Of a stretch of 64,000 bases of DNA, positions 1 to 64,000 are shown piece after piece. The stretch is from the NCBI GenBank assembly GCA_047602405.1, contig JASGHJ010000001.1, positions 768,001 through 832,000 on the forward strand. Reading direction: 5' to 3'. Under the pieces are notes generated by a model that saw nothing but the letters and a program-made list of their open reading frames with translations, searched no databases and was not told where the DNA came from. The stretch is from Anaeromyxobacteraceae bacterium (GTDB taxonomy: Bacteria; Myxococcota; Myxococcia; Myxococcales; Anaeromyxobacteraceae). The translations under genes were made by a program, and so were the position numbers. How positions within the stretch are numbered: the first letter of the stretch is position 1; every line of letters begins with the position of its first letter.

Positions 1-1253
1 AGGCCGAACTCGGTGTCGTTCGCGAGCCGGACCGCCTCGTCCTCGGTCTCGAACCGGTAGAGCGGCGCGAGCGGGCCGAAGGTCTCCTCGCGGGAGACCA
101 TCATCTCCTTCGTGGCGCCGGTGAGGACGGTCGGCTGGAAGAAGGTGCCGCCGAGCGCGTGGCGCTGGCCGCCGGTGACCACCTTCGCGCCCTTCGCGAC
201 GGCGTCGGCGATGTGCTCCTCCACCTTCTTCACCGCGGCCTCGTCGATGAGCGGGCCCTGCTGCGTCTCCGCCGCGAGGCCGTCGCCCACCTTGAGCTTC
301 GCGACCGCGTCGGCGAGCTTCCTCGCGAAGGCCTCGTAGACGCCGGCCTGCACGAGGAGGCGGTTCGTGCAGACGCAGGTCTGGCCGCTGTTCCGGTACT
401 TCGACTGGATCGCGCCCACGACCGCGGCGTCGAGGTCGGCGTCGTCGAACACGATGAACGGCGCGTTGCCGCCGAGCTCGAGGGAGACCTTCTTCACGGT
501 CCCCGCGCACTGGGCCATGAGCTTCTTGCCGACCTCGGTGGACCCCGTGAAGGAGATCTTCCGGACGATGGGGTTCGTGGTGAGCTCGGTGCCGATGGCG
601 CCGGAGTCGCCGGTGACGACGTTGAAGACGCCGGGCGGCAGCCCCGCGCGCTCGCCGAGCTCGGCCAGCGCCAGCGCCGAGAACGGCGTCGCCGAGGCGG
701 GCTTCAGCACCACCGTGCAGCCGGCGGCGAGCGCCGGACCGGCCTTGCGGGTGATCATCGCCGAGGGGAAGTTCCAGGGCGTGATGGCCGCGACGACGCC
801 GATCGGCTCCTTCGTGACGAGGATCCGCTTGTCGGCCTGGTGGCCCGGGATGATGTCGCCGTAGAGCCGCCGCGCCTCCTCGCTGAACCACTCGATGAAG
901 GACGCCGAGTAGGCGATCTCGCCGCGCGACTCGGTCATGGGCTTGCCCTGCTCGGCGGTCATCAGCGTCGCGAGGTCCTCCTGGTTCGCCATCAGGAGGT
1001 CGAACCAGCGGCGGAGGATGGTCGCGCGCTCGGCGGCGGTCTTCGCGCGCCACGCCGGCAGCGCGTCCTCGGCCGCCTCGATCGCCTCGCGGGCCGCGTC
1101 GGCGCCCATGCGCGGGACCGTGCCGATGACCGCGCCGGTCGCGGGGTTCTTCACCTGGATGGTGCGCCCGTCCGGCGCGTCCACCCAGGCGCCGCGGATG
1201 TAGCAGCGCTGCCGCAGAAGGAAGTCGTCCTTCAGAGGAACGGCCGATGCCAT
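1..1253 (-). CDS. gabD: NAD(P)-dependent succinate-semialdehyde dehydrogenase (3' end outside window)
   Basis: Translated by hand from ATG 1253 (SD AAAGGAG upstream): MASAVPLKDDFLLRQRCYIRGAWVDA...ITPWNFP...FTGSTEVG...LELGGNAP...GQTCVC...EETFGP, which are aldehyde dehydrogenase/GabD motifs. Absent from the ORF track because it runs off the window edge. Confidence 0.93.
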   Translation of the reverse strand, partial: MASAVPLKDDFLLRQRCYIRGAWVDAPDGRTIQVKNPATGAVIGTVPRMGADAAREAIEAAEDALPAWRAKTAAERATILRRWFDLLMANQEDLATLMTAEQGKPMTESRGEIAYSASFIEWFSEEARRLYGDIIPGHQADKRILVTKEPIGVVAAITPWNFPSAMITRKAGPALAAGCTVVLKPASATPFSALALAELGERAGLPPGVFNVVTGDSGAIGTELTTNPIVRKISFTGSTEVGKKLMAQCAGTVKKVSLELGGNAPFIVFDDADLDAAVVGAIQSKYRNSGQTCVCTNRLLVQAGVYEAFARKLADAVAKLKVGDGLAAETQQGPLIDEAAVKKVEEHIADAVAKGAKVVTGGQRHALGGTFFQPTVLTGATKEMMVSREETFGPLAPLYRFETEDEAVRLANDTEFG

Positions 1254-1268
1254 AGGTCTGCTCCTTTG

Positions 1269-1284
1269 AGCGAGAACCATGCCA
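1269..1284 (-). promoter_or_regulatory. Candidate sigma54 (-24/-12) promoter for gabD
   Basis: The minus strand reads TGGCATGGTTCTCGCT (GG-N10-GC), next to a sigma54 activator gene. The implied TSS would be very close to the ATG. Confidence 0.5.
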
Positions 1285-1511
1285 TGCGCACCGCCGCGCC
1301 CCGGCGCACGCGGCGGGGCGCCAGGGCCGCCGGACGGACGGGCGCTGCGCGGGTGCCGGACACGGCTCGCGCGCCCGCAACGTGCCGCGAACGCGCCCGG
1401 ATCCGGGGCGCGGCGACGCTCGGTCCGGGAGCGGTGCACGGATCGGCGGCGGCTGCTCGCGGGGCGGGCGATCGGAGAGCGACGCGGAGAGCCATGCGCG
1501 CGTGCATGAGC

Positions 1512-1561
1512 TCCTTCGACTCCGTTCATCCTGAGCCTGTCGAAGGACTCGGGATGAACGG
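1512..1561. repeat. Nested REP-like palindromic element
   Basis: TCCTTCGAC-T-[CCGTTCATCCTGAGCCTGTCGAAGGA]-CTCGGGATGAACGG: one copy lies inside an oppositely oriented copy. Confidence 0.75.
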
Positions 1562-1608
1562 ACCGGGGTGTGGCGAGCGAGGGGGCCCCGCGCGGGTTCA
1601 GGAGAACC

Positions 1609-3405
<1,797 letters not shown>

Positions 3406-3520
3406 GAGGGAGGCAAGCGTGCATGAGCCCGAGCGGCCGGCCGGCGCTGCTCGGGCCAGGAGCACCTGTGTGCACAGGGTGATGGACGATGCGGACTTAC
3501 ACCCACACGGGCACTCTCGA

Positions 3521-3536
3521 TGGCACGAACGGTGCT
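3521..3536 (+). promoter_or_regulatory. sigma54 promoter for the aminotransferase operon
   Basis: TGGCACGAACGGTGCT closely matches TGGCACG-N4-TTGCW and is divergent from the activator gene. Confidence 0.75.
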
Positions 3537-3549
3537 CGGGACGGGGCCC

Positions 3550-4914
3550 GTGAACGCTCCCGCTGCCATCGACCGCACGAAGCTCGCCGCCGCCCTCGAG
3601 ACCGAGCTCTCGCGGTTCCGGGCGGAGCACCCGCGGTCGGCGGCGCTGTTCGCGCGGGCGAAGGCGCACCTCCACGACGGCGTGCCGATGAGCTGGATGA
3701 TCCGGTGGGCCGGCGCGTTTCCGCTCTTCGTGGAGCGCGCCCAGGGCGCGCGCTTCCACGACGTGGACGGGAAGGAGTACGTCGACCTCTGCCTCGGCGA
3801 CACCGGCGCGATGACCGGCCACGCGCCGCCCGCCTCGATCGCCGCCATCAAGGCGCAGCTCGACCGCGGCCTCACCTTCATGCTGCCGACCGAGGACGCC
3901 CTCGCGGTCTCCTCCGAGCTCTCGCGCCGCTTCGGCCTGCCGCTCTGGCAGGCGGCGATGACGGCGACCGACGCGAACCGGTTCGTCATCCGCATCGCCC
4001 GCGAGATCACGCGGCGGCCGAAGATCCTCGTCTTCAACTGGTGCTACCACGGCACCGTCGACGAGACGTTCGCGACGCTCCGCCCGGACGGCACCGTCGG
4101 CCCGCGCGCCGGCAACGTGGGCCCGCCGGTCGATCCGGCGGTCACCACCCGGGTGGTCGAGTTCAACGACGTCGCCGCGCTCGAGCGCGAGCTCGCGAAG
4201 GGCGACGTCGCCTGCGTGCTCGCCGAGCCGGCGATGACGAACATCGGCATCGTGCTGCCCGACCCGGGCTTCCACGAGGCGCTGCGCGCGCTGACGCGGA
4301 GGCACGGCACCCTCCTCGTCAACGACGAGACCCACACCATCTCCGCCGGCCCGGGCGGGGCGACCCGCGCCTGGAAGCTCGAGCCGGACCTCCTCACCAT
4401 CGGCAAGCCCCTCGCCTCCGGCGTCCCCGCCGCCGTCTTCGGCTTCACCGAGGAGGTCGCCCGGCGCTGGAAGGCGCGCACCGAGCTCGACCTCTCCGAC
4501 ACCGGCGGCATCGGCGGCACGCTCGCGGGCAACGCCCTCGCGCTCGCCGCGATGCGGGCGACCCTGACCCAGGTGCTCACCGAGGAGGCCTACGGGCGGA
4601 TGATCCCGCTCGCCGAGCGCTTCGCGGCGGGCGTCGAGGGCGTCATCGCCGAGCACGGGCTGCCGTGGATCGTGAAGCGGCTCGGCGCGCGCGCGGAGTA
4701 CTGGTTCCGCGCCACCGCCCCCCGGAACGGCGGCGAGGCGGCCGCGGCCATCGACGCCGAGCTCGACCGGTACATGCACCTCGCGGCGCTCAACCGCGGC
4801 ATCCTCATGACGCCGTTCCACAACATGGCGCTCATGTGCCCGGCGACCTCTGCGGCCGACGTGGACTTGCACACCGCCGTGTTTCGCGAGAGCGTGCGGG
4901 CGGTGCTGACGTGA
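3550..4914 (+). CDS. Class III PLP aminotransferase (glutamate-1-semialdehyde aminomutase-like subgroup)
   Basis: DVDGKEYVD, YHG, EP, DETHT, IGKP (PLP Lys), GGTLAGN. The track ATG at 3520 overlaps the sigma54 promoter, so GTG 3550 is preferred. Confidence 0.88.
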   Translation: MNAPAAIDRTKLAAALETELSRFRAEHPRSAALFARAKAHLHDGVPMSWMIRWAGAFPLFVERAQGARFHDVDGKEYVDLCLGDTGAMTGHAPPASIAAIKAQLDRGLTFMLPTEDALAVSSELSRRFGLPLWQAAMTATDANRFVIRIAREITRRPKILVFNWCYHGTVDETFATLRPDGTVGPRAGNVGPPVDPAVTTRVVEFNDVAALERELAKGDVACVLAEPAMTNIGIVLPDPGFHEALRALTRRHGTLLVNDETHTISAGPGGATRAWKLEPDLLTIGKPLASGVPAAVFGFTEEVARRWKARTELDLSDTGGIGGTLAGNALALAAMRATLTQVLTEEAYGRMIPLAERFAAGVEGVIAEHGLPWIVKRLGARAEYWFRATAPRNGGEAAAAIDAELDRYMHLAALNRGILMTPFHNMALMCPATSAADVDLHTAVFRESVRAVLT

Positions 4915-5055
4915 TCCCGAACGAGCACGCCCAACCGCCTCCCCGGCGCGCCTGATCCTCAGGCTCCACGGCCCTCGCGTCCTGCTTCGCGAAGCAGGGG
5001 CGAGGCGCCGGCCCCGCTGCAGCTTTCGTCACCCACACCACTCGAAGGGTCTCCC

Positions 5056-6403
5056 ATGTCCCAGGATCTCAAGGGCGCGCTCCAGCAGTCCACCCAGGTG
5101 ATGGACCTCATCGCGAAGCGGCACCTCGACGCCGCCGAGCGCGACCGCGTCGTCAAGGAGTCGGTGCAGTTCTGGAACGAGCACGTCAACGCCGGCTTCC
5201 TGCAGTACCGGAAGTCGGTCTCCACCGACTACACCGCGGTCGAGTGGGAGGACGAGGGCGCGGTGTTCCGCGACGTGAACGGCAAGGAGTTCATCGACAT
5301 GCTCGGTGGCTTCGGCATCTACGTCACGGGCCACCGGCACCCCAAGGTCCTGAAGGCGGTGATGGACCAGCTGCAGAAGCAGGCCATCCACTCGCAGGAG
5401 CTCATCGACCCGCTGCGCACCTACCTCGCGCGGCTCGTCGCGCAGATCACCCCGGGTGACCTCCAGTACTCGTTCTTCTCGAACTCCGGCACCGAGTCGA
5501 TCGAGGGCTGCCTCAAGATGGCGATCCTCACCACCGGGCGCCGGAAGCTCGTCGGCACCATCGGCGCCTTCCACGGCAAGTCGATGGGCTCGCTCGGCGG
5601 CACCTCGAAGGCGTTCTTCCGCGAGCCGTTCCTCCCGCTGCTCAACTGGATGCACGTGCCGTTCGGCGACGTGGCCGCGCTCGAGATGGTGCTCGCGAGC
5701 GGCGACTTCACCGGAGACCGCGTCGCCGCCGTCGTCATCGAGCCGATCCAGGGCGAGGGCGGCATCAACGTGGCGCCCCCGGGCTACCTCAAGGCCGCCC
5801 GCGAGCTCTGCGACAAGTTCGGCTCGATGCTGATCTTCGACGAGGTCCAGTCCGGCATGGCCCGCACCGGCAAGATGTTCGCGTGCGAGCACGACGGCGT
5901 GACGCCCGACCTCATGGCGCTCGGCAAGGGCTTCGGCGGCGGCGTGATGCCCATCGGCGCGGTCGTCGGCACGCCGAAGACCTGGCAGAAATACATCGAC
6001 AACCCGTTCCTCCACACGACGACCTTCGGCGGCAACCCGGTCGCGTGCGCGGCGGCGATCGCGACGATCCACGTCCTCCTCGAGGAGAACCTCGCCCAGG
6101 CGGCCGGCGAGAAGGGCGAGTACATGCTGAAGGCGATGAACGCCCTCGCCGCGAAGTACCCGAGCGTCATGAAGCTCGCCCGCGGCCGCGGCCTCATGAT
6201 CGGCATGGAGTTCACCGACAACGACCTCGGCTACCAGGTCGCGAAGGAGCTTCTTCGCGCGGCAGATCCTGATCTCCGGCACGTACATCAACGCCCGCGT
6301 GCTCCGCGTCGAGCCGTCGCTCACCATCGGCTACCCGCAGATCGACCAGTTCCTGTCGCGCCTCGAGGACAGCCTCAAGGCGGTCCAGGCGACGAAGAAG
6401 TAG
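5056..6403 (+). CDS. patA: Putrescine aminotransferase (+1 frameshift near 6251)
   Basis: HVNAGFLQYRKSV, FIDMLGGFGIY, NSGTESIE, DEVQSG, GKGFGGG. After removing one base near 6251 the C-terminus reads LFARQILISGTYINARVLRVEPSLTI..., matching the PatA/YgjG C-terminus, with stop TAG at 6401-6403. Confidence 0.9.
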
Positions 6404-6426
6404 GCTTGAGGTCGCGAGGTTCACGG

Positions 6427-6456
6427 ACCGGCGGGTCGCACGAGCGGCCCGCCGGT
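6427..6456. terminator. GC-rich hairpin between convergent genes (probable terminator)
   Basis: ACCGGCGGGTCGC-ACGA-GCGGCCCGCCGGT inverted repeat. Confidence 0.5.
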
Positions 6457-6496
6457 GCTCGTTTCTGGGCGCCGCATGAGCGCGGCGTTCCAGCCG

Positions 6497-7408
6497 CTAG
6501 AGCGCCCAGCCCATGAACACCGTCGTCGTGTCGATGCCGCCCTTCACGTCGAAGAGCTCGGCCTTGCCGGCGTAGTACCGCACCCCGAGCTCGAAGCGCG
6601 AGCCGCCCGCGAGCGGCACGCCGACGCCGGCGCCGAGCTGGAGGACGGCCGCCTTCCCGGAGTCGCTGGCCCCGGTACCCAGGTACTGGCCGGAGAGGCC
6701 GACGAGGGACACGCCGCCGCCCACCACGACGTACGCCTCGAGCTTCGGGGACGGCGCGACGAGGCGCAGCCCGGCGAGGAGCGGCACGGAGTTGAACCTG
6801 ATCTCGACCCCGTGCTCGTCGGCGGACAGCCTCGACCAGCCCGCCGTCAGCTCGAGGGCGAGGTTGGGCGCGAGCGGGGTGACGATCCCGACCTCGAGGG
6901 CGAAGCCGGCGTCGAAGCCTTCGAGGTCGTCGTCGGCCGGGAGCGCGAACCCCCCTCGGGCGATGAAGCGCGTGCGGTCGGCCGACGCGGGCGGCGGCGG
7001 CGGGGCGAGCGCCCGCGGGGCCGCAGGCGGCGCGGTCGGGGCGCCGCTCGCGGCGGCGGGGACGGCGCTCACGGAAGGCGGCCGCGGGGCACCCTCCTCG
7101 AGGCCGACGTCGGAGGCGCGGACGTAGCCGGACTCGCCGGTCGGGACCTTCACGCGCACGAAGCCGCGCACGAGGCCAGGGACCAGGGCGACCTCCATGC
7201 CCGCCGGCACCGTCGCCCGGGCCTGGGCGAGCCCGTCGGGCCCGCCGCGCAGCACGGTGTCGGCGAGGATCCGCCCACGCTGCGTGAACCCGTCGACCGG
7301 CGCGGCCGCGGCCGGGGCGGCGGCGGGCAGGGCCCCGGGCGCCGGCTGGGCGAACGAGGCGAACGGTGCGGCGAGCAGCGCGAGTGCAGCGAGGCGTACG
7401 ACGGACAT
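6497..7408 (-). CDS. Exported protein: SH3-like N-domain, Pro/Ala linker, outer-membrane beta-barrel
   Basis: Signal peptide MSVVRLAALALLAAPFASFA; SH3b-like GFVRVKVPTGESGYVRASDV; alternating amphipathic beta-strands in the C-terminal half. Confidence 0.7.
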   Translation of the reverse strand: MSVVRLAALALLAAPFASFAQPAPGALPAAAPAAAAPVDGFTQRGRILADTVLRGGPDGLAQARATVPAGMEVALVPGLVRGFVRVKVPTGESGYVRASDVGLEEGAPRPPSVSAVPAAASGAPTAPPAAPRALAPPPPPASADRTRFIARGGFALPADDDLEGFDAGFALEVGIVTPLAPNLALELTAGWSRLSADEHGVEIRFNSVPLLAGLRLVAPSPKLEAYVVVGGGVSLVGLSGQYLGTGASDSGKAAVLQLGAGVGVPLAGGSRFELGVRYYAGKAELFDVKGGIDTTTVFMGWAL

Positions 7409-7595
7409 GTGGAGCTCCCCCCGATGGTGAAGTGCGGCCCCCCGGCCGCCGCGGCAGGCTAACTTCACTCCCTGCAAAAGAGACGGGAGACCGCCTGCGC
7501 GGTTTGTCGCACGCCTCCGGCACGCCGACGTTGCTCCGGGAACACCCGCACGTTCGGTGTGGCCCCGGCGGGCGGACGGCGGTAGCGTCGCCGCC

Positions 7596-8285
7596 ATGCG
7601 CCCCTCCGCCCGGCTGGCGATCCTCGCGACCCTCGCCGTGCTCGCCGCGTGTGGGCCCGAGAAGCCGTACTACCGGGACGGAGAGTTCAGCCTCGGCGCG
7701 CGCGAGGTCGCGGTCCGAGCCGTGCCCGGCGGACCCTCCCCCGTCGAGACGGTCTCGATCACGATCGTGGGCAAGGACGTCATCGGGGCGAAGGTCGTCG
7801 AACGCTACGGCACGACGCGGCCGGCGTGGCTCGGCGCGGAGGTCGTGGGCACGGGGACGACGCCCTCGCTCGTCGTGACCCTCGGCACGGCGCTCGACCC
7901 CGGGACGTACCGTGGCAACGTGACCGTCGTGACCACCGATCGCGTGGGAGACGCGATCACCTCGCGGGACCTCTGGGTCACCTACACGGTGAAGGTTCCG
8001 GTCCGGTTCACGTCGCCGCCCCTGCAGTTCTCCGACTTCGTCGGGACGTCGCACACGCTCTTCGGGTCCCTGTACGTCCACGAGGAGGGCGTGGAGCCGT
8101 GGACGGTGTCCTCGGATGCAGCCTGGCTCACGGTCACGCGGAGCCCATCCGACTCGGCGTCCGTGACGGTCCGGACGGACGGCCTTCCCGTCGGCACGTA
8201 CGTCGGGCACGTCACGCTCACGGGAGCGCTGCCCGGCGAGACGGACGTCTCGCCCGTCGAGCTCACGATCTCGAACATGCCCTGA
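7596..8285 (+). CDS. Lipoprotein with BACON/Ig-like domains
   Basis: Lipobox LAAC; WTVSSDAAWLTV and GTYxGxVT motifs. Confidence 0.7.
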   Translation: MRPSARLAILATLAVLAACGPEKPYYRDGEFSLGAREVAVRAVPGGPSPVETVSITIVGKDVIGAKVVERYGTTRPAWLGAEVVGTGTTPSLVVTLGTALDPGTYRGNVTVVTTDRVGDAITSRDLWVTYTVKVPVRFTSPPLQFSDFVGTSHTLFGSLYVHEEGVEPWTVSSDAAWLTVTRSPSDSASVTVRTDGLPVGTYVGHVTLTGALPGETDVSPVELTISNMP

Positions 8286-8294
8286 GGTGGCCGC

Positions 8295-9116
8295 TCAGGG
8301 CTCGCCCGGCTTCTGCCCCGGCGCCGCGAGGAACTCGACCCCGTCCGCCTGGATCCGCCACCGTCCAGCGCCGTCGTCGAGCACGAGCCCGTTCCGGTGC
8401 AGGAGCGCCGCGTAGACGTGCACCTCCCGCGGGCACGCCGTGGGGTCCTTCGCGTACGCGAACCCCGACTTCACCCGCGTCGTCGCGCAGAGCGCCGAGA
8501 GCGCGCGGTCGGCCACGACGCGCGCGCCGTCCGGCGAGACCGTGCGCAGCACGTGGCCCCCGAGGACCCACTCCTCCTCCTCGCCGCGCGCGAGCAGGTA
8601 CACCTGCCAGTCATCCTCGCCGACCGTGGCGCCCGGCAGGATGGCGACCGCGTAGTCGTCGGTGCAGGCCTTCACGGCCTGGGCGGTCGCGCGCTCGTGG
8701 ATCTCGAGGAACAATGCGGTCTCGGGGTCGAGCTTGCCCGGCGGGTCGACCACCATGAGCCGGGCGGCCTCGGGCGCCGTGCGCTCGAAGGCCACGCGAA
8801 ACGCTTCGTAGGGCGCACCCTGCGCGTCGCGGGCGAGCTCGTGGACGACCCAGCCGCGGCCGTCGTTCGTGACGATCGACGCGACGAGCGCCTTCGTGGA
8901 CAGGCCGGAGTGCACGAGCGCGGCGACGGCCCAGCGCTGCAACATGTCCTGCAGCGCGAGCTGTCGGCCGACGGCGACCGCCCGGCGGACGGGCTCGCGG
9001 CACGCCTCGGGCCAGACCTGCCCGGCGAGGCCGGAGACGTCGGGCGCCGCGGGCCGGGAGGTCGCGCACGCCGCGAGGAGCGCGCCGAGCGCGGCCGGGA
9101 GGAGCGCGCGCCTCAC
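8295..9116 (-). CDS. Hypothetical lipoprotein
   Basis: GTG start overlaps the upstream stop (GTGA); lipobox LLAAC. Confidence 0.7.
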   Translation of the reverse strand: MRRALLPAALGALLAACATSRPAAPDVSGLAGQVWPEACREPVRRAVAVGRQLALQDMLQRWAVAALVHSGLSTKALVASIVTNDGRGWVVHELARDAQGAPYEAFRVAFERTAPEAARLMVVDPPGKLDPETALFLEIHERATAQAVKACTDDYAVAILPGATVGEDDWQVYLLARGEEEEWVLGGHVLRTVSPDGARVVADRALSALCATTRVKSGFAYAKDPTACPREVHVYAALLHRNGLVLDDGAGRWRIQADGVEFLAAPGQKPGEP

Positions 9117-10585
9117 GCGGCCCACCAGCGGCCGGCGTCCGTCCGGGCCTTTCCCTCGTCGCAGAGCTTCTCGAGCACCGCGAGGCAGCTCCGCTCGGCC
9201 ACCGGGTGGACCACGGCGGACGTGTCGGCGTAGGCGCGGGCGGTCAGCTCGGCGAGCGTGCCGCCGCCGGCGAGCAGCGCATCCTGCACGAGCCCCTCGC
9301 GGCCGCGGCGGTGTGCCCGGAACTTCGCGAGCGCGGCCGGCGCGTCGGGCGCCGGCGGGCCGTGGGCCGGGTAGAGCGTGCGCGGGCCGAGCGCGCGGAG
9401 CCGCTCGAGCTGGCGCTCGTACTCGGCCATGTCGCCCTCGGGCGGGTCGATCACGATGGTGGAGAGGGTCGAGATCATGTCGCCCGCGACGAGCGCGCCG
9501 GTGTCCTCGTCGAGGAAGCAGAGGTGCTCGCGCGCGTGGCCGGGCGTGTGGAGCGCGCGGAAGCGCCCGCCGAGGAGGTCGCCGTCGCGGACGGGGGCGA
9601 TCGGCACCGGGACCCGATCCTGCGCGAGCGGGTGCGCGCGGATGGGCACCTTCCGGCTCCGCGCGAGCGCCGCCACGCCACCGACGTGGTCCGGGTGCGC
9701 GTGCGTGAGCCAGAGCTCGCGCACGGGCTTCTCGAGCACGTCGAGCCAGGCGTCGAACGCGGCCTGCTCGCCCGGGTCCGGCGAGCCGGGGTCCACCACC
9801 GCGACCCCGTCGCCGCAGGGGAGCACCCAGGCGTTCGTGTGCGTCGCGGGTGGGAGCGTCGGCGTGCGGAGCGCGGCCTGGAAGAAGCCCTCCTGGTACT
9901 CCACCCGGTTCGTGGCGGCGGTCGGCGGCGCGCGGAGCGCCGCGAGGTCGAGCGGCCCCTCGCGCGCGACGACGCGGACGCCGTGCAGGTTGGGCGGGTA
10001 GAGCAGCACCTCGCCGCGCGACCAGCGCCGGAGCGCGTCGCGCGCGACGAACATCGCGCCGCCCGCGAGCTCGCCGGGCCAGACCTCCGGCGTCTCGCCG
10101 TCGGGCAGGCGCACCGCGAAGAGGCGCGCGTCGTAGCGGAGCGGGAGGAACTCGGGCGTCACCCACCGGCCGGCCAGCTCGAACGGCGCCGCCTCGAGCG
10201 AGAGCCCGAGCCGGTCGAGCGCGCCGGGCAGGCCGACCTCGCCGGAGAGGAGCGCGGCGCGCACCTCGTCGCGGAGCACGCGCGGGACCTTCGCCGCGCC
10301 GCGCGCGACGAGCACGCCGGTCTCCTCGAAGAGCTCGCGCGCCGCGCAGGCGACGAGGCGGGCCGCCTCGCCCGTCGCGCCGGCCACGACCACGGCGTCA
10401 TCGTCGGGATCCAGGCGCCCGCCCGGGAAGGCGTGGAAGCCCCCGGCGAAGCGCCGCTCCGCGCCGCGGCGAACGAGGAGGAGCTCGCGGCCGGCCGGCC
10501 CGTCGCGCCAGAGGATCACCGCCGTCGCGAGGACGGGTCCCGGCGGCGGGGGCGCCGGGGGGAGTCCGGGGAAGGTGGCGGACAT
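9113..10585 (-). CDS. Nudix hydrolase - metallo-beta-lactamase (LACTB2-like) fusion
   Basis: Nudix box FPGGRLD...ARELFEETG; MBL motifs THAHPDHVGG, TPGH, GD, PAHG. Confidence 0.88.
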   Translation of the reverse strand: MSATFPGLPPAPPPPGPVLATAVILWRDGPAGRELLLVRRGAERRFAGGFHAFPGGRLDPDDDAVVVAGATGEAARLVACAARELFEETGVLVARGAAKVPRVLRDEVRAALLSGEVGLPGALDRLGLSLEAAPFELAGRWVTPEFLPLRYDARLFAVRLPDGETPEVWPGELAGGAMFVARDALRRWSRGEVLLYPPNLHGVRVVAREGPLDLAALRAPPTAATNRVEYQEGFFQAALRTPTLPPATHTNAWVLPCGDGVAVVDPGSPDPGEQAAFDAWLDVLEKPVRELWLTHAHPDHVGGVAALARSRKVPIRAHPLAQDRVPVPIAPVRDGDLLGGRFRALHTPGHAREHLCFLDEDTGALVAGDMISTLSTIVIDPPEGDMAEYERQLERLRALGPRTLYPAHGPPAPDAPAALAKFRAHRRGREGLVQDALLAGGGTLAELTARAYADTSAVVHPVAERSCLAVLEKLCDEGKARTDAGRWWAA

Positions 10586-10604
10586 GCCGTGATTCTAGCG
10601 CGTG

Positions 10605-10651
10605 CCTCGTCTCCGCGGCCGCTTCGCGGCCGCTACGCTCGGCACGAACGG
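10605..10651. repeat. REP-like palindromic element
   Basis: CCTCGTCTCCG-CGGCCGC-TTC-GCGGCCG-CTACGCTCGGCACGAACGG. Confidence 0.85.
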
Positions 10652-10667
10652 TAGGGGTATCCCGGAC

Positions 10668-10830
10668 CTCCAACCCTCCGCTCCAACCCTCCGGTCCAAA
10701 CCCTCCGGTCCAACCCTACGCTCCAACCCACGCTCCAACCCTCCGCTCCAACCCTCCGGTCCCGAGCCTCCGGTCCAACCCCCGCTCCAACCCTCCGCTC
10801 CAACCCTCCGGTCCCGAGCCTCCGGTCCAA
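10668..10830. repeat. Minisatellite, about 12.5 copies of (C/G)TCCAACCCTCCG
   Basis: Direct tandem 12-14 bp units with a higher-order duplication; the variant unit GTCCCGAGCCTCCG occurs at 10759 and 10811. Confidence 0.95.
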
Positions 10831-10878
10831 CCGTCAGCCCCGAGCGTAGCCCGCCGCAGGCGGGCGGAGACGAGGGGC
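10831..10878. repeat. REP-like palindromic element (inverted relative to the 10605 copy)
   Basis: CCGTCAGCCCCGAGCGTAG-CCCGCC-GCA-GGCGGG-CGGAGACGAGGGGC. Confidence 0.85.
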
Positions 10879-10880
10879 GC

Positions 10881-12068
10881 CTACTGGATCCGCACCAGCT
10901 CCCGCTGGATCTTCGCGAAGACCTTCGGGCCGTCGGCGGCCATGAAGACGTCGATCTCCGAGCGGACGCCCAGGCCCTCCTCGGGCAGGTAGATGCCGGG
11001 CTCGATCGAGAACGCGAGGCCGGTCACGAGCGAGCGGGTGTCGTGCGTCTCGAGGTCGTCGAGGTTCGCGCCGTCGCCGTGGACGTTGCGGCCGATGGAG
11101 TGGCCGGTGCGGTGCACGAACTTCTCGCCGAACCCGTGCGAGGCGATGTGGTCGCGCACGGCGCGGTCCACCTGCCAGCCCTGGAGGACCTTCCCCTCCT
11201 GGTGGGCCTTCTCGAGGAGCGCGAGGCCGGCGTCCCGGCCGCCGGCGGTGACCTCGAAGATCTTCTCGGCCTTCGCCGGCGGGCGGTCGCCGCAGAAGCC
11301 GGTCCAGGTGATGTCGGCGTAGACGTCCTCGGGGCCGGTGCCGCGCGCCCAGAGGTCGATGAGGAGGAGGTCGCCCTTCTTGATGGGCGTGGGCGTCTCC
11401 TTCGACGGCGTGTAGTGCGGATCGCCGGCGTGGCCGTTCACCGCGACGATGGGCGGGTGGTCGGTCTCGAGCTTCGCCTCGGCGAACCGCGCCATGAGGA
11501 AGTCCTGCACGTCGGTCTCGAGGAGGGTCTCGCCCTTGCGGTGCGCCTCGGCCACCCGCGCGAAGGCGGCGTCCTTGGCGGCGTCGATGGCGTCGAGCGC
11601 CCGGCGGTGGCTCGCGACCTGCGCGTCGCTCCAGCGGCACAGGAACCGCTGCACGAGCTCGGCGGAGGAGACGACCTCGACGCCGTAGGTCCGCACGAGC
11701 TCGAGCGCGCCCGCGTCGACGCGCGACAGGTACGGGATCGCGCCCTCGGGGAAGTACTCCATCGCGATGCGGGCGTTCTTCCGAAGCGCGCCCAGGATCT
11801 TCCCGAGCCCCTCGCGCTGCGACTGCCAGGAGGCGTACGCGGCGCGCCGGCCCGGGATGCCCTTCGGCCACGAGCCGAGCTCGATCTTGTGCATCAGCGC
11901 GACGGGCTCGCCCTGCGCCGGCACGAGGTAGAACCAGCGCCGGGTGAGCATGTGGCCCTCGAGCCCGAGCGCCGTGATGGCGGTCGGGTTCTGGCCGTGG
12001 AAGTCGTAGAGGAGCCAGCCGTCGAGACCGGACTCGACGAGCGCGCGCTGCAGGGCGGGGATGTCCAT
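10881..12068 (-). CDS. M24 family Xaa-Pro aminopeptidase
   Basis: Pita-bread fold metal ligands in DPHY, LIDLW, ADITWT, HRTGHSIG, SIEPGIY, VRSE. Confidence 0.9.
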   Translation of the reverse strand: MDIPALQRALVESGLDGWLLYDFHGQNPTAITALGLEGHMLTRRWFYLVPAQGEPVALMHKIELGSWPKGIPGRRAAYASWQSQREGLGKILGALRKNARIAMEYFPEGAIPYLSRVDAGALELVRTYGVEVVSSAELVQRFLCRWSDAQVASHRRALDAIDAAKDAAFARVAEAHRKGETLLETDVQDFLMARFAEAKLETDHPPIVAVNGHAGDPHYTPSKETPTPIKKGDLLLIDLWARGTGPEDVYADITWTGFCGDRPPAKAEKIFEVTAGGRDAGLALLEKAHQEGKVLQGWQVDRAVRDHIASHGFGEKFVHRTGHSIGRNVHGDGANLDDLETHDTRSLVTGLAFSIEPGIYLPEEGLGVRSEIDVFMAADGPKVFAKIQRELVRIQ

Positions 12069-12092
12069 GCGCGCTGTTCTAGCGCGGAACCG

Positions 12093-13574
12093 CTACACGG
12101 GCACGCGGTAGCGCGACCCCGGCCCGCGCTCACCCGGGGGCAGGATCTCGTGGAGCCGGATGGAGTTCGTGTGGCCGGGGACCCCGAGCGGGGATCCGTG
12201 GACCAGCACGATCCGGTCGCCCGGCCTCGCGATCTTCTCCTCGACGAGCCGCTCCGCCACGAGCTCGGCCATGAGGTCGGCGTTCTTCACCGGCTCCATC
12301 AGCCTCGGCTCGACGCCCCAGTAGAGCGCGAGGCGCCGGCGGATCGTCTGCTCGGAGGAGAACGCGATGATCGGCACCCGCGGCCGGAACTGCGACAGGA
12401 GCCGCGCGGTCGTCCCGGAGGTGGTGAAGCAGCAGACCGCGACGGCGCCCGCGTCGTCGGCGGCCTCGCAGGCCGCGGCGGCGGTGACGAGCGGGAACGG
12501 CGCGGGGCGCTGGCGGATGATCGTGTCGTACGGCGGCGCGTCGTGGGCGATGGCCGCCTCGGCCTCGCGCACGATGCGGTCCATCATCTGCACCGCCTGC
12601 AGCGGGAAGCGCCCGCTCGCGGTCTCGCCCGAGAGCATCACCGCGTCGGCGCCGTCCCAGATGCCGTTCGCGACGTCGGAGGCCTCGGCGCGGGTCGGGC
12701 GCGGGTGGTCGATCATCGAGTTGAGCATCTGCGTCGCGATGATGACCGGCTTGCCGGCCGCGTTCGCCTTGCGGCAGATCTCCTTCTGGATGGAGGGCAC
12801 GCGCTCGGGCAGGATCTCCACCCCGAGGTCGCCGCGGGCCACCATCACGCCGTCGGCCGCGGCGATGATCGCGTCGAGGTGCTCGAGCGCCTCGGGCTTC
12901 TCGATCTTGGCGATGATCGGGACCACCCGCCCCGCGCGCTGCATCTCGTCGCGGCACAGCCCGACGTCCTCGGCGGTCCGCACGAACGAGAGCGCCACCG
13001 CGTCCACGCCGTGCGCGACGCCGAACGCGACGTCGGCGCGGTCCTTCTCGCTCATCGCCGCGGTGCGGAGCGCGACGCCCGGGAGGTTGATGCCCTTGTG
13101 CTCGCCGAGGATCCCGCCCTCCACCACCTGGGCGCGCACCCGGACCCCGTCGGTCGAGAGCACGCGCAGCTCGAGGAGGCCGTCGTCGATGAGCAGGCGG
13201 TCGCCGGCGCGGACGTCCTCGGCGAGGTGCGGGTAGGTGGTGGAGACGAGGTGCTCGTCTCCGGCGAGCTCCTCCTCGGTGGTCACCACGAGCTCGGCGC
13301 CGGGCTCGAGCCGCACGCCGGCCCGGCCGGCCTTCAGCGGACCGGTGCGGATCTTCGGGCCCTGCAGGTCCTGCAGGAGCGCGATGGGCTTCTGGAGGTG
13401 GCGCGAGGCGGCGCGCACGCGGTCGATGACCGACGCGTGGTCCTCGTGCTTGCCGTGGGAGAAGTTGAGGCGGACGACGTCGACGCCGTTCGAGAGGAGC
13501 TTCTCCAGCAGGTCGGGCTCGGACGACGCCGGCCCGACCGTGGCCACGATCTTGGCCCTGCGCTGTGGACTCAT
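12093..13574 (-). CDS. pyk: Pyruvate kinase
   Basis: KIVATVGPAS, RLNFSHG, DLQGPKIR, IIAKIE, MVARGDLG, ATQMLNSM, MLSGETA. Confidence 0.97.
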   Translation of the reverse strand: MSPQRRAKIVATVGPASSEPDLLEKLLSNGVDVVRLNFSHGKHEDHASVIDRVRAASRHLQKPIALLQDLQGPKIRTGPLKAGRAGVRLEPGAELVVTTEEELAGDEHLVSTTYPHLAEDVRAGDRLLIDDGLLELRVLSTDGVRVRAQVVEGGILGEHKGINLPGVALRTAAMSEKDRADVAFGVAHGVDAVALSFVRTAEDVGLCRDEMQRAGRVVPIIAKIEKPEALEHLDAIIAAADGVMVARGDLGVEILPERVPSIQKEICRKANAAGKPVIIATQMLNSMIDHPRPTRAEASDVANGIWDGADAVMLSGETASGRFPLQAVQMMDRIVREAEAAIAHDAPPYDTIIRQRPAPFPLVTAAAACEAADDAGAVAVCCFTTSGTTARLLSQFRPRVPIIAFSSEQTIRRRLALYWGVEPRLMEPVKNADLMAELVAERLVEEKIARPGDRIVLVHGSPLGVPGHTNSIRLHEILPPGERGPGSRYRVPV

Positions 13575-14362
13575 TGAGTGATGGGAGTACGCCAGGCCGC
13601 GAGCTGCGTATAGGCCCTCGACTGGCCGTCGCAGGTGCCGTCGCGGTGGTACGTCAAGGCGTGGGCCACGGTCCAGGGCCCGGGGGTGCTCGGGAAGGAG
13701 ATGTCGGCCCTCCGCTCCCGCGCGCCCATGACCGCCAGCACCGAGCCCAGCGGGTCTCCCACCATCAGCCGATCGTCGTAGACGAGGCCGCACTCACCCG
13801 GGGTGAACTCCTGCCACTGCTCGTCGACGTAGAAGACCGGGAAGTCGAGGGAGGCGTCGTCGAGCGAGATGCCGGCGGGCGAGATGACGCGCGCGGCCCG
13901 CGCCCCGTCGCGGCTCACGGTGGTCTCCCACAGCAGGAACTGGCTCGCCGGAACGCCGTCCACCACGATGACGCGGATGCCCGGGTAGGGCAGCGGCTCG
14001 CGGGAGGGGCCCTCGCCGCCGGGCACCACCCGGACCCGCACCTGGACCTGCTTGCCGTCGATCGCCGGCGGGAACACGGCGTCGGGGAGCGCGGTGGAGT
14101 CGAAGGAGATGCTCACGTCGCCGAGCGCGGTCCCGTCCCGCAGGGCCGCGCCGACGATGGTCAGGTGCTCGCCGTCCACGCGGCTCGCGGTCCCGGTGAG
14201 GTCGGTGAGCTGCTCGACGTCGAAGCCGTCGACGAAGGCGTCGCCGGACGGCAGCGTCACCTTGATGTGGAACGGCTCCGACTTCGGGTCCTTCGTCGGG
14301 CAGCCGGTGGCGGCGAGCGCGAGGGCCGCGAGGACGGCAGCGCTAGATGATCCAGCCGACAC
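13571..14362 (-). CDS. Hypothetical lipoprotein
   Basis: Hydrophobic leader with lipobox ATGC; stop overlaps the pyk start (ATGA). Confidence 0.7.
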   Translation of the reverse strand: MSAGSSSAAVLAALALAATGCPTKDPKSEPFHIKVTLPSGDAFVDGFDVEQLTDLTGTASRVDGEHLTIVGAALRDGTALGDVSISFDSTALPDAVFPPAIDGKQVQVRVRVVPGGEGPSREPLPYPGIRVIVVDGVPASQFLLWETTVSRDGARAARVISPAGISLDDASLDFPVFYVDEQWQEFTPGECGLVYDDRLMVGDPLGSVLAVMGARERRADISFPSTPGPWTVAHALTYHRDGTCDGQSRAYTQLAAWRTPITQ

Positions 14363-14972
14363 GGAGCCTCCACTGGAAGATGGTCGACGTCTGCGGGCGG
14401 GCCCAGCCGAACCCCTCCACGCCGAGCAGGAGCCGCTTGCCGAGCTGGGCCTCGACGCCGAGGCCCGCCTCGGTGTCGCTCGCCCACCGCTTCTCGAACG
14501 GCGAGTCGGCGCGCGCGCCGCGGGCCGAGAGCCGGCCGTAGATCGTGACGGGCTCGAGGTGGGCGCCCGCCGCGAGCTCGCCGCGCAGGAAGGTGGAGGT
14601 CTTCGACCCGGCGCCGAGCGGGACGTAGGTCTCGCCGGCCTCGAACGTGCCGGAGAGCCGGAACAGCCCCTCCGAGAGCGGCGTGACCCGCAGGCCCAGC
14701 GCGATCGCGTTCTGCGCGTTCAGGCCGCGGTAGAGGAGCATCGAGTCGCCGCGGAACTCGAAGTCGAGCCAGTACCCGAGGCCGAGTCGGCCCTGCACGC
14801 CCGTGCGGAGCCAGCCCGCGTCGAGCGCCGCCACCATCCGCCCGCGCGGGGCCGCGCCGACCGCGATCCCCGGCGAGGGCTCCTCGACCTCGAAGTCGTC
14901 GACGGGCGGCCGGCTCTGGGAGAGCGCGGGGAGGGGGAGCGCGAGGAGCGCGGCGGCGAGGATGGGGCGCAC
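14343..14972 (-). CDS. Exported/outer-membrane beta-strand protein
   Basis: Signal peptide VRPILAAALLALPLPALS; amphipathic strands; C-terminus WRLRVGWII. Confidence 0.65.
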   Translation of the reverse strand: MRPILAAALLALPLPALSQSRPPVDDFEVEEPSPGIAVGAAPRGRMVAALDAGWLRTGVQGRLGLGYWLDFEFRGDSMLLYRGLNAQNAIALGLRVTPLSEGLFRLSGTFEAGETYVPLGAGSKTSTFLRGELAAGAHLEPVTIYGRLSARGARADSPFEKRWASDTEAGLGVEAQLGKRLLLGVEGFGWARPQTSTIFQWRLRVGWII

Positions 14973-15120
14973 GGGCGGAGGGAAGCGTAACGCAGGGTCC
15001 CCGCCACCCCAAGCCTCCCGGTCTGTATCCCGTCGGGGTTGCAGCGGATCGGTCCTGTCGCGCTGCAGACACCCGGGCGTGTTTGCGACGGACAGCCCCG
15101 TCTTGGTAGCGTCCCGGCGA

Positions 15121-16562
15121 ATGGGCGATCCCGTGCTCGAGCGGCGGCTCTCGAAGCTCCAGTCGATCCTCGGCGTTGCGAAGGCGATGACGGCGGAGCG
15201 GCACCTCGACCGCCTGCTCGCCCTCGTGGTCGACGCGGCCGCGCAGGTGGCCGAGGCCGATCGCTGCACGCTCTTCATCGCCGACCGCGACAAGGGCGAG
15301 CTGTGGAGCAAGGTGGCGCACGGGGCGGGCGAGAATCCGCGTGCCGATCACCGCGGGCATCGTGGGCGCGGTCGCCTCGAGCGGCCAGCCGATCCGGATC
15401 GCCGACGCCTACTCCGACGAGCGCTTCAACCGCCGCGTCGACCTCGAGACCGGCTACCACACCCGCACCATCCTCGCGGTGCCGATGCTCAACACGCGCG
15501 GCGAGGTGGTGGGCGTGCTGCAGGCCATCAACCGGCTCACCGGCACCTTCTCCGCGGAGGACGAGGAGCTCCTCGGCGCGCTCGCCGGCCCCGCCGCGAG
15601 CGCGATCGAGAACGCGCTCCTCAACGAGGAGATCGAGAAGCTCTTCGAGGGCTTCGTGCAGGCCTCGGTCGTCGCGATCGAGCAGCGCGATCCGACCACC
15701 GCCGGCCACTCGGGCCGGGTCGCGACGCTCACGGTCGGCCTCGCCCGCGCCGTCGAGCACGCGCCGCCCACGCCCTGGAAGGGCACGAAGTTCGACGCGA
15801 GCTCGAATCCAGCAGATGCGCTACGCCGCGCTCCTGCACGACTTCGGCAAGGTCGGCGTGCGCGAGCACGTGCTCGTGAAGGCGGAGAAGCTCTACCCGC
15901 ACGAGCTCGAGATCCTGAAGGCCCGCTTCGAGCTCGCCCGGGCGCTCCTCGAGAACGCGCGCCTCACGGCGCGGCTCGAGGGCAAGCCCGAGGCCGAGCT
16001 CGCCGAGCGCGCGACCGAGCTCGCCGGGCTCTGGGACGTGGTGGTCGCGGCGAACAAGCCCACCATCCTCGCCGCCGAGGCCTCCCAGAAGCTCGCCCAC
16101 GCCGCGGCCCGCACCTTCAAGGATCTCGGCGGCGTCGAGCGCCCGCTCCTCACCCCCATCGAGCTCGCCTGCCTCTCCATCCCGCGCGGCTCGCTGTCCG
16201 AGACCGAGCGGAAGGAGATCGAGAGCCACGTCACCCACACCTTCAGCTTCCTCTCGCAAATCCCGTGGACCCGGGTGCTGCGGCGCGTGCCCGAGATCGC
16301 GTACGGGCACCACGAGAAGCTCGACGGCAAGGGCTACCCCCGCGCGCTCCCGCCGCAGAACATCGCGATCGAGACGCGGATGATGACAATCTCCGACATC
16401 TACGACGCCCTCACCGCGAGCGACCGCCCGTACAAGCGCGCGCTCGCGCCGGAGAAGGCGATCGACATCCTCTCCGAGGAGGCGAAGCGCGGGCAGATCG
16501 ACGCGCCGCTCCTCGGGGTGTTCGTCGAGGCCGGCGTCTGGAAGGCGACCCACCGCCCGTGA
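15121..16562 (+). CDS. GAF + HD-GYP cyclic-di-nucleotide phosphodiesterase (+1 frameshifts near 15335 and 15807)
   Basis: GAF (ADRCTLF...DAYSDERFN...GVLQAIN), [27 protein letters not shown] and [11 protein letters not shown] are spread over three consecutive frames. Confidence 0.9.
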
Positions 16563-17125
16563 GCGGCCGCCTCCCGCGCGCCTTCTTCGCGCGCGACACC
16601 CGCACCGTCGCCCGCGCGCTGCTCGGGAAGCTCCTCGTGCACGACGACGCCGGCGTGCGCCGCGCGGCGCGAATCGTGGAGACCGAGGCGTACCGCGGCC
16701 CCGGCGACCAGGCCTCGCACGCGCGCTTCGGGCCGACGAAGCGGGCGGCGGTGATGTTCGGGCCGCCCGGCCACGCGTACGTCTACCTGATCTACGGCAC
16801 GAGCCACTGCGTGAACCTCGTGACCGAGCGGGAGGGCTTCCCGGCGGCGGTGCTGATCCGCGCGGCGGAGCCGGTGGAGGGGTGCCTGCACTCGACGCGC
16901 GGGCCGGGGAACCTGTGCCGCGCGCTCGGGATCACCCGCGCCCACACCGGGCTCGACCTCGAGGTGGGCGAGCTGTGGGTCGAGGATGCCCCCGGCCCCC
17001 GGCCCCGGGAGAAGGTGTCGACGGGGCCCCGGGTCAACGTCGAGTACGCCGGCGTGTGGGCGAAGAAGCCCTGGCGGTACGCGCTCGCGGGGAACCTTTT
17101 CGTGAGCGGGCCGAAGATCGTCTGA
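16559..17125 (+). CDS. DNA-3-methyladenine glycosylase (AAG/MPG family)
   Basis: [46 protein letters not shown] overlap with the upstream gene. Confidence 0.92.
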
Positions 17126-17163
17126 TCGCGGGGCCCCTGTTTCACTCCCCGGAGATACCAACC

Positions 17164-17484
17164 ATGAACAGGCTCCTCCCGGTCGCGCTCGTGCTCGGCC
17201 TCGCGCTCACCCTCTCCGCCTGCGGCGACGACAAGAAGTCGGCCTGCGAGAGCGGCTGCTCCAAGGCCGCCGCAGCGAACTGCGTGAACGACGTCAGCGA
17301 GGCCCAGTGCGTGACCGAGTGCAACGCGCTCTGGAACAACCCCACCTGCCAGAAGGAGATCCGCGCGTTCCTGACGTGCGCCTCCAAGACCAACTTCACC
17401 TGCGACTCGAACGGCGAGGCCACGCCGCCCGACACGGCGTGCGTGTCGGAGAGCGAGGCCCTCAGCGCCTGCCTGTTCCAGTGA
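17164..17484 (+). CDS. Small Cys-rich lipoprotein
   Basis: SD GGAG; lipobox LSAC; 10 further Cys in about 85 aa. Confidence 0.85.
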
Positions 17485-17573
17485 CCGGGCCTGCCCCCGG
17501 CCGATGAAGCCGGGGGGACACCCCCACGGCGGAGGAGCACCCGGCGGCGACCGGGTGTATCCTCCGCCGCCCG

Positions 17574-18584
17574 ATGCTCCACCTCTCCGGCCAGGACTCC
17601 CGAGCGCTCGCCCGCCTGGCGGGCATCAGCCTCGAGGACGCGCGCCGGATCACCGGCGCGGTGATCGGCCGGGGCGAGTCGCTGCGCCGGGCGCGCAACG
17701 TGCGCCGCGAGGTGCTCGACCACGTCGAGGCGCTCTCCGCGGGCGGAGAGCTCAAGGCCGTCGGCCACGTCGACGCGAAGGACGGGTTTCGGAAGTACCT
17801 GTTCGAGCTGCCCGACGGCGCGCGCGTCGAGTCGGTGCGGATCCCGCTCTTCGACACGCACCACGTCGTCTGCATCTCCTCGCAGGCGGGCTGCCCGCTC
17901 GCGTGCGCGTTCTGCGCGACCGGGAAGCTCGGCCTCGAGCGCAACCTCGCGTCCTGGGAGATCGTGCAGCAGGTCCTGCACGTGCGGCGGAACGCGGAGC
18001 GCCCGGTCACCGGCGTCGTGTTCATGGGCCAGGGCGAGCCGTTCCTCAACTACGAGGCGGTGCTCGACGCGGCCTACGCGCTCTGCGATCCGGCCGGCGC
18101 GCGCATCGACGCCCGGCGCATCTCGATCTCCACCGCGGGCATCGTCCCGGCCATCCGCCGCTACACCGCCGAGGGCCACAAGTTCCGGCTCTGCATCTCG
18201 CTCAACGCGGCGATCCCGTGGAAGCGCGAGGCGCTCATGCCCATCGAGCGGAAGTGGCCGCTCGACGCCCTCGTCGAGGCCGTGCGCGAGCACGCCGCCG
18301 CGACCGGCCGCGTGACGCTCGAGTACGTGATGATCGCGGGCGTGAACACCGGGCCCGAGGACGCGGCCGCGCTCGGGAGGCTCCTCGAGGGCATCCCGGT
18401 GCGGCTCAACCCGATCGCGGTCAACGACGCCTCGGGGCGCTTCAAGCCGCCCGATGAGACGGAGTGGAACCGCTTCCGCGACCTCCTCGGGCGCGCCCTG
18501 CCGGGCCAGCCCATCGTGCGGCGCTACTCGGGTGGCCAGGACGAGGCGGCGGCGTGCGGGATGCTCGCCTCCCGGTTGCGGTAG
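17574..18584 (+). CDS. RlmN/Cfr-family radical SAM RNA methyltransferase-like protein
   Basis: [46 protein letters not shown]. Confidence 0.88.
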
Positions 18585-18594
18585 CCGGAGCGCG

Positions 18595-18623
18595 TTGACA
18601 CGGACCGTCCCGGTCCTTAGTTC
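18595..18623 (+). promoter_or_regulatory. sigma70-type promoter with a palindrome in the spacer
   Basis: TTGACA-17 bp-TAGTTC; the spacer contains GGACCG-TCC-CGGTCC. Confidence 0.5.
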
Positions 18624-18630
18624 CAGCGGG

Positions 18631-19042
18631 GTGACGTCGGACCTCGCCGGCCTCCTCGCCCGCCACGGCATCCAGCCCTCCGCCCAGCGGATGGCCGTGG
18701 CCGCGTACGTGCTGGACACCGAGGATCACCCCTCGGCCGACCAGGTCTTCGCGAAGGTGAAGCGGAGCCACCCCTCGAATCTCGCGCGCGACCGTCTACA
18801 ACACCCTCAACCGGTTCGTGCGGGAGGGCATCCTCCGCACGCTCGTGCTTGCGGAGGGCCGGGTCGTCTTCGACCCGAACGTGAGCCCGCACCACCACTT
18901 CATCGACGAGGCGACCGGGCGCATCCACGACATCCCGTGGGACGCGCTCAGGGTCTCCCGCGTGGAGGCCCTCGAGGGCCTCGACGTCCGCGAGTACCAG
19001 GTGGTGCTGCGCGGGCGCCAGAAGCAGCACCGCAGGTCGTAG
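18631..19042 (+). CDS. Fur-family regulator, PerR/Irr-like (+1 frameshift near 18779)
   Basis: QRMAV...HPSADQVF...PS(I)SRATVYNTLNRF...FDPNVSPHHHFID; no CxxC zinc motifs; lies upstream of rubrerythrin. Confidence 0.9.
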
Positions 19043-19097
19043 GCGCGCTGTCCTGCCACGGCCCGATAAGGGTCGTGCTCGTTTCCGTTGCGAACGC

Positions 19098-19114
19098 TTT
19101 AGACAGTGTCTAAA
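19098..19114. promoter_or_regulatory. Fur-family operator upstream of rubrerythrin
   Basis: Perfect AT-rich palindrome TTTAGACA-G-TGTCTAAA overlapping TTGCGA(19088)-17 bp-TAAATC(19111). Confidence 0.8.
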
Positions 19115-19163
19115 TCGTCCCCCACCGATTCCTCACCCCGCAGCACCCCCCAGGAGAACGAGC

Positions 19164-19580
19164 ATGGCCAACCTCAAGAACTCGAAGACCGAGAAGAACC
19201 TCAAGGACGCGTTCGCGGGCGAGTCGCAGGCGAACCGCCGCTACCTCTACTTCGCGAAGGTCGCCGACGTGGAGGGCTACCCGGAGATCGCCTCCAACTT
19301 CCGCGAGACCGCCGAGGGTGAGACCGGCCACGCGCACGGCCACCTCGACTTCCTGAAGACGGTCGGCGACCCGGCCACCGGCCTCCCGCTCGGCGACACG
19401 ACCCTCAACCTCAAGGCCTCCATCGCCGGCGAGACGCACGAGTACACGGACATGTACCCGGGCATGGCGAAGACCGCCCGCGACGAGGGCTTCTCCGAGA
19501 TCGCCGACTGGTTCGAGACGCTCGCGAAGGCCGAGAAGAGCCACGCCGGGCGCTTCGAGAAGATGCTGAAGACGCTGTAA
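19164..19580 (+). CDS. Short rubrerythrin (ferritin-like, no rubredoxin domain)
   Basis: [47 protein letters not shown]. Confidence 0.95.
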
Positions 19581-19588
19581 TTGACCGA

Positions 19589-19723
19589 CCCTTCGACTTC
19601 GGCCCGCCTGACGGCGGGCCTACGCTCAGGGTGAGCGAACCTGGCCGCCCTAGTCCGCTCATCCTGAGCCCTTCGACTTCGCCACCTACGGTGGCTACGC
19701 TCAGGATGAACGGAGTCGAAGGA
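19589..19723. repeat. Cluster of REP-like elements (one simple, one nested)
   Basis: 19589-19638 CCCTTCGACTTC-GGCCCGCC...GGCGGGCC-TACGCTCAGGGTGAGCG; 19655-19723 CCGCTCATCCTGAGC-[CCTTCGACTTC-GCCACC-TAC-GGTGGC-TACGCTCAGGATGAACGG]-AGTCGAAGGA. Confidence 0.85.
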
Positions 19724-19757
19724 TGAGCAGCCTGTTCGCTGAGAAGAGGGAACCGTC

Positions 19758-20320
19758 ATGCGTCCCGTGAAGCGCGAAGAGATCCTCGACCTCGCCGCCT
19801 ACGAGAAGTCCCGCGAGGCCATCCGTCCGTCCATCCTCGACGCGAAGCGCCGCCGGCGCGTCCACGTCGGCGGCGTGCTGACGTTCCTCTTCGAGAACAC
19901 GGCGACCGTGCGCTACCAGGTGCAGGAGATGCTCCGGGCCGAGCGCATCCAGAAGGAGCCGGAGAATCGCGCACGAGATCGAGACGTACAACGAGCTCGT
20001 CGGCGGGAAGGGCGAGCTCGGCTGCTCGCTGCTCATCGAGATCACCGACCCCGAGGAGCGCGCGAAGAAGCTCGGGCAGTGGCTCGCGCTCCCGAAGCAC
20101 CTCTACGTGAAGACCGAGGACGGCGAGAAGCACCGCGCCCGCTTCGACGAGCGGCAGATCGGCACCGACCGGCTCTCGTCGGTGCAGTACCTCCGGTTCG
20201 ACGTGAAGGGTCGCCAGGCCCATCGCGGTCGGCAGCGACCTGCCCGGCCTCACCGCCGAGACGGCGCTCGACGGCGAGCAGCGCGAGGCGCTGCGGCAGG
20301 ACCTCGCGAGCGACGCCTAG
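19758..20320 (+). CDS. DUF3501 family protein (+1 frameshifts near 19966 and 20215)
   Basis: AYEKSR...KRRRRVHVG...[20 protein letters not shown]...(EIETYNEL)...[11 protein letters not shown]3501 is the usual partner of short rubrerythrins. Confidence 0.85.
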
Positions 20321-20424
20321 GCGGTCCGCTGAAGGATCACCGTCGATCCGCCGGAGCAGGACCGTCCGTACGCTGACGCAGTACGGCGTTGCGCCCGGCC
20401 CGCGCCCTCGGTTATCCCCGGAGC

Positions 20425-21918
20425 GTGAGCCCACCCTCGAGCCCCGCGCAGGCGCCCGGCGCCCGGCCCGACCCGTCCGCTCCGCCCGCCATCTCGCTCC
20501 TCGGCGCCGCCGTCCGGTACGGCGCCGTCACGGCGCTCGCGCCGCTCGACCTCGCGCTCCGCGCGGGCGAGCGCGTCGCGATCGTCGGGCCGAGCGGCGC
20601 GGGCAAGACCACCCTCCTCAAGCTCCTCAACACCACGCTCGCGCCCACCGAGGGCACCGTGGCAGTGCTGGGCGAGGAGCCGGCGCTGCTCTCCGCGCGG
20701 GCGCTCCGCCGGCTGCGCGCGCGCATCGGCACCGTCCACCAGCAGCTGCACCTCGTCCCGCAGGCGACCGTCTTCCAGAACGTGGTCGCCGGCCGGCTCG
20801 GGCGCGCGACGCTCGCCGGTGCGCTCGCGGCCCTGCTCTCGCGGCGCGAGGCCGCGGCGGTGCGCGCGCTGCTCGCCGAGGTCGGCATCCCGGAGAAGCT
20901 GCACGAGCGGCTCGACCGGCTCTCCGGCGGCGAGCAGCAGCGGGTCGCCATCGTCCGGACCCTGCACCAGGCGCCGGACCTCGTGCTCGCCGACGAGCCG
21001 CTCTCGGCGGTCGACCCCGAGCGCGCGAGCGAGCTCGCCGCGCTGCTGGCCCGCGCGTACGCGGGGCGCACGCTCGTGGTCTCCACGCACCGGATCGAGC
21101 CGCTGCTGCCCCACGTCGACCGCGTGATCGGCCTGCGCCGCGGGGAGCTCGCCTTCGATCTCCCGGCCGAGCGGGTGCGGCTCGCGGACCTGTCGCGCGT
21201 GTACCGCTCGGAGCGCGCGGAGGCAGGCCAGGCCTCCGGCCTGCGCGCCGCGCCGGGCGGGCCAGCGGCCGCGACCGTCGACGAGCCGGCCGGCCTCCTG
21301 ACGCTCGCGGCCTCGAGCACGCCGGCCGAGACCGTCGTCCCGCCCGCGCTGCGCCGCTTCGTGCGGCTCTACCCCGGCGTCCGGCTGCACCTCGTGCAGG
21401 GCGGCTCCGCGGCGGTCGAGGCAGCCGTGCGGGAGGGCCGGGCGGAGCTCGGCTTCGTCGGCGCCCGGCCCCTCGCCGACGGGCTCGAGCAGACGCTCGT
21501 GGCCGACGACGAGATCGTCGCGGTGGCCGCGCCGGCGCTCGACCTCGGCCCCCTGCCGCTCGCGCTCGAGGACCTCGCCCGGGTCCCCCGCGTGGAGCGC
21601 GAGGCGGGGTCCGGCACCCGCGCCGTGCTCGAGGACCACCTCCGCGGGCTCGGCGTGACGCTGCCGCCGGCGGTGCTCGAGGCGGAGGGGCTCGCGGCCC
21701 TGCGCGCCGCCGCGATCTCCGGCGTCGGGCTCGCGTTCGTCTCGCGCCGCGCGGTGGCGGACGACCTCGCGACCGGGCTGCTCCGGGTGGTGCCGGTCGC
21801 CGGGCTCGAGATCCCGCGGCACGTGTTCGCAATCCACCGGCCGGCGCCCTCGCCGTCGGCCCGGGCGTTCCTCGAGGTCGCGCGCGCCTGCGCCGGTGCG
21901 CCGGGGGCCGGCGGGTGA
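20425..21918 (+). CDS. PhnC-like ABC ATPase fused to a LysR substrate-binding domain
   Basis: GPSGAGKTT, LSGGEQQRVAI, LADEP and STH, followed in frame by GLLTLAASSTP...FVRLYPGVRL...REAGSGTR...GVGLAFVSRRAV (LysR effector domain). No HTH. Confidence 0.9.
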   Translation: MSPPSSPAQAPGARPDPSAPPAISLLGAAVRYGAVTALAPLDLALRAGERVAIVGPSGAGKTTLLKLLNTTLAPTEGTVAVLGEEPALLSARALRRLRARIGTVHQQLHLVPQATVFQNVVAGRLGRATLAGALAALLSRREAAAVRALLAEVGIPEKLHERLDRLSGGEQQRVAIVRTLHQAPDLVLADEPLSAVDPERASELAALLARAYAGRTLVVSTHRIEPLLPHVDRVIGLRRGELAFDLPAERVRLADLSRVYRSERAEAGQASGLRAAPGGPAAATVDEPAGLLTLAASSTPAETVVPPALRRFVRLYPGVRLHLVQGGSAAVEAAVREGRAELGFVGARPLADGLEQTLVADDEIVAVAAPALDLGPLPLALEDLARVPRVEREAGSGTRAVLEDHLRGLGVTLPPAVLEAEGLAALRAAAISGVGLAFVSRRAVADDLATGLLRVVPVAGLEIPRHVFAIHRPAPSPSARAFLEVARACAGAPGAGG

Positions 21919-23594
21919 AGCGCCCGTCCGTGCCTCGACGGGCCGGGGACGATCGGGCCGCTCGCCCGCCCCTCCCCGCCTTCCTCCGCTGGCCCGCGCT
22001 CGTAGGGATGGCCGTCGTGGCCGTCGCCTGGCGGGTGGTCGACGGCGACCTCGCCCTCCTCGTCTCGAAGGACGCGCGCGGCGCCATGGCCGACTTCGCG
22101 CGCGGCTTCTGGCCGCCCGCCCACGACGCCGGGCTGCTCGCCCTGCTCGCCCGGCCGCTCGTCGAGACGCTCGCGATCGCGTTCCTCGGCATGACGGTCG
22201 CGCTCGCCCTCGCGCTGCCGCTGTCGATGCTCGCCGCCGATCCCGCGCTGCTCGTCGCGGGCGGGGAGCGCCCCTCGGCCGCGCGCCGGGCGGCGTGGAT
22301 GGCCGCGCGCGGGCTCCTCAACCTGATGCGGTCGATCCCGGAGATCGTCTGGGCGCTCGTCTTCGTGCGCGCGGTCGGGATGGGTCCGACCGCCGGCGTG
22401 CTCGCGATCGGCATCGGCTACGGCGGCATCGTCGGGAAGGTGTTCGCCGAGACCTTCGAGTCGACGCCGCGCGGCCCGTCCCGCGCGCTCGCCGCCGCCG
22501 GGGCGCGGCCCGCGGGGGCGTTCCTCTTCGGCGTGCTGCCCGGCGCGCTGCCGCTCCTCTCCTCCTACACGCTCTACCGGCTCGACTGCGCGCTGCGCGC
22601 CTCCGCGGTGCTCGGGCTCGTCGGCGCGGGCGGCATCGGGCTGCAGCTCGAGCTCTCGATCAAGATGTTCGCGTGGGACGAGGTCGCCGCGATGGTGCTC
22701 GGCCTCTTCGGGCTCGTGGCCGCGCTCGACCTCGCCTCGCGCCGCCTGCGCCGGCGCATCCACGCGAGCCGGGGGTTCCTGCCCGCGGGCCGGCGCGGCG
22801 CGGCCGTGCGGCTCGCGATCCCGGTCGCCTGGCTCTCCCTGGCGGCGGGCGCGGTCGCGTTCCTCCGGCTGCCGCTCGGCGAGCTCTTCTCGCTGGAGAC
22901 GCCGCGGAGCGCGTGGGCGTTCGTCGCCTCCACCTGGCCGCCTGACGTGTCGCCCGCCTTCCTGCGCCAGCTCGGCCCCGCCGTGCTCGAGACGCTCGCG
23001 GTGAGTGTCGTGGGGATCGCGATCGCCGTCGCGCTGGGGCTCCCGCTCGCGCTCCTCGCGGCGCGCCGCGGGCCCTCGGCGGCGCTCGCGCGCGTGCTCC
23101 TCGCGCTCGGGCGGACGCTGCCGGAGCTCCTGTGGGCGCTGCTCGTGATCTTCGCGGTGGGCCTGGGACCCTTCGCCGGCGCCCTCGCGCTCGGCCTGCA
23201 CACCGCCGGCGTGCTGGGCCGGCTCCACGCCGAGGCGCTCGAGGAGGTGCCGCAGGCGCCGGTGCTCGCGCTCCGGGCCATGGGCGCGCCCGCGCTCTCC
23301 GCCGAGGCGTTCGCCGCCTGGCCGCAGGCGTTCCCGCAGCTCGCCGCGTACACGCTCTACCGCTGGGAGGTCGCCATCCGCGCGTCCGCGGTGCTGGGCG
23401 TCGTCGGCGCGGGCGGGCTCGGGCAGCTCCTCCACGTGTCGCTGTCCCTCTTCCACCACCACCGCACCGCGACGCTCGTGCTCGCGATCGTGTTGCTCGT
23501 GACCGCGGTGGACCTCTTCTCCGGCTGGCTGCGCGCGCGGATCCTCGCGGGCCGGCCGCTCGTCGCCGCGGCGGCGACGCTGGAGGCGGCGTGA
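21915..23594 (+). CDS. PhnE/PtxC-type ABC permease with two tandem permease domains
   Basis: Two copies of ETLA...R(S/T)(I/L)PE(I/L)xWAL...G(M/L)GPxAG...YTLYRxxxAxRASAVLGxVGAGGxG; GTGA overlap with the ATPase stop. Confidence 0.92.
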   Translation: MKRPSVPRRAGDDRAARPPLPAFLRWPALVGMAVVAVAWRVVDGDLALLVSKDARGAMADFARGFWPPAHDAGLLALLARPLVETLAIAFLGMTVALALALPLSMLAADPALLVAGGERPSAARRAAWMAARGLLNLMRSIPEIVWALVFVRAVGMGPTAGVLAIGIGYGGIVGKVFAETFESTPRGPSRALAAAGARPAGAFLFGVLPGALPLLSSYTLYRLDCALRASAVLGLVGAGGIGLQLELSIKMFAWDEVAAMVLGLFGLVAALDLASRRLRRRIHASRGFLPAGRRGAAVRLAIPVAWLSLAAGAVAFLRLPLGELFSLETPRSAWAFVASTWPPDVSPAFLRQLGPAVLETLAVSVVGIAIAVALGLPLALLAARRGPSAALARVLLALGRTLPELLWALLVIFAVGLGPFAGALALGLHTAGVLGRLHAEALEEVPQAPVLALRAMGAPALSAEAFAAWPQAFPQLAAYTLYRWEVAIRASAVLGVVGAGGLGQLLHVSLSLFHHHRTATLVLAIVLLVTAVDLFSGWLRARILAGRPLVAAAATLEAA

Positions 23595-23623
23595 ACCCTG
23601 GCGTGCGAAGGGAGGTGAGGCGC

Positions 23624-23662
23624 GTGATCGACATCGAACGGCGCGTCCCGCTCGACCGGTGA
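23624..23662 (+). CDS. Putative leader peptide MIDIERRVPLDR-UGA (possible Sec readthrough)
   Basis: SD GGAGG(T) at 23611-23616, with GGAGG ending 8 nt before the GTG. An in-frame GTG at 23591 overlaps the permease stop. The UGA is followed by a hairpin. Confidence 0.45.
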   Translation: MIDIERRVPLDR

Positions 23663-23692
23663 GGCCGCGAGGCCCGGGCGAGTTCGCCCGCC
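23663..23692 (+). promoter_or_regulatory. SECIS-like stem-loop after the uORF UGA
   Basis: CGGGCG-AGTT-CGCCCG stem-loop whose apical loop begins about 18-19 nt after the UGA and contains GU. Confidence 0.35.
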
Positions 23693-23708
23693 ACTCTTCC
23701 TCTACATC

Positions 23709-23758
23709 CCGTTCGCCCCGAGCGTAGCAGCCGCGAAGCGGCTGCGGAGACGAGGGGC
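23709..23758. repeat. REP-like palindromic element
   Basis: CCGTTCGCCCCGAGCGTAG-CAGCCGC-GAA-GCGGCTG-CGGAGACGAGGGGC. Confidence 0.85.
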
Positions 23759-23789
23759 CCGAGCCGTCACCTTGGCCACAGGAAACGCC

Positions 23790-24650
23790 ATGTCCTTCCG
23801 CACCACCTCCGCCCTCACCCTCCTCGCAGTCCTCTCCCTCACCTCCCCGGCCCGCAGTGCGGCCCAGGAGCTCCGGGTGAGCGCCATCCCCGACGAGGCG
23901 CCCACCGAGCTCGTGCGCAAGTTCGCGCCGCTCGGCGCCTACCTCGAGAAGCAGCTCGGCATGAAGGTCTCCTTCGTGCCGGTCTCCGACTACGCCGCCA
24001 CCGTGGAGGGCCTCGCCGCCGGCAAGCTCGACATGGTCTGGTACGGCGGCTTCACCTTCGTCCAGGCGCGCCGCCGCACCGGCAACGCCGTGCCGCTCGT
24101 GCAGCGCGAGGAGGACGCGCACTTCCACTCCAAGTTCATCGTGCCCGCCTCCTCGAAGGCGCAAACCCTCGCCGACCTCAAGGGCGCGAACTTCGCGTTC
24201 GGCTCGGTGAGCTCGACCTCCGGCCACCTCATGCCGCGGCACTTCCTGCTCCAGGCCGGCATCGACCCCGAGAAGGACTTCTCGAAGGTCGCCTTCTCCG
24301 GCGCGCACGACGTGACCGCGAAGTGGGTCGAGGCCGGGAAGGTGGACGCCGGCGCGCTCAACGAGTCGGTGTTCAAGAAGCTCGTCGACGAGGGCAAGCT
24401 CGACATGACGAAGATCCGGGTGCTGTGGACCACGCCGGATTACCAGGACTACAACTGGACCGTCCGCGGCGACCTCGACCCGAAGCTCCAGGCGAAGCTC
24501 AAGGACGCCTTCCTCGCGCTCGACCCCAAGAACCCCGAGCAGAAGGCGATCCTCGATCTGCAGCGGGCGTCCAAGTTCATCCCGACGTCGCCCGCGAACT
24601 ACACCAGCATCGAGGCCGCCGCGAAGTCGGCGGGGCTGATCAAGGACTGA
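23790..24650 (+). CDS. PhnD-type ABC substrate-binding protein, resembling the putative selenate-binding subfamily
   Basis: Signal peptide; SAIPDE...FVPVSDYAATVE...DMVWYGGFTFVQAR, FAFGSVSSTSGHLMPR, FSGAHD, GALNESV, YQDYNWT. The subfamily call is from memory of the motif pattern. Confidence 0.88.
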   Translation: MSFRTTSALTLLAVLSLTSPARSAAQELRVSAIPDEAPTELVRKFAPLGAYLEKQLGMKVSFVPVSDYAATVEGLAAGKLDMVWYGGFTFVQARRRTGNAVPLVQREEDAHFHSKFIVPASSKAQTLADLKGANFAFGSVSSTSGHLMPRHFLLQAGIDPEKDFSKVAFSGAHDVTAKWVEAGKVDAGALNESVFKKLVDEGKLDMTKIRVLWTTPDYQDYNWTVRGDLDPKLQAKLKDAFLALDPKNPEQKAILDLQRASKFIPTSPANYTSIEAAAKSAGLIKD

Positions 24651-24713
24651 GGGGCGGGCTGTAGTGCGCCGACGGCGATGTCGAGGTCGGTCGCAGGCCG
24701 GCGGTTTCCCTCT

Positions 24714-24763
24714 CCGTCAGTCCCGAGCGTAGGGCCCGCGCAGCGGGCCCGGAGACGAGGGAC
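24714..24763. repeat. REP-like palindromic element
   Basis: CCGTCAGTCCCGAGCGTAG-GGCCCGC-GCA-GCGGGCC-CGGAGACGAGGGAC. Confidence 0.85.
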
Positions 24764-24796
24764 GTCACTTCGTCATTTCCGGTGGTCCGCGGAGGT

Positions 24797-25504
24797 TCAC
24801 CTCACCTCCGCGACCACCGGGTTGTGATCGCTGAGCCGCGTCCAGAGCCGTCCCGTCACGACCTCCGCCGAGACGAGCCGCTTCACCCACGCGCGCGGCA
24901 CGAAGATCCCGTCGCAGTGATAGGGCATCCTCCGGTCGCCGCTCCACCGCAGCGTCTGCGCGAGCGGTACGCCGGGGTGCATCGCCTGCCACGCCGGGAC
25001 GAGCCCGAGCTCCGCCGCGAAGCGGTCCAGGAGCCGCTCCTCCGCGCGGAGCATCCGGACCCGCTCGTCGCCGCTGCGGTAGCCCGCGACGACGTTGAGG
25101 TCGCCGCCCACGAGCAGCTCCGCGCCCTCGCCGAGTCGGGCCAGCCGATCGAGGATCGTCCCGAGCGTCCGCACGTACCCGTGCGCGCCCACGGGGCAGT
25201 GGATCGAGAACACCCGCAGCGGCTTCAGCGCACGCCGCCCCGGCAGCGTCACCTCGCCGCCCACCACCCAGCCCGAGAAGCCGCGCACCGGGAGCGGCGT
25301 GATCCCGCCGCGCCTGAGCCAGACCCCCGTTCCCCACCGCCGCCCCGGCGCCGCCTGCCACAGCGCGACACCGGAACCGGCAGGCGGCATCGCCGCCTCC
25401 TGCGCGAGGATCACGTCCGGCGCGAGCCGCTCGTGGAGCCGCTCCCACTGCCGCGCCCGCCGCGCGCTCCCGCCGACGAGGAAGTTGTAGGTGGCGATGC
25501 GCAT
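24797..25504 (-). CDS. Endonuclease/exonuclease/phosphatase (EEP) family protein
   Basis: MRIATYN, DVILAQE, GGDLN, CDGIF, LSDHNPV. Confidence 0.9.
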   Translation of the reverse strand: MRIATYNFLVGGSARRARQWERLHERLAPDVILAQEAAMPPAGSGVALWQAAPGRRWGTGVWLRRGGITPLPVRGFSGWVVGGEVTLPGRRALKPLRVFSIHCPVGAHGYVRTLGTILDRLARLGEGAELLVGGDLNVVAGYRSGDERVRMLRAEERLLDRFAAELGLVPAWQAMHPGVPLAQTLRWSGDRRMPYHCDGIFVPRAWVKRLVSAEVVTGRLWTRLSDHNPVVAEVR

Positions 25505-25627
25505 CGGTTCGTCAGCAGCCCGCCGTCGTCCTGAGAATCTCTTTACCAGTGGAGTTCCGAAAAGGGCGGACGGCATATTCACTTACCGTCACGCCATTCA
25601 TCGATGAGGTCCCTGCAGGGCGTGTCT

Positions 25628-26419
25628 TCAGAACTCCCGGACCTCCTCGACGACCTCCTCGGCGTTCTCGAGGCCCGCGGCGGTGGCCGAGTCGACCAGG
25701 AATTCGAAGACCTCCTCGGCGACTACCGTGTCGATCCCCGGTTCGCTGGTGTCATCGAGCGCGTTGAAGGCCTTCACGCAGGTACGAAGGGCCTTGGCCT
25801 TCGCGCGGGAGGTCTTCGCGGCCGCCAGCTCCTGCTGGAAGGCCTCGAGCAGCCGCGTGCCCGCGGTGACGACCTCGGGGGCCACGTCGGGTTGCCAGTT
25901 CAGCTCCGGAACGGCCGCCGGTTTGCTCGCGCCAGAGCGGACGGGCTTCCGGCGCATGAGCGCCCTTGCGCGGCGCTCCATGTCTCGCATCCGCTTCCTT
26001 TCGAACTCGCGGAAGCCGTCGGGCCTGAGCCGGTACTCGCACTCGAGAGCGATCTTGTCGCGCAAGAAGTCCCAGTGGATGACGCCCTCGACCCGGGGCG
26101 GACCGGGGGGCATGGACCCCGACTGTTTCCCGAGCCAGTCGAAGTCCGCCGGCAGCTCGCCGGCAGCGTAAGCGATGGAGGGAAGGATCTTCGCGCCGAA
26201 CTCGCGGAAGTGGGTGAGCGTCAGGGCTTCCGTGGCGAGCGCAGCTGCGAGGTCTGGGAGCTGCGTCCCCCGCCACACGGCCAGCTCCAAGGTGAAGGCC
26301 TCGGCCCTCCAGGTCTCGGACCAGGACTTCGCGAGCACACGGCAGATTCCCGTGCCCACGTCAGCGACGGGGAACAGGTAGACGTCGCCGGGCTCGGGCG
26401 GCTTCGGCTCCTTCGCCAT
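25628..26419 (-). CDS. Hypothetical protein
   Basis: 263-aa ORF with natural amino-acid composition and a visibly less GC-extreme sequence than its neighbours. Confidence 0.7.
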   Translation of the reverse strand: MAKEPKPPEPGDVYLFPVADVGTGICRVLAKSWSETWRAEAFTLELAVWRGTQLPDLAAALATEALTLTHFREFGAKILPSIAYAAGELPADFDWLGKQSGSMPPGPPRVEGVIHWDFLRDKIALECEYRLRPDGFREFERKRMRDMERRARALMRRKPVRSGASKPAAVPELNWQPDVAPEVVTAGTRLLEAFQQELAAAKTSRAKAKALRTCVKAFNALDDTSEPGIDTVVAEEVFEFLVDSATAAGLENAEEVVEEVREF

Positions 26420-26444
26420 GGGTGAGAGGATGCCACGGGGCGCC

Positions 26445-26494
26445 GCCCCTCGTCTCCGGGCCCGCTGCGCGGGCCCTACGCTCGGGGCGAACGG
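26445..26494. repeat. REP-like palindromic element
   Basis: GCCCCTCGTCTCCG-GGCCCGC-TGC-GCGGGCC-CTACGCTCGGGGCGAACGG. Confidence 0.85.
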
Positions 26495-26509
26495 GGGGAC
26501 GCCTCCCCC

Positions 26510-26767
26510 TCAGTCCTTCGACTCCGCATCGAACGCGTCGGCGTGCTCGAGGAGGTCGAGGTTCTGGAGGAGATCGAGGTTCTTGATGATCTCCTCGTCC
26601 TCCGGGGAGAGGGGTTTCTGCGGGGGCGGCGGAGGGGCTGGCGGCCTGCGATCGAGCGCGGCCCCGTCCTTCGCGGCGGGCGGCGGCGGGGGCGGGGCCT
26701 CCGGCGCAGACGTCTGCGCGGGGGCCTGGGCGAGGCAGAGGGCGGTGAAGAGCGCGGCGGCGATCAC
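26510..26767 (-). CDS. Small exported protein with Pro-rich linker and acidic Leu-rich tail
   Basis: GTGA overlap with the upstream stop; signal VIAAALFTALCLAQA; tail EDEEIIKNLDLLQNLDLLEHAD. Confidence 0.75.
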   Translation of the reverse strand: MIAAALFTALCLAQAPAQTSAPEAPPPPPPAAKDGAALDRRPPAPPPPPQKPLSPEDEEIIKNLDLLQNLDLLEHADAFDAESKD

Positions 26768-28347
26768 GGGGTCACCACGTCGACCGCGAGGATGGCCCGG
26801 TACACGGTGTCCTGGCCACCGTAGAAGTCTCCCGGGAGCAGCACGTCGCCCTCCACCTGGAGCGCGAGCCAGGGCAGGGCCTGCCACGCCCCCTGCGCGT
26901 CGACCTCCCAGCCGTAGACCTTGCCGCCGAACGGGCCGGTGCGGTCGGCGCGGAGCCAGGCGCCCTTCACGTCGAAGCCGAGCTCGTCGGTCGGGTCCCA
27001 CGAGACGCGCAGCGCGGGAGACAGCACGCCCCGGCCGTTCACGCCGGGGGCGGTCGCCTCGCGCGCGACGAAGGTGTTCGCGAGGCCGGCCTTGAAGAAG
27101 AGGTTCGTGTGCGGCACGTAGGGCACGACGCCCAGGAAGCCGTCGTAGCTCGCGCCCTTCTCGAGCGAGAGCTGGCCGCCGGAGAGCCAGACGAACGAGG
27201 CGCCCGCGGAGAAGCCGGCGGGGAGGTCCACGTCCCACCCGGCGCGCGCGGCGCGGCCGTGCACGGGCGCCGCCTCCACGAGCCGCAGCCGCGGCACGTC
27301 GACCGAGTCGATGGTCCCCTCGAGCGCGGCCAGGGTCCACGTGAGCCGGTGGCCGGGGAGCGGCGCGAGGTCGCCGGTGGTCCCCACCCACCACAGCCTC
27401 GCCGCGCTCGTCACCTCGCGGGCGAGGGCGCGCGCGAGCTGCCGCGCGGCCACCTCGCGCGTGGCGGCGTCCGTGGCGGCGTCGTGGTCGGCGACGCGCC
27501 GCTCGATCGCCTCGCCCCGCAGCGCCTCGGCCACGGCGTTCGAGCGATCGCGCAGGTACGCGCCGAAGACGCCGACGCGCTCGAAGAGCGAGACCTGCCA
27601 GTCGGCGCTCGCCGCGAACATCGGCGAGGCGGTGGAGCCCGCGGTCGGCCAGGTGCGGTCGGGGACGAGCGCCTTCGCCGAGAGCCCGAAGGGCGGGCCG
27701 ATCGCGCCGAGGTCGAGGTCCACCGCGCCCACCGCGGCGGCGTCGTCGTGCACGAGGCCGCCGCCGACGAGGGTGCGGCGGCGCCCGACCGTGAACCTCG
27801 CGAAGCCGGCGCGGCCGAGCGCGACGGTGCCGTACACCTCGCGCAGCAACCACGTGTCGCGCAGCTCGTCCGTGGCCGGGCGGCCGTCGAGCGTGAGGCG
27901 CGAGCCGGTCTCGGCCACCGACGGGACCGGCACGATCGTGTGCAGCGCGGGGACGAGGCAGTAGCGCTCGCCGGGGTTCGCGAGGCCGGTGGGCGAGCCG
28001 TTCTGGCCGCCGCTGAGGCAGACGTCCACGACGGTGTGATCCCGCCGGAGCCGCGCCTCGCCGGTGTCCGCCGCGAGGTGGAAGCGGAAGTCGCCCTCGT
28101 GGGAGCGCCAGTCGAGCCCGAGCGACGCGACGGCGGAGCCCCAGCGCGCGTCGGCCGAGGGCACGAGGTAGTCCGAGAGCGCGAAGTCCGTGCGCGCGGG
28201 GTCGTAGAGCACGTCGGTGGTCGGGCGGTTGCCCTCGGACGTCGCGCGCAGGTGCAGCCCGAGGTCGAGGCGCAGCTCACCCTCCCCCGCCCGCGCCGGC
28301 GGCGCGGCGAGGAGGCACAGCGTGAGCGCGGCCGTCCGGGCGTGCAG
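26764..28347 (-). CDS. Outer-membrane beta-barrel protein (alginate-export-like), probable CTG start
   Basis: The frame is open upstream of the track start (28212) to CTG at 28347, which has GGAGG 7 nt upstream and gives a signal peptide MHARTAALTLCLLAAPPARA. C-terminal GWEVD...GDVLLPGDFY strands. Confidence 0.75.
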   Translation of the reverse strand: MHARTAALTLCLLAAPPARAGEGELRLDLGLHLRATSEGNRPTTDVLYDPARTDFALSDYLVPSADARWGSAVASLGLDWRSHEGDFRFHLAADTGEARLRRDHTVVDVCLSGGQNGSPTGLANPGERYCLVPALHTIVPVPSVAETGSRLTLDGRPATDELRDTWLLREVYGTVALGRAGFARFTVGRRRTLVGGGLVHDDAAAVGAVDLDLGAIGPPFGLSAKALVPDRTWPTAGSTASPMFAASADWQVSLFERVGVFGAYLRDRSNAVAEALRGEAIERRVADHDAATDAATREVAARQLARALAREVTSAARLWWVGTTGDLAPLPGHRLTWTLAALEGTIDSVDVPRLRLVEAAPVHGRAARAGWDVDLPAGFSAGASFVWLSGGQLSLEKGASYDGFLGVVPYVPHTNLFFKAGLANTFVAREATAPGVNGRGVLSPALRVSWDPTDELGFDVKGAWLRADRTGPFGGKVYGWEVDAQGAWQALPWLALQVEGDVLLPGDFYGGQDTVYRAILAVDVVTP

Positions 28348-28382
28348 TCGAGGTCCTCCCTCGCCGATCTCGAGCTACGGCC

Positions 28383-28898
28383 TCACGGCCCCTTGCGCCG
28401 CTCGCGCCGCCGCTCCCGAAGCTCCTGGCGCTCCTCGGGCGACATGGCGCGCCACTTCCGGAGGTTCTCGCGAAACCGCGCGCGGTCCTCCGGCGAGCCC
28501 CTCGCCACGTCGCGGAGCGCCCGCCGGAGCTGCGCGCGCCGCTCCGGCGAGAGCTCGCGCCACCTCTCGAGCTTCTCGAGGATCTCCCGCCGGTCGGCCT
28601 CGGGCAGCCGCTGGAACGCCTGCCAGTTCTCGCGGAGCTGGCGGCGGCGCTCGGGCGGCAGCGCCCGGAACCGCTCGAGCGCGTCGCGGCGGGCCTGCTG
28701 CTCCTCGGGCGGCAGCGCCTTGAACTGCTTCCACTGCTCGCGGAGGCGCTCGCGCTCCTCCGGGCTCATACGCTCCCAGCGCTCGCGGTTCGACTCGTCG
28801 CCCGCGGGGGCGCCCTCCTGCGCGCGCGCCCCGCCGGAGAGCGCGAGCGCCGCGAGCGCCACGAGGGCGAGGCGGGTCAGGGACCTCGGGGTGATCAC
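28383..28898 (-). CDS. DUF3106-like exported protein
   Basis: Signal peptide followed by repeated W/FxxL/M(S/P)PExRxxLR helical units. Confidence 0.8.
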   Translation of the reverse strand: MITPRSLTRLALVALAALALSGGARAQEGAPAGDESNRERWERMSPEERERLREQWKQFKALPPEEQQARRDALERFRALPPERRRQLRENWQAFQRLPEADRREILEKLERWRELSPERRAQLRRALRDVARGSPEDRARFRENLRKWRAMSPEERQELRERRRERRKGP

Positions 28899-29371
28899 GG
28901 CCGGCCCTCCTTCGGCGAGAGCTCGTCGAGGTGCGCGACCACGTCGGCGTCCTCCTCGGTCTCGACCGTGTCCAGGCTCGCCACCACCTCGTAGTCGGAG
29001 AGGAGCTCGAGGTGCTCGGCGATGGCGCGCTCCTCGGCGCGCTGGGCGCGGATGCCCAGGAACGCGGCGAGGCCCGCGGCGGCGACGGCGCCGGCCGGGA
29101 TCGCGAGCCGCCAGCGCATCGAGAGCCGCGCGACGAGGCCGCGGGGCCTCCGCTCCTCCTCGGCGATCGCGGCCGCGAGCCGCGTGCCGAAGTACGGCGA
29201 CGGCTCCGGCGCGGCGGGGAGGCGCGACAGGAGCGAGAGCGCGGCGGTGAGCCGGGCCTCCTCGGCGCGGCACGCGGCGCAGCCGGCGAGGTGGGCCCGC
29301 ACCTCGCGGGCGCGCTCCTCCGGCAGGGCGCCGTCGGCGAGCGCGGTGAGGTCTTCGACGACGTGCTTCAC
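28895..29371 (-). CDS. Zinc-finger (zf-HC2) transmembrane anti-sigma factor
   Basis: LTALADGAL...HLAGCAAC, one TM helix, acidic periplasmic tail. Confidence 0.9.
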   Translation of the reverse strand: MKHVVEDLTALADGALPEERAREVRAHLAGCAACRAEEARLTAALSLLSRLPAAPEPSPYFGTRLAAAIAEEERRPRGLVARLSMRWRLAIPAGAVAAAGLAAFLGIRAQRAEERAIAEHLELLSDYEVVASLDTVETEEDADVVAHLDELSPKEGRP

Positions 29372-29970
29372 GACGGCACCTCCTCTGCGGCCACTTCACC
29401 GGCAGCGAACGGTGCGAGCGCGGTGGTCGCGGCGACCGTCGCCCGGTGCACGAGCGACTTCACCGCGGCGACCGTGGTCTCGAGCACGTCCGCGATCTCG
29501 TGGTACGACAGCCCCTCGAAGCGGGCGAGCACGAACGCGGTGCGCTGCTTCTCCGGCAGCCGGTCGAGCAGGGCCCGCACCGCGGCCTCGAGCTTCGCGG
29601 CCTCCGCCGAGGCGTCGGGCGCGGCGTTGCCGGACGGCAGCGTGTCCGGATCGGAAGGGCCGTCCTGGCCGGCGGCGCGGTCCGCGGCCTGCGCCCGCCA
29701 CTCGCCCCGGCGCAGCTCGTTCAGGCAGTGGTTCGCGGCGATGCGGTAGAGGAAGGTCTTGAAGCGCGCGGTCGGCCGGTACGAGTCCCGGGCCCGGTGC
29801 AGCTTCACGAAGACGTCCTGCGCCAGCTCCTCGGCGCGGGCGGCGTCCCGGACGTGGTGGAAACAGAAGGCGACCATCGCGCGCGCGTGCCTCTCGTACA
29901 GGGTCCGGAAGGCCGCGGCGTCGCCTCGCTGGAAGGCGAGGAACAGCGCCGCGTCGGGGTCCGGAGCCAT
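29368..29970 (-). CDS. ECF RNA polymerase sigma factor
   Basis: AEELAQDVF, FLYRIAAN, LPEKQR...GLSYHEIA...VKSLVHRA; SD GGAGG. Confidence 0.95.
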   Translation of the reverse strand: MAPDPDAALFLAFQRGDAAAFRTLYERHARAMVAFCFHHVRDAARAEELAQDVFVKLHRARDSYRPTARFKTFLYRIAANHCLNELRRGEWRAQAADRAAGQDGPSDPDTLPSGNAAPDASAEAAKLEAAVRALLDRLPEKQRTAFVLARFEGLSYHEIADVLETTVAAVKSLVHRATVAATTALAPFAAGEVAAEEVPS

Positions 29971-30039
29971 CCTGTGACCTCCAACACGAGGAGGGCCGAG
30001 AGGTTGCGGTACCTGCCGCCGGCAGGGGCCGCCAGGGAC

Positions 30040-31101
30040 TTATCCGGCGAGGTGCAGGGCCGCCCGGGTCGCGAGGAAGACGAGGGCCGCGGCGATGGCG
30101 GACGCCGGAATCGTGAAGATCCACGCCCAGATGATGCGCCCAGCCACCCCCCACTGCACCGCCCGGGAGCCCCGGGTCGCCCCGACCCCGACGATGGCGC
30201 CGGTGATGGTGTGGGTGGTCGAGACCGGGATGCCCCAGTGCGCGAGGGCGAGGATGGTCACGCCGCCGCCGGTCTCGGCGCAGAAGCCGCCGATGGGCTG
30301 CAGCTTCGTCAGGTTGTGGCCCATCGTCTTCACAATGCGCCAGCCGCCGAAGAGCGTGCCGAGGCCGATCGCCGCGTGGCACGAGAGCACCACCCAGAAC
30401 GGCACCGGGAACTTCGCCGCCACGTCGGCGGTGGAGACCTGGTTCGACCAGATCGTGCCGTAGAGGATGAGGCTGATGATGCCCATGACCTTCTGGGCGT
30501 CGTTCGTGCCGTGGCTGTAGCTGAAGATCGCGGCCGAGAGGAGCTGCAGCCGGCGGAACCAGATGTCGACGGCGGCGGTGCGCGCGTGGCGCACCACCCA
30601 CGCCGTCGCGACCATCATCGACGAGCCGAGCACGAAGCCGATCACCGGCGACAGCACGATGAACGAGACGATCTTGAGGATGCCGGACGGGATGAGCGCG
30701 CCCACCCCGAGCGCCGGGATGGTGGCGCCGACGATGCCGCCCGCGAGGGCGTGCGAGGACGAGGACGGCAGGCCCCACCACCAGGTGAGGAGGTTCCAGA
30801 TGATGGCGCCGAGGAGCGCGGAGAAGATGACCGTCAGGACGAGCGGGACGCCGAGCGCCCGCAGCATCTCGAAGTGGACGATGCCCTTGCCCATGGTCGC
30901 GGCGACCTTGAGCTCGGCGCCCCACAGCACCGGCGCCGCGGAGATGAAGTTCCAGAACGCCGCCCAGACCACCGCCGCGAGCGGCGTGAGCACCCGGGTC
31001 GAGACCACCGTGGCGATCGAGTTCGCGGCGTCGTGGAAGCCGTTGATGAAGTCGAACGCGAGCGCGACGATGATGAGGAGGACGACGGCGGCGACGAGCA
31101 T
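30040..31101 (-). CDS. pit: Inorganic phosphate transporter (PiT family)
   Basis: NGFHDAANSIAT, GLPSSSSHA, HGTNDAQK, PVSTTH. Confidence 0.95.
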   Translation of the reverse strand: MLVAAVVLLIIVALAFDFINGFHDAANSIATVVSTRVLTPLAAVVWAAFWNFISAAPVLWGAELKVAATMGKGIVHFEMLRALGVPLVLTVIFSALLGAIIWNLLTWWWGLPSSSSHALAGGIVGATIPALGVGALIPSGILKIVSFIVLSPVIGFVLGSSMMVATAWVVRHARTAAVDIWFRRLQLLSAAIFSYSHGTNDAQKVMGIISLILYGTIWSNQVSTADVAAKFPVPFWVVLSCHAAIGLGTLFGGWRIVKTMGHNLTKLQPIGGFCAETGGGVTILALAHWGIPVSTTHTITGAIVGVGATRGSRAVQWGVAGRIIWAWIFTIPASAIAAALVFLATRAALHLAG

Positions 31102-31116
31102 GGCGGGAGGTGCGCC

Positions 31117-31752
31117 CTAGCCCTGGCTGAGGACCAGGCCCTCGATGACGTTTGCGACGTCCTCGGCCCGGTCGGTGGCGCCCTCGATCAGGTCGATGAT
31201 CTCCTTCCACATCATGACGGTGAGGGGATCGTTGGCCTTGCGGAAGAGCTTCGCCATCGTGCGGCGGGTGAGCGAGTCGGCCTGGTTCTCGAGGACGTTG
31301 ATCTCGCGGCAGGCGTCGAGCACCGCGTCGGGGTTCTTCTTGAGGTCGCGCAGGTGGTGCACGGCCTCGTGCATCTTCTCGGCCTGGGCGACGAGCACCG
31401 CGGAGAGCTCGCGGGCCTCGGGCAGGATCGAGTCGATCTCGTAGAGCGCCAGGCGGCCGGCGGCGCCGTCGGCGAGGTCGATCACGTCGTCGATGCGCGA
31501 CAGCAGCCGGTGGATCTCGGCGCGGTCGAAGGGCGTGATGAACTGGGAGTGGAGCCGGGCGAACGCGCGGTGGGTGACGTCGTCCGAGCGGTGCTCGACC
31601 TCCTTGATGGCCTGCACCTTCTTCTGGACGTCGGTGAAGTCCTCCAGGAGGTCGCGGAACAGCTTCGTCCCCTCGACCACGCAGGCGGCCTGGGCCTCGA
31701 AGTCCGAGAAGAAATCGTCGGCCCGCGGCATCAGCTTTTCGAACAGTCCCAT
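31117..31752 (-). CDS. DUF47 phosphate-transport regulator (Pit accessory)
   Basis: EHRSD, FITPFDRAEI, ENQAD, TDRAEDVAN; directly upstream of pit. Confidence 0.92.
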   Translation of the reverse strand: MGLFEKLMPRADDFFSDFEAQAACVVEGTKLFRDLLEDFTDVQKKVQAIKEVEHRSDDVTHRAFARLHSQFITPFDRAEIHRLLSRIDDVIDLADGAAGRLALYEIDSILPEARELSAVLVAQAEKMHEAVHHLRDLKKNPDAVLDACREINVLENQADSLTRRTMAKLFRKANDPLTVMMWKEIIDLIEGATDRAEDVANVIEGLVLSQG

Positions 31753-32017
31753 CGGTCTCCTCCCGGCGCGGGCGCACCATACCCCGTGGGACTCCATTCG
31801 CAAACGGGTTGTGTCGGGCGGGTGCCGTGGGTCCGGGCGGGGCTCCGGAAACGCCCATGGGGCGCACGGTTCCGTGCGGAACGACCCGTGCCGAGGGTAG
31901 GCGCGCGGGGGGTGCATGTGAACCTTGTCGCTGGCCCGAGGGAGCCCCGGCGTTCAGGGCCCCGCGGCGCTCCCTCCGTCCCCCCGGACGGACCGTTCAC
32001 CCTGTCGTGAGGAGCGG

Positions 32018-33892
32018 ATGCGGTTCGGCGCCAAGATCGGGCTCGTCCTCGTGGCCGTCGGCGTCGCCCCCGTGGGGCTGGCGGGCCTGGTCGCCGCCCG
32101 CGCGGCGCGGGACGAGCTCCGTGAGACCGTGGGTGCCATGCAGGCCCGCGGGGCCGGGGATCTCGCCCGGCACGTGGAGCGGTTCGTCGAAGGCTCGCTC
32201 GGGGCGCTGCGGCTCTCGGCGGCCCCGCTCCACCCCCTCGAAGCCTTCGCCCCCGCCGAGCTCGGGCAGCTCCTCGCGCTCCCGTACCGGCAGCTCCCCT
32301 ACCTCTCCATCGTCGCGATCGTCGACGACGCCCGCCGGCCGGTGGCCGGCCCGGTGTTCGCGCGCCAGCCCAGCCGCGAGCCGGCGCTCGCGACCCGTCC
32401 CGTCGTGGGCGCCGACGACCTCGAGCGCTTCGCGCGGCACCTTCCGGTCGCGCCCGCGCGCGAGGCCGAGCTCGCGACGAGCGCGCCGTACCGCCCCGCC
32501 GGCGCGGGCCCGGTGCGCCTCGCGGCGACGCTCCGGCTCGGCCCGCGGCGGGCGCTCGCCGCGGAGCTCGTGCTCTCGGAGGTGGAGGCGCGGCTCCGCG
32601 AGCGCACCGGCGAGCGCGGGGTCGCCTTCGCGGTGGACCCCTCCGGCGCGGTCATCGCGCACGGCGAGCCGGCCGCGTGGCTCACCCCCGACGAGCGCGC
32701 GCTCGTGGCGGACGGCCTCGCCCGCGGCCCGCTCACCCGGCTCGTCGAGCGGCGCGACGGGCGGCGCTGGCTCGCGGCCTTCGCGCCGGTGAACGCGCTC
32801 GGCTGGGGCGTCGTGGTCGCGCAGCCCGAGGCGGTCGCGTTCGCCGCCGCCGACGCCGTGCGCCTGCGCACCGCGGCGGGGGCGGGGGGCGCGCTCGTGC
32901 TCGCCCTCCTGTTCGGCTGGGTGGTGGCGCGGCGGGTGACGCGCCGGGTGGAGCGGCTCTCGGAGGCCGCCGGGAAGATCGCCGCCGGCGACTACGCGCC
33001 GTGGGCGCCGCCGGTCGACGGCTCCGGCAGCGACGAGATCTCCGCGCTCGGCCGCGCCTTCGCGCGGATGGCGGTGGAGATCGGCCGGCGCGACGACGAG
33101 ATCCGGACCTTCAACCGCGACCTCCAGCGGCGCGTCGACGAGCGCACCGCCGAGCTCGCCGCCGCGCAGGACCAGATCCAGCGCACCCGGAGGCTCGCGG
33201 CGCTCGGGTCGCTGGGCGCCGGGCTCGCGCACGAGCTCAACAACCCGCTCTCCGCGGTGACGGGCTACCTCGGCCTCCTCGCCCGCGACCTCGACGGCAC
33301 CCCGCACGCCCCCGTCGTTCAGCGCGCCCGCGAGCAGGCGGCGCGCGTCGCGCGCGTGGTCGACGACCTGCGCATGTTCGCCGACCCGGACCGCGGCGCC
33401 GGGCGGCGGTTCTCGCTCGTGCGGCCGGTGGAGGCGGCGCTCGCGCTGTACCAGGAGCGGCTCGCCGGCGCCGGGATCGAGCTCACGAAGCGCTTCGACG
33501 AGGTGCTCCCGGAGGCCCGCGGCGACGCCTCCCAGATCCAGCAGGTGGTGGCGCACCTCCTCGACAACGCGCTCCACGCGATGCCAGGCGGCGGCCGGCT
33601 CGAGGTCTCGGTCGGCGCGGTGAACGTGGTCACCGACGGCCCCGCCGAGGCCCTCCGGCTCACGGTGGCCGACTCCGGGAGGGGCATCCCCGCCGGGCTG
33701 CGGGAGCGGATCTTCGACCCCTTCTTCACGACGAAGGGCGACGACGCCGCGGGCCGGGTCGGGCTCGGGCTCTCGGTCTCGCACCGGATCGTGGAGGCCC
33801 ACCACGGCCGGATCTTCGTCGAGGGGCGGGAGGGGCCCGGCGCGGCCGTGACCGTGCTCCTCCCCGCCGCGGCCGAGCCGCACCTGCAGTGA
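32018..33892 (+). CDS. Membrane sensor histidine kinase (Cache-like + HAMP + HisKA + HATPase)
   Basis: Two TM helices, DEISALGRAF, AHELNNPL, DSGRG, FDPFFTTK, GLGL. Confidence 0.92.
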   Translation: MRFGAKIGLVLVAVGVAPVGLAGLVAARAARDELRETVGAMQARGAGDLARHVERFVEGSLGALRLSAAPLHPLEAFAPAELGQLLALPYRQLPYLSIVAIVDDARRPVAGPVFARQPSREPALATRPVVGADDLERFARHLPVAPAREAELATSAPYRPAGAGPVRLAATLRLGPRRALAAELVLSEVEARLRERTGERGVAFAVDPSGAVIAHGEPAAWLTPDERALVADGLARGPLTRLVERRDGRRWLAAFAPVNALGWGVVVAQPEAVAFAAADAVRLRTAAGAGGALVLALLFGWVVARRVTRRVERLSEAAGKIAAGDYAPWAPPVDGSGSDEISALGRAFARMAVEIGRRDDEIRTFNRDLQRRVDERTAELAAAQDQIQRTRRLAALGSLGAGLAHELNNPLSAVTGYLGLLARDLDGTPHAPVVQRAREQAARVARVVDDLRMFADPDRGAGRRFSLVRPVEAALALYQERLAGAGIELTKRFDEVLPEARGDASQIQQVVAHLLDNALHAMPGGGRLEVSVGAVNVVTDGPAEALRLTVADSGRGIPAGLRERIFDPFFTTKGDDAAGRVGLGLSVSHRIVEAHHGRIFVEGREGPGAAVTVLLPAAAEPHLQ

Positions 33893-33903
33893 ACGGAGCC
33901 ACC

Positions 33904-34631
33904 ATGGACCCGCGCCCCGCCTCGTCGACGCCGACCTCCTCGCCCCCGGGCTCCTCCACGAGCTCCGCCAGCCGCTCGCCGGCGCGGAGGCCATCGCGAC
34001 CCTCCTCGAGCGCGACCACCGCGCGCTGAGCGGGCTCGCCGACTGGCGGATCCTCCGGGGCCAGCTCGCCCGGCTGCGCGAGCTCGTGGACGGGTACCGC
34101 GACCTCTTCGGCGCCGCCGCCGCGCGCCCGGTGGAGTACGAGGTCGCCCCCGTGGTCCGCCGCGCCGCGGCCCTGCTCGCGCACCGGCTCCGGCCGCTCG
34201 GAGCCCGCTTCGCGCTCGACGAGGGGCCCACGCCCGCCCGCGCCCGCGGCACGCCCGCGGCCCTCGTGCACGCGGTCACGAACCTCCTCGCGAACGCGCT
34301 CGACGCGCTCGACGTGGGCGGCGGCGGTGCGCGGCGGCTCGCGCTCCGGATCGTGGTCGCGCCGCGCGGCCGGCCGTGGGTGGAGGTGCGGGTCTCCGAC
34401 GAGGGCCCCGGGGTGCCCGAGGCGATCCGCCCGCGCCTGTTCGAGGCCCGCTTCACGACGAAGGCGCCCGGGCACGGCAGCGGGCTCGGCCTGCACCTCT
34501 CGCGCGCGCTCGTCGAGCGCGACGGGGGCGAGCTGTTCCTCGCGGAGGACGACGACGCGGGCCGCCTGCCCTGGGCGTCGACCGAGTTCTGCGTCGCGCT
34601 GCCGCCGGTCGACGGGGGGCCGCGGCCGTGA
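33904..34631 (+). CDS. Sensor-less histidine kinase (frameshift near 33910)
   Basis: SD GGAG with ATG 33904. The H-box LLHELRQPL lies in the frame of track ORF 34086..34631 (NLLANA, DEGPG, FTTK, GSGLGL), so one base must be missing, probably in the C-run after the ATG. Confidence 0.75.
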
Positions 34632-34855
34632 GGTGGCTCGCGCTCCTGTCGCTCCTCGGCCTCACCCCGGCCCGGGAGCCCGCCCTCGAGCCGGCGCCCG
34701 CACCGGACGCGGTCGTCGTGGAGTGGCGGTCCGCGGAGGGCGGGTCCGCGGAGGTGCAGCCCGGCGTGCTCGTGCGCGCCGCCGCGCTGCGCGAGCAGCC
34801 TCCCGTCGGCGCGCTCGAGCGCGTGGAGATCTCCTGGGATGTCAGCGCGCCCTGA
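34628..34855 (+). CDS. Small exported hypothetical protein
   Basis: GTGA overlap with the upstream stop; hydrophobic N-terminus VRWLALLSLLGL. Confidence 0.5.
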   Translation: MRWLALLSLLGLTPAREPALEPAPAPDAVVVEWRSAEGGSAEVQPGVLVRAAALREQPPVGALERVEISWDVSAP

Positions 34856-36206
34856 GGTCCACCTCCTCGCCGCGCTGCTCGCCGCCGCCCCCGGGAGCGC
34901 GCGCGGCGGCGGGCTCGTGGTCACCGTGGAGCCGGCGCGCCTGCTGCTCGGCCAGGGCGACACCGCGCTCGTGCGCGTCACCGCGGAGCCCGGCGCGCCG
35001 CCGCCGGCGGAGGTCGCGCTCGCCGCGAGCGTGGGCGCGGTGGAGGACGTGCAGCGCACCGCCGCCGGCTTCACCGCGCGTTACCGCCCGCCGGCGGGGC
35101 CGTCGTCACCCGCGGTCGCGATCGTGGCGGCCGTCTCGTGGGCGGACGGCCGCGACGGCGCCGTGGCCCTGCCGCTCGACGGGCAGGGCGTCGCGCTCGT
35201 GCGCGGCGAGCCGGGGGAGCCGGTGGAGCTCCGGATCGGGGAGCGGTTGTTCGGACCGGTGGTCGCGGGCGCGGACGGCGTCGCGCGGCTGCGGGTGGTG
35301 GTGCCGCCGGGCGTCGCCGAGGGTTACCGCGGCTTCCGGCCGGTCGAGCTCGCCGTGCCGCCCGCCCCGCGCATGCTCGCCCTCGCGGATCGCACCGCCG
35401 TGGCCGCCGATCGGGCCGAGCGCGTGCGCGTGCTCGCGTGGGTCGTGGCGCCGCACGGGGCGACCCGGCGCGGTGAGGCGCCGGTCGCGACCCCCTCGCG
35501 CGGCGCGGCGGAGGTCGTCGCGCGGGAGCCCGGCGCCTACCAGGTGAGCTGGGCCATCCCGCCCGGCCCGGCGGGCGAGGACCGGCTCGTGCTCGCCGTC
35601 GCGAACGCGCCGCCCTGGGAGCTGCGCGTGCGGAGCGAGGGCGGCCTCGCGCCGGTGGCGGCGGCCCGCGGCCCGGCCCCGGGGCCGGGGGCGCCGGGCT
35701 CGACCGATGTGCCGGGTCCGGTGACCGCCGCGCTCGTCTCGGGCGGCGCCTCGGTCGACCTCGGCGGCGGCTTCGCCGCGCCGCGGATCGGGGTGTCGGT
35801 GGACGGTGCGCCGGTGCCCGGCCTCCCCGCGCTCGCGTGGCGGCTCGACGCGGAGCTGCTCGGGGCACCGCCCGCCGGGGTCGGGGCCGGCGTGCGCGGC
35901 ACGACGCTCGCCGCGCTCGGCGGCGGCGCGCTCGTGGGCGTGTCGGCGACGCGCGGCCTCGGGGACGGGTGGCTCGCCTTCGCGAGCGCGACCGCGGGCG
36001 TGCGGCTCGCGGCGGTGCGGTCGCCCGCCGGCGACGACCGGCTCGCGCCGGGGCCGGCGCTGCGGCTCGCCGCGGGCACGGGCATGCGCTTCGCGTGGGG
36101 CACGCCGTTCGTCGAGGCGGGGCTGTCGGCCACGGGCGGCGCGATGGCCGGCGGCCGGCTGGCGCTGGTGGTGGCGGTCGGGTTCAGGGGGGAAGGGAGG
36201 CCGTGA
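34839..36206 (+). CDS. Exported hypothetical protein (Ig-like strands, barrel-like C-terminus)
   Basis: Signal-like N-terminus; fills the operon gap up to the next ATG. Confidence 0.65.
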   Translation: MSARPEVHLLAALLAAAPGSARGGGLVVTVEPARLLLGQGDTALVRVTAEPGAPPPAEVALAASVGAVEDVQRTAAGFTARYRPPAGPSSPAVAIVAAVSWADGRDGAVALPLDGQGVALVRGEPGEPVELRIGERLFGPVVAGADGVARLRVVVPPGVAEGYRGFRPVELAVPPAPRMLALADRTAVAADRAERVRVLAWVVAPHGATRRGEAPVATPSRGAAEVVAREPGAYQVSWAIPPGPAGEDRLVLAVANAPPWELRVRSEGGLAPVAAARGPAPGPGAPGSTDVPGPVTAALVSGGASVDLGGGFAAPRIGVSVDGAPVPGLPALAWRLDAELLGAPPAGVGAGVRGTTLAALGGGALVGVSATRGLGDGWLAFASATAGVRLAAVRSPAGDDRLAPGPALRLAAGTGMRFAWGTPFVEAGLSATGGAMAGGRLALVVAVGFRGEGRP

Positions 36207-36207
36207 G

Positions 36208-38124
36208 ATGGCGACGATCCTGCTGGTCGACGACGAGCCGGTCCTGCTCGACGTGTTCGAGCGCCTGCTGGCGCGGGCCGGGCGCACCTTCCTGACGGCC
36301 GGCTCCGCCGCGGCCGCCCTCGCCGTCGTGCAGGGCGAGCAGCAGGTGGACGTGGCCCTCGTCGACAAGAACCTCGGCGACGGCTCCGGGCTCGACGTGG
36401 CGGTCGCGCTCAAGCGGGCGCAGCCCTGGGCCGAGGTCATCCTCGTCACCGGCTACGCCTCGCTCGACTCGGCGATCGAGGCCGTCCGCATCGGCGCGTA
36501 CGACTACGTGACGAAGCCGATCACCGACCTCGACGGGCTCGACCTCAAGGTCGAGAACGCGCTCGACAAGGTCCGGCTCCGCCGGGAGGCCGAGGCCCTC
36601 CAGCGCGCGCTCGCCGCGAGCGAGGCGCTCCACCGCGGCGTCTTCGAGACGGCGTCCGACGCGCTCCTGCTCGTGGGCGAGGACGGCGCCGTCGAGGACG
36701 CGAACCCGGCCGCCGAGCGCGCCTACGGGCGGCGGCGCGCCGCGCTCCGCGGGCTCGGGCTCACGGCGCTCGAGGCGCCGGGCGAGGCGCCGGAGCCGGA
36801 GGACGGCCGCGTCGCCCGCGGGCGGCACCGGCGCGCGGACGGGGCCGAGTTCCCGGTCGAGGTGGCGAGCGGGTCGCTCGCGCTCGCGGACCGGACGCTG
36901 CGGGTGCTCTCGGTCCGCGACCTCTCCGAGCGCGAGCGCGCCGACGCGCGCCGGCAGGAGCTCCAGCACGAGCTGCGCCAGGCGCAGAAGATGGAGGCGC
37001 TCGGCCGGCTCGCGGGCGGCGTCGCGCACGACCTCTCGAACGTGCTCGCGGTCATCACCGGCTGGACCGAGCTCCTCGGCCGGCGCCTGCCCATCGACGC
37101 GCCCGGGGCCCGCGAGGCGGTGCGCGGCATCTCGGAGGCCTGCCAGCGCGCGACGGGCGTCACCCGGCAGCTCCTCACCCTCTCCCGCAAGAAGCTCAAC
37201 CGGCCGGTGCTGCTCTCGCTCAACGACGTCGTGGGCGAGGTCTCGAAGCTCCTCGATCGCGCGGTGGGGGAGCGGATCACCGTCACGCGCCGGCTCGAGG
37301 AGCGGCTCTGGCCGGTGCTGGCCGACGCGGACCAGGTCGCGCAGGTGCTGCTCAACCTCGGCGTGAACGCGCGCGACGCGATGCCCGACGGCGGGCCGCT
37401 CGAGCTCTCCACGCGGAACGCCCAGGCCGGCACGGCCCCCGCCGGGCTCGGGCTCGGCCCGGGACGGCACGTGGTCCTCGCCGTGCGCGACGGCGGCGCC
37501 GGCATGACGCCCGAGGTGCTCGCGCGCGCGTTCGACCCGCTCTTCACCACCAAGGACGCCGCCGCGGGGCTCGGGCTCTCCACGGTGCGTGAGATCGCCC
37601 GCATGGCCGGCGGCGCGGTGCGGGCCGAGTCGCGGCCGGGCGAGGGCGCGGTGCTCGAGGTGTGGCTGCCGGCGGCCGAGGGCGCCGCGGTGGCGCTCGC
37701 GCGGCGCGGGCCGTCGCTCCCGCCGCGCGCCCGGGGCGAGCGCGTGCTCCTCGCCGAGGACGACGACGCGCTCCGGTTCCTGGTGGGGCAGGCGCTCGCC
37801 GAGCACGGCTACGAGGTCGTGTCGGCCGCGAACGGCGTCGAGGCGCTCGAGGCCGCCCGCCGGCGGGGCGGCGCGTTCGACCTGCTCCTCACCGACCTCA
37901 CGATGCCGCGGATGGCCGGGCCGGAGCTCGCCGACGCGCTCCAGCGCGCGCACCCGGGGCTGCGCGTGCTCTTCATGACCGGGAACGGCGAGGACGACGG
38001 GCTCCGCGCCCGCGTGGCGCGCGGCCGTGCGGAGCTCATCGAGAAGCCGTTCACGAGCGAGGCGCTGCTCGCCCACCTGCACCGGCTGGGCGGCGCGCGG
38101 GTGCGGGGGGCGGGGCGGATGTGA
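36208..38124 (+). CDS. Hybrid kinase REC-PAS-HisKA-HATPase-REC
   Basis: ILLVDDE...DKNL...GAYDYVTKP; ANPAA/RRADG PAS; AHDLSNVL; FTTK; LLAEDD...DLTMP...KPF. Confidence 0.93.
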   Translation: MATILLVDDEPVLLDVFERLLARAGRTFLTAGSAAAALAVVQGEQQVDVALVDKNLGDGSGLDVAVALKRAQPWAEVILVTGYASLDSAIEAVRIGAYDYVTKPITDLDGLDLKVENALDKVRLRREAEALQRALAASEALHRGVFETASDALLLVGEDGAVEDANPAAERAYGRRRAALRGLGLTALEAPGEAPEPEDGRVARGRHRRADGAEFPVEVASGSLALADRTLRVLSVRDLSERERADARRQELQHELRQAQKMEALGRLAGGVAHDLSNVLAVITGWTELLGRRLPIDAPGAREAVRGISEACQRATGVTRQLLTLSRKKLNRPVLLSLNDVVGEVSKLLDRAVGERITVTRRLEERLWPVLADADQVAQVLLNLGVNARDAMPDGGPLELSTRNAQAGTAPAGLGLGPGRHVVLAVRDGGAGMTPEVLARAFDPLFTTKDAAAGLGLSTVREIARMAGGAVRAESRPGEGAVLEVWLPAAEGAAVALARRGPSLPPRARGERVLLAEDDDALRFLVGQALAEHGYEVVSAANGVEALEAARRRGGAFDLLLTDLTMPRMAGPELADALQRAHPGLRVLFMTGNGEDDGLRARVARGRAELIEKPFTSEALLAHLHRLGGARVRGAGRM

Positions 38125-38134
38125 CGGCCCTTCG

Positions 38135-38175
38135 CCCTTCGACCCCTCGACAGGCTCGGGGCTCAGGGGGAACGG
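38135..38175. repeat. Nested REP-like element between convergent genes
   Basis: CCCTTCGAC-[CCCTCGACAGGCTCGGGG]-CTCAGGGGGAACGG. Confidence 0.7.
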
Positions 38176-38180
38176 TGGAT

Positions 38181-38522
38181 CTAGGGGGCCGGGCGACGGG
38201 CGGTCGACCGCGCCGGAGTCCGCCGCTTCGCGACGCCCTTCTTCACGGCGCCCTTCAGCTTGTCCGCCGCCTCGAGGAGCGCGGCGTGGATGTCCGCGGC
38301 CACGGCCTCGACGTGCAGGGTCTTCATGCCGGGCATGCGGAAGCTGAGGCGGCACTCCTGGTCCACGCCGCCGCGCCGCGGGCGCGTGTCGCCGAGGTGC
38401 ACCTCGAGCTCGGCCGCGGCGTGGTCGTAGACGCGCAGCAGCGGCTTCGTCACGTGCTTCTGGAGGAACGCGGGCAGGTCGTCCGGCAGCCTGAGGTGGT
38501 GGGCGTGGATGGAGATCTTCAT
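38181..38522 (-). CDS. HPF/RaiA-family ribosome-associated protein
   Basis: MKISIHAHHLRL...LEVHLGD...GGVDQECR...DIHAALLEAADKL. Confidence 0.8.
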   Translation of the reverse strand: MKISIHAHHLRLPDDLPAFLQKHVTKPLLRVYDHAAAELEVHLGDTRPRRGGVDQECRLSFRMPGMKTLHVEAVAADIHAALLEAADKLKGAVKKGVAKRRTPARSTARRPAP

Positions 38523-38580
38523 GGGGACAACGATACCCCCGTCGCGCCCCGGGGACCCGTTCACGGCTAGACTCCCGGGC

Positions 38581-39822
38581 GTGACAAATCGTCTCTACCT
38601 CGCGGATCCCCGGCTCCTGTCCTTCGACGCGCACGTGGTCGCGGCCCGCACCCACGGGGAGCACCCCGCGCTCGTCCTCGACCGCTCGGCCTTCTACCCG
38701 GAGGGCGGCGGCCAGCCCGCCGACCGCGGGACGCTCCGCTTCGGGGACGCGGCCGTGCCCGTGCTCGACGTGCAGGAGGTCGAGGGCGAGGTGCTGCACG
38801 TGCTCGGCGGGCACGCGCCGGCGGGCGCCGAGGTGCGGGGCGAGGTGGACGCCGCGCGGCGCCGCGATCACGTCCAGCAGCACCACGGCCAGCACCTGCT
38901 CTCGGCGGCGTTCGAGGCGCACTTCACCTCTGCAGCGGCGGGGACGGCGGGCGGCCTCGGCCACACGCTCTCGTTCCACCTCGGCGAGGAGACCTGCACC
39001 ATCGACCTCGACGTGCCGATTGGCGCGCTCGGGCCCGCGGTGCTCCGCGCGGTCGAGGCGCGCGCGAACGACCTCGTGTGGCGGGACCTCCCGGTCGAGG
39101 CGCGCGACTTCGCGCCGGACGAGCTCGCGAGGCTGCCGCTCCGCAAAGAGCCGGCGAAGGGCTCGCGGGTCGTGGTCGTCGGCGAGGCGGGCGCGATTGC
39201 CGACGCGTCGCCCTGCGGCGGCACGCACCCGCGGCGCACCGGCGAGGTCGGCGCCATCGCGGTGCTGCGCGCGCAGAGGTGGTCGCAGGGCGCGCGGGTC
39301 GAGTTCGTGTGCGGCGGGCGCGCGGTCGCGGCGCTCGCCGCGGCGGGCGAGCGGCTCGGCGCGGCGGCCGCGGCGCTGAAGTGCGCGGCGGGCGAGGTGC
39401 CGGCGGCGGTGGCGCGCGCGGCGGAGGAGGCCTCCGCGCGGCGCAAGGACGTGGAGAAGCTGCTGCAGGCGCTCGCGGAGAAGGAGGCCCTGAGCCTCTC
39501 GGGGCCGGACGCGGTCGTGCAGGCCGCCGTCACCGCGCCGGTCGCCGGCGCGCCGGCGTGGCTGAGGGCGCTCGCCTTCGCGCTCGCGGCCCAGGGCAAG
39601 ACCGCGCTCCTCGGCGCCGTCGAGGACGGCCGCGCCCACCTCTGCTTCGCGCGGCCGAAGGGCCCCGGCCCTCACCTCGGCGAGGCGCTCAAGGCCGCGG
39701 TCGCGCTCCTCGGCGGCAAGGGCGGCGGGGCACCCGACTCCGCGCAGGGCTCCGGCCCCGCGGTGGGCATGCTGGAGGCCGCGCTCGGGGAGGCGGCGGC
39801 GAGGCTCGGCGCGATCACCTGA
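38581..39822 (+). CDS. AlaX-like tRNA editing protein with DHHA1 domain
   Basis: FYPEGGGQPAD, QHHGQHLLS, CGGTH, GGKGGG. Confidence 0.92.
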   Translation: MTNRLYLADPRLLSFDAHVVAARTHGEHPALVLDRSAFYPEGGGQPADRGTLRFGDAAVPVLDVQEVEGEVLHVLGGHAPAGAEVRGEVDAARRRDHVQQHHGQHLLSAAFEAHFTSAAAGTAGGLGHTLSFHLGEETCTIDLDVPIGALGPAVLRAVEARANDLVWRDLPVEARDFAPDELARLPLRKEPAKGSRVVVVGEAGAIADASPCGGTHPRRTGEVGAIAVLRAQRWSQGARVEFVCGGRAVAALAAAGERLGAAAAALKCAAGEVPAAVARAAEEASARRKDVEKLLQALAEKEALSLSGPDAVVQAAVTAPVAGAPAWLRALAFALAAQGKTALLGAVEDGRAHLCFARPKGPGPHLGEALKAAVALLGGKGGGAPDSAQGSGPAVGMLEAALGEAAARLGAIT

Positions 39823-40669
39823 ACCTGAGCGGGACCGCGGCGTCGCGGCGCCAGCCGCCGTCCACGTGCACGCGCCAGACGCGCTCCGCCCCCGCGTGCG
39901 CCTCGACCTCGCGGCCGGACCAGACGACCTCGGCGCGGCCCGACACCTCGAGCAGCCCGCCGCCGTCGAAGTCGAGGAACAGGAGCGCGGCCCGAGGTCG
40001 CACGAGCAGGTTGCCGAGGGTGTTGAAGTACCGGTTGCCCGGGTAGTCCGGCACCGTCAGCACGTCGCCCTCGATCCGCACGAAGCCGGCGGGCCCGGCC
40101 CGGTGGGAGACGTCCACGGCGGCGTCCCCGGCGCTCGTCGCCACGAAGAAGGTGTCCGACGAGGAGATGCGCGCCCGCTCCTCGACGCCCAGCCGGTCGA
40201 GGGCCCGCGCCGGGCCGGCGGTGCGCGGGGCGGGCTCCACCTCGCGGGGGTGGATGTACTTCGGGCAGTTCCCGAAGGCCTGCGCCACGGCGACGTCGAA
40301 GCCCGCGGGGTCCACGGCCGTCACCGCGCCGTTCACCCGGTTGCGGCGGCGGGTGGCGAGGTCGATCCCGAGCAGCGCGACGCCCGCGCCGGGTCCGAGC
40401 TCCGCCTGCGCGGGGTCGTCGCGATCGGGCGGCGCCCCGACGCGGAGGCGCCGCGGGTCCGGCACGCCCAGGAACCCCGGGGGTCCGGCGACCACGGTGG
40501 CAGCAGGCCCGCGGCCGGCGTCCACGCCGACCACCACGAACGGGAGCGCCTCGAGGAACCGCCGGTGCTGCTCGATCACCTCGCCGCGGATCCCGCCGCT
40601 GCCCGGGACCCGCACGCCCGCCCGCGCCTGCGCCGCGCGCTCCCCGGCGTGGAAGAGATCGTCGGTCAC
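39815..40669 (-). CDS. Pyridoxamine 5'-phosphate oxidase-family FMN-binding protein
   Basis: FHAGERAAQ, RRRNRVNG, GNCPKYI, DVSHRAG, PDYPGNRYFNTLGN. Confidence 0.9.
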   Translation of the reverse strand: MTDDLFHAGERAAQARAGVRVPGSGGIRGEVIEQHRRFLEALPFVVVGVDAGRGPAATVVAGPPGFLGVPDPRRLRVGAPPDRDDPAQAELGPGAGVALLGIDLATRRRNRVNGAVTAVDPAGFDVAVAQAFGNCPKYIHPREVEPAPRTAGPARALDRLGVEERARISSSDTFFVATSAGDAAVDVSHRAGPAGFVRIEGDVLTVPDYPGNRYFNTLGNLLVRPRAALLFLDFDGGGLLEVSGRAEVVWSGREVEAHAGAERVWRVHVDGGWRRDAAVPLRFR

Positions 40670-41290
40670 GGGGCGCCCTCGGGGATGGGCGTGTGCGGCA
40701 TGGCCGTCATGCCGGGGAGCGCCTCGACCCGCTCGATCCACGCGCGCACCGCCGGGAGCGGCGCGAGGTCCAGGCGGCCCTCGGGCGCGCGCGCGACGTA
40801 CGGGTAGAGCGAGAGGTCCGCGAGCGTGGGGTGGCTCGCCGCGAGCCAGGTGCGGCCGCCGAGCTCGCCCTCGAGGAACGCGAGCAGCCTGGCTCCGGCC
40901 TCGCGCGCCCGCCCCACGTCGACGCCCCGCCCCCAGAGCGTGCCGAGCCGGGCGAGCCCCGGGCCCTGGAAGAGCTCGCCCGCGGCGATCGAGAACCAGC
41001 GCTGCACGCGCGACGCCTCCACCGGATCCTCCGGCAGCCACGGCGAGCCGGGGGCGTACCGGCGCGCGAGGTAGACCAGGATCGCGTTCGAGTCGGCGAG
41101 CACGAGCGGGCCGTCCTCGAGCACCGGGACCTGCCCGAGCGGGTTGAGCGCGAGGAACGCCGCGGTCCGGCGGACCGCCTGGGGCGCGTCCACGAAGTCG
41201 TGGGCGAGGCCCAGGATTCGAGAGGAAGGCCGACACCCGGTGGGTGTGGCCGGAGGCGCGGGTGCCGTGCAGGACGAGGCGGCTCGACAT
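40666..41290 (-). CDS. Glutathione S-transferase (+1 frameshift near 41217)
   Basis: MSSRLVLHGTRASGHTHRV...FLS(I)LGL joins LNPLGQVPVL...DSNAILVYLA...TLADL. Confidence 0.9.
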
Positions 41291-41388
41291 GTCGTGGACT
41301 CCTCGGGGGTCGGGCAGAGGCTAGCCGGCGCGCCGCGCGGCCGCCTCGCCGCCGTGCGGAAGGGTGTCTTTCGAGCTACGGAAGGGTG

Positions 41389-42285
41389 ATGGACCGCCTC
41401 GACGAGCTGCTCGCGTTCGTGACCGTCATCGACTCCGGCAGCCTCGCGGCCGCCGGGCGGAGGCTCCGGCGCTCACCCCCGGCCATGACCCGCGCGCTCG
41501 CGGCCCTCGAGGTCCGCGTGGGCTCCCGGCTCGTCGAGCGCACGACCCGGCGGCTCCGCCCGACGCCGAGCGGCGAGGCGTTCGCCGGCCACGCCCGGGC
41601 GCTGCTCGCGGGCTACGCTGCGCTGCTCCGCGAGGGTGAGGGCGGCGCGCCGCGGGGGCTCCTGCGGGTGACCGCGCCCCTCGTCTTCGGGCAGCGCCAC
41701 GTGGCGCCGGTGCTGGGCGAGTTCCTGGCCGCGAACCCGGGCGTGCAGGGCGACCTCGTCCTCGACGACCGACCGCTCGACCTCGTGGGCGAGGGGTTCG
41801 ACGTGGCGGTGCGCATCGGGCGCCTCGCCGACTCGGGGCTCGTCGCGCGCCGGGTGGGCGCCGTGCGGCAGGTGATCGTCGCCTCCCCCGCCTACCTCGC
41901 GCGTCACCCCGCGCCGCGCACGCCGGCCGACCTCGCCCGCCACGACGTGGTGCTGTCGTCGCAGCGCCTCCCGGAGTGGCGCTTCGGGGGTGGGCCCCGG
42001 GGGCGGGTGGTCCGCCTCGCGCCGCGCCTGCTCGTGAACGGGGTGGAGGCCGGCCTCGTGGCGGTGCGGGCCGGGCACGCGATCGGCCGCGCGCTCTCGT
42101 ACCAGGTGGCCGACGACGTCGCGGCCGGCGCGCTCGTGCGCCTGCTCCAGGACTTCGAGCCGCCCGCGCTCCCGGTGCAGCTCGTGGTGCCGGGCGGGCG
42201 GAACGTGCCGCGGCGGGTGACGGCGTTCCGCGATCACGCCGCGCGCGCCCTGTCGCGGCTGGACGTGCTCCGGGCCGAGCGCTGA
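41389..42285 (+). CDS. LysR-family transcriptional regulator (CrgA-like)
   Basis: MDRLDELLAFV...GSLAAAGR...LVERTTR, GLLRVTAP, FDVAVRIG; divergent from the GST gene. Confidence 0.95.
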   Translation: MDRLDELLAFVTVIDSGSLAAAGRRLRRSPPAMTRALAALEVRVGSRLVERTTRRLRPTPSGEAFAGHARALLAGYAALLREGEGGAPRGLLRVTAPLVFGQRHVAPVLGEFLAANPGVQGDLVLDDRPLDLVGEGFDVAVRIGRLADSGLVARRVGAVRQVIVASPAYLARHPAPRTPADLARHDVVLSSQRLPEWRFGGGPRGRVVRLAPRLLVNGVEAGLVAVRAGHAIGRALSYQVADDVAAGALVRLLQDFEPPALPVQLVVPGGRNVPRRVTAFRDHAARALSRLDVLRAER

Positions 42286-42300
42286 GCGCGGCGCGGTCGC

Positions 42301-42768
42301 TCAGTCCCGGTCGTGCCCGTGTCCCTTGCCGCGGCCCTTCTTGTCGTGGCCGTAGGCGTGCCCGCGGCCCGGGCCGCGATCGTCGCGGGACTCGCGACGG
42401 CCCTCGCGCCACTCACCGCGCTCGGCGCGAACCGGCTCGGGGCGCCAGCGGCGGTAGTGGCCGGGCGGCGGGAGGCGCACGAGGCGCGCGGGCACCCGCG
42501 GGCCGGGCACGTACACGAACGCCATCCGCGGGCCCGGCGCGCGATACCAGTACGGGCCGCGGCGCAGCCAGTAGGCGCCTCCGACGAGGAACACCTCCTC
42601 CTCGTAGTCCGGGATCACCTGCACGCCCGGCGAGACGACGACGAACCCGGGCTGGACGGGGAGGCCGAGCGTGATCGAGACGCCGACCTGCGCGCGGGCG
42701 GGCTGCGGGAGCGCGACGGCGCCCGCGAGGGCGGCGGCGGCGAGGAGCGTTCTGGCGATGGGCTTCAT
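42301..42768 (-). CDS. Exported Pro/Trp/Tyr-rich protein with charged tail
   Basis: Signal peptide ending ARA; QVGVSITLG; tail GRGHAYGH. Confidence 0.75.
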   Translation of the reverse strand: MKPIARTLLAAAALAGAVALPQPARAQVGVSITLGLPVQPGFVVVSPGVQVIPDYEEEVFLVGGAYWLRRGPYWYRAPGPRMAFVYVPGPRVPARLVRLPPPGHYRRWRPEPVRAERGEWREGRRESRDDRGPGRGHAYGHDKKGRGKGHGHDRD

Positions 42769-42905
42769 GACCGTGGAGCCTCCTCGCGAAGGCGCGCCGA
42801 GGCAAGGCACGGACGGGCGAGCGCCCTTTCTGGCGCTGCGTGCGGGTGGCAGCGCGGAGCACCTTCGCCTCCTGTACGGATCGGTACGCGACCCCGGCCG
42901 GAGGC

Positions 42906-43265
42906 TCACCGGAGCGTGACGAGGATCGCGCCCCAGCCGCCCGCGTCCTCGCCCGCGGTGCGGAACGACGCGACGCGCGGGTCGCGCGCGAGCAGCGCCT
43001 CGACGCCGCGCCGGAGCGCGCCGGTGCCCTTGCCCGGCACGATGCGCAGCTCCTTCAGGCCCGCCTCCGCGCACGCGCCGAGCCACTCCGGCACGAGGTC
43101 GCCCACCTCCGACGGCGCGAAGGCGTGGAGATCCAGCGTGCCGTCGATGGGGAGCGGCACAGGTTCTGCGTCTCCGGGGGCGCTCGGCGCGCCCCCGCCC
43201 CGTGGAGCGGAGCTCCCCGGGGCCCCACCCCGAGCAGCACGGCCGAAGGGATCGTCCTCGTTCAC
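42906..43265 (-). CDS. Smr/MutS2 domain protein
   Basis: LDLHAF, IVPGKGTG, GGWGA. Confidence 0.88.
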   Translation of the reverse strand: MNEDDPFGRAARGGAPGSSAPRGGGAPSAPGDAEPVPLPIDGTLDLHAFAPSEVGDLVPEWLGACAEAGLKELRIVPGKGTGALRRGVEALLARDPRVASFRTAGEDAGGWGAILVTLR

Positions 43266-43288
43266 GGGCAGGATGATAGCCTCCCCGC

Positions 43289-44098
43289 ATGCTCGCCGCC
43301 CGCGCCGTCGCGCTCGCCGTCTCCGTCACCGTCGCCCTCCCCGCGGCCGCGACCGAGCCGGAGCTCTCGAAGGACCGGCGCGACCTCTGGATCACCGCCG
43401 GCGCCGGCGCGGTCGTGCTGGGCCTCGAGCTCGCGAAGGGCGCGATCGTGCCGGACACCTGCCGCTGGTGCGCGACGAACGGCCTCGACGACGGCGTGCG
43501 CCGCCGGCTGGTCTGGAGCGACCCGAAGGTCGCGCGGCTCACCTCCGACGGCCTCGCCGGCTTCGCGCTCCCCGCGGGCGCCGCCGCGTACCTCGTGCTC
43601 GCCGCGCGGGGCGGCCCGGGCTGGAAGGAGGGCGCGTGGGACACGGTCTACGTCGCCGAGGCGGCCGCCCTGTCGATGACGCTCAACCAGCTCGTCAAGC
43701 TCGCGGTGGTCCGCCAGCGCCCCTACGCTGCGCACGGAAACTGGGCCTACGCGGACCGGAAGACCACCGCCGACGACAACCTCTCCTTCTGGTCGAGCCA
43801 CACCGCGGTCAGCTTCGCGATCGCGACCTCCGCCGGGACCGTCGCGTCGATGCGCGGCCGCGAGGAGGCGCCGTGGGTCTGGGCGGTGGGCCTCACCGCC
43901 GCGACCGCCGCGGGCTACTTCCGGATCGCCGCCGACAAGCACTACCTGACCGACGTGCTCACCGGGGCCGTCGTGGGCAGCGCGTTCGGGCTCGCGGTGC
44001 CGAAGCTCTTGCACGGGAAGGTGGAGGGCCCGGGCCAGGGCGCGACCGGCGTCACGGTGGTGCCGGTGCCGTTCGGGATCGCGGGGACCTTCTACTAA
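43289..44098 (+). CDS. PAP2 family phosphatase
   Basis: KLAVVRQRP, SFWSSH, RIAADKHYLTD. Confidence 0.9.
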   Translation: MLAARAVALAVSVTVALPAAATEPELSKDRRDLWITAGAGAVVLGLELAKGAIVPDTCRWCATNGLDDGVRRRLVWSDPKVARLTSDGLAGFALPAGAAAYLVLAARGGPGWKEGAWDTVYVAEAAALSMTLNQLVKLAVVRQRPYAAHGNWAYADRKTTADDNLSFWSSHTAVSFAIATSAGTVASMRGREEAPWVWAVGLTAATAAGYFRIAADKHYLTDVLTGAVVGSAFGLAVPKLLHGKVEGPGQGATGVTVVPVPFGIAGTFY

Positions 44099-44122
44099 GG
44101 CTACCCAGGCCCCACCAGGCTG

Positions 44123-46429
44123 CTACGCCGCCTCGGCGAGCTTCGCGGCGAGCGTGGCGCGGAGCGCGCCGACCTCGAACGGCTTCTCGAGGCACACGAC
44201 CTTCGTCTCCTCGAGGAACTCGCGCGCGGCGGGCGTGAACGCCCCGCCGGTGAGGAAGACCATCCGGCGCACGTAGCCGGGGTCGCGCTTCTGCAGCTCG
44301 GCGTAGAGGTCCATGCCGGTCATCTCCGGCATGAGGAGGTCGGACAGCACGACGTCGAAGCGCTCGCCCTGCTCGACCTTGTCGAGCGCGGCGCGCGCGG
44401 AGGTGACGACCTGCACGTCGTGGTCGCCGCGCAGCGTGCGCGCGAGCACGGTGCCGACGAGCGCCTCGTCGTCCACCACGAGGATGCGGGCGCGCGGCAC
44501 GGCCTGCGGCGCGGGGGCCGGCTCGCGGCGGAGGCTGGCCGGAGCGGCGGCGCGGAGCACCACCCGGAAGGTCGAGCCTTCGCCGGGCGTCGAGCGCACC
44601 TGGATCTCGCCGCCGAGCGCGCTCACGATGGAGTGGCAGATCGAGAGCCCGAGGCCGGTGCCGACGCCCGGCGCCTTCGTCGTGAAGAAGGGGTCGAAGA
44701 TCCGGCCGGCGAGCTCGGCGGGGACGCCGCAGCCGGTGTCCGTCACGTCGACCGCGACGCGGCCGTCGGCGAGCACCTCGCCCGAGACGCGGATCGTGTT
44801 CGCGTCGGCGCGCCCCTCGGGCAGCGCCTGCGCGGCGTTCACGAGGAGGTTCAGGAACACCTGCCCGAGCCGGCCCTCGTTGCCGTGCACGGGCGGCAGC
44901 CCGGTGAGCTCCTTCACGAGCCTCGCGCGGTGCTTGATCTCGTTCCACGCCATGTTCACGGCGGAGTCGAGCACGCGGCAGAGGTCGACCGGGCCGGTGT
45001 GCTCGTCGTCGGGCCGCGAGAAGGTCTTGAGGTCGCGGATGATGACCCGCATGCGCTCGCAGCCGTCGCGGGCGTCGCGCACGGCCTCGGCGAGCTGGGC
45101 CGCGAGGTCGTGGTCGTCCGGGTCGGGCGGGCTCCCCATGAGCAGCGCGCCGGTGCGGGCGACGCGGTCGGCGAGGAACGCGAGGTTCGCGCTCACGTAC
45201 GCGAGCGGGTTGTTGAGCTCGTGGGCGACGCCCGCGGCGAGCGTGCCGACGGAGGCCATCCGGTCGGCGAGCGCGAGCCGGGCGCCCATCTGCTTGCGCT
45301 CGGTGACGTCGCGGAGCACGACGAGGTCGCGGCCGGGGCGGATCCCCGCGACGGCGGCGTACTCGGCGAGGCGGCGGCCGGAGGGCACGGCGAGCTCGAC
45401 CTCGCCGGAGGCGCGGCCCTGCGCGCGCCGCTCCGACCAGCGCTCCGGCCCGCGGGGCCCGAGGGCCGGCACCGCGTCGTCGAGCGGGCGCTCCACCAGC
45501 GCCTCGCGGCGCTTGCCGAGGAGCTCGCACGCGGCCGGGTTCACGTCGACCACGCGGCCGTCCCCGCCGACGACCAGCATCGCGTCGAGCGGGGCGTCGA
45601 AGATGGCGCGGAGCTGCAGCTCGCGCTCCGAGAGCGCCTCCTCGGCGCGGTACCGGGCGAGCGCCGCGGTGAGGACGCCGGCGATGGCCTCGAGGATGCG
45701 GACCTCGTCGTGGCCGAAGACGTGGGAATCCGTGGAGTACGCGCCCAGCACGCGCAGCGTGCGCTCGGACCCGGGCAGCGCGATCTCGTGGGCGTCGACG
45801 AAGCCGAAGGCCCCGGTGATGCCGCGATCGGCGGCGGGCTCCACCCTGCCGAGCGGCGGCGCCGCGACGCCGGCCGCGGCGCGGAGCGTCCAGGCCTCGC
45901 CGCGCACGTCGGTCACCGCGACGGCCTCGTAGCCGAGGAGGTCCACGGCGGCCTTGCACGCGCGCGCGAGCAGCCGGTCGAGGTCGTTGCCGCCGAGCGC
46001 CTCGTCGGTGAGGCGCGCGAGCGCCGCCTGCTCGGACGCGCGGCGGCGGAGCTCGGCGTCGGCCATGCGGCGGTGGGTGACGTCGCGGAAGACGCCCAGG
46101 CGGATCCGCCCGGGGCCGTCGCCCCAGGTGGACGCGTGGCGCTCGAGGATGCGGCCGTCGGTCAGCGTGAGGTCGATGACGGTGACGGCGTCGTTCTGGC
46201 CGATGGACACGTACTCGCCGAGCACGCGGCCCTGCAGGCCGGCGACGAGCGCGTCCTGCGCCGGGCGGCCCGGCCCGAGGGTGCGCATGCGCTCGCGCTC
46301 CTCCTCGGAGAAGTCGAAGAGCTCGAGCAGCCGGTCGTTCCAGGCGAGGAGGCGGCCGTCCGGCGACACGAGGACGAGGCCGTCCGGGGACGACGAGAGG
46401 AGGGCCGTGAGGAGCGAATCGCTCCCCAC
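44123..46429 (-). CDS. Hybrid kinase PAS-GAF-PAS-HisKA-HATPase-REC
   Basis: AHELNNPL, QVFLNLLVNA, FFTTK, GTGLGL, ILVVDDE...DLLMP; start approximate. Confidence 0.92.
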   Translation of the reverse strand: MGSDSLLTALLSSSPDGLVLVSPDGRLLAWNDRLLELFDFSEEERERMRTLGPGRPAQDALVAGLQGRVLGEYVSIGQNDAVTVIDLTLTDGRILERHASTWGDGPGRIRLGVFRDVTHRRMADAELRRRASEQAALARLTDEALGGNDLDRLLARACKAAVDLLGYEAVAVTDVRGEAWTLRAAAGVAAPPLGRVEPAADRGITGAFGFVDAHEIALPGSERTLRVLGAYSTDSHVFGHDEVRILEAIAGVLTAALARYRAEEALSERELQLRAIFDAPLDAMLVVGGDGRVVDVNPAACELLGKRREALVERPLDDAVPALGPRGPERWSERRAQGRASGEVELAVPSGRRLAEYAAVAGIRPGRDLVVLRDVTERKQMGARLALADRMASVGTLAAGVAHELNNPLAYVSANLAFLADRVARTGALLMGSPPDPDDHDLAAQLAEAVRDARDGCERMRVIIRDLKTFSRPDDEHTGPVDLCRVLDSAVNMAWNEIKHRARLVKELTGLPPVHGNEGRLGQVFLNLLVNAAQALPEGRADANTIRVSGEVLADGRVAVDVTDTGCGVPAELAGRIFDPFFTTKAPGVGTGLGLSICHSIVSALGGEIQVRSTPGEGSTFRVVLRAAAPASLRREPAPAPQAVPRARILVVDDEALVGTVLARTLRGDHDVQVVTSARAALDKVEQGERFDVVLSDLLMPEMTGMDLYAELQKRDPGYVRRMVFLTGGAFTPAAREFLEETKVVCLEKPFEVGALRATLAAKLAEAA

Positions 46430-46678
46430 CCCCTCATCCCCCTGTGCCCCCCCGGGCACGCGCCACCCTGACGTCACGTGTACCGGACGGTGCAGGAATC
46501 GGGCTCCCGTCCTCCGCGCATGGTACGGGCCGGACACGGTTCAACCTGGCGGATTGATTGAGGAGCACGATCAGGGTCGACCGTGGGTCGCGCCGGTGGC
46601 GGGGGACCCTGGGTCAGCGAGACCGGGATCATGTCCACCCACACACGCCGACATGCACCGCTGCGATCCGGCCGGTGG

Positions 46679-47035
46679 TCAACCGCGGAGGAGCTCGAGG
46701 ACCCGCTCCGGCGGCCGCGCGACGACGGCGCGATCACCGGCGACGAGCACGGGCCGGTCGACGATCCGCGGGTGCTTCGAGAGCGCCTCGAGCAGCTCCG
46801 GCTCCGGCGTGCGGGGCGTGAGCCGGAGCACCTGGTACTCGTCCTCGCCGGTGCGGCAGAGGCCGTGCGGCGGCACGCCGAGGCGCGACGCCAGCGCGGC
46901 GAGCTCGGCCGGCGTGGGCGGCTCCTCGAGGAGCCGGCGCAGCTCGGGCTCGTGGCCGCGCTCGCGCAGGAGCGCGAGCGCGGTGCGCGACGCGGGATCG
47001 CGGGCGTCGAACCAGAGGACGAGGGGGGCGGCCAT
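46679..47035 (-). CDS. ArsC/Spx-family protein lacking the catalytic Cys
   Basis: WFDARDPASR, PPTPAEL, HPRIVDRP, ARPPERVLELL. Confidence 0.85.
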   Translation of the reverse strand: MAAPLVLWFDARDPASRTALALLRERGHEPELRRLLEEPPTPAELAALASRLGVPPHGLCRTGEDEYQVLRLTPRTPEPELLEALSKHPRIVDRPVLVAGDRAVVARPPERVLELLRG

Positions 47036-47053
47036 GGGGAGCTGAGGCCGCGC

Positions 47054-48958
47054 ATGATAGTGGAAACCGTGGCTCCGGTGGACCTCGCCCAGCACCTCGC
47101 CCGGCTCGGGGCGCTCCTCGCCGCGGAGCGGGACGAGGAGAAGGCGCGCCTCGACGACGCGCGCCGGCGGCTCTCGCTCTCCGAGCGCGAGGCGCGCGGG
47201 CTCGCGCTCGCGGACGTGGAGGCGCTGGACGAGGCGGGCCTCGCGGGCCGGGCGCTCGTGACGTACGGGCGGCAGGGGCGGCCGCTCGGCGGCGCGCGCG
47301 TCGGGGTGGGGTCGCTCGTGTCGGTCACCCTCAGGCGCGACACCCCGGAGGACGCGCCGAGGGGCGTCGTCGCCCGCCGCACCCGCAACGCGCTCGGGGT
47401 GGTCTTCGACGAGCCGCCGCCGGACTGGGCGACCTCGGGCCGCGTGGTGCTCGAGCTCGAGCCGTCGCCGGTGACCTGGGAGCGGCTCTCCGGCGCGCTC
47501 GCGCGGGTCCGCGACGAGCAGGCCGGGAAGCGCTGGCACGAGGTGCTCGGCGGGGCGGCGCCGCGGTTCTCGTCGCGGCCGCGAGGGCCGGCGCTCGCGC
47601 ACGCGCTCAACGCCGAGCAGGCCGCCGCGCTCGACCTCGCCGACCGCGCCGACGACGTCGCGCTCGTGCACGGGCCGCCCGGCACCGGGAAGACCACGGT
47701 GCTCGTGGAGGTCGTGCGCCGCGCGGTCGCGCGCGGGGAGAAGGTGCTCGCGGCCGCGCCCTCGAACCTCGCGGTGGACAACCTCGCCGAGCGGCTCTCC
47801 GCGGCGGGGCTCCGCTGCGTGCGCGCCGGCCACCCGGCCCGCGTGCTGCCGCAGCTCCTCGACCTCACGCTCGAGGCGCAGGCCGCGGCGCACGAGTCGG
47901 CGCGCATCGCGAAGGGGCTCGTGGACGAGGCGCTGCAGCTCCGGCGCGACGCCCGCAAGCGCAAGCAGAAGCGTGGCCCGGGGCGCTTCAGCGAGGCGCG
48001 GGCGCAGGAGCGCGACGCGCGGGCGCTCCTCTCGGAGGCGCGCGCCCTCGAGGCGCGGGCCGAGGCCGAGGTGCTCGATCGGGCGGACGTCGTGCTCGCG
48101 ACGCTCACCTCGCTCGACGGCCCCGCGCTCGCGGGCCGGCGGTGGGCGCTCGCGGTCGTCGACGAGGCGACGCAGGCGGTGGAGCCGGCGGCGTACCTCG
48201 CGCTGCTCCGGGTCGAGCGCGCGGTGCTCGCCGGCGATCACCTGCAGCTCCCGCCCACGGTGCTCTCGGCGGCGGCGCAGGCGGGCGGCCTGGGGACGTC
48301 GCTCTTCGAGCGGCTGGTCGCGGCCCACGGCGACGCCGTGAAGGTGACGCTCGCGGAGCAGCACCGGATGAACGCGAAGATCATGGCGTTCCCCTCCGAG
48401 GCGCTCTACGGCGGCGCGCTCAGGGCCCACCCGGCCGCTGCGGACCGCCACCTCGACGACGCGCCGCTCGAGGTGGTCGACACCTCCGGCCGCGGCTTCG
48501 AGGAGGAGACGCCGGAGGGCTCGGAGTCGAAGGTGAACCCGGGCGAGGCGGCGCTGGTCGCCGACGAGGTGCGGGCGATCCTCGCGCGCGGGCTCGCGCC
48601 GGCGGAGGTCGCCGTCATCGCCGCGTACGACGCGCAGGTGCAGCGGCTGCGGGACCTCCTGGCCGCCGAGGTCGAGGCGGGCCTCGAGGTGGACACGGTG
48701 GACGGGTTCCAGGGCCGCGAGAAGGAGGCCGTGGTGGTCTCGCTCGTGCGCGCGAACGCCGACGGCGAGGTCGGCTTCCTCGCGGACGTGCGGCGGATGA
48801 ACGTCGCGATCACCCGGGCGCGGGCGAAGCTCGTGGTGGTCGGCGACGGGGCCACCGTCGCGCGGCACCCGTTCTACGGGCGGTTCATCGAGCACGCCGA
48901 GGCCGCGGGGGCGTGGCGGAGCGCCTGGGAGCGGGGGGCTTCCGAGCACTCGTCCTGA
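47054..48958 (+). CDS. SF1 helicase, IGHMBP2/Upf1/DNA2-like
   Basis: GPPGTGKTT, APSNLAVD, VDEATQ, GDHLQLPP, QHRMN, VDGFQGRE, RRMNVAITRA. Confidence 0.93.
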   Translation: MIVETVAPVDLAQHLARLGALLAAERDEEKARLDDARRRLSLSEREARGLALADVEALDEAGLAGRALVTYGRQGRPLGGARVGVGSLVSVTLRRDTPEDAPRGVVARRTRNALGVVFDEPPPDWATSGRVVLELEPSPVTWERLSGALARVRDEQAGKRWHEVLGGAAPRFSSRPRGPALAHALNAEQAAALDLADRADDVALVHGPPGTGKTTVLVEVVRRAVARGEKVLAAAPSNLAVDNLAERLSAAGLRCVRAGHPARVLPQLLDLTLEAQAAAHESARIAKGLVDEALQLRRDARKRKQKRGPGRFSEARAQERDARALLSEARALEARAEAEVLDRADVVLATLTSLDGPALAGRRWALAVVDEATQAVEPAAYLALLRVERAVLAGDHLQLPPTVLSAAAQAGGLGTSLFERLVAAHGDAVKVTLAEQHRMNAKIMAFPSEALYGGALRAHPAAADRHLDDAPLEVVDTSGRGFEEETPEGSESKVNPGEAALVADEVRAILARGLAPAEVAVIAAYDAQVQRLRDLLAAEVEAGLEVDTVDGFQGREKEAVVVSLVRANADGEVGFLADVRRMNVAITRARAKLVVVGDGATVARHPFYGRFIEHAEAAGAWRSAWERGASEHSS

Positions 48959-49031
48959 GAACCATCACGGGTGGCCGGGGAGCCGACCCGGCTGACGTGC
49001 GCGCCAGTATGATAGTTGTTATACTTGGGCC

Positions 49032-49346
49032 GTGACCGCCAAGTCCGAACCCTCCCGCCACATCTCGACGATGGACCTCCGCGCCCGCCTCGGTGACGTC
49101 CTCGACCGGGTGCGGCTCCGCTTCGATACCTTCGTCGTCGAGCGCAAGGGCGAGGAGATCGCCGCGATCGTGCCGGTCGAGCGTATGCGCCGGCTGGAGG
49201 AGTTCGCGCGGCGCCGGGCCGACGAGCTGGAGGCCCATCAGCGCGAGGCCGCCGGCGAGGCCAGCGAGCAGGACGTCGAGCAGCAGCTTCGGGAGTCGCT
49301 GGCGGACGTCCGCGCTGAGCGGGCCCGCAAGGGCAAGCGCCGGTGA
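49032..49346 (+). CDS. Phd/YefM-family antitoxin
   Basis: ISTMDLRARLGDVLDRV...FVVERKGEEIAAIVP; overlaps the PIN gene. Confidence 0.85.
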   Translation: MTAKSEPSRHISTMDLRARLGDVLDRVRLRFDTFVVERKGEEIAAIVPVERMRRLEEFARRRADELEAHQREAAGEASEQDVEQQLRESLADVRAERARKGKRR

Positions 49347-49777
49347 GGCCCTGGCGGGTGGTGCTGGACACGATGGTCTGGCTCAGCGCCGCGGTGAACC
49401 CGCTCGGCGCGCCAGGCGAGATCGTCCGGCTCGCCCGCTCCGGCGCCTTCCGGATCGTGACCTCCTCGGCCATCCACGAGGAGATCGCCGACGTGCTCAC
49501 CCGCCCCGGGAACCGGCGGCTGTTCCACCCGCACTTCGACGCGGCCGAATGGCTCGACCTGGTGGAGTTCGCCGCCGCGGACGTCATCGAGGACACGCTC
49601 GGGCCGCGCGTCTCTGTGGATCCCAAGGACGACATGTTCTGCTGGGCGGCGTACACCGGCGCCGCCACGCACATCGTCTCGAAGGACCCCGACCTCCGGA
49701 ACCTGAAGCACTACCGGGGCGCCCAGGTGCTCGAGCCTCGCGCCTTCCTCGAGGCGTTCCGGGCGCGGCTCGCCTGA
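49343..49777 (+). CDS. PIN-domain toxin
   Basis: VVLDT, EEIADVL, DPKDD, IVSKDPDL acidic PIN residues. Confidence 0.9.
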   Translation: MRPWRVVLDTMVWLSAAVNPLGAPGEIVRLARSGAFRIVTSSAIHEEIADVLTRPGNRRLFHPHFDAAEWLDLVEFAAADVIEDTLGPRVSVDPKDDMFCWAAYTGAATHIVSKDPDLRNLKHYRGAQVLEPRAFLEAFRARLA

Positions 49778-49795
49778 CGTTGCTCGGGCGTGCTG

Positions 49796-50239
49796 TCAGG
49801 ACTTGCGCTTCGCACTTCGGCGCTTCCTGGTGCGCGGGACGACATAGAAGGTGACCTCGTCGGCCATCGACGCCAGCTTGCGGAGCAGGGGACCCTCGGA
49901 TCCGAAGTCGGCGGGCAGTTCGGGCGGCTCCCACCAGATCTCGAGCTTCGTCCACTCACCGTCTTCCCGTGCGAGGCGAGCGAGCGTGCGGCGGTGCGGC
50001 CAGAGCAAGGCGAGCAGGGCCTTCGCGGCCCCGTCGACCTCCGACGAGTTCCCGTCGGACGTGGCCTCGCACTCGAGCTCCCACTTGCCCCAGGGCGGGG
50101 GAATCTGTTTCCCCGGCCGCCGCTCGCCGCGGCGGAGCTTGCTCGTCGGCTCGATCCCGGTCGCCTTCGTCAGGCGATCGGGATCCAGGTCACGGCCGCA
50201 GACGGCCCACGCCACCCGCGCGAGCAAGCGTTCCTTCAC
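49796..50239 (-). CDS. DUF4279-like hypothetical protein
   Basis: GTGA overlap with the DUF885 stop; DLDPDRLTKATGIEPT...GE...WEL pattern. Confidence 0.65.
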   Translation of the reverse strand: MKERLLARVAWAVCGRDLDPDRLTKATGIEPTSKLRRGERRPGKQIPPPWGKWELECEATSDGNSSEVDGAAKALLALLWPHRRTLARLAREDGEWTKLEIWWEPPELPADFGSEGPLLRKLASMADEVTFYVVPRTRKRRSAKRKS

Positions 50240-51984
50240 TTGATCGGCTCCCCGAACATCAGCGCCCGGACGATCCGCACCGGGGGCGCGCCGTAGCTCA
50301 GCAGCTGGTCGTGGTAGGCGCGGGCGTCGAACTTCTTGCCGAGCTTCTTCTCGGCGTACGCGCGCAGGTCGGCGTGCTCCTGGTAGCCGACGAAGTAGGT
50401 GGAGAGCTGGGCGGAGGTGAGCTCGGCGCGGACCCACTTCGCGGCGGCCTCGCGCTCCTCCTGGAAGGCGGTCTCGGTCATGAGCTTCATCGCGGCGTCG
50501 CGGGTCATGCCGTCGACGTGGATGGCGCTGTCGATGATCGCGTTCGTGGTGGCGCGCAGGTACCACTTGAGCTGGATGAGCCGCATCAGGGGATCGGCGG
50601 CGCGGAAGCCGGCGTCGATGGTGATGCGCTCGCCGTACTCGGCCCAGCCCTCGACGAACGAGCCGGACTGGAAGACGTTGCGCAGCGAGAACGGGCTGCG
50701 GTTCGCGTGCGCGCCCTGCAGGTAGTGGCCGGGCATCGCCTCGTGCAGCGTGAGGTTCGCGATGGAGCGCTCGTTGTACTCGCGCAGGAAGGAGTCGACC
50801 TGCTTCTCGGTCCAGTCGGCGGGGATGGGGGAGACCGCGTAGAAGGTGCGCTGCCCGCGGTCGAGCGCGCCGGGCGAGTCGCAGTAGGCGAGCGCGACGC
50901 CCCGCTGGAACTCGGGCATCACGATGATGTCGACGGGCTCGTCCGGCACGGTCACGAAGCCGGCCTGGCGCACGAAGGCGGTCGCCTCGGCGAGCGTCTT
51001 CTTCGCGGTCTCGACCACGGCGTCGCGCGGCGGCCGGTCCGCGTAGGCGAGCTCGAGCGCGGCGGCGATGACGGCCTGCTGCTCGGCGGCGGTGGGCCTC
51101 GCGGGCGCCGGCGGCGCGCCGGGCTTCCCGGCGAGGGCCTTCGTGGAGACGGCGTACATCTCGGCGCGCACGCGCTTCACCTCGGCCTCGGCGCGGCGGC
51201 GGACCTCCTGGCGCGAGAGCGGCGACATGAGCGAGAAGCGGAGCTTCTCGTCGTAGAGCTTCGCGCCGATCCGGAACTCGCCCTTCGCGGCCGGCTTCAT
51301 CGTGCCCTCGAGCCACCGCTGGTGCTCGGCGAGCGCCGCCTTCGCGCCGGCGATGGCCTTCTCGAGGCGGGCCCGGTCGGCGTCGGGGAGCACCTTCAGG
51401 TTCGGCACGACGAGCTCGTCGACGAGGGACAGGACGCCCGGGTTCTGCTTCACGGCGGTCTCGGCGTGGATCGCCGGCACGCGCGCGAGGACGAGGTTCG
51501 CGCGCTCCTGCGCGAGGAGCCGCGGCAGCTTCTCGAGCCGCGCGGCCACCGCGAGGAGCCGCTGCGGGAGCGGCGCGTACTCGCGCGCGAGCAGCGAGTA
51601 GAGCGCGTCGCCGGCGAGGCCGGTGTAGACGAGCGGGTTCCAGGCCCAGTCCTGGAGCTTCGTCTCGTAGAAGTCCGCCGCCCTCAGCTGGTTCTCGAGG
51701 ATGGCGACGTCGGCCTGGTTGGCGCGCGAGAGGTGCGCGCGGTCGAGCTTGTTCAGCCGCTCGAGCCAGGAGCGGGTCCAGGCGAGCGCGGCGGCCCGGC
51801 CCTCGGCCGAGAGGTCGTCGAGCTCGGCGTCGAAGCGGTGCTCGCCGAGCTGGGTCGCGCCGACGGGCGAGTACTTCCCGAACTCGCGGAGGTAGTCGCG
51901 CGTCAGCGTCTCGAACGCGGCGTCGGCGGGGGAGAGCGGCGGCGCGGCGGAGAGGGCGAGGGCGGCGACGAGGGCGAGGGTCAT
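50236..51984 (-). CDS. DUF885 family exported protein (metallopeptidase-like)
   Basis: Signal peptide; LHEAMPGHYLQ, EGWAEY, YFVG. Confidence 0.9.
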   Translation of the reverse strand: MTLALVAALALSAAPPLSPADAAFETLTRDYLREFGKYSPVGATQLGEHRFDAELDDLSAEGRAAALAWTRSWLERLNKLDRAHLSRANQADVAILENQLRAADFYETKLQDWAWNPLVYTGLAGDALYSLLAREYAPLPQRLLAVAARLEKLPRLLAQERANLVLARVPAIHAETAVKQNPGVLSLVDELVVPNLKVLPDADRARLEKAIAGAKAALAEHQRWLEGTMKPAAKGEFRIGAKLYDEKLRFSLMSPLSRQEVRRRAEAEVKRVRAEMYAVSTKALAGKPGAPPAPARPTAAEQQAVIAAALELAYADRPPRDAVVETAKKTLAEATAFVRQAGFVTVPDEPVDIIVMPEFQRGVALAYCDSPGALDRGQRTFYAVSPIPADWTEKQVDSFLREYNERSIANLTLHEAMPGHYLQGAHANRSPFSLRNVFQSGSFVEGWAEYGERITIDAGFRAADPLMRLIQLKWYLRATTNAIIDSAIHVDGMTRDAAMKLMTETAFQEEREAAAKWVRAELTSAQLSTYFVGYQEHADLRAYAEKKLGKKFDARAYHDQLLSYGAPPVRIVRALMFGEPIK

Positions 51985-52054
51985 CGTGGGGCCTCCAGGG
52001 GCTTCGACGGTCGGCGCGGGTGGGAGGTCGGCAGTATGAGCTACCTTGCGGGTG

Positions 52055-52858
52055 ATGATCGAGCGCTCCTTCCGGATCGCCCCGGGCGTGGGGGCGGAGC
52101 TCGAGACGCGCCTGTGGCGCGCCGGGTTCCGGCACTGGGACGACTACCCCGCCGCGCGGCCGGAGGGGCTCGTGCCGGCGCCGGTGCACGCGCGGCTCAC
52201 GGCGGCGATCGCCCGCGGCCGCGACGCGCTCCGGATCCGCGACGCCGACGCGCTCGCGACGCTGCTCCCGCGCATCGAGCGGTGGCGCCTCTACGCCACC
52301 TTCCGCGACGAGGCGGCGTTCCTCGACATCGAGCAGGACGGGGACGCCATCACCGCGATCGGGATCCTCGACGCGCGCGGGCCGCGGATCCTGCTGGCCG
52401 GCCGCGACCTCGACACGTTCCCGGAGGTGGCCGAGGGCTGGACGTTGCTCGCGACCTACAACGGGACCTCCTTCGACGTGCCGGCGCTCCGGCACGCGTT
52501 CCCGTCCTGGCGGCCGCCGCGCGCGCACGTGGACCTGAGGCACCTGTGGAGCCGGCTCGGGCACCGGGGCGGGCTGAAGCTCCTCGAGCACGAGGCCGGG
52601 GTGGGCCGGCCGCCGGAGCTCGAGGGGCTCTCCGGCGGCGACGCCGTCCGGCTCTGGCGCGCGCACCTCGAGGGCGACCGCGAGGCCCTGCGGCTCTTCG
52701 CCGAGTACAACCTGCACGACGCGGTGAACCTCCGGACGCTGCTTGACCTCGGCTACAACCGGATGATCGAGCGGCTGCGGCTCCCGGCGCCGCCGGTGCC
52801 GGTCTCCGAGCGGGGCGACGTGCGGTACGACATGACGAAGGTCGTGATGGGGCTGTGA
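52055..52858 (+). CDS. YprB-like RNase H-fold exonuclease domain protein
   Basis: FLDIE, TYNGTSFD, GGLKLLE, YNLHD. Confidence 0.88.
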   Translation: MIERSFRIAPGVGAELETRLWRAGFRHWDDYPAARPEGLVPAPVHARLTAAIARGRDALRIRDADALATLLPRIERWRLYATFRDEAAFLDIEQDGDAITAIGILDARGPRILLAGRDLDTFPEVAEGWTLLATYNGTSFDVPALRHAFPSWRPPRAHVDLRHLWSRLGHRGGLKLLEHEAGVGRPPELEGLSGGDAVRLWRAHLEGDREALRLFAEYNLHDAVNLRTLLDLGYNRMIERLRLPAPPVPVSERGDVRYDMTKVVMGL

Positions 52859-52863
52859 GTCCC

Positions 52864-52913
52864 GCCCCTCGTCTTCGGGCCCGCTTCGCGGGCCCTACGC
52901 TCGGGGCGAACGG
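52864..52913. repeat. REP-like palindromic element
   Basis: GCCCCTCGTCTTCG-GGCCCGC-TTC-GCGGGCC-CTACGCTCGGGGCGAACGG. Confidence 0.85.
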
Positions 52914-53004
52914 AAGTGGGCGCTCCCGACGGCCCGGACGTTTCGAAAGATGAAGCCGCCCGTCCTGCGCTGGCGCCCGCCCGGTCCTGCGTTATCGATG
53001 GGGC

Positions 53005-54042
53005 GTGTCCGGCCCCCTCCTCCGCGCCCTCGCCGCCACCCTCGCGCTCGCCATGCCCGATCCCGCCTTCGTGACCCTCCGCGACGCCGACGGTCGCTTC
53101 GTGAACCCGGACGGCGAGCCGCCGGCGGGCTTCGGCAGCGTCCTCAGGTGGAAGCTCTGGGACGGGATCACCGGCAAGAACCGCAGCGCGCCCGACCGTG
53201 CGCCGGTGCCGTTCGTGAAGGCCGACGCCGCGCGGCTCGCGACGCCGCCGGCGCCCGGCGAGCCTGCCCGGATCACCTGGCTCGGCCACGCGAGCTTCCT
53301 CGTGCAGCTCGACGGCGTCTCGCTCCTCGTCGACCCGGCGCTGCGCGAGCACATCTTCCCGCGCATCGCCCGCAACGTGCCGCCGGGGCTCGGGTTCGAG
53401 GAGCTCCCGCCCATCGACGCCGTGCTCGTCTCGCACTCGCACTACGACCACCTCGACCTCCCGACCCTCGAGCGCGTGAAGGCGCCGGTCGTGGCGGGGC
53501 TGGGCCTCGGGCGGCTCTTCGAGAAGGCGCACCTCGCGGCGACCGAGCTCGGCTGGTGGGACACGACCGAGGTGAAGGGCGTGAAGGTCACCTTCGTGCC
53601 GGCGAAGCACTGGAGCCGCCGGGGCGTCGGCGACGTGAACGAGACGCTCTGGGGAGGGTTCGTGGTCGAGGGCTCGACGGCGACCGTCTACCACTCGGGC
53701 GACACCGCCTACTTCGCGGGCTTCGGCGCCATCGGCCGGCGCTTCCCCGACATCGACGCCGCGCTCCTGCCCATCGGCGCGTACGACCCCCGCTGGTTCA
53801 TGAAGAAGCAGCACATGAACCCCGAGGATGCGCTGCAGGCCTTCGGCGACCTCGGCGCCCGCACCTTCGTCGCCATGCACTGGGGCACCTTCAAGCTCAC
53901 CGACGAGCCGCTGGACGAACCGCCCGTCCGCCTGGACGCGGAGCGGGTCCGGCTCGGGCTCCCGGCCGGGCGCGTCCGGGTGCCGGCGGTCGGCGAGACG
54001 CTGGAGGTGGCCCGGAGCGCCCCTCCCGCCCCCGGCCGCTGA
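53005..54042 (+). CDS. MBL-fold hydrolase (NAPE-PLD-like)
   Basis: WLGHAS, SHSHYDHLD, PAKHWS, GDTAY, LPIGAY, MHWGTF. Confidence 0.9.
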   Translation: MSGPLLRALAATLALAMPDPAFVTLRDADGRFVNPDGEPPAGFGSVLRWKLWDGITGKNRSAPDRAPVPFVKADAARLATPPAPGEPARITWLGHASFLVQLDGVSLLVDPALREHIFPRIARNVPPGLGFEELPPIDAVLVSHSHYDHLDLPTLERVKAPVVAGLGLGRLFEKAHLAATELGWWDTTEVKGVKVTFVPAKHWSRRGVGDVNETLWGGFVVEGSTATVYHSGDTAYFAGFGAIGRRFPDIDAALLPIGAYDPRWFMKKQHMNPEDALQAFGDLGARTFVAMHWGTFKLTDEPLDEPPVRLDAERVRLGLPAGRVRVPAVGETLEVARSAPPAPGR

Positions 54043-54147
54043 TCCGGATCATTTACCGCACCCCCGCCCGCGCGACACCGGCTCCGGGGGTCCCCGACCC
54101 CGTTCCAAGGCGGCGCGGCAGCGGGTATCTTCCCGGCAGGTCGTCCG

Positions 54148-54837
54148 ATGTTCACTCGCTCCAGCGCATCCCTCGTCCTCGCGGGCGCCCTCACGCTCGC
54201 CGGCTGCGATCCGTGGGTCGTCGGCGACGGCGTCTACCACGAGGAGACCCGCTCGCTCCCCGCCTTCGTGGGCGTCTCGGTGCAGGACGGCCTCGACGTC
54301 GAGGTGACCGCCTCGGCATCGTCACAGACGGTGAAGGTGAGCGGCGACGAGAACGTCGTCCCGCACGTCAAGACCGAGGTCGTGAACGAGGCCGGGCTGG
54401 GCCAGACGCTCCAGGTGAAGACGGACGTCGCGCACCTCGACTCCACCCACCCGCTGCGCATCGCCGTCGGGGTGCCGGTGCTCTCGCACGTGCGCGCCGT
54501 GGAGGCCGCGAGCGTCGAGGTGACCCAGGCCGCCGCGCAGTCCTTCGACGTGCACGCGGGCGACGGCGCCGAGGTCCACCTCGCCGGCGCGGGCGGCAAG
54601 CACCTCGCGGCGACGCTGTGGGGCGGCGCGAAGGGCGGCGCGACGCTGCACGCGTACGGCTACGTGGTGTCGGTCGACGCCACGGTCGACCTGGTCGACG
54701 GCGCGGTCGCCGAGCTGCACGCGGACGGCCCGGTCTCCGGCACCGTGAAGTCGGGCGCGGTGCTTGAGAACGCGGGCGACGGGCTCTGCACCGCCGTGAC
54801 GGCGAGCGGCGGCGGCACCGTGAGCTGCCATCCCTGA
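54148..54837 (+). CDS. Lipoprotein with DUF2807/GIN domain
   Basis: Lipobox LAGC; GDG...ETRSLPAF...VSGDENVVPHV. Confidence 0.75.
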   Translation: MFTRSSASLVLAGALTLAGCDPWVVGDGVYHEETRSLPAFVGVSVQDGLDVEVTASASSQTVKVSGDENVVPHVKTEVVNEAGLGQTLQVKTDVAHLDSTHPLRIAVGVPVLSHVRAVEAASVEVTQAAAQSFDVHAGDGAEVHLAGAGGKHLAATLWGGAKGGATLHAYGYVVSVDATVDLVDGAVAELHADGPVSGTVKSGAVLENAGDGLCTAVTASGGGTVSCHP

Positions 54838-54996
54838 GCCGGTCCTGACCCGGACCCCCTGGGGCGTCGGTCACCCGATCGTGCCGTTCGCTCCCACCCC
54901 TCCCCACAGCCGCTGAAACCCTGGATATCGGGCCGATCGGGCGCTTCCACGCAGCACCCGCCGTTCGGGTACGTCCCGTGCAAATCGCCCACGGGC

Positions 54997-57231
54997 ATGA
55001 CCGCCCTGCGGACCCTGCGGACCCAGCTCATCACGACCTTCGCCGTCCTCGCGCTCCTCGTCGGGGGCCTCGCCCTCGCCGGCGCGCCGCCGTTCGTCCT
55101 CGCCCTGTCCGCGCTCGTCGCGGGCGGCGTCGCCGTCGCGATCTCGATGCGCTTCCTGTCCGGCGCGGTCGCGGAGGCCGCGACGACGAGCGCACGCCGC
55201 GACGCCGAGGCGAAGCAGCTCGCGGAGCAGGGCGACTGGTACCGGGGCATCGTCGACGCGGTGCCGTTTCCGATCCACGTCACCGACGCGGACATGAAGT
55301 GGACCTTCATGAACACGGCGTTCGAGAAGCTCATGATCCAGGAGAAGCGGGTCGTGAACCGGGCGAAGGCCGTCGGCATGGACTGCTCGAACGCGAACGC
55401 GAACATCTGCAACACCGACGGCTGCGGCATCCGCCAGCACAGGAAGGGCGTGAAGGAGAGCTACTTCGACTGGTGCGGGATGAAGTGCAAGCAGGACACG
55501 GCCGAGCTCAAGGACAAGGCCGGCAAGGTCATCGGCTACGTCGAGACCGTGACCGACCTCACCGCCATCACGAAGCTCAAGGACGAGGCCGCCGACCGCG
55601 CCGCCTGGTACGAGGCGATCCTCGACGCCGTCCCGTTCCCGATCCACGTCACCGACGACGACATGAAGTGGACCTTCATGAACCGGTCGTTCGAGAAGCT
55701 CATGATCCAGGAGAAGCGGGTCGTGGACCGGCGCCAGGCCGTCGGCATGGCGTGCTCGAACGCGTCGGCCAACATCTGCAACACCGACAAGTGCGGCATC
55801 GCCCAGCTGAAGCAGGGCAAGGCGGAGAGCTACTTCGACTGGTGCGGGATGCACTGCAAGCAGGACACCGCGCCGCTCCTCGACCGCAACGGCAAGCGCG
55901 TCGGCTTCGTCGAGACCGTCACCGACCTCACCGCGCTCATCCGCACGCGCAACTACTCCCAGGTCGAGGTGGAGCGGCTCGCCGCGAACCTCGCGAAGCT
56001 GGCGAAGGGCGACCTCGCGGTCGACCTCGAGGTCGGGAAGGCCGACCAGCACACCGAGCAGGCCGCGCAGGACTTCCGGAAGATCGGCGCGCAGCTCACG
56101 CAGGTGACGCACGCGGTGCAGGCGCTCGTGGGCGACGCGAAGATGCTGGCGGGCGCCGCGGTCGAGGGCCGGCTCGCGACCCGCGCCGAGGCCGCGAAGC
56201 ACCAGGGCGCCTACCGCGACGTGGTCGACGGCGTGAACCGCACGCTCGACACGGTCATCGCCCCTGTGAAGGAGGCGACCGGCGTCCTCGAGCGCATCGC
56301 GAAGCGCGACCTGCGCGCCCGCGTCACCGGCGACTTCCAGGGCGACCACTCGAGCCTCAAGGAGGCCGTGAACTCCTCCGCCAACGCGCTCAACGAGGCG
56401 CTCGCGCAGGTCGCGATCGCCGTCGAGCAGGTGAACGGCGCCGCCACCCAGATCGCCGCCTCCTCGCAGGCGGTGGCCGCGGGCGCCTCCGAGCAGGCCG
56501 CGTCGCTGCAGCAGACCACCGCCTCGGTCGAGACGGTCTCGTCCATGACCCAGCGCTCCGCCGAGAACGCGCAGCAGGCGGCCGTGCTCGCCACCTCCGC
56601 GCGCCACGCCGCGACCGAGGGCGCCGAGGCCGTGAAGCAGCTCGACGAGGCGATGGTGAAGATCAAGGCCTCCGCCGAGGGCACCTCGCAGATCATCAAG
56701 GACGTCTCGGACATCGCGTTCCAGACGAACCTGCTCGCGCTCAACGCGGCCGTCGAGGCCGCCCGCGCGGGCGACGCCGGCCGCGGCTTCGCGGTCGTCG
56801 CCGAGGAGGTCCGGTCGCTCGCGCAGCGCGCGAAGGAGGCCGCCCAGAAGACCGAGGACCTCATCCGCCAGTCGGTGAAGCAGGCCGGCGAGGGCGAGGC
56901 CGCCGCGGTGCAGGTCGCCGGGCAGCTCCGCCAGATCCAGACCGGCATCGGCAAGGTCACCGACATCGTCCAGGAGATCGCGGGCGCCGCGAAGGAGCAG
57001 ACCCAGGGCATCGACCAGGTCAACTCCGCGGTCACGCAGATGGACAAGGTCACGCAGCAGAACGCCGCCTCCGCCGAGGAGTCCTCCTCCGCGGCGAGCG
57101 AGCTCAGCGGCCAGGCCGAGGAGCTCGCGTCGATGGTGGCGACGTTCCAGCTCGAGCGGCAGCAGGGCGGCGGCTTCGTGCCGGCCGGCCTGCCCGCCGC
57201 GCGCCGGCGGCTGCCGAGCCACATGAGCTGA
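54997..57231 (+). CDS. Methyl-accepting chemotaxis protein with two Cys-rich PAS domains
   Basis: N-terminal TM hairpin, two near-identical PAS repeats, HAMP-like segments, [20 protein letters not shown]...GFAVVA. Confidence 0.95.
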
Positions 57232-57235
57232 GCGC

Positions 57236-57290
57236 GTCCCTCGTCTCCGCGGCGGCTCCGCCGCCGCCGCGGTCGGGTCCTACGGGCTCG
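57236..57290. repeat. Degenerate REP-like element between convergent stops
   Basis: GTCCCTCGTCTCCG-CGGCGG-CT-CCGCCG...; the right arm is degenerate. Confidence 0.5.
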
Positions 57291-58521
57291 CGGAGCCGGC
57301 CCGCTCCGCCGGGAGGCGCACCGTGAAGACGGCGCCGCTCCCCGGCGGGCTCGCGGCGGTGATCGTCCCGCCGTGGGCGGTGACGATGTCGCGGCAGATC
57401 GCGAGCCCGAGGCCCGTCCCGACGCCGGCGGGCTTCGTCGTGAAGAACGGCTCGAAGAGGCGCTCGAGGTGCTCGGGGCTGATGCCGCTCCCGCTGTCCG
57501 CGACGGAGAGCTCCACCCAGCCGTCCGCCGCGCGCGCCGTGAGCCGGATGGTCTGGGCCGCCGCCGGCTTCCCCTCGGGGATCGCCTGCGCGGCGTTCAC
57601 GACCAGGTTGACGAACACCTGCACGAGCCGCGGGCCGCTCGCGCGCACCGGCGGGACCTCGGCGTAGTCCTTCACGATGGTGGCCCTGCGCCGCGTCTCC
57701 GGGCCCGCGACCGCCACGGCCTGGTCGAGGATGCTCCGCGGGTCCACGGCCCGCCGCTCGCCCGGGTCGGCGCGGGAGAACGCCCTCAGGTCGTTCGCGA
57801 TGCTCCGGACCCGGCCGGCGCCCTCGGTCGCGTCCGTGATCGCCTGGCGCGCCTCGGCGACGAACGCGCGCACCGCGTCGGCCGGCGCGCGCCCCTCCGC
57901 GACGGAGGCCTCGAGCCCGCCGAGGTCCTCGGCGAGCAGCTCCAGGTTCGTGAGCACGTAGGTCAGCGGGTTGTTGATCTCGTGCGCGACGCCCGCCGCG
58001 AGCGTGCCGAGCGCGATCATGCGGTCCGCGGTGGAGACCCGGGCGAGGAGCTGCTCGCGCTCGGTGACGTCGCGCGCCACCACCACCGCGTGGTCCGCGC
58101 CGTCGACGTGCCGGGCCGCGAGCGTCACCTCCGCCGGGAAGGTCGTCCCGTCCGCGCGGGCCATGCGCACCTGCAGGCTCACGGGGTCGCCGTCCGGGCG
58201 CAGCCGCGCGAGCGCCTCGGCGACCGCGGCGTGGCCAGGCCGGGTGAAGGCCGCGCGCAGCCCCGCCGCGAGCACCGCCTCGCGCGGCGCCCCGAGCTGC
58301 CTGCACGCGGAGGCGTTCACGTCGACGAGCGCACCACCGCGCAGCGCGACGAGGAAGATGCCCTCGGAGCCGCCGTCGAGCAGCGCCCGGAACCGCTGCA
58401 GCTCGGCGAGCCGCTCCTGCAGCGCGGGGTAGTAGCTCTTGCGGGCGGAGCGCTCCCCGAGGCCGGCGAGGTGCCGGCGCACCTCCTCGCGCGCGGCGGG
58501 ATCGTCAAAACGCCGCTTCAA
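57280..58521 (-). CDS. PAS histidine kinase, ErcS-like
   Basis: N-terminal GLGERSARKSYYPALQERL, PAS, AHEINNPL, FFTTK; overlaps the end of the Fe-ADH gene. Confidence 0.88.
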   Translation of the reverse strand: MKRRFDDPAAREEVRRHLAGLGERSARKSYYPALQERLAELQRFRALLDGGSEGIFLVALRGGALVDVNASACRQLGAPREAVLAAGLRAAFTRPGHAAVAEALARLRPDGDPVSLQVRMARADGTTFPAEVTLAARHVDGADHAVVVARDVTEREQLLARVSTADRMIALGTLAAGVAHEINNPLTYVLTNLELLAEDLGGLEASVAEGRAPADAVRAFVAEARQAITDATEGAGRVRSIANDLRAFSRADPGERRAVDPRSILDQAVAVAGPETRRRATIVKDYAEVPPVRASGPRLVQVFVNLVVNAAQAIPEGKPAAAQTIRLTARAADGWVELSVADSGSGISPEHLERLFEPFFTTKPAGVGTGLGLAICRDIVTAHGGTITAASPPGSGAVFTVRLPAERAGSASP

Positions 58522-59665
58522 GCAGGGCCTCCAGCTCGCCGGGCGCCGGGCAGCGCGGGTTGGTGGCCATGCAGGGGTCCTCGAGCGCGGTCGCGGCGAG
58601 GGCCGGGAGCGAGGCCCGCCCGACCCCGAGCGCGCCGAGGCCGCGGGCCGTGCCCAGGCGGGCGAGGAACTCCGCGAGCGCCCCGGCGACCCGCTCGCCG
58701 AGCTCGGCCTCGGGGCAGCCCGCGAGGTCGAGCCCGAGCGCGACGCCGAGCTGCCGGGTGGGCCCGGGGGCGGCCGCGGCGTTGTAGCGGACCACGTGCG
58801 GGAGGAGGACCGCGTTGTACTCGCCGTGAACGCCGTCCCAGCGCCCGCCGAGGGCGTGCGCGAGCGCGTGTCCGGCGCCGAGGCTCGCGTTCGAGAAGGC
58901 GAGGCCTGCGAGCAGGCTCGCCTCCATCGTGGCGCTGCGCTCCTCGAGCTCGCCCGGGCGCTCGAGGGCGCGCGGGAGGTGCGTCGCCGAGAGGCGGATC
59001 GCCTGCTCGGCGAAGGTGGTGGTGAGGGGCGAGGCCCCGGTGGAGAAGAGCGCCTCCACGGCGTGCGAGAGCGCGTCGACCCCGGACGCGAAGGTGAGGG
59101 CCGCCGGCTGCGTGAGGAGCGGCACGGGATCGAGGAGGGAGACGTCCGGCACGAGCGCCTTCGAGACGAGCGGCAGCTTCGTCCGGGTGCGCTCGTCGTT
59201 GATGATGGCGAACTGCGAGACGTCGGCGGCGCTGCCGGCGGTGGTCGGCACGCACACGAGCGGGGGGATGGGGCACTCGAGCTGGTCGAACCCCTCGAAG
59301 GAGAGCACGTCGCCGCCGTTGGAGGCGACGATGCCGATCCCCTTCGCGCAGTCGATGACGCTCCCGCCGCCGACCGCCACGATCACGTTGCAGCCGTCCG
59401 CCGCGTAGCGAGCGGCGCCCGCCTCGGACTGGGAGGCGCGCGGGTTGGGCGAGACCCCGTCGAAGCGCGCGCGCTCGAGCCCCGCCTCGGCGAGCGAGCG
59501 CTCGACCTCGTCGGCCCACCCCGCGGCCTCGACGCCGGGGTCGGTGACGAGGAGCACCCGGCGCGCGCCGAGGTTCGCGGCGGTCCGGCCGGTGAGGCGC
59601 AGCGCGCCCTCCCCGGAGAGGATCTCGGGGGCGACGAACCGGGAGAGGGTCTGCGAGGCGGTCAT
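58505..59665 (-). CDS. Iron-containing alcohol dehydrogenase, ErcA-like
   Basis: RFVAPEI, SPNPR, GGGSVIDCAKG, PTTAGS, DALSHAVE, HALAHALGG, HG. Confidence 0.88.
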   Translation of the reverse strand: MTASQTLSRFVAPEILSGEGALRLTGRTAANLGARRVLLVTDPGVEAAGWADEVERSLAEAGLERARFDGVSPNPRASQSEAGAARYAADGCNVIVAVGGGSVIDCAKGIGIVASNGGDVLSFEGFDQLECPIPPLVCVPTTAGSAADVSQFAIINDERTRTKLPLVSKALVPDVSLLDPVPLLTQPAALTFASGVDALSHAVEALFSTGASPLTTTFAEQAIRLSATHLPRALERPGELEERSATMEASLLAGLAFSNASLGAGHALAHALGGRWDGVHGEYNAVLLPHVVRYNAAAAPGPTRQLGVALGLDLAGCPEAELGERVAGALAEFLARLGTARGLGALGVGRASLPALAATALEDPCMATNPRCPAPGELEALLEAAF

Positions 59666-59827
59666 GCGCTCGGCAGCGGCGGGCCACACCGAGTCTAGCG
59701 CGCCCGTCACGTGCCGGACACGGGCTTCCGGTGAAAGACCGGCCTCGACTCCCGGTCCGGATCCGGGCCCCGGCACGCCTCCGCGCAGGCGGGCAAGTCC
59801 GCGGGCCCACCGCTAGAATTCCGGTCC

Positions 59828-60532
59828 ATGTCGACCTCGTCCACCACCGACCCGCGGACGCTCCCCGAGCCCCCGGACCTCGGGCTCGTGCTGTTCGCGA
59901 TGATCGCCCGGCCGCGAATCGCGGCGGGGAACGCGCTCGTGGTCGAGGAGGCCGCCGGGGCCCCGCAGCTCTCGTTCGCGACGTTCCGGGCCGACGGCGA
60001 CGTGGTCGCGCTGCTCGGCCCGGTGGGCGCGGGAGAGGTCGGCGGCTCCGAGTACCTGGCGCTCCTCGCGGACGGGCTCGCCCAGGAGGGCGAGGCGGCG
60101 GGCGGCCTCGGCGAGAAGCCCGCGGCGGATCCGGCGCGGGAGAAGGCCGTGCAGCTCGCGGTGCACCGTGCGGTCGGAGACGGGCTGCTCTCGTCGGCGC
60201 ACGCGTGCTCGGCGGGCGGGCTCGGCGTCGCGCTCGCGGCGTGCGCGACGGAGCGGGGTGCGGCGCTGCGGATCCCGTTCGTGGCGCGCAAGGACCACGT
60301 GCTCTTCGGCGAGGAGCCGGGCCGCATCCTGGTGTCGTTCCCGCGCGCGAACCTCGACCGGGTGGGCCTCGTCGCCAAGCTCGCGGGCGTGCCGCTCGTG
60401 GTGCTAGGCGCCGTGGGCGGCCCCGCGCTCGAGATCCAGAGCGCACTGTCGGTCCAGGTGGCGGAGCTGGCGGAGGCCTGGCGCGAGGCCGTCCGTCGGA
60501 GGGATGTGGGAGACGCTGCGCAGCCGGGTTGA
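59828..60532 (+). CDS. Stand-alone PurL C-terminal (AIRS_C-like) domain protein
   Basis: GDVVALLG...GGSEYL...EKAVQ...SSAHACSAGGLGVALA...LFGEEPGRILVS. Confidence 0.75.
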   Translation: MSTSSTTDPRTLPEPPDLGLVLFAMIARPRIAAGNALVVEEAAGAPQLSFATFRADGDVVALLGPVGAGEVGGSEYLALLADGLAQEGEAAGGLGEKPAADPAREKAVQLAVHRAVGDGLLSSAHACSAGGLGVALAACATERGAALRIPFVARKDHVLFGEEPGRILVSFPRANLDRVGLVAKLAGVPLVVLGAVGGPALEIQSALSVQVAELAEAWREAVRRRDVGDAAQPG

Positions 60533-60564
60533 CCCGCGGGGAACGGTGATAAGCTCCCCGGGGC

Positions 60565-62079
60565 GTGACGCCCGTCGAGCTCTCATGCACCTTCGGCCGT
60601 GCCACCGGTGAGCGGCTGCTCGCCGTGGAGCGGCTCGTGCTCGCGCTCCCCCACCTGTTCAAGGGCCACCTCCTCGAGGTGGACCTCGCGTACCGCGCGC
60701 CGGTGCGGTTCCTCGTGCTCGTCGCGCGCTTCGCGTCCCTGAACGGCCTCGTGCCGCCCTCGACGCGCGACCGGCTCTCCTTCTGGGCGGCCCGCGCCGG
60801 CGGGCGGACCATCGTCATGTCGGCGATGGACGCGGCGGAGGCCGAGGCGTTCCGCACGAACCGCGACGCCTGCGAGTTCCGCGCGGACCACGTGCTGCCC
60901 GGCGCGCTCTTCGAGGTCTCCGACAAGCTCTTCGAGGACGCCGGGGCGCCGAAGGACCGCAAGCGCAGCGTCGTCGAGGTGCCGCGCCTGGCGATGGACG
61001 CGACCGGCCCGGGCTGGAACGCGCTCACCTACACGCCCGACGCGCACGAGCTGTTCATGGCGGCGCCGCTCTCGCCGCCGGTCGGGGACGTGCTGAACCT
61101 CTCCGTCCGCGTGCCCGGCGCGGACCTGCCGCTCGCCGGCACCGCCACCGTGCTCGCGGTGCGCAAGCCCGAGGAGGCGACGCCCGGCCACCCCGCCGGC
61201 TTCGCGATGCAGGTCGCCGGGCAGGGCACCGCGCTGCACGACGCGCTCGCCTCCTACGCCGCGCCGCGGCCCGGCGACGAGGCGCGCGTGGCGCCGCGGT
61301 TCACGATCCACGCGCCGGTCGAGATCGTCACCGACGACCTGGACGATCCCCTGCCGGTGCCGGTGGACCCGGAGGACCGGGCGCCGCGCGGCGCGGCCCC
61401 GGGCGCGGGTCACGGCCACGAGGAGGCCACCATCGCGTACGCGACGGAGCAGGACCTCCACCAGGACTTCCTCGAGAACCTCTCGCACGGCGGCGCGTTC
61501 GTGCGGCGGAAGCTCCCGCCGCCGGTGGGCACGCCGGTGCGGCTCAAGCTCGCGCTCCCGAGCGGCCTCGACCTCGACGCGCGCGCGGTCGTCGCGTTCG
61601 TGAAGCCCGGCGGCATGGGCCTCAAGTTCGACCTCGACGCCGAGACCCAGGAGCTGCTCTCCGGCGCCATCGCGCAGATCTCCGGCCGCCCGCGCCGCGC
61701 GCTCGTCGTCGACGACGACCTCCTCATCTGCCACATGATCTCGGACGCCCTGATGGAGAAGGGCTACGAGGTCCTCACCGCGGCCGACGGCAACGACGGC
61801 CTGCGGGTGGTGTCGGAGGAGCTGCTCGCGCTCGATCTGCTCGTGACCGACGTCCTCATGCCCGGCATGGACGGCGTCGAGTTCGTTCGCACGATCCGCA
61901 AGGCCGGCGGCGAGTCGGACCTCGTGATCGTCGCGATCACCGGGCGGTTCGACGCCACGACCGAGGCGAAGCTCGAGGCCGCCGGCGCAGACGCCGTGCT
62001 CGACAAGGGCCTCGGCGCGGAGCTCGTCGCGAAGGCGGCCGACGCGGTCCTCGACCGCAAGCGCAAGGGCGTCGGGTAG
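60565..62079 (+). CDS. PilZ-like domains + C-terminal receiver domain
   Basis: RVAPRF, ENLSHGGAFV, GMGLKF; REC ALVVDDD...DVLMPGMDG. Confidence 0.85.
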   Translation: MTPVELSCTFGRATGERLLAVERLVLALPHLFKGHLLEVDLAYRAPVRFLVLVARFASLNGLVPPSTRDRLSFWAARAGGRTIVMSAMDAAEAEAFRTNRDACEFRADHVLPGALFEVSDKLFEDAGAPKDRKRSVVEVPRLAMDATGPGWNALTYTPDAHELFMAAPLSPPVGDVLNLSVRVPGADLPLAGTATVLAVRKPEEATPGHPAGFAMQVAGQGTALHDALASYAAPRPGDEARVAPRFTIHAPVEIVTDDLDDPLPVPVDPEDRAPRGAAPGAGHGHEEATIAYATEQDLHQDFLENLSHGGAFVRRKLPPPVGTPVRLKLALPSGLDLDARAVVAFVKPGGMGLKFDLDAETQELLSGAIAQISGRPRRALVVDDDLLICHMISDALMEKGYEVLTAADGNDGLRVVSEELLALDLLVTDVLMPGMDGVEFVRTIRKAGGESDLVIVAITGRFDATTEAKLEAAGADAVLDKGLGAELVAKAADAVLDRKRKGVG

Positions 62080-62111
62080 CGCGGGCGGACCGCCCTCGAG
62101 GAGCCCCGCGG

Positions 62112-63947
62112 CTACTTGCAGGCGAGCGCGATGTCGATCGTGCCCGTGGTGGTCTGCCCGCCGTCGTTCGCCGAGACCCCAAGCGAGACCGAGGTGCTCA
62201 TGGCACCGCAGGTGGTCTGGATCGGCGCCGAGAAGGTGGCCACGCAGTCCGCGCCGGTGCAGAGGAGCGAGCCGGGCGCCGCCGAGGCGGAGCCCGCCGA
62301 GAAGGTGACGAGCATCGGGTCGCCGTCGGGGTCGGTGAGCCAGGTGCCGCCGCTCCCGAGCGTCATCGCCGCGAACGTCCGCTCGCGCGCGATGCACCCG
62401 CCCACGTCGAAGTCGCAGCAGATGGGGGTGAGCGTGCAGGTGGTCGCGGTCGAGAAGGTCGCGGGGACGAGCGTGGGCGCGTGGTCGAGGACGGTGACCT
62501 CGGGCGCGCTCGTGCTCGCGGTCTCCCACGGATCGCGGGCCGAGTGCTGCACGGGCCAGGTCCCGGCGATGAGGGCGGCGGCCGGGACGCCGGTGTAGGG
62601 GACGGAGCAGGTGGCCGTCATGAGCGCACCGACGAGCGCGACCCTCGAGCACGGGCCGCTGACGACGCCGGGCACGGCCTCGAGCGGGTCTCCGTCCGGG
62701 TCGGCCCAGCTCGAGACGTGCGCCGTCGCGAGGTAGGCCTGCTGCGCGGCCGAGAAGGTGTGCTCGACCACGGTGTCCGCCACGAACTTGTCGTCGCGGA
62801 CGGGCGGCCGGTTCGTCACGACGAGGTCCCAGTGGCCCTTGGCGCTCGCGCCGTTGACGTCGGTGGCGGTGAGCTCCACGTCACGGGCGAGTCCCGGCGC
62901 GCCGATGAGGGACATGCCGGAGCTCATCCCCGCGAACGGGACCTTCACCTGATAGGTGACCTTGCCGGCCGCCTCGCTCGCCGTGAACGTGGCGCCGGCG
63001 CCCGCGTTCAGCTGGTGAGTCGTGACGGCGCGGGTGACCGGGTCGCCATCCGGATCGGTCACGGTGACCTGGAAGTCGCCTCTGGCCTCGAAGGCCTGGG
63101 TGGCCGAGGAGAACGTGTGCGGGACCGGCCCGAGCAGGCCCGACACGACCGGCACCTGGTTTCCGATGCTGATCCGCGTCGAGTCCGCGCCGACGACGCC
63201 GAACTCGTCGGAGGCCTCGACGCGGAACACCCAGTCGCCCGACATCGCGAGGCCGTCGGTCTCGATCCGGACGGCCGGGGTCGCGACGTTCGCGTTCGGG
63301 AGGAAGAAGACGCGCCGGCCAGGGACGAGGTCGAGCCCCGGCGGCGGCTGCGCGGTCCAGTGGTAGGAGGCCGAGCCGGGGCCGGTCGCCTGAAGCGGCA
63401 TCGTCTCGGACTTCGAGTAGTGGCAGAGCAGCGGATCGCCGTCGCATCGGTGCCCGGTCGCGGTGTCGGACCCGGCCGACACGAGCCGGGTCCCCGAGGA
63501 CGCCCCGACGTCCACCCCCAGCGTCGCCGGCGCGCTCTCCGCGCCCATCCCGTCGACGGCCACGAGGCTCACCTCGTACGAGCCGGCGCAGCCGAACCGC
63601 ACCTTCGCCGTCGCGAGCGTGCCCGCGATGACCGGCGCCTCGCAGGGCGCGGCCTTCGCGGCGACCGTCCACCGGTAGCTCGCGATCGCGTCGTCGGGCG
63701 CGTCAGGATCGCCGCTGCCCTCGCCGGACAGGGTGAGGAGCTCGAACTCGGTCGCCGGACTCGCGAGCGGGGCGATGGCCGCGACCGGCGCGGAGTTCGT
63801 GACGCAGACGTCCGCGCGGCAGCGGGCGTCCGCGGGGCAGTCGCTCGGGCCCTTGCAGGTGCGCGCGCCGTCCCTCCCGGAGCAGCCGGCAAGGGCGAGG
63901 CACGCGGCGATCGCCCCCGCGACGAGGCATGAGGTCAGGCGGTACAT
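62112..63947 (-). CDS. Large Cys-containing lipoprotein with PKD/Ig-like repeats
   Basis: Lipobox LAGC, Cys-rich N-terminal knot, SGDPD/YRWT PKD motif, three DPDGDP repeats. Confidence 0.82.
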   Translation of the reverse strand: MYRLTSCLVAGAIAACLALAGCSGRDGARTCKGPSDCPADARCRADVCVTNSAPVAAIAPLASPATEFELLTLSGEGSGDPDAPDDAIASYRWTVAAKAAPCEAPVIAGTLATAKVRFGCAGSYEVSLVAVDGMGAESAPATLGVDVGASSGTRLVSAGSDTATGHRCDGDPLLCHYSKSETMPLQATGPGSASYHWTAQPPPGLDLVPGRRVFFLPNANVATPAVRIETDGLAMSGDWVFRVEASDEFGVVGADSTRISIGNQVPVVSGLLGPVPHTFSSATQAFEARGDFQVTVTDPDGDPVTRAVTTHQLNAGAGATFTASEAAGKVTYQVKVPFAGMSSGMSLIGAPGLARDVELTATDVNGASAKGHWDLVVTNRPPVRDDKFVADTVVEHTFSAAQQAYLATAHVSSWADPDGDPLEAVPGVVSGPCSRVALVGALMTATCSVPYTGVPAAALIAGTWPVQHSARDPWETASTSAPEVTVLDHAPTLVPATFSTATTCTLTPICCDFDVGGCIARERTFAAMTLGSGGTWLTDPDGDPMLVTFSAGSASAAPGSLLCTGADCVATFSAPIQTTCGAMSTSVSLGVSANDGGQTTTGTIDIALACK

Positions 63948-64000
63948 GGGGTCCCTCGCGATCCTTACTGAAGGTGGAGCCGTCCTCGCAACGGCCTCCC

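Follow-up and report, generated by a model that had tools for sequence, protein, structure and literature searches.

An ABC importer ATPase fused to a LysR-type effector domain: a candidate selenium-regulated transporter in Anaeromyxobacteraceae

In the genome of an Anaeromyxobacteraceae bacterium, one gene joins a complete ABC-transporter ATPase to the effector-binding domain of a LysR-type transcription factor, and the same fusion recurs in related genomes. The window, meaning the whole stretch of DNA that was analysed, covers 64,000 nucleotides of contig JASGHJ010000001.1. We tentatively interpret the fused gene and its operon as encoding a selenium importer whose ATPase would be braked by a cytoplasmic selenium species, a joint reading that combines separate judgements on regulatory role, selenium ligand and inhibition and to which we give slightly less than an even chance.

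The fused gene and its operon

Table 1. Coordinates in the window of the fused gene, its parts and the genes that follow it
Feature	Coordinates	Strand	Size or residues	Evidence or remark
Fused gene: ABC ATPase, linker and LysR effector-binding domain	20425..21918	+	497 aa	Single open frame, 497 codons, stop TGA; no HTH
PhnC-like nucleotide-binding domain	20488..21204	+	aa 22-260	PF00005, TIGR02315 (187 bits), motifs
Walker A lysine	20605		K61	
Walker B glutamate	20995		E191	
H-switch histidine	21088		H222	
Ala/Gly/Pro-rich linker	21205..21288	+	aa 261-288, 28 aa	
LysR_Se-type effector domain	21289..21888	+	aa 289-488	Pfam, alignments, structural model
Glycine at the YeiE E145 position	21460		G346	
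Overlap of ATPase stop and permease start	21915..21918			GTGA
Double (fused) PhnE-type permease	21915..23594	+	559 aa	TIGR01097, 429 bits in two stretches; PF00528 twice
Periplasmic binding protein, family TIGR04553 (putative selenate ABC binding protein)	23790..24650	+		366 bits against a cut-off of 250

Pfam identified ABC_tran at residues 40-193 of the fused protein (E 5e-33) and LysR_substrate at residues 287-487, the latter spanning positions 3-205 of the 209 in the model (E 1e-41). The N-terminal half had PhnC (TIGR02315) as its top NCBIfam family with a score below the cut-off of 266 bits, and Walker A, the Q-loop, LSGG, the Walker B DE pair and the H-switch are all intact, as they are in 120-121 of 121 fused relatives (two fused sequences lacking Walker A at cut ends were excluded). 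HTH_1 was absent in the Pfam search and residues 1-260 are ABC ATPase; because the HTH is absent the fused domain cannot bind DNA. The reading of the gene as a LysR transcription factor, whether split or cut short, was rejected. A sequence-only reading of the window had described a PhnC-like nucleotide-binding domain continuing through an Ala/Gly/Pro linker into a full LysR domain with no HTH, and a stop coupled to the permease start; Pfam, NCBIfam and the intact motifs agree with the former, and the overlapping GTGA with the latter. GC at third codon positions was 0.99 in the ATPase and the LysR domain alike.

The operon comprises three genes in the order fused ATPase, double PhnE permease and binding protein, with only one ATPase gene in the stretch from the upstream gene to the permease. 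An AlphaFold2 model of one chain reached a mean pLDDT of 90.1 and a pTM of 0.84, with low pLDDT at residues 270-279 of the linker. A pTM this high despite the low-confidence linker suggests that the two domains may have a preferred packing. Measured between Y260 and A296, the linker is 26-41 residues long in 64 aligned proteins, variable in sequence and narrow in length.

Recurrence, maintenance and history of the fusion

Both domains (PF00005 and PF03466) were present in 119 of the 120 top homologues listed, the nearest named ones being from Anaeromyxobacter, with cultured strains among the carriers of the fusion. These homologues sit in public databases under generic names. A full-length match free of stops was found in 14 of 24 genomes of the same genus; the same draw included 16 genomes from the order's other genera, none of which had such a match. 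A wider draw, of 301 genomes from the phylum, detected the binding-protein family TIGR04553 in 31. Thirty-five Myxococcota loci were compared, with a fused ATPase at 21, a plain ATPase at nine and an ambiguous arrangement at five (contig ends or gene order); two of the 21 fused loci (G170, G281) belong to another family of the order. The same junction was thus seen at 21 of 30 decidable loci, all from separate genomes, and because the same unbroken fusion recurs in this way the junction is taken to be genuine. All seven operons fetched from outside Myxococcota encode a plain ATPase, and plain ATPases are 200-280 residues long both in these seven and in the nine Myxococcota operons. A contig scan with generic ABC motifs returned 80 loci, none of them matching past residue 286; five of the 80 belong to TIGR04553-positive genomes. 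The spread of the fusion outside the groups searched was judged from protein searches that carry no taxonomy.

Across the 64 aligned proteins the ATPase had a modal-residue frequency of 0.72 and the LysR half one of 0.68, with 0.32 for the linker. Of 12 pairs compared, 11 gave a dN/dS of 0.05-0.26 for the LysR half, with 0.03-0.36 for the ATPase and 0.21-1.36 for the linker, and in the most distant pair it was 0.65 for the LysR half and 0.45 for the ATPase; the pairs share members and are not independent, and GC bias compresses dS. Judged by these ratios, the LysR domain of the fusion is under purifying selection and not decayed. The ABC_tran plus LysR_substrate architecture, which the sequence-only reading had wished to see in independent genomes, is present in them (the 119 homologues and 14 same-genus genomes above), and the absence from relatives with decay of the domain that it had named as the contrary outcome was not what we found. 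Two relatives carry an extra N-terminal PilZ sensor domain, which suggests that the fused protein may gather control inputs. Few ATPase positions, 11, are specific to fused members and they form no clear interface patch, only 11 unfused rows having been available for comparison; lineages without the LysR domain mostly retain these positions.

In the ATPase tree, one clade (96/88) contains all 40 fused rows together with three nested unfused rows (L142, L145 and P0120, the last being a metagenome call), and seven unfused orthologues branch outside it. The topology suggests one gain of the LysR domain and up to three losses, all of them observed within the order to which the window belongs. At L142 and L145 there is no space for a LysR remnant ahead of the permease. 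A quick LysR-domain tree of 98 rows (25 of the 120 fused and 72 of the 120 free rows, plus CbbR) united the fused rows in one clade with an SH-aLRT of 99 and a long stem, and placed it, under midpoint rooting, beside regulators of the Pro/Gly type described below, including an intact gene of G281 (SH-aLRT 85). That gene, a LysR_Sec_metab member scoring 254.8 bits, abuts the fused operon in G281. The LysR domain may have been copied from a LysR_Se gene that once adjoined the operon, G281 still having such a neighbour; the order of events can only be inferred, because the placement beside the Pro/Gly-type regulators is weak (85).

Character of the effector domain

Among the LysR families of NCBIfam the fused domain matched LysR_Sec_metab (NF040786) best; scored on its own it reached 104.8 bits, where the cut-off of 250 is set for a whole protein. 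Its nearest solved structures are those of YeiE/CysL (7erp, 7fdf, 8sbh; E 1e-18), and the LysR half of the model superposed on YeiE 8sbh_A with a Z of 23.7 and an rmsd of 1.9 Å over 197 residues. The sulfite pocket of YeiE, as given in the available part of PMC8931317, consists of S96, S97, N126, S127, E145, R191, S195 and T197, with E145 selecting sulfite over sulfate and an E145S mutant binding sulfate. Alignment places S297, S298, G327, S328, G346, R392, S396 and T398 of the window protein at these positions, so that six of the eight are identical (S297, S298, S328, R392, S396, T398). The Ser/Ser/Ser/Arg/Ser/Thr oxyanion cage is common to both, whereas Glu145 is replaced by Gly in the fused domain. 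This Gly is found in all 120 fused domains, and a sulfite sensor of the CysL/YeiE type was rejected. Across the same 120 domains R392, S396 and T398 are invariant, S297 and P300 are each present in 118 and D occupies position 327 in 105; the window copy is atypical at G327 (N126 in YeiE) and at A301. Conservation of three arginines, R389 (120/120), R472 (120/120) and R487 (117/120), is peculiar to the fusion, where they may take part in a new contact.

Relatives of the G281 gene were gathered to give 120 free regulators; in a scan of 100 of them, 38 scored above the LysR_Sec_metab cut-off. Among these 38 the Pro that follows S-T/N-x (P300 in the fusion) and the Gly at the YeiE E145 position (G346) were each present in 36, and CysL/YeiE-like rows mostly carried Glu. 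Since this set had been gathered with a LysR_Se query, an independent test was made in which a profile of 15 fused domains was searched against 1.84 billion representatives, and 24 of the 30 top full-length free regulators passed the LysR_Sec_metab cut-off (the choice of the 30 passed over fragments, algal double-domain proteins, a top hit that was truncated and one protein already scanned and below the cut-off). Because the Pro/Gly signature is shared and the profile search favours LysR_Sec_metab, the fused effector domain is, on sequence grounds, of the LysR_Se type and not of the CysL type. The signature Pro would correspond to the proline in Fig. S5 of PMC5322559. The sequence-only reading had seen a CysL-like pattern in AASSTP and REAGSGTR; both motifs are indeed present in the domain, but the pattern to which they belong is that of LysR_Se, with Gly for Glu145 throughout. 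Its view of the domain as a sensor module taken from a transcription factor is upheld by the kinship with LysR_Se regulators, in signature and in profile matches.

With LysR_Se/LysR_Sec_metab (NF040786) and the archaeal HrsM the fused domain shares Pro300, Gly346 and Asp327 (the family consensus at that position), and it differs from LysR_Se in lacking the HTH, in its own invariant arginines and in a changed GSTEA segment. According to the accessible text of PMC5322559, LysR_Se/HrsM occur only in organisms containing selD and selenophosphate is their proposed effector; excerpts of PMC11097638 give the effector as unknown and selenium sensing by LysR_Se/HrsM as an open question.

Cargo, proposed control of transport and alternatives

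Among solved binding proteins, cyanobacterial PhnD1 comes closest (E 1e-63), and by alignment to 7s6g and 5lq5 every PhnD1 pocket residue (Y, S-T-S, H, D and the capping Y) is retained in the binding protein of the operon. The ligands of PhnD1 are phosphite, phosphate and methylphosphonate, and the available portion of PMC10284923 contains no occurrence of 'selen'. TIGR04553 importers and PhnD1CE have the same binding-protein pocket, a PhnC-like ATPase and a PhnE-like permease, and the fusion differs from them by its LysR extension. A classical phosphonate importer PhnCDE was rejected, because PhnC (TIGR02315, 187 of 266 bits) and PhnD (TIGR03431, 193 of 261 bits) both scored under their cut-offs and PhnJ was absent from the source genome (98% complete).

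The source genome encodes SelD with an in-frame TGA, SelA, tRNA-SeC and PstB (Pst), with selD on another contig than the operon. We also surveyed 121 genomes from the family of an Undibacterium genome, which we take to be the betaproteobacterial Burkholderiaceae, and found TIGR04553 in 70 and selD in 106. All 70 genomes with TIGR04553 had selD, and TIGR04553 was found in none of the 15 without it; selD lay within 500 bp of TIGR04553 in 18 of the 70 and within 15 kb in 52 (without G579 these counts become 69/69, 18 and 51, and kin genomes are not independent). TIGR04553 genomes reached through other loci had selD in nine of nine cases. At the 35 Myxococcota loci selD was absent throughout, and a selenium-linked neighbour was found at only three of the 21 fused loci. 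An intact LysR_Sec_metab gene neighbours the operon at L150, a short YedF-like gene does so at L139 (scanned) with a neighbour of the same cluster at L163, and a formate dehydrogenase with an in-frame TGA adjoins three unfused operons of one genus. SelA was present in 30 of 31 TIGR04553 genomes compared to 217 of 301 overall in Myxococcota (a tally that includes G201), but this co-occurrence carries little weight because SelA is near-universal in the family of the window (41 of 42 genomes) and kinship confounds the comparison. A free LysR_Sec_metab regulator above cut-off was found in one of 35 genomes (G281, beside the operon) and not in the source genome; its absence shows no hand-over of control, since it is equally absent from the nine unfused genomes.

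Taken from sequence and genome context, the cargo is probably a selenium oxyanion (selenite or selenate); the literature search returned no experimental cargo for selD-linked TIGR04553 members. A selenium link had been suggested from the sequence at the outset, and the NF040786 match, the TIGR04553 binding protein and the ties to selD make it stronger than first supposed. In the accessible parts of PMC13188914 (2026) and PMC11097638 a specific high-affinity selenium transporter of prokaryotes is stated to be unidentified. The fusion would unite a candidate selenium transporter and a candidate selenium sensor in one polypeptide, and because it joins the two it supports a selenium role of TIGR04553 importers independently of gene order.

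We propose that the fused protein is the sole ATPase of a three-gene ABC importer and that its C-terminal LysR effector domain would serve as a cytoplasmic selenium sensor, a bound selenium species slowing ATP turnover and uptake. Since basal orthologues do without the LysR domain and up to three lineages appear to have lost it, the domain is very probably a regulatory add-on dispensable for transport. A selenium species is the probable ligand, the candidates being selenite or an anion of selenium that is tetrahedral or bulky, namely selenate or selenophosphate; the selenate/selenophosphate type is proposed because the sulfate-excluding Glu of YeiE is a Gly in the fused domain. Cells need selenium, yet it is also toxic to them, which favours a brake, and inhibition of ATPase and uptake by the ligand seems likely by analogy with characterised importers. 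With a single ATPase gene, ABC architecture would give two LysR domains per transporter, one on each ATPase subunit, and, granted the regulatory role, there is a good chance that the ligand-bound pair would keep the ATPases apart in the manner of ModC and MetN. The regulatory domain of ModC is known as TOBE. In the trans-inhibited importers ModBC of Methanosarcina and MetNI of E. coli, as described in excerpts of PMC10710835, the ATPase is a homodimer whose paired C-terminal ligand-binding domains (that of MetN is named C2) prop the ATPases open. These resemble the fusion in combining an intact ATPase with paired C-terminal domains (the two copies being expected in the fusion from its single ATPase gene), whereas their regulatory folds differ from one another and from the LysR domain, and their ligand is the cargo.

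A closer likeness in layout is found in NrtC and CmpC of the cyanobacterial NrtABCD and CmpABCD importers, which, like the fusion, attach to an importer ATPase a C-terminal two-lobed anion-binding domain under which transport is controlled from the cytoplasm (PMC10945777 and PMC13287603, available portions). A Foldseek search with the model placed CmpC (9u9z) at rank 1 and NrtC (8wm7) at rank 8, both aligned over the two halves at 17-18% identity and a TM-score of 0.40; the structure search returned no solved chain covering both domains, the best TM-score over the query being 0.43. According to the same excerpts, the CmpC domain keeps the ATPases locked when empty and nitrate releases them, and the NrtC domain docks PII. 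Their domain is a nitrate-binding copy of NrtA/CmpA of about 330-360 residues, whereas that of the fusion is a LysR effector domain of 200, and theirs occurs once per heterodimeric ATPase pair alongside a second, unfused ATPase gene, whereas the fused gene is the only ATPase gene of its operon. Given these precedents, a two-lobed anion-binding domain controlling an importer ATPase is of an already known kind; the fusion differs in taking its domain from a transcription factor, in its symmetric layout and in the ligand that it probably binds. The sequence-only reading, which did not recognise the architecture as characterised, had missed NrtC and CmpC. No description of an ABC ATPase-LysR effector domain fusion was found in the full-text literature, a coverage that leaves out most subscription papers. 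The words 'fused', 'fusion' and 'ABC' do not occur in the accessible text of a 2024 LysR review (PMC11495319), nor 'LysR' in that of a transporter-regulation review (PMC10710835). A transcription-factor effector domain would thereby be added to the modules recruited for control of ABC importers.

Regulation of a selenium importer in the opposite or an indirect sense, with the empty domain locking the ATPases and the ligand releasing them as in CmpC, or with the domain docking a partner as in NrtC, is unlikely though not negligible. The two solved ATPases whose Foldseek alignments extend across the whole model work in just these ways, and R389, R472 and R487, invariant only in the fusion, would suit a fixed protein-protein contact, the CmpC lock consisting of Arg-Glu/Asp salt bridges in the part of its description available. 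CmpC and NrtC, however, have one regulatory domain per transporter where two are expected here, symmetric as in ModBC and MetNI, and an uptake switched on by selenium already present would make less sense if sensor and cargo concern the same element. We consider it quite unlikely that phosphite or phosphate is the cargo, as in PhnD1CE, and that the fused domain responds to an anion other than those of selenium, such as phosphate or sulfate. Every ligand residue of PhnD1 is kept in the binding protein, the Gly-widened pocket could accept any tetrahedral anion and none of the 35 Myxococcota loci has selD; set against this are the tight tie of TIGR04553 to selD in another phylum and in the nine further genomes, the LysR_Se type of the donor domain, the LysR_Se, YedF-like and Sec-containing formate dehydrogenase neighbours, and a source genome that has Pst and lacks PhnJ.

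A LysR domain that leaves the ATPase alone and instead catches imported selenium at the membrane, buffering it or passing it to reduction and SelD, or that pairs with free LysR regulators, appears decidedly unlikely. Its conserved pocket and flexible linker would suit a carrier or buffer, as would the scarcity of fused-specific ATPase positions and their persistence, for the most part, where the domain was lost. The C-terminal fusions of importer ATPases that have been characterised are regulatory, however, in the accessible parts of PMC13287603, PMC10945777 and PMC10710835, the PilZ addition in two relatives points to a gathering of control inputs, and free LysR_Sec_metab partners are all but missing from the 35 genomes, the source genome included. 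That the fusion is a functionless passenger or an assembly artefact is scarcely credible: up to three lineages of the fused clade do lack the domain, but the homologues that carry both domains, the recurrent junction, the invariant pocket residues and the purifying selection rule out misassembly and decay. Against these alternatives we retain the selenium-braked importer as the preferred reading, and both its transport and its sensing sides are testable with a soluble domain of 200 residues, a periplasmic protein, natural orthologues without the domain and Anaeromyxobacter strains in culture that have the fused gene.

A more specific version of the selenium brake, possible but doubtful, is that the ATPase acquired its sensor from a selenium transcription factor and uses it to detect selenophosphate, which SelD makes; control of selenium uptake would thereby have shifted from gene expression to the transporter itself. 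If true, it would make this the first defined prokaryotic importer specific for selenium and the first LysR effector domain gating a transporter, and would offer a soluble handle on the ligand of LysR_Se/HrsM. Under selenophosphate feedback a free regulator would be dispensable, and among the 21 fused genomes tested one carries such a regulator above cut-off.

Extended and divergent forms of the fusion

Two relatives of the fused ATPase, P0243 and P0247, carry N-terminal extensions that include PilZ (Table), and RxxxR and (D/N)xSxxG motifs were found in both. Given these motifs, cyclic di-GMP may be a second input to these two proteins. In G281, the genome from another family of the same order that encodes P0243, the permease was by eye also seen to bear a PilZ-like extension at its end. 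Two further members, P0253 (504 aa) and P0254 (483 aa), are divergent, with a drifted pocket (P0253, for example, is without R-E-x-G-S-G-T-R), and may be early-branching or decaying forms of the fusion. Five long proteins from the homologue searches (P0250, P0252, P0257, P0338, P0389) displayed two tandem LysR units together with low-complexity stretches and, judged by eye, are probably algal nuclear-encoded regulators.

Layout and neighbours of the operon in other genomes

One branch of loci (L137, L138, L141, L142, L144, L145, L146, L148, L161, L171) has its binding-protein gene in the opposite orientation, pointing towards the ATPase and permease genes rather than trailing them. At locus L169 (genome G012) the fused ATPase is intact and frameshifts break the permease and the binding protein; these frameshifts are likely to be sequencing errors, as the G012 genome is only 56% complete.

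A PRK10621-like membrane protein (172 bits, under the cut-off), which we take to be a TauE/SafE-type anion exporter, recurs adjoining the operon by the binding-protein gene (L140, L144, L146). Nitrogenase cofactor genes (NifB/NifE-like, by eye) adjoin the operon in four genomes (L139, L158, L163, L165). The possible porin gene of G281 gave no match in NCBIfam.

Features of the window, of the own genome and of G281
Feature	Location	Remarks
Fur-like gene	window ~18640-19060	seems frameshifted; by eye
Rubrerythrin	window 19164-19580	PF02915
Gene downstream of rubrerythrin	window 19758-20321	apparent frameshift split near 19970; by eye
PiT-family phosphate transporter and accessory gene	window 30040-31917 (-)	by eye
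Likely Calvin-cycle cluster with CbbR-like regulator	G000:C2:26403-32219 (L023; own genome)	regulator divergent from RuBisCO large-subunit-like gene; by eye
P0243, 911 aa	L150:1900-5560 (G281)	N-terminally extended fusion: GGDEF + PilZ + ABC + LysR
P0247, 722 aa		N-terminally extended fusion: PilZ + ABC + LysR
Possible porin gene	L150:7721-8887 (G281)	upstream of binding-protein gene; by eye
Intact LysR_Sec_metab gene	L150:9748-10992 (G281)	faces end of operon

The window and the rest of the own genome

The PiT-family transporter and its accessory gene lie approximately 5.4 kb downstream of the operon, and among the loci compared the closest genome was the only other one with the accessory gene. 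Elsewhere in the own genome, a phosphoribulokinase-like gene (by eye) lies near the CbbR-like/RuBisCO-like pair. By this gene content, L023 is likely a Calvin-cycle cluster in an Anaeromyxobacter-type genome.

Follow-up and report, generated by a model that had tools for sequence, protein, structure and literature searches.

The window, a 64,000-nucleotide stretch of an Anaeromyxobacteraceae genome (GCA_047602405.1, contig JASGHJ010000001.1, positions 768,001 to 832,000), carries an operon on its forward strand. An ABC ATPase fused to a LysR-type effector domain is followed by a tandem permease, a short leader ORF with two hairpins, and a substrate-binding protein (SBP):

20425..21918, + strand: ABC ATPase (PhnC-like) with a C-terminal LysR-type effector domain (Pfam ABC_tran and LysR_substrate)
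21915..23594, + strand: tandem (double, fused) PhnE-type permease (TIGR01097)
23610..23618, + strand: Shine-Dalgarno-like GGGAGGTGA serving the leader ORF (read from the sequence and the leader alignment)
23624..23662, + strand: leader ORF of 12 codons, M-I-D-I-E-R-R-V-P-L-D-R, with a TGA stop (conservation)
23663..23674, + strand: hairpin 1, GGCC-GCGA-GGCC, starting straight after the stop codon (fold)
23675..23690, + strand: hairpin 2, CGGGCG-AGUU-CGCCCG (fold and covariation)
23691..23730, + strand: C-rich, G-poor tract 3' of hairpin 2 (18 C and 7 G in 40 nt)
23790..24650, + strand: periplasmic SBP, a member of TIGR04553 (366.1 bits)

By gene content and family memberships, the operon is a PhnCDE-type ABC importer. 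The parts named by the first-pass annotation (ATPase-LysR fusion, tandem PhnE, upstream ORF and PhnD-type SBP) all lie where it had placed them, on the + strand. Its remark that the window lacks a C-P lyase gene also holds: a Pfam scan of the 43 window ORFs detects neither this nor any other gene of phosphonate breakdown, and across the host genome PhnJ/C-P lyase has no match, phosphonatase yields nothing above cut-off, and a second PhnD-family SBP is not found. No selenium gene adjoins the operon within the window. The host genome carries tRNA-Sec and selB, and at the GAG-U-ACK site of its SelD the codon is a TGA in frame.

The ABC architecture and Pfam families are common to this operon and E. 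coli PhnCDE, and the permease passes the PhnE equivalog (428.9 bits on TIGR01097, in two stretches); its GTG start and the stop of the ATPase gene share the letters GTGA. In contrast to E. coli PhnCDE, the SBP and the ATPase (187 bits on TIGR02315) remain below the PhnD and PhnC equivalog cut-offs, and the C-P lyase genes are missing from the host genome.

Binding protein family and its selenium neighbourhood

The SBP reaches 366.1 bits on TIGR04553 (cut-off 250), an NCBIfam model of the hypothetical-equivalog type named 'putative selenate ABC transporter substrate-binding protein', and fails the PhnD equivalog TIGR03431 at 193.1 bits (cut-off 261.1). This HMM comparison, proposed by the first-pass annotation, agrees with the likeness to the putative selenate-binding family that it had seen in three motifs, AIPDE, WYGGFTFVQAR and STSGHLMPR, all of them present. 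The protein is 100% identical to database protein P0001 (286 aa), a TTG at 23772 could also serve as its start, and NCBI gives its relatives the same 'putative selenate' name. No measured substrate for the TIGR04553 family, including binding or transport of a selenium compound, was found in the literature searched.

The closest PDB entries, 7s6g (218 bits) and 5lq5 (178 bits), are the PhnD1 proteins of Synechococcus and Prochlorococcus. Picocyanobacterial PhnD1 (7S6G/7ZCK, 5LQ5/5LQ8) has ~50% identity to the SBP over the mature protein, and every ligand-contact residue read from the alignment (Y44, S124-T125-S126, H156, D203, Y204, T65, D11 and N174) is kept. The ligands measured for PhnD1 are phosphorus compounds: the portion of the report consulted gives a Kd of 0.67-2.8 uM for phosphite and 7.4-88 uM for phosphate, with methylphosphonate also bound (PMC10284923). 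PhnD1 operons differ from the present one in gene order and lack both fusion and leader. Database protein P0178, near 7s6g (345.9 bits), reaches 344.5 bits on TIGR04553, which suggests that the PhnD1 clade may sit within the 'selenate' family.

Of 80 related loci, 26 have selD no more than 9 kb away, mostly in Pseudomonas and also in Burkholderiales, Rhodocyclaceae, Cupriavidus and Microbulbifer; in one myxobacterial genome (G324) it follows the SBP gene at a distance of 124 nt. The co-occurrence profile with selD, likewise suggested at first pass, reveals an association in a sample of 301 gammaproteobacterial genomes from the GTDB class holding Pseudomonas, eight of which carry the SBP above cut-off. 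Here selD is present in 8/8 carriers against 47/292 non-carriers (7/7 without the chosen centre) and in 0/4 genomes with near-miss SBPs (216-240 bits), counts that treat related genomes rather than independent samples. In Myxococcota, where the same reading applies, the contrast (44/45 carriers, 257/356 non-carriers) is weak because selD is so common there (301/401). In a passage of a further report, ABC_peri_selen and PhnE are each co-localised with 3.1% of thio/seleno-imidazole synthase genes, together with senB and senC (PMC13674229).

The locus shares with its TIGR04553 relatives an SBP above cut-off, adjoining partner genes, a selenium-using genome and, in other phyla, a selD neighbourhood. 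It differs from them in the LysR domain on the ATPase, the fused permease halves and the leader ORF before the SBP gene; fusion and leader are absent from all 74 proteobacterial loci examined.

The LysR-type domain of the ATPase

In the 509-aa TTG form of the fusion, Pfam places ABC_tran at residues 52-205 and LysR_substrate at residues 299-499, and its scan finds no HTH. The GTG at 20425 yields 497 aa, the same length as the 97%-identical database protein P0121. Twenty database clusters share this two-domain build of ABC ATPase and LysR effector, and the fusion was detected in Myxococcota only. The selenium hint that the first-pass annotation drew from the LysR subtype is weak: LysR_Sec_metab is indeed the best NCBIfam match of the domain alone, but its 107.9 bits lie far below the cut-off of 250. 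In another genome (G281), a full-length LysR adjoining the SBP gene passes this model at 255.5 bits.

The closest solved relatives of the fused domain are YeiE regulatory domains (PDB 7ERP, 7FDF, 8SBH), and 6/8 sulfite-contact residues are retained in the window's domain. The YeiE domain is reported to bind sulfite with a Kd of 1.38 uM, in the part of the source consulted (PMC8931317). S96, S127, R191, S195 and T197 of YeiE are retained across the fused domains. The window's domain also has S97, which is mostly Asn among the other fused forms. In contrast to YeiE, the HTH is lacking, N126 is Gly or Asp, and the sulfite-versus-sulfate selector E145 is replaced by Gly, with a new Arg two residues further on. 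The motif GFVGAR occurs in 18 of 21 aligned fused forms (the window and P0121-P0140), against GF[VI]E[GS] in 9/9 free LysR relatives (GFVEG in eight). With E145 and N126 replaced and an Arg gained, the ligand of the fused domain is expected to be a different oxyanion from that of YeiE.

Regulatory C-terminal domains are known on the ABC importer ATPases MetN (C2), ModC and MalK, where they are associated with trans-inhibition. The window's ATPase likewise bears an extra ligand-binding domain after the nucleotide-binding domain, placed for sensing the cytoplasm; its fold differs, being of the LysR/periplasmic-binding-protein type-2 kind, which the literature consulted did not describe for an ABC ATPase. 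As in MetN and ModC, the fused domain, which retains most oxyanion-binding residues of YeiE, would bind a cytoplasmic oxyanion and thereby inhibit the pump from inside.

The leader and the genes behind it

The upstream ORF, MIDIERRVPLDR-TGA at 23624-23662, stands behind GGGAGGTGA and is followed by the two hairpins. The leader has 30 matches (E<=7.4e-5) in 25 of 92 Anaeromyxobacteraceae genomes; it occurs in 0/141 other Myxococcota genomes and at 0 of the proteobacterial loci examined, and is wholly absent from five closely related SBP loci (L007, L011, L025, L026 and L036). GGAGGTGA is retained in most of 29 leaders. Across 28 leaders, codons I4 (26/28), E5 (25/28), R7 (27/28), P9 (28/28) and L10 (27/28) are conserved, with variation clustering at third codon positions, a coding-type pattern. 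Because of this conservation the ORF, which the first-pass annotation had proposed and which has its own Shine-Dalgarno-like site, is more than a chance reading frame.

The hairpin-1 helix is 92.9% paired across the 28 leaders and the hairpin-2 helix 99.4%, the latter with both-sided changes in 5/6 pairs. In the tract that follows, possibly a Rho loading site, C exceeds G in 22/29 leaders (mean skew 0.20, against 0.00 with sd 0.18 in random genome windows). Fold energies are not exceptional (z of -0.72 over the full spacer and of -1.03 over the hairpin region), and no terminator-like site was found at the leader.

TGA ends 24/29 leaders and UAG 5/29, while TGA accounts for ~59% of stops in a crude gene set of the host genome. 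The UAG leaders include 4/6 of the yedE subgroup, in which the stop falls within the hairpin-1 loop, 6-9 nt before hairpin 2; one leader copy has CGA where TGA is expected. By hand count in the window, with the U of UGA as the first position, G-U of the hairpin-2 loop occupies positions 23-24, the geometry of E. coli fdhF. None of the Rfam SECIS families gives a match with the threshold relaxed to E<=10, and in the host's selD the hairpin that follows the TGA carries another loop, CCU. The ORF in the UGA/SECIS-like leader proposed at first pass is real and conserved; with UAG in five copies and no Rfam SECIS match, ORF and hairpins are, judged by sequence, more aptly called a leader-peptide element than an established SECIS.

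Leader peptides control tnaC, where the nascent peptide stalls at its own stop codon and blocks Rho, and attenuators of the trp/his type. The leader seen here resembles these systems in its short translated ORF preceded by a Shine-Dalgarno site, in the invariant Pro close to a stop codon that is usually UGA, and in the C-rich tract just 3'. The present leader differs in its unrelated peptide, two covarying hairpins at the stop, no terminator found, and selenium-linked genes. Whether the downstream gene is expressed would depend on ribosomes that pause or terminate at the stop of the leader.

The downstream genes, identified for 29 of the 30 matches, are SBP (6), yedE of the TIGR04112 type (7), YedE/FdhT (1), yedF-like (1), tusA-dsrE-tusA/metE (13) and a double-cubane reductase (1). 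Three curated selenium models (TIGR04112, NF033796 and TIGR03527) have members among the partner genes of the leader. TusA and DsrE are classic sulfur-relay proteins; in genome G188, tusA-dsrE-metE and the ATPase and permease of the transporter form one gene row headed by the leader.

Substrate and control of the importer

The PhnCDE-type importer probably takes up a selenium oxyanion, with a predicted dual throttle of fused LysR domain and leader. An importer of phosphite or phosphate (or methylphosphonate) like picocyanobacterial PhnD1CE, with the 'selenate' family name a mislabel, is unlikely. In its favour are the best PDB matches, to PhnD1, which binds phosphite, then phosphate, then methylphosphonate, the contact residues retained throughout, the TIGR04553 score of P0178 and the PhnE equivalog passed by the permease. 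However, the SBP fails the PhnD equivalog, its family adjoins and co-occurs with selD, and the leader is common to yedE and yedF genes; the host lacks C-P lyase and any phosphonatase above cut-off, and the window already has, at 30040-31953, a phosphate carrier of the PiT type together with a PhoU-like gene. According to the part of the PhnD1 report consulted, PhnD1 strains do not grow on phosphite or methylphosphonate and expression ignores phosphate, and the stem 'selen' occurs 0 times in its main text (PMC10284923). Highly improbable is a system for a sulfur oxyanion (sulfite or thiosulfate), with a sulfur-relay rather than a selenium regulon: although tusA-like and dsrE-like genes follow 13/29 leaders and the sulfite sensor YeiE is nearest to the fused domain, the SBP family adjoins and co-occurs with selD, leader partners pass the three selenium models, and the sulfite-selecting E145 is replaced.

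The leader might instead sense selenocysteine, its UGA being read by Sec-tRNA/SelB with hairpin 2 as SECIS, or SelB merely binding hairpin 2, as it binds the hairpin of the E. coli selAB leader, so that uptake genes would follow Sec-insertion capacity. The share of TGA stops relative to the host gene set, the fdhF-like loop spacing in the window, and the host's selB, tRNA-Sec and Sec-containing SelD speak for this sensor, yet it is rather doubtful given the five UAG stops, with those of the yedE subgroup inside the hairpin-1 loop, the CGA copy, the missing Rfam match and the different selD loop; moreover, the strongly conserved R-x-P-L peptide would be superfluous. A constitutive role without a selenium signal, in which the hairpins serve mRNA stability or processing, or coupled translation boosts SBP output, is quite unlikely. 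In ABC operons the binding protein is often required in excess over the membrane components, and the ordinary fold energies and lack of a terminator-like site fit such a role, but peptide motif and hairpins precede six gene sets, nearly all of selenium/sulfur trafficking, the peptide sequence is under selection, and the element is absent from the five closely related SBP loci.

For the preferred selenium-oxyanion importer, the substrate is likely selenite or selenate, judged from sequence relationships, with selenite the more likely of the two. Of the doubly regulated selenium-oxyanion importer put forward by the first-pass annotation, the transporter's selenium link stands, through TIGR04553, selD neighbourhood and co-occurrence, and the leader common to yedE/yedF; the substrate is inferred, as is each of the two regulatory layers. 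In conclusion, the imported oxyanion would feed selenophosphate synthesis, and the leader, common to SBP, yedE, yedF-like and tusA-dsrE-tusA/metE genes, is likely the mark of a single selenium-acquisition regulon in Anaeromyxobacteraceae, predicted to tune selenium-uptake genes to selenium supply.

The operon and the family of its binding protein

The ABC operon consists of four coupled reading frames, in which the start of the permease gene overlaps the stop of the ATPase gene as GTGA. The parts described in the first-pass annotation, namely an ATPase-LysR fusion, a tandem PhnE permease, a small upstream ORF (uORF) and a PhnD-type substrate-binding protein (SBP), are all confirmed.

Features of the operon, in window coordinates
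20425-21918, + strand: ABC ATPase with a LysR effector-binding domain, lacking a helix-turn-helix (Pfam ABC_tran, LysR_substrate)
21915-23594, + strand: fused double PhnE permease (TIGR01097, two stretches)
23624-23662, + strand: 12-codon ORF behind GGGAGGTGA (sequence reading)
23790-24650, + strand: PhnD-fold binding protein, the SBP (TIGR04553)

The permease passes the PhnE equivalog model TIGR01097 in two stretches, as a fused tandem (428.9 bits, cut-off 216.7). The ATPase stays below the cut-off of the PhnC equivalog model TIGR02315 (187 bits vs 266.1), yet this model is its best ATPase match. The window has a G+C content of about 74%, and its closest protein relatives bear the name Anaeromyxobacter. 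Among the Pfam matches of the window ORFs, a Fur-like gene, rubrerythrin and DUF3501 lie upstream of the operon, and unknowns lie downstream, followed by a PiT phosphate carrier and a PhoU-like gene at 30040-31953. This PiT-type transporter (PHO4, 308 bits), with its PhoU_div/DUF47 partner on the minus strand, is located 5.4 kb downstream of the operon, giving the cell a separate route for phosphate encoded close by. In the Fur-family gene (18454-19113), the N-terminal part and the Pfam FUR match apparently occupy different frames; in the DUF3501 gene (19758-20320), the first frame matches profile positions 2-66 only and the continuation is found in other frames. These mid-gene frame changes may be assembly indels or mark pseudogenes. 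The window also carries a Phd/YefM antitoxin and PIN-domain toxin pair at 48996-49777, and no tRNA genes.

The transporter belongs to a family that is known and named in databases but uncharacterised. As the first-pass annotation anticipated, the SBP matches the putative selenate transporter model TIGR04553 over its full length (positions 2-266 of 266) with 366.1 bits against a cut-off of 250, and it falls short of the PhnD phosphonate equivalog TIGR03431 (193.1 bits, cut-off 261.1). NCBI has already given the selenate name to Anaeromyxobacter proteins 80-83% identical to the SBP, so the label is not new. The SBP is the sole PhnD-family protein found in the host genome, where selD, whose active-site position is an in-frame TGA, occurs along with tRNA-Sec and selB. 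A Pfam scan of the 43 window ORFs reveals no gene of phosphonate or phosphite catabolism; in the host genome, PhnJ of the C-P lyase has no match and the best phosphonatase match reaches 45.9 bits against a cut-off of 220.

The selenium link of the family is backed by neighbourhood and co-occurrence counts. A profile-guided scan with one genome per species yielded 80 SBP loci, most of them in Pseudomonas, Aeromonas and Betaproteobacteria; their SBPs are 62-80% identical. In 26 of these 80 loci the flanks, of up to 9 kb, contain selD, often adjoining the SBP gene, and in the myxobacterial genome G324 it starts 124 nt past the SBP gene. The proposed association with selD is also seen across genomes. 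In a sample of 301 genomes from the class containing Pseudomonas (one left unscored), selD occurs in 8/8 carriers of an SBP over the cut-off (7/7 without the chosen centre genome) vs 47/292 non-carriers, and the genomes of four SBPs just below the cut-off (216-240 bits) all lack it. Among Myxococcota, in tallies that take in genome G196, the figures are 44/45 carriers, the exception being a genome 81% complete, vs 257/356 non-carriers, a weak test because selD is common in this phylum. Related genomes are not independent, and p-values are accordingly omitted. In one study, ABC_peri_selen and PhnE each appear in 3.1% of the neighbourhoods of thio/seleno-imidazole clusters, beside senB and senC (PMC13674229). 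A 2022 review describes the prokaryotic high-affinity selenium transporter as not yet identified (PMC9312934), and literature searches, judged from their results, returned no paper characterising the TIGR04553 SBPs.

Variant forms accompany the family. A second SBP subgroup (loci L021, L022, L023 and L028), right at the TIGR04553 cut-off with 250-264 bits, has MIPTTDP in place of AIPDE and GALDE in place of GALNE, so that two residues capping the pocket in PhnD1, the picocyanobacterial phosphite/phosphate-binding protein, differ; the genes of this subgroup are arranged as SBP, ATPase, permease. Fused SBP forms exist, since the 50%-identity representatives include a 561-aa protein with two SBP-like stretches and a 641-aa protein with the SBP at 363-641 (P0150 and P0151). 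In several gammaproteobacterial carriers (G594:C38, G700:C2, G651, G726), the selD match (profile positions 5-310) is embedded in an open frame of 755-905 aa, which points to a fusion of SelD with a further domain; G594 has this match 4 kb from the SBP gene.

Ligand of the binding protein

The best solved relatives of the SBP are the PhnD1 proteins of Synechococcus MITS9220 (7s6g, 218 bits, about 50% identity) and Prochlorococcus (5lq5). PhnD1 binds phosphite with a Kd of 0.67-2.8 µM, phosphate with 7.4-88 µM and methylphosphonate more weakly, through Y44, S124-T125-S126, H156, D203 and Y204, together with T65, S123, D11 and N174 (PMC10284923). Every one of these contact residues is conserved in the window SBP, as read by eye from the 7s6g alignment. 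The equality of the pocket residues with those of a phosphite/phosphate binder speaks for phosphite or phosphate as the ligand of the window transporter, a reading held to be unlikely. According to the same source, strains with PhnD1 do not grow on phosphite or methylphosphonate and its expression ignores phosphate; the stem 'selen' is absent from the main text of the paper (PMC10284923).

P0178, a database protein matching 7s6g with 345.9 bits, was used as a proxy for the PDB PhnD1 sequences in TIGR04553 scoring; its 90% cluster is labelled as an Actinomycetota MAG, so P0178 itself is not cyanobacterial. Because it scores 344.5 bits on TIGR04553, the PhnD1 clade may belong inside this family. 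Selenite is a trigonal-pyramidal oxyanion, like phosphite, and for this reason we infer it to be a likelier cargo than selenate. One of these two selenium oxyanions is probably the ligand of the window transporter. By extension, selenite could be the true ligand of the marine PhnD1 proteins described as 'phosphite' binders. Selenite binding by PhnD1, if true, could resolve the paradox of abundant ocean proteins that bind phosphite their hosts cannot use.

A leader shared with other genes

The 12-codon uORF, followed by hairpin 1 and hairpin 2, forms a leader ahead of the SBP gene. When the spacers ahead of this gene are compared, some members of the genus keep the uORF and other close loci lack it; an exact-pattern search finds it ahead of the SBP gene in 6/16 sampled genus genomes, with near-identical copies at other places. 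One copy, in genome G192, precedes YedE (TIGR04112, 361 bits), and further copies stand ahead of the gene for a YedF-like protein (TIGR03527, 119.9 bits, cut-off 110) and of a set of tusA-like, dsrE-like and TusA/MetE-like genes. A first covariance model, built from nine copies, gives 30 matches at E<=7.4e-5 in 25/92 Anaeromyxobacteraceae genomes. A second model matches in 5/151 Myxococcota genomes, all of them Anaeromyxobacteraceae (genome G000 and 4/9), and in 0/141 Myxococcota genomes of other families; none of the proteobacterial SBP loci has the leader. Downstream genes were identified for 29 of the 30 matches, leaving out G225:C50; three of the yedE copies and two of the tusA sets were confirmed with a family scan and the others assigned with tblastn. 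The host genome has one leader copy and no YedE.

Genes downstream of the leader, with number of copies
SBP gene: 6
TIGR04112-type yedE: 7
YedE/FdhT (NF033796, 562 bits): 1
yedF-like: 1
tusA-dsrE-tusA/metE: 13
Double-cubane reductase: 1

Several of these clusters have features of their own. In locus L034 (G188:C139, 8774-13485, - strand), the leader, a tusA-like gene, a dsrE-like gene, a TusA/MetE-like fusion, a PhnC-like ATPase and a tandem PhnE stand in one row, by which sulfur-relay-like genes are physically linked to the transporter; here the ATPase has no LysR domain and the SBP gene is convergent. The fusion of a TusA-like part with a part resembling cobalamin-independent methionine synthase (Meth_synt_2) recurs in leader-controlled clusters (L146, 165-1700, - strand; L157, 2094-3098, + strand), and no curated family names this protein. 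The double-cubane-cluster anaerobic reductase behind the leader in L163 (G231:C239, 103-1596, - strand; NF040772, 457 bits) is alone among the partners in having no obvious link to selenium or sulfur. A truncated leader with the Shine-Dalgarno sequence, start and peptide core and with the hairpins missing lies beside an apparent tRNA gene in L182 (G075:C30, 379-465); a rearrangement may have left it behind.

In 28 distinct leaders, the encoded peptide follows the consensus x-x-x-I-E-(S/R)-R-(S/V/A)-P-L-(D/E/Q)-x, with I4 retained in 26/28, E5 in 25/28, R7 in 27/28, P9 in 28/28 and L10 in 27/28. Over codons 4-11, the entropies add up to 4.07 at the first codon position, 3.71 at the second and 7.13 at the third, the signature of translated sequence. 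Pairing in the two hairpins reaches 96.7%, with changes on both sides in 9/10 pairs, in an alignment that was fitted to the model; an unfitted nine-sequence alignment gives 96.6% pairing and 3 double-change pairs. The stems of hairpin 2 alternate between a GGGGCG/CGCCCC type and a GGAAGCC/GGCUUCC type. Fold energies of the spacer and hairpins are not unusual at this GC content (z -0.72, -1.03, -1.82 and -1.58), and the structural claim therefore rests on covariation, not energy. A third hairpin, GCAGCCGC-GAA-GCGGCUGC, is located at 23727-23745, 45 nt ahead of the SBP start; compared with the closest relative G195 alone, it is retained with compensating changes (GCGGCCGC-AAA-GCGGCCGC).

Three candidate marks were set aside. 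The bare motif GGCGAGTTCGCC has 10 occurrences in the genome, mostly within genes, and is therefore not diagnostic by itself. The 24-nt uORF pattern with 1-2 mismatches gives many chance matches in coding sequence, and exact or near-exact matches alone were used. Pairing of UCGAGCG in the uORF with CGCUCGA was dropped, as a synonymous CTC-to-CTG change breaks it in three copies.

For what the leader senses, a mechanism based on ribosome position is favoured, which would give a role to the conserved R-x-P-L peptide and to the hairpins close to the stop. The first-pass annotation had proposed a UGA/SECIS-like element, and sensing through SelB and Sec-tRNA is the corresponding alternative. The window copy agrees with that proposal, in that hairpin 2 (loop AGUU), counted by hand from the U of UGA, carries G23-U24 and fits the geometry. 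The stop is TGA in 24/29 copies vs about 59% of the stops in a crude gene set of the host genome. Speaking against SECIS, and thus for the ribosome-position mechanism, are the five TAG copies of 29 (four of them in a six-member yedE subgroup, whose leaders place the stop inside the hairpin-1 loop), the single CGA copy and the hairpin after the host selD UGA, which looks different. Rfam gives no match at gathering thresholds across the whole window, and at E<=10 over 20200-24700 it gives four chance-level matches, with no SECIS or riboswitch among them. Another alternative, a metabolite acting on the nascent chain in a tnaC-like manner and possibly with Rho, would go with the retention of P9 and R7 near the stop and with tracts just downstream of hairpin 2 in which C exceeds G in 22/29 copies. 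The leader may also carry no selenium signal at all. Set beside trp/his-type attenuators, it has a uORF with a Shine-Dalgarno sequence and coding-type conservation, and neither a terminator-like site nor an established alternative pairing was found; at 75% GC, the promoter and terminator consensus scan behind this comparison, which found nothing, is uninformative. Literature searches, judged from their results, returned no selenium-linked leader or riboswitch.

The LysR-type domain of the ATPase and the overall reading

The domain fused to the C-terminus of the ATPase matches NF040786 (LysR_Sec_metab) best among LysR models, with 107.9 bits over profile positions 87-294 only, below the cut-off of 250; YeiE is second with 85.7. 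In the database it is closest to 20 clusters of proteins of about 500 aa with the same two Pfam domains and 46-97% identity, and full-length LysR regulators rank after them at 34-44%. The N-terminal helix-turn-helix (PF00126) is absent from all 20 fused clusters, and in the window protein LysR_substrate alone follows the ABC domain (Pfam). Among the loci examined, a LysR-domain match after the ATPase match occurs in Myxococcota only, in 7/16 fetched myxobacterial loci and 3/80 scan loci (all three Anaeromyxobacter-like MAGs), and in none of the proteobacterial loci. Separate full-length regulators also appear: in L027 (G281:C1, 6660-9750), one passing LysR_Sec_metab (255.5 bits) is beside and convergent to the SBP gene, and a gene of about 1.3 kb between the permease and SBP genes encodes a product that by eye is porin-like and outer-membrane. 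For L183, the top full-length LysR in the host, the guessed reading frame has no family match.

The closest solved structures to the fused domain are YeiE regulatory domains. YeiE binds sulfite with a Kd of 1.38 µM through S96, S97, N126, S127, E145, R191, S195 and T197, with E145 keeping sulfate out (PMC8931317). Fused domains retain S96, S127, R191, S195 and T197; S97 is kept in the window and is mostly Asn in other fused forms. N126 is replaced by Gly or Asp, and E145 by Gly with an Arg two residues on. The resulting GFVGAR is found in 18/21 aligned fused forms, in contrast to GF[VI]E[GS] in 9/9 free LysR relatives (GFVEG in 8). From these substitutions, the domain looks like a retuned oxyanion pocket. 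It would sense the cargo or a product in the cytoplasm and then inhibit the pump. The C-terminal domains of MetN and ModC, which inhibit their pumps, offer a comparison. The papers searched, on other questions, describe no ABC ATPase with a LysR-fold sensor attached.

In conclusion, a tentative and rather doubtful reading is that of an Anaeromyxobacteraceae selenium-acquisition regulon under one ribosome-read leader, with a pump that senses its own cargo through the LysR-fold domain grafted on its ATPase. Its members would be the ABC importer, two kinds of YedE, YedF and the TusA-DsrE-TusA/MetE-like set. The leader, a peptide of 12-15 codons (x-x-I-E-S/R-R-x-P-L-D/E/Q) with its stop against covarying hairpins of SECIS-like geometry, would report selenium status via SelB/Sec-tRNA or via a selenium metabolite on the nascent chain. 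What is new is the ATPase-LysR fusion and the shared leader, the latter being the most interesting part. The locus provides a concrete candidate for a high-affinity selenium transporter, with two predicted control devices, in the cultivable genus Anaeromyxobacter. Its leader joins four separately predicted families of selenium uptake or trafficking and, if it responds to selenium, would amount to a naturally occurring cis-regulator that senses selenium, usable directly as a reporter.

Follow-up and report, generated by a model that had tools for sequence, protein, structure and literature searches.

A UGA-ended leader ORF with a SECIS-like hairpin recurs before selenium and sulfur-relay genes in Anaeromyxobacteraceae

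Leader peptides such as TnaC, SpeFL and CruR arrest the ribosome at a stop codon (PMC12360218), and PepNL arrests at UGA, an arrest that tRNA read-through relieves (PMC11890864). The E. coli selAB leader carries a SECIS-like operator 3 nt from the Shine-Dalgarno sequence (SD), with no leader open reading frame (ORF) described in the available part of that report (PMC13449736). On the supply side, the accessible portion of a 2022 review states that a high-affinity selenium transport system has not been identified (PMC9312934). We found no published description of a leader switch that senses selenocysteine (Sec). Here, we describe an element that is likely a novel, Sec-sensing form of leader-peptide control.

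The element lies in a 64,000-nucleotide stretch of an Anaeromyxobacteraceae genome (GCA_047602405.1, contig JASGHJ010000001.1; hereafter the window), upstream of a gene for a putative selenate ABC transporter substrate-binding protein (SBP) that scores 366 bits against a TIGR04553 cut-off of 250 (Table 1). The ATPase–LysR domain fusion encoded further upstream is present in 10/10 relatives checked. An earlier note on this DNA described an SD, a 12-codon ORF, a TGA and then a hairpin, all of which are present in the window. It also pointed to an in-frame GTG at 23591; this does overlap the permease stop, but it is in frame in only 4/6 cases and the resulting peptide is unconserved. An Rfam scan of 19500–25500 returned two chance matches, neither on the element, and no sigma-70 promoter or terminator match was found in 20100–24900. 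The REP-like repeat (core 23717–23756) is a passenger outside the leader element and is missing from 4/6 SBP-type leaders.

Table 1. Features of the leader and neighboring genes in the window
Feature	Position	Strand	Basis
PhnC-like ATPase fused to LysR substrate-binding domain	20389..21918 (start approximate)	+	PF00005, PF03466
Double PhnE-type permease	21918..23594 (start approximate)	+	TIGR01097 above cut-off
Strong SD of leader ORF, GGAGG at 23611	23610..23618	+	anti-SD pairing
12-codon leader ORF including stop, GTG start, V-I-D-I-E-R-R-V-P-L-D-R	23624..23662	+	frame-specific constraint
Codon 13, UGA (termination or selenocysteine)	23660..23662	+	conserved in copies
Small 4-bp hairpin, often GNRA-type loop; spacer from UGA to SECIS-like stem	23663..23674	+	covariation
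SECIS-like hairpin CGGGCG-AGTT-CGCCCG	23675..23690	+	covariation, SECIS model
C-rich, G-poor tract, candidate Rho loading site (weak), contains TTCCT	23691..23716	+	C>G skew
REP-like intergenic repeat, core	23717..23756	+	148 copies in genome
Putative selenate ABC transporter SBP, gene under leader	23790..24650	+	TIGR04553

The leader element has 32 copies in 25/92 genomes of the family and 6/11 genera, and a gap of 60 vs 34 bits separates true copies from the rest. These copies are related by descent and are not independent observations. All 32 stand before selenium or sulfur-relay genes of six types: the SBP gene (6 copies), TIGR04112 yedE (7 copies, which are 7/7 of the yedE genes in the genus), NF033796 YedE/FdhT (1), TIGR03527 yedF (1), a double-cubane reductase operon with yedF (1), and tusA-dsrE-tusA/metE (16 copies, at 16/17 such loci). 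Among close SBP loci, 10/15 are without the element. Of 33 matches to a metagenome pattern that did not fix codon 13, 15 were true copies, all with TGA. A pattern scan of the genome collection returned only 3 Anaeromyxobacter records and no new type. Beyond the family, no match exceeded 35.1 bits in the 151 order-level and 150 phylum-level genomes searched; four weak order-level matches were inspected and are not leader elements. The model also gave no match at 48 loci covering the surroundings of selA, selB, selD and six selenoproteins (best E 0.0098), and the 330 nt before six distant yedE genes, including that of E. coli, hold no SD-led ORF with UGA and hairpin.

Judged by its substitution pattern, the leader ORF is conserved at the protein level. 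The synonymous share is 0.43 in its frame vs 0.09–0.29 in the five other frames, pairwise differences at the Pro9 codon are 189 synonymous and 0 non-synonymous, and Ser is encoded by both AGY and TCN codons across copies. The conserved core, I-E-x-R-x-P-L-D/E/Q, likely belongs to a peptide that slows the ribosome. Its R-V/A/S-P-L motif does not match the RAPP-type arrest motif (R-A/G-P-P, RAGP, RAPG), which tolerates few substitutions; RAPL does not appear in the main text of that paper, as far as it was available (PMC12992588). All 23 UGA-type copies have a strong SD, with anti-SD pairing of −11 to −23 kcal/mol.

Codon 13 is UGA in 23/32 genome copies and in 15/15 metagenome copies (variants across copies: TGA, CGA, GTC, GCC, and TCC). 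The strong SD goes with the UGA, which 23/24 SD-bearing copies possess. The earlier note took replacement of the UGA among relatives as evidence against Sec sensing, and this was partly borne out, since 9/32 copies carry a sense codon at position 13. Because these nine still keep the peptide and the hairpin geometry, UGA decoding cannot be the sole use of the element. Eight of them lack an SD and stop three codons further on (6 TAG, 2 TGA), and the remaining one has CGA at codon 13; the second leader copy in the window's own genome (C2:3593187-3593268) is also of the non-UGA type. No Cys codon was found at position 13 in 47 copies (32 genome, 15 metagenome), so UGA/Cys interchange was not seen. 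TGA makes up 60% of stops in this genome and is kept as the stop of ordinary genes (SBP 13/14, permease 12/12, tusA 16/16, and yedE 5/5), less so in dsrE (4/17) and selA (16/23).

Comparison of orthologous leaders, which the earlier note had proposed, showed that ORF, spacing and hairpin are conserved and that the hairpin covaries. The SECIS-like hairpin is 97.7% paired with two-sided changes, and its cognate arms pair at −15.1 vs −11.1 kcal/mol for swapped arms. The 4-bp hairpin directly 3′ of the UGA, overlooked in the first reading, shows two-sided change in 3/4 pairs (15 sequences). In folding stability the SECIS-like hairpin stands out only modestly (z −1.7 to −2.5; 0.04 for the entire 101-nt leader); it rises above chance because it is conserved in 32 copies across 25 genomes, well separated in score from other matches. 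We applied a SECIS model requiring a UGA-to-loop distance of 16–37 nt, a loop of 3–9 nt with G at position 1–2, a stem of 4–16 bp, and an MFE of at most −7.5 (PMC13188914). The window copy passes, with 18 nt between the UGA and the apical loop, loop AGUU at 23681–23684 (G at 23682, position 23 when the U of UGA is 1), 6 bp, and −15.6, as do 44/47 copies overall (22/23 UGA, 13/15 metagenome, 9/9 non-UGA) and 7/7 known selenoprotein genes of this genome. The model is permissive in GC-rich DNA: 146/600 ordinary TGA stops (24%) also pass, 56/600 at spacing 18–25. More specifically, every passing UGA copy has a UGA-to-loop spacing of 18–21 nt, and this spacing and the loop G stay constant while stems vary. 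The window hairpin has the same spacing as the genome's formate-dehydrogenase SECIS, and loops AGUU and CGUGC recur after the UGA of its thioredoxin-like and selD genes.

The Sec machinery that the earlier reading called for is present: this genome has selA, selB, selC (tRNA-Sec), and selD, and its selD itself contains UGA. Among carriers, 24/25 have selB and the remaining one has selA and selD, but this co-occurrence is weak evidence because selB is found in 72/92 family genomes. One genome (G175) has tusA-dsrE without the leader element and lacks a selB match, yet it was rejected as a Sec-negative natural control because selA, selD with UGA, and tRNA-Sec are present. A Sec form of TusA-MetE was also rejected: across 17 loci, the portions that align carry no stop in frame.

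The copies revealed no output by which the leader acts on the gene below it. Past the UGA, the frame of the window copy runs 1002 nt without a stop and crosses the ATG at 23790 in a different register. As a conserved output, however, such overlap fails: of 23 UGA copies, only 12 show it, while 9 stop before the gene and 2 form an in-frame fusion. Also suggested was an anti-SD switch between TTCCT (23697) and AGGAA (23780). Both motifs exist, but no cognate pairing signal supports the output; 3′-arm or tract pairs with the ribosome-binding site (RBS) are weaker in cognate than in swapped combinations. RBS opening energy stays nearly flat as a modelled ribosome advances (means 10.5, 11.0, 11.0, and 10.3 kcal/mol). 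An SD-to-ORF helix predicted by RNAalifold was rejected for want of two-sided changes and cognate signal, and across copies we found neither a consistent RBS switch nor a covarying RBS-sequestering helix; the test of pairing between ORF and 5′ arm gave p=0.097. There is no intrinsic terminator (U-run in 1/32 copies), nor a run of cognate codons, the leader having a single UGA. Finally, the C-rich tract has a C>G skew of 0.24 in the window copy against a background of 0.03 +/- 0.18; across the 32 copies, skew is >=0.2 in 19 and negative in 7, and rho is present in the genome.

Together, these results make it quite probable that the leader senses through the Sec machinery, its output and polarity being predictions. 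What becomes of the read-through frame is unconstrained, which points away from its product and toward dwell time at codon 13 as the signal. The reading we favor, at slightly less than an even chance, is that the leader keeps the downstream selenium-uptake gene on under low selenium. Ribosomes would load at the strong SD and carry the conserved peptide in their tunnel when they arrive at the UGA. There, by analogy with PepNL and TnaC at UGA, the peptide may slow RF2 termination, and the hairpin would sit right in front of the mRNA entry channel of the waiting ribosome. When Sec-tRNA is scarce, this parked ribosome would shield the leader, most likely from Rho, in a step that the C-rich tract may aid, and the gene would be made; with ample Sec-tRNA, hairpin-bound SelB would insert Sec, the ribosome would clear, and the gene would be turned down. 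A broader and more speculative extension, which we consider rather unlikely, is a portable selenium regulon with two modes, in which Sec insertion frees the peptide-arrested ribosome in UGA copies, whereas in the leaderless non-UGA copies docking of SelB-Sec-tRNA on the SECIS gates that arrested ribosome without any decoding. If so, an elongation factor would be the ligand of an arrest peptide, and tusA-dsrE-metE, the double-cubane reductase operon and the TIGR04553 transporter would be selenium-supply genes.

The same parts could work with the opposite polarity, which we think unlikely: Sec insertion would keep ribosome and RNA polymerase coupled and cover the C-rich tract, so that selenium turns on genes for trafficking, export or use of surplus selenium. 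The read-through frame crosses the tract, which begins ~30 nt past the UGA; in long leaders the C-rich stretch lies beyond a UGA-parked ribosome, a layout that fits this polarity better. YedE has been proposed as an exporter (PMC5322559), and transcription of Treponema fdhF passes its SECIS only with selenium, according to the part of that study available (PMC3892789). However, the gene under six of the copies encodes an ABC importer's binding protein, the out-of-frame read-through ribosomes of 12/23 copies would hinder the downstream start, and the tract is absent in 7/32 copies. Decoding of the UGA could instead be incidental, the hairpin being an operator on which bound SelB-GTP-Sec-tRNA is by itself enough to hold or block the ribosome on the leader. 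A precedent, in the accessible text, is the selAB leader of E. coli (PMC13449736), and all nine non-UGA copies, including that of this genome, retain SECIS geometry. The pairing of UGA with strong SDs suggests that the codon matters there, and the hairpin lies ~90 nt from the SBP SD vs 3 nt in selAB; we regard a pure operator as improbable.

A similarly low probability attaches to TnaC-style sensing of a small molecule (selenide or a sulfur compound) by the peptide, with UGA as a common stop, the SECIS likeness due to chance, and the hairpin a pause or protection structure. The peptide is the most constant feature of the element, ordinary genes match its TGA conservation, the SECIS model has a 24% background, and tusA-dsrE-metE, the locus type behind half of the copies, carries no selenium-specific label in any library consulted. 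The conserved loop G and 18–21 nt spacing despite stem changes, together with loop sequences equal to true SECIS loops of the genome, argue against chance, and the peptide is without Cys, Met or another obvious ligand-binding residue. Least probable by far is a non-regulatory product, either a tiny selenopeptide or the Sec-containing N-terminal extension of the SBP, broken by the repeat, that the earlier note offered as its alternative. SBP copies G010 and G015 do read through in frame, but in the other 4/6 the two frames do not match, and three of these lack the repeat; G010 has the repeat yet is in frame. Nothing is conserved as protein past codon 13 in the copies compared, no Cys occurs there in 47 copies, and this leader unit stands before six unrelated gene types, so this reading is largely refuted.

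If Sec sensing is correct, a 70-nt leader reporting Sec-tRNA supply would give the 21st amino acid its own natural attenuator. The element, which already unites six gene types, could be used to recognize selenium-supply genes by sequence, and possibly as a biosensor of selenium or Sec charging. Because natural copies either have or lack the UGA, they tell SelB binding and decoding apart.

Compared with known systems, the element shares with bacterial SECIS (PMC13188914; fdh, prx and selD of this genome) a UGA, a 16–37 nt spacing, a G-containing loop and a short stem, but it closes a 12-codon leader, the sequence past the UGA is not conserved as protein, there are no Cys homologues, and nine copies keep the hairpin without UGA. 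Like the selAB operator, it is a SECIS-type leader hairpin that may report Sec-tRNA supply to selenium genes; unlike that operator as described in the available text, a conserved UGA-ended ORF precedes the hairpin, the regulated start is 79–211 nt from codon 13, and the hairpin does not adjoin the regulated SD (~90 nt, 23690 to 23780). TnaC, SpeFL, CruR and PepNL are likewise short leaders whose conserved peptide runs up to a stop codon, but none uses SelB or SECIS, no sequence likeness was seen, and stalling and Rho gating are predictions here. As with trpL, hisL and the mycobacterial polycysteine leaders (bioRxiv 10.1101/834739), one kind of leader precedes several pathway genes, in SD-led and apparently leaderless forms, whereas here there is one recoded codon and neither an intrinsic terminator nor a covarying RBS-sequestering helix. 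Treponema primitia fdhF(Sec), in the portion of that report available (PMC3892789), also ties downstream expression to selenium through UGA plus SECIS; there the signal lies inside a selenoprotein gene, whereas here it is portable and stands before non-selenoprotein genes.

The leader unit, comprising a Shine-Dalgarno sequence (SD), a 12-codon ORF, UGA at codon 13 and a SECIS-like hairpin, is real and conserved: we establish its anatomy, conservation and gene context together with the selenocysteine (Sec) machinery of its genome. On re-reading the window sequence, every feature listed by the earlier note was found in its place, and the read-through frame indeed passes, out of frame, the ATG of the binding-protein gene (SBP) at 23790. 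The gap between the UGA and the main stem is taken up by a further hairpin of 4 bp. Alongside SBP, which scores over the TIGR04553 cut-off (putative selenate ABC transporter), the operon encodes a PhnC-like ATPase carrying a fused LysR substrate-binding domain, and a double PhnE-type permease. The Sec machinery that the earlier note had proposed to look for (tRNA-Sec, selA, selB and selD, the last with an in-frame TGA) is present in the genome, as is rho. The ATPase fusion is kept in 10/10 relatives checked and could serve as a ligand-sensing brake on the transporter; among LysR models it scores best, though below cut-off, against the selenium-associated NF040786. No Rfam family matches the window leader, and the 101-nt leader, taken alone, is no more stably folded than shuffled sequences (z 0.04).

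Coordinates of leader features and related loci (window coordinates unless a contig or locus is named; G000 is the window genome, with contigs C1 and C2, and G175 a relative)
Feature	Position	Strand	Remarks
Leader SD, GGAGG	23611	+	sequence
Leader ORF start GTG, twelve codons	23624	+	sequence
Leader TGA	23660-23662	+	sequence
Main SECIS-like hairpin	23675-23690	+	sequence
ABC ATPase with C-terminal LysR substrate-binding domain	20389-21918		
REP-like palindromic repeat, variable inner stem	23717-23756, 24722-24761, 10839-10876, 26447-26486		window copies; 148 in genome, one in the leader-SBP spacer
Seven selenoprotein genes of G000	C2:525753, C2:776837, C2:3601568, C1:1570133, C2:707865, C2:2215535, C2:257317		in-frame UGA
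Locus L259, non-UGA leader	G000:C2:3590940-3593268		then tusA, dsrE and a TusA-fused MetE-like gene
Locus L267, no leader	L267:1080-1170 (G175)		~40-nt direct repeat upstream

Pattern searches and covariance-model searches of the family genomes gathered 32 leader copies in 25/92 genomes, spanning 6/11 genera and set apart from other matches by a gap from 60 down to 34 bits. Among 15 close SBP loci the unit is present in 5 and cleanly absent from 10. With downstream genes typed by HMMs on one representative per type and the remainder assigned by sequence likeness, the leader precedes SBP (6 copies), TIGR04112 yedE (7 copies, all 7 yedE genes found in the 37 Anaeromyxobacter genomes), NF033796 YedE/FdhT (one), TIGR03527 yedF (one), a double-cubane reductase operon containing yedF (one) and tusA-dsrE-tusA/metE (16/17 such loci). 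YedF itself has two domains, TusA plus DsrE (PMC5322559). The window genome has a second copy ahead of tusA-dsrE, at L259, with fdhD and a Mop/TOBE gene directly upstream of it. The sole tusA-dsrE locus without the element is L267, whose direct repeat is possibly a decayed or replaced leader; that genome has two tRNA-Sec matches above the Rfam cut-off. Elsewhere, yedE is truncated by foreign sequence in one genome (G015, locus L087), SBP is frameshifted in another (G012, L015), and in two (G021 and G013; L298 and L014) SBP lies without a leader on the strand opposite ATPase and permease. Nothing comparable was found in the 151 order-level and 150 phylum-level genomes searched outside the family, or ahead of 6 distant yedE genes.

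A metagenome pattern with codon 13 unconstrained gave 33 matches, of which 15 had a start codon at position 1, SD and hairpin (the other 18/33 were judged chance and left out); all 15 have TGA at codon 13. Two of them (L213 and L233) precede an acyl-CoA dehydrogenase-like gene, Rv1679-like below cut-off, a context absent among genome copies. Weak scores also link the window SBP to the Rv1680 SBP-like model, and TusA to Rv1681.

To judge from codon usage, the leader ORF is under peptide-level constraint. In a set of 28 distinct sequences, codon pairs that differ are synonymous in 43% of cases when read in its frame vs 9-29% in the other five, a share favored by the search in that the first nine copies came partly from a codon-degenerate pattern, the others by orthology or model. 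Pro9 is invariant with three codons, Arg7 uses four, and the serines at positions 6 and 8 are encoded by AGY as well as TCN. The start codon, GTG, ATG, TTG or CTG depending on the copy, keeps a constant distance to the SD, and the conserved core is I-E-x-R-x-P-L-D/E/Q.

An alignment of 15 copies shows 97.7% pairing in the stem, with two-sided changes, more than in any of the 500 shuffles or the slid controls, a statistic overstated by the relatedness of these sequences. The description as SECIS-like held up under the bacterial constraints of PMC13188914: 22/23 UGA copies and 13/15 metagenome copies pass, as do 9/9 non-UGA copies and 7/7 selenoprotein genes found in the window genome, against a background of 146/600 ordinary TGA stops (56/600 at spacing 18-25). 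A stricter test, its criteria set after both sets had been inspected, retains 16/18 and 9/9 leader copies, 6/7 selenoprotein genes and 2-9% of ordinary stops. Those seven genes encode three formate dehydrogenases, two peroxiredoxins, one thioredoxin-like protein and SelD. Counting from the U of UGA, position 23 is a loop G in the three formate dehydrogenase genes and the window copy alike; in Escherichia coli fdhF, G23 contacts SelB. Leader loops AGUU and CGUGC recur in the hairpins that follow the UGA in the thioredoxin-like gene and selD, the latter hairpin being kept in 6/6 genomes.

Of the 32 copies, 23 carry TGA at codon 13, 8 carry a sense codon and one, in a draft genome, apparently reads CGA. 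Conservation of TGA alone carries little weight, because ordinary genes here retain TGA too. The 8 sense-codon copies lack an SD and keep peptide and hairpin; 7 have a -10-like hexamer 5-8 nt upstream of the in-frame start, which suggests leaderless translation. All 8 end three codons further on (6 TAG, 2 TGA), in most too near the loop for a SECIS. Likewise, selB in 24/25 carrier genomes says little, since 72/92 family genomes have it anyway, and the sole apparent Sec-negative control genome was discarded, its lack of selB being due to an assembly gap. Sensing of a different ligand seems improbable to us.

No constraint is seen past codon 13, which makes ribosome time at that codon the most likely signal. 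We infer that the ORF is translated, that a ribosome at codon 13 would hold the SECIS-like stem at its entry channel, and that SelB binds; the conserved peptide would slow RF2, giving SelB-Sec-tRNA time to act at the UGA. Arrest of PepNL at UGA is lifted by tRNA read-through, and the peptide hinders certain sense codons there as well (PMC11890864), so non-UGA copies could stall too. Stop-codon stalls in TnaC, SpeFL and CruR are coupled to Rho, in an account that makes no mention of selenium (PMC12360218). For the output, we found no terminator in the leader region and no RBS switch; a C-rich tract occurs in most copies and is absent from some.

Tentatively, at a little under an even chance, we favor low selenium turning the downstream gene on, since in six copies the gene that follows encodes the binding protein of an importer, and ribosomes reading through would often cross the next start. 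The same sensor with opposite polarity, genes being on with selenium, has real precedent in Treponema fdhF (PMC3892789) and is unlikely here; slightly less likely still is SelB binding the hairpin without decoding, modelled on the selAB operator (PMC13449736). Sensing through the Sec machinery, by any of these three routes, is probable. Across the 23 UGA copies the read-through frame overlaps the next gene out of frame in 12, stops early in 9 and fuses in 2; a selenopeptide or N-terminal extension is very improbable. The leader unit does not qualify as a selenoprotein gene.

No bacterial Sec-sensing leader ORF turned up in searches of the open full-text literature; a motif catalogue in a supplement could contain the leader. 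The peptide core does not fit the RAPP motif as described in PMC12992588, and the leader falls outside both the RAPP and selAB types by their defining tests. It would act like a leader-peptide attenuator, yet by our analysis does not pass the tests that define the classical type. At the level of the regulon, its closest analogue is the mycobacterial polycysteine leaders (bioRxiv 10.1101/834739).
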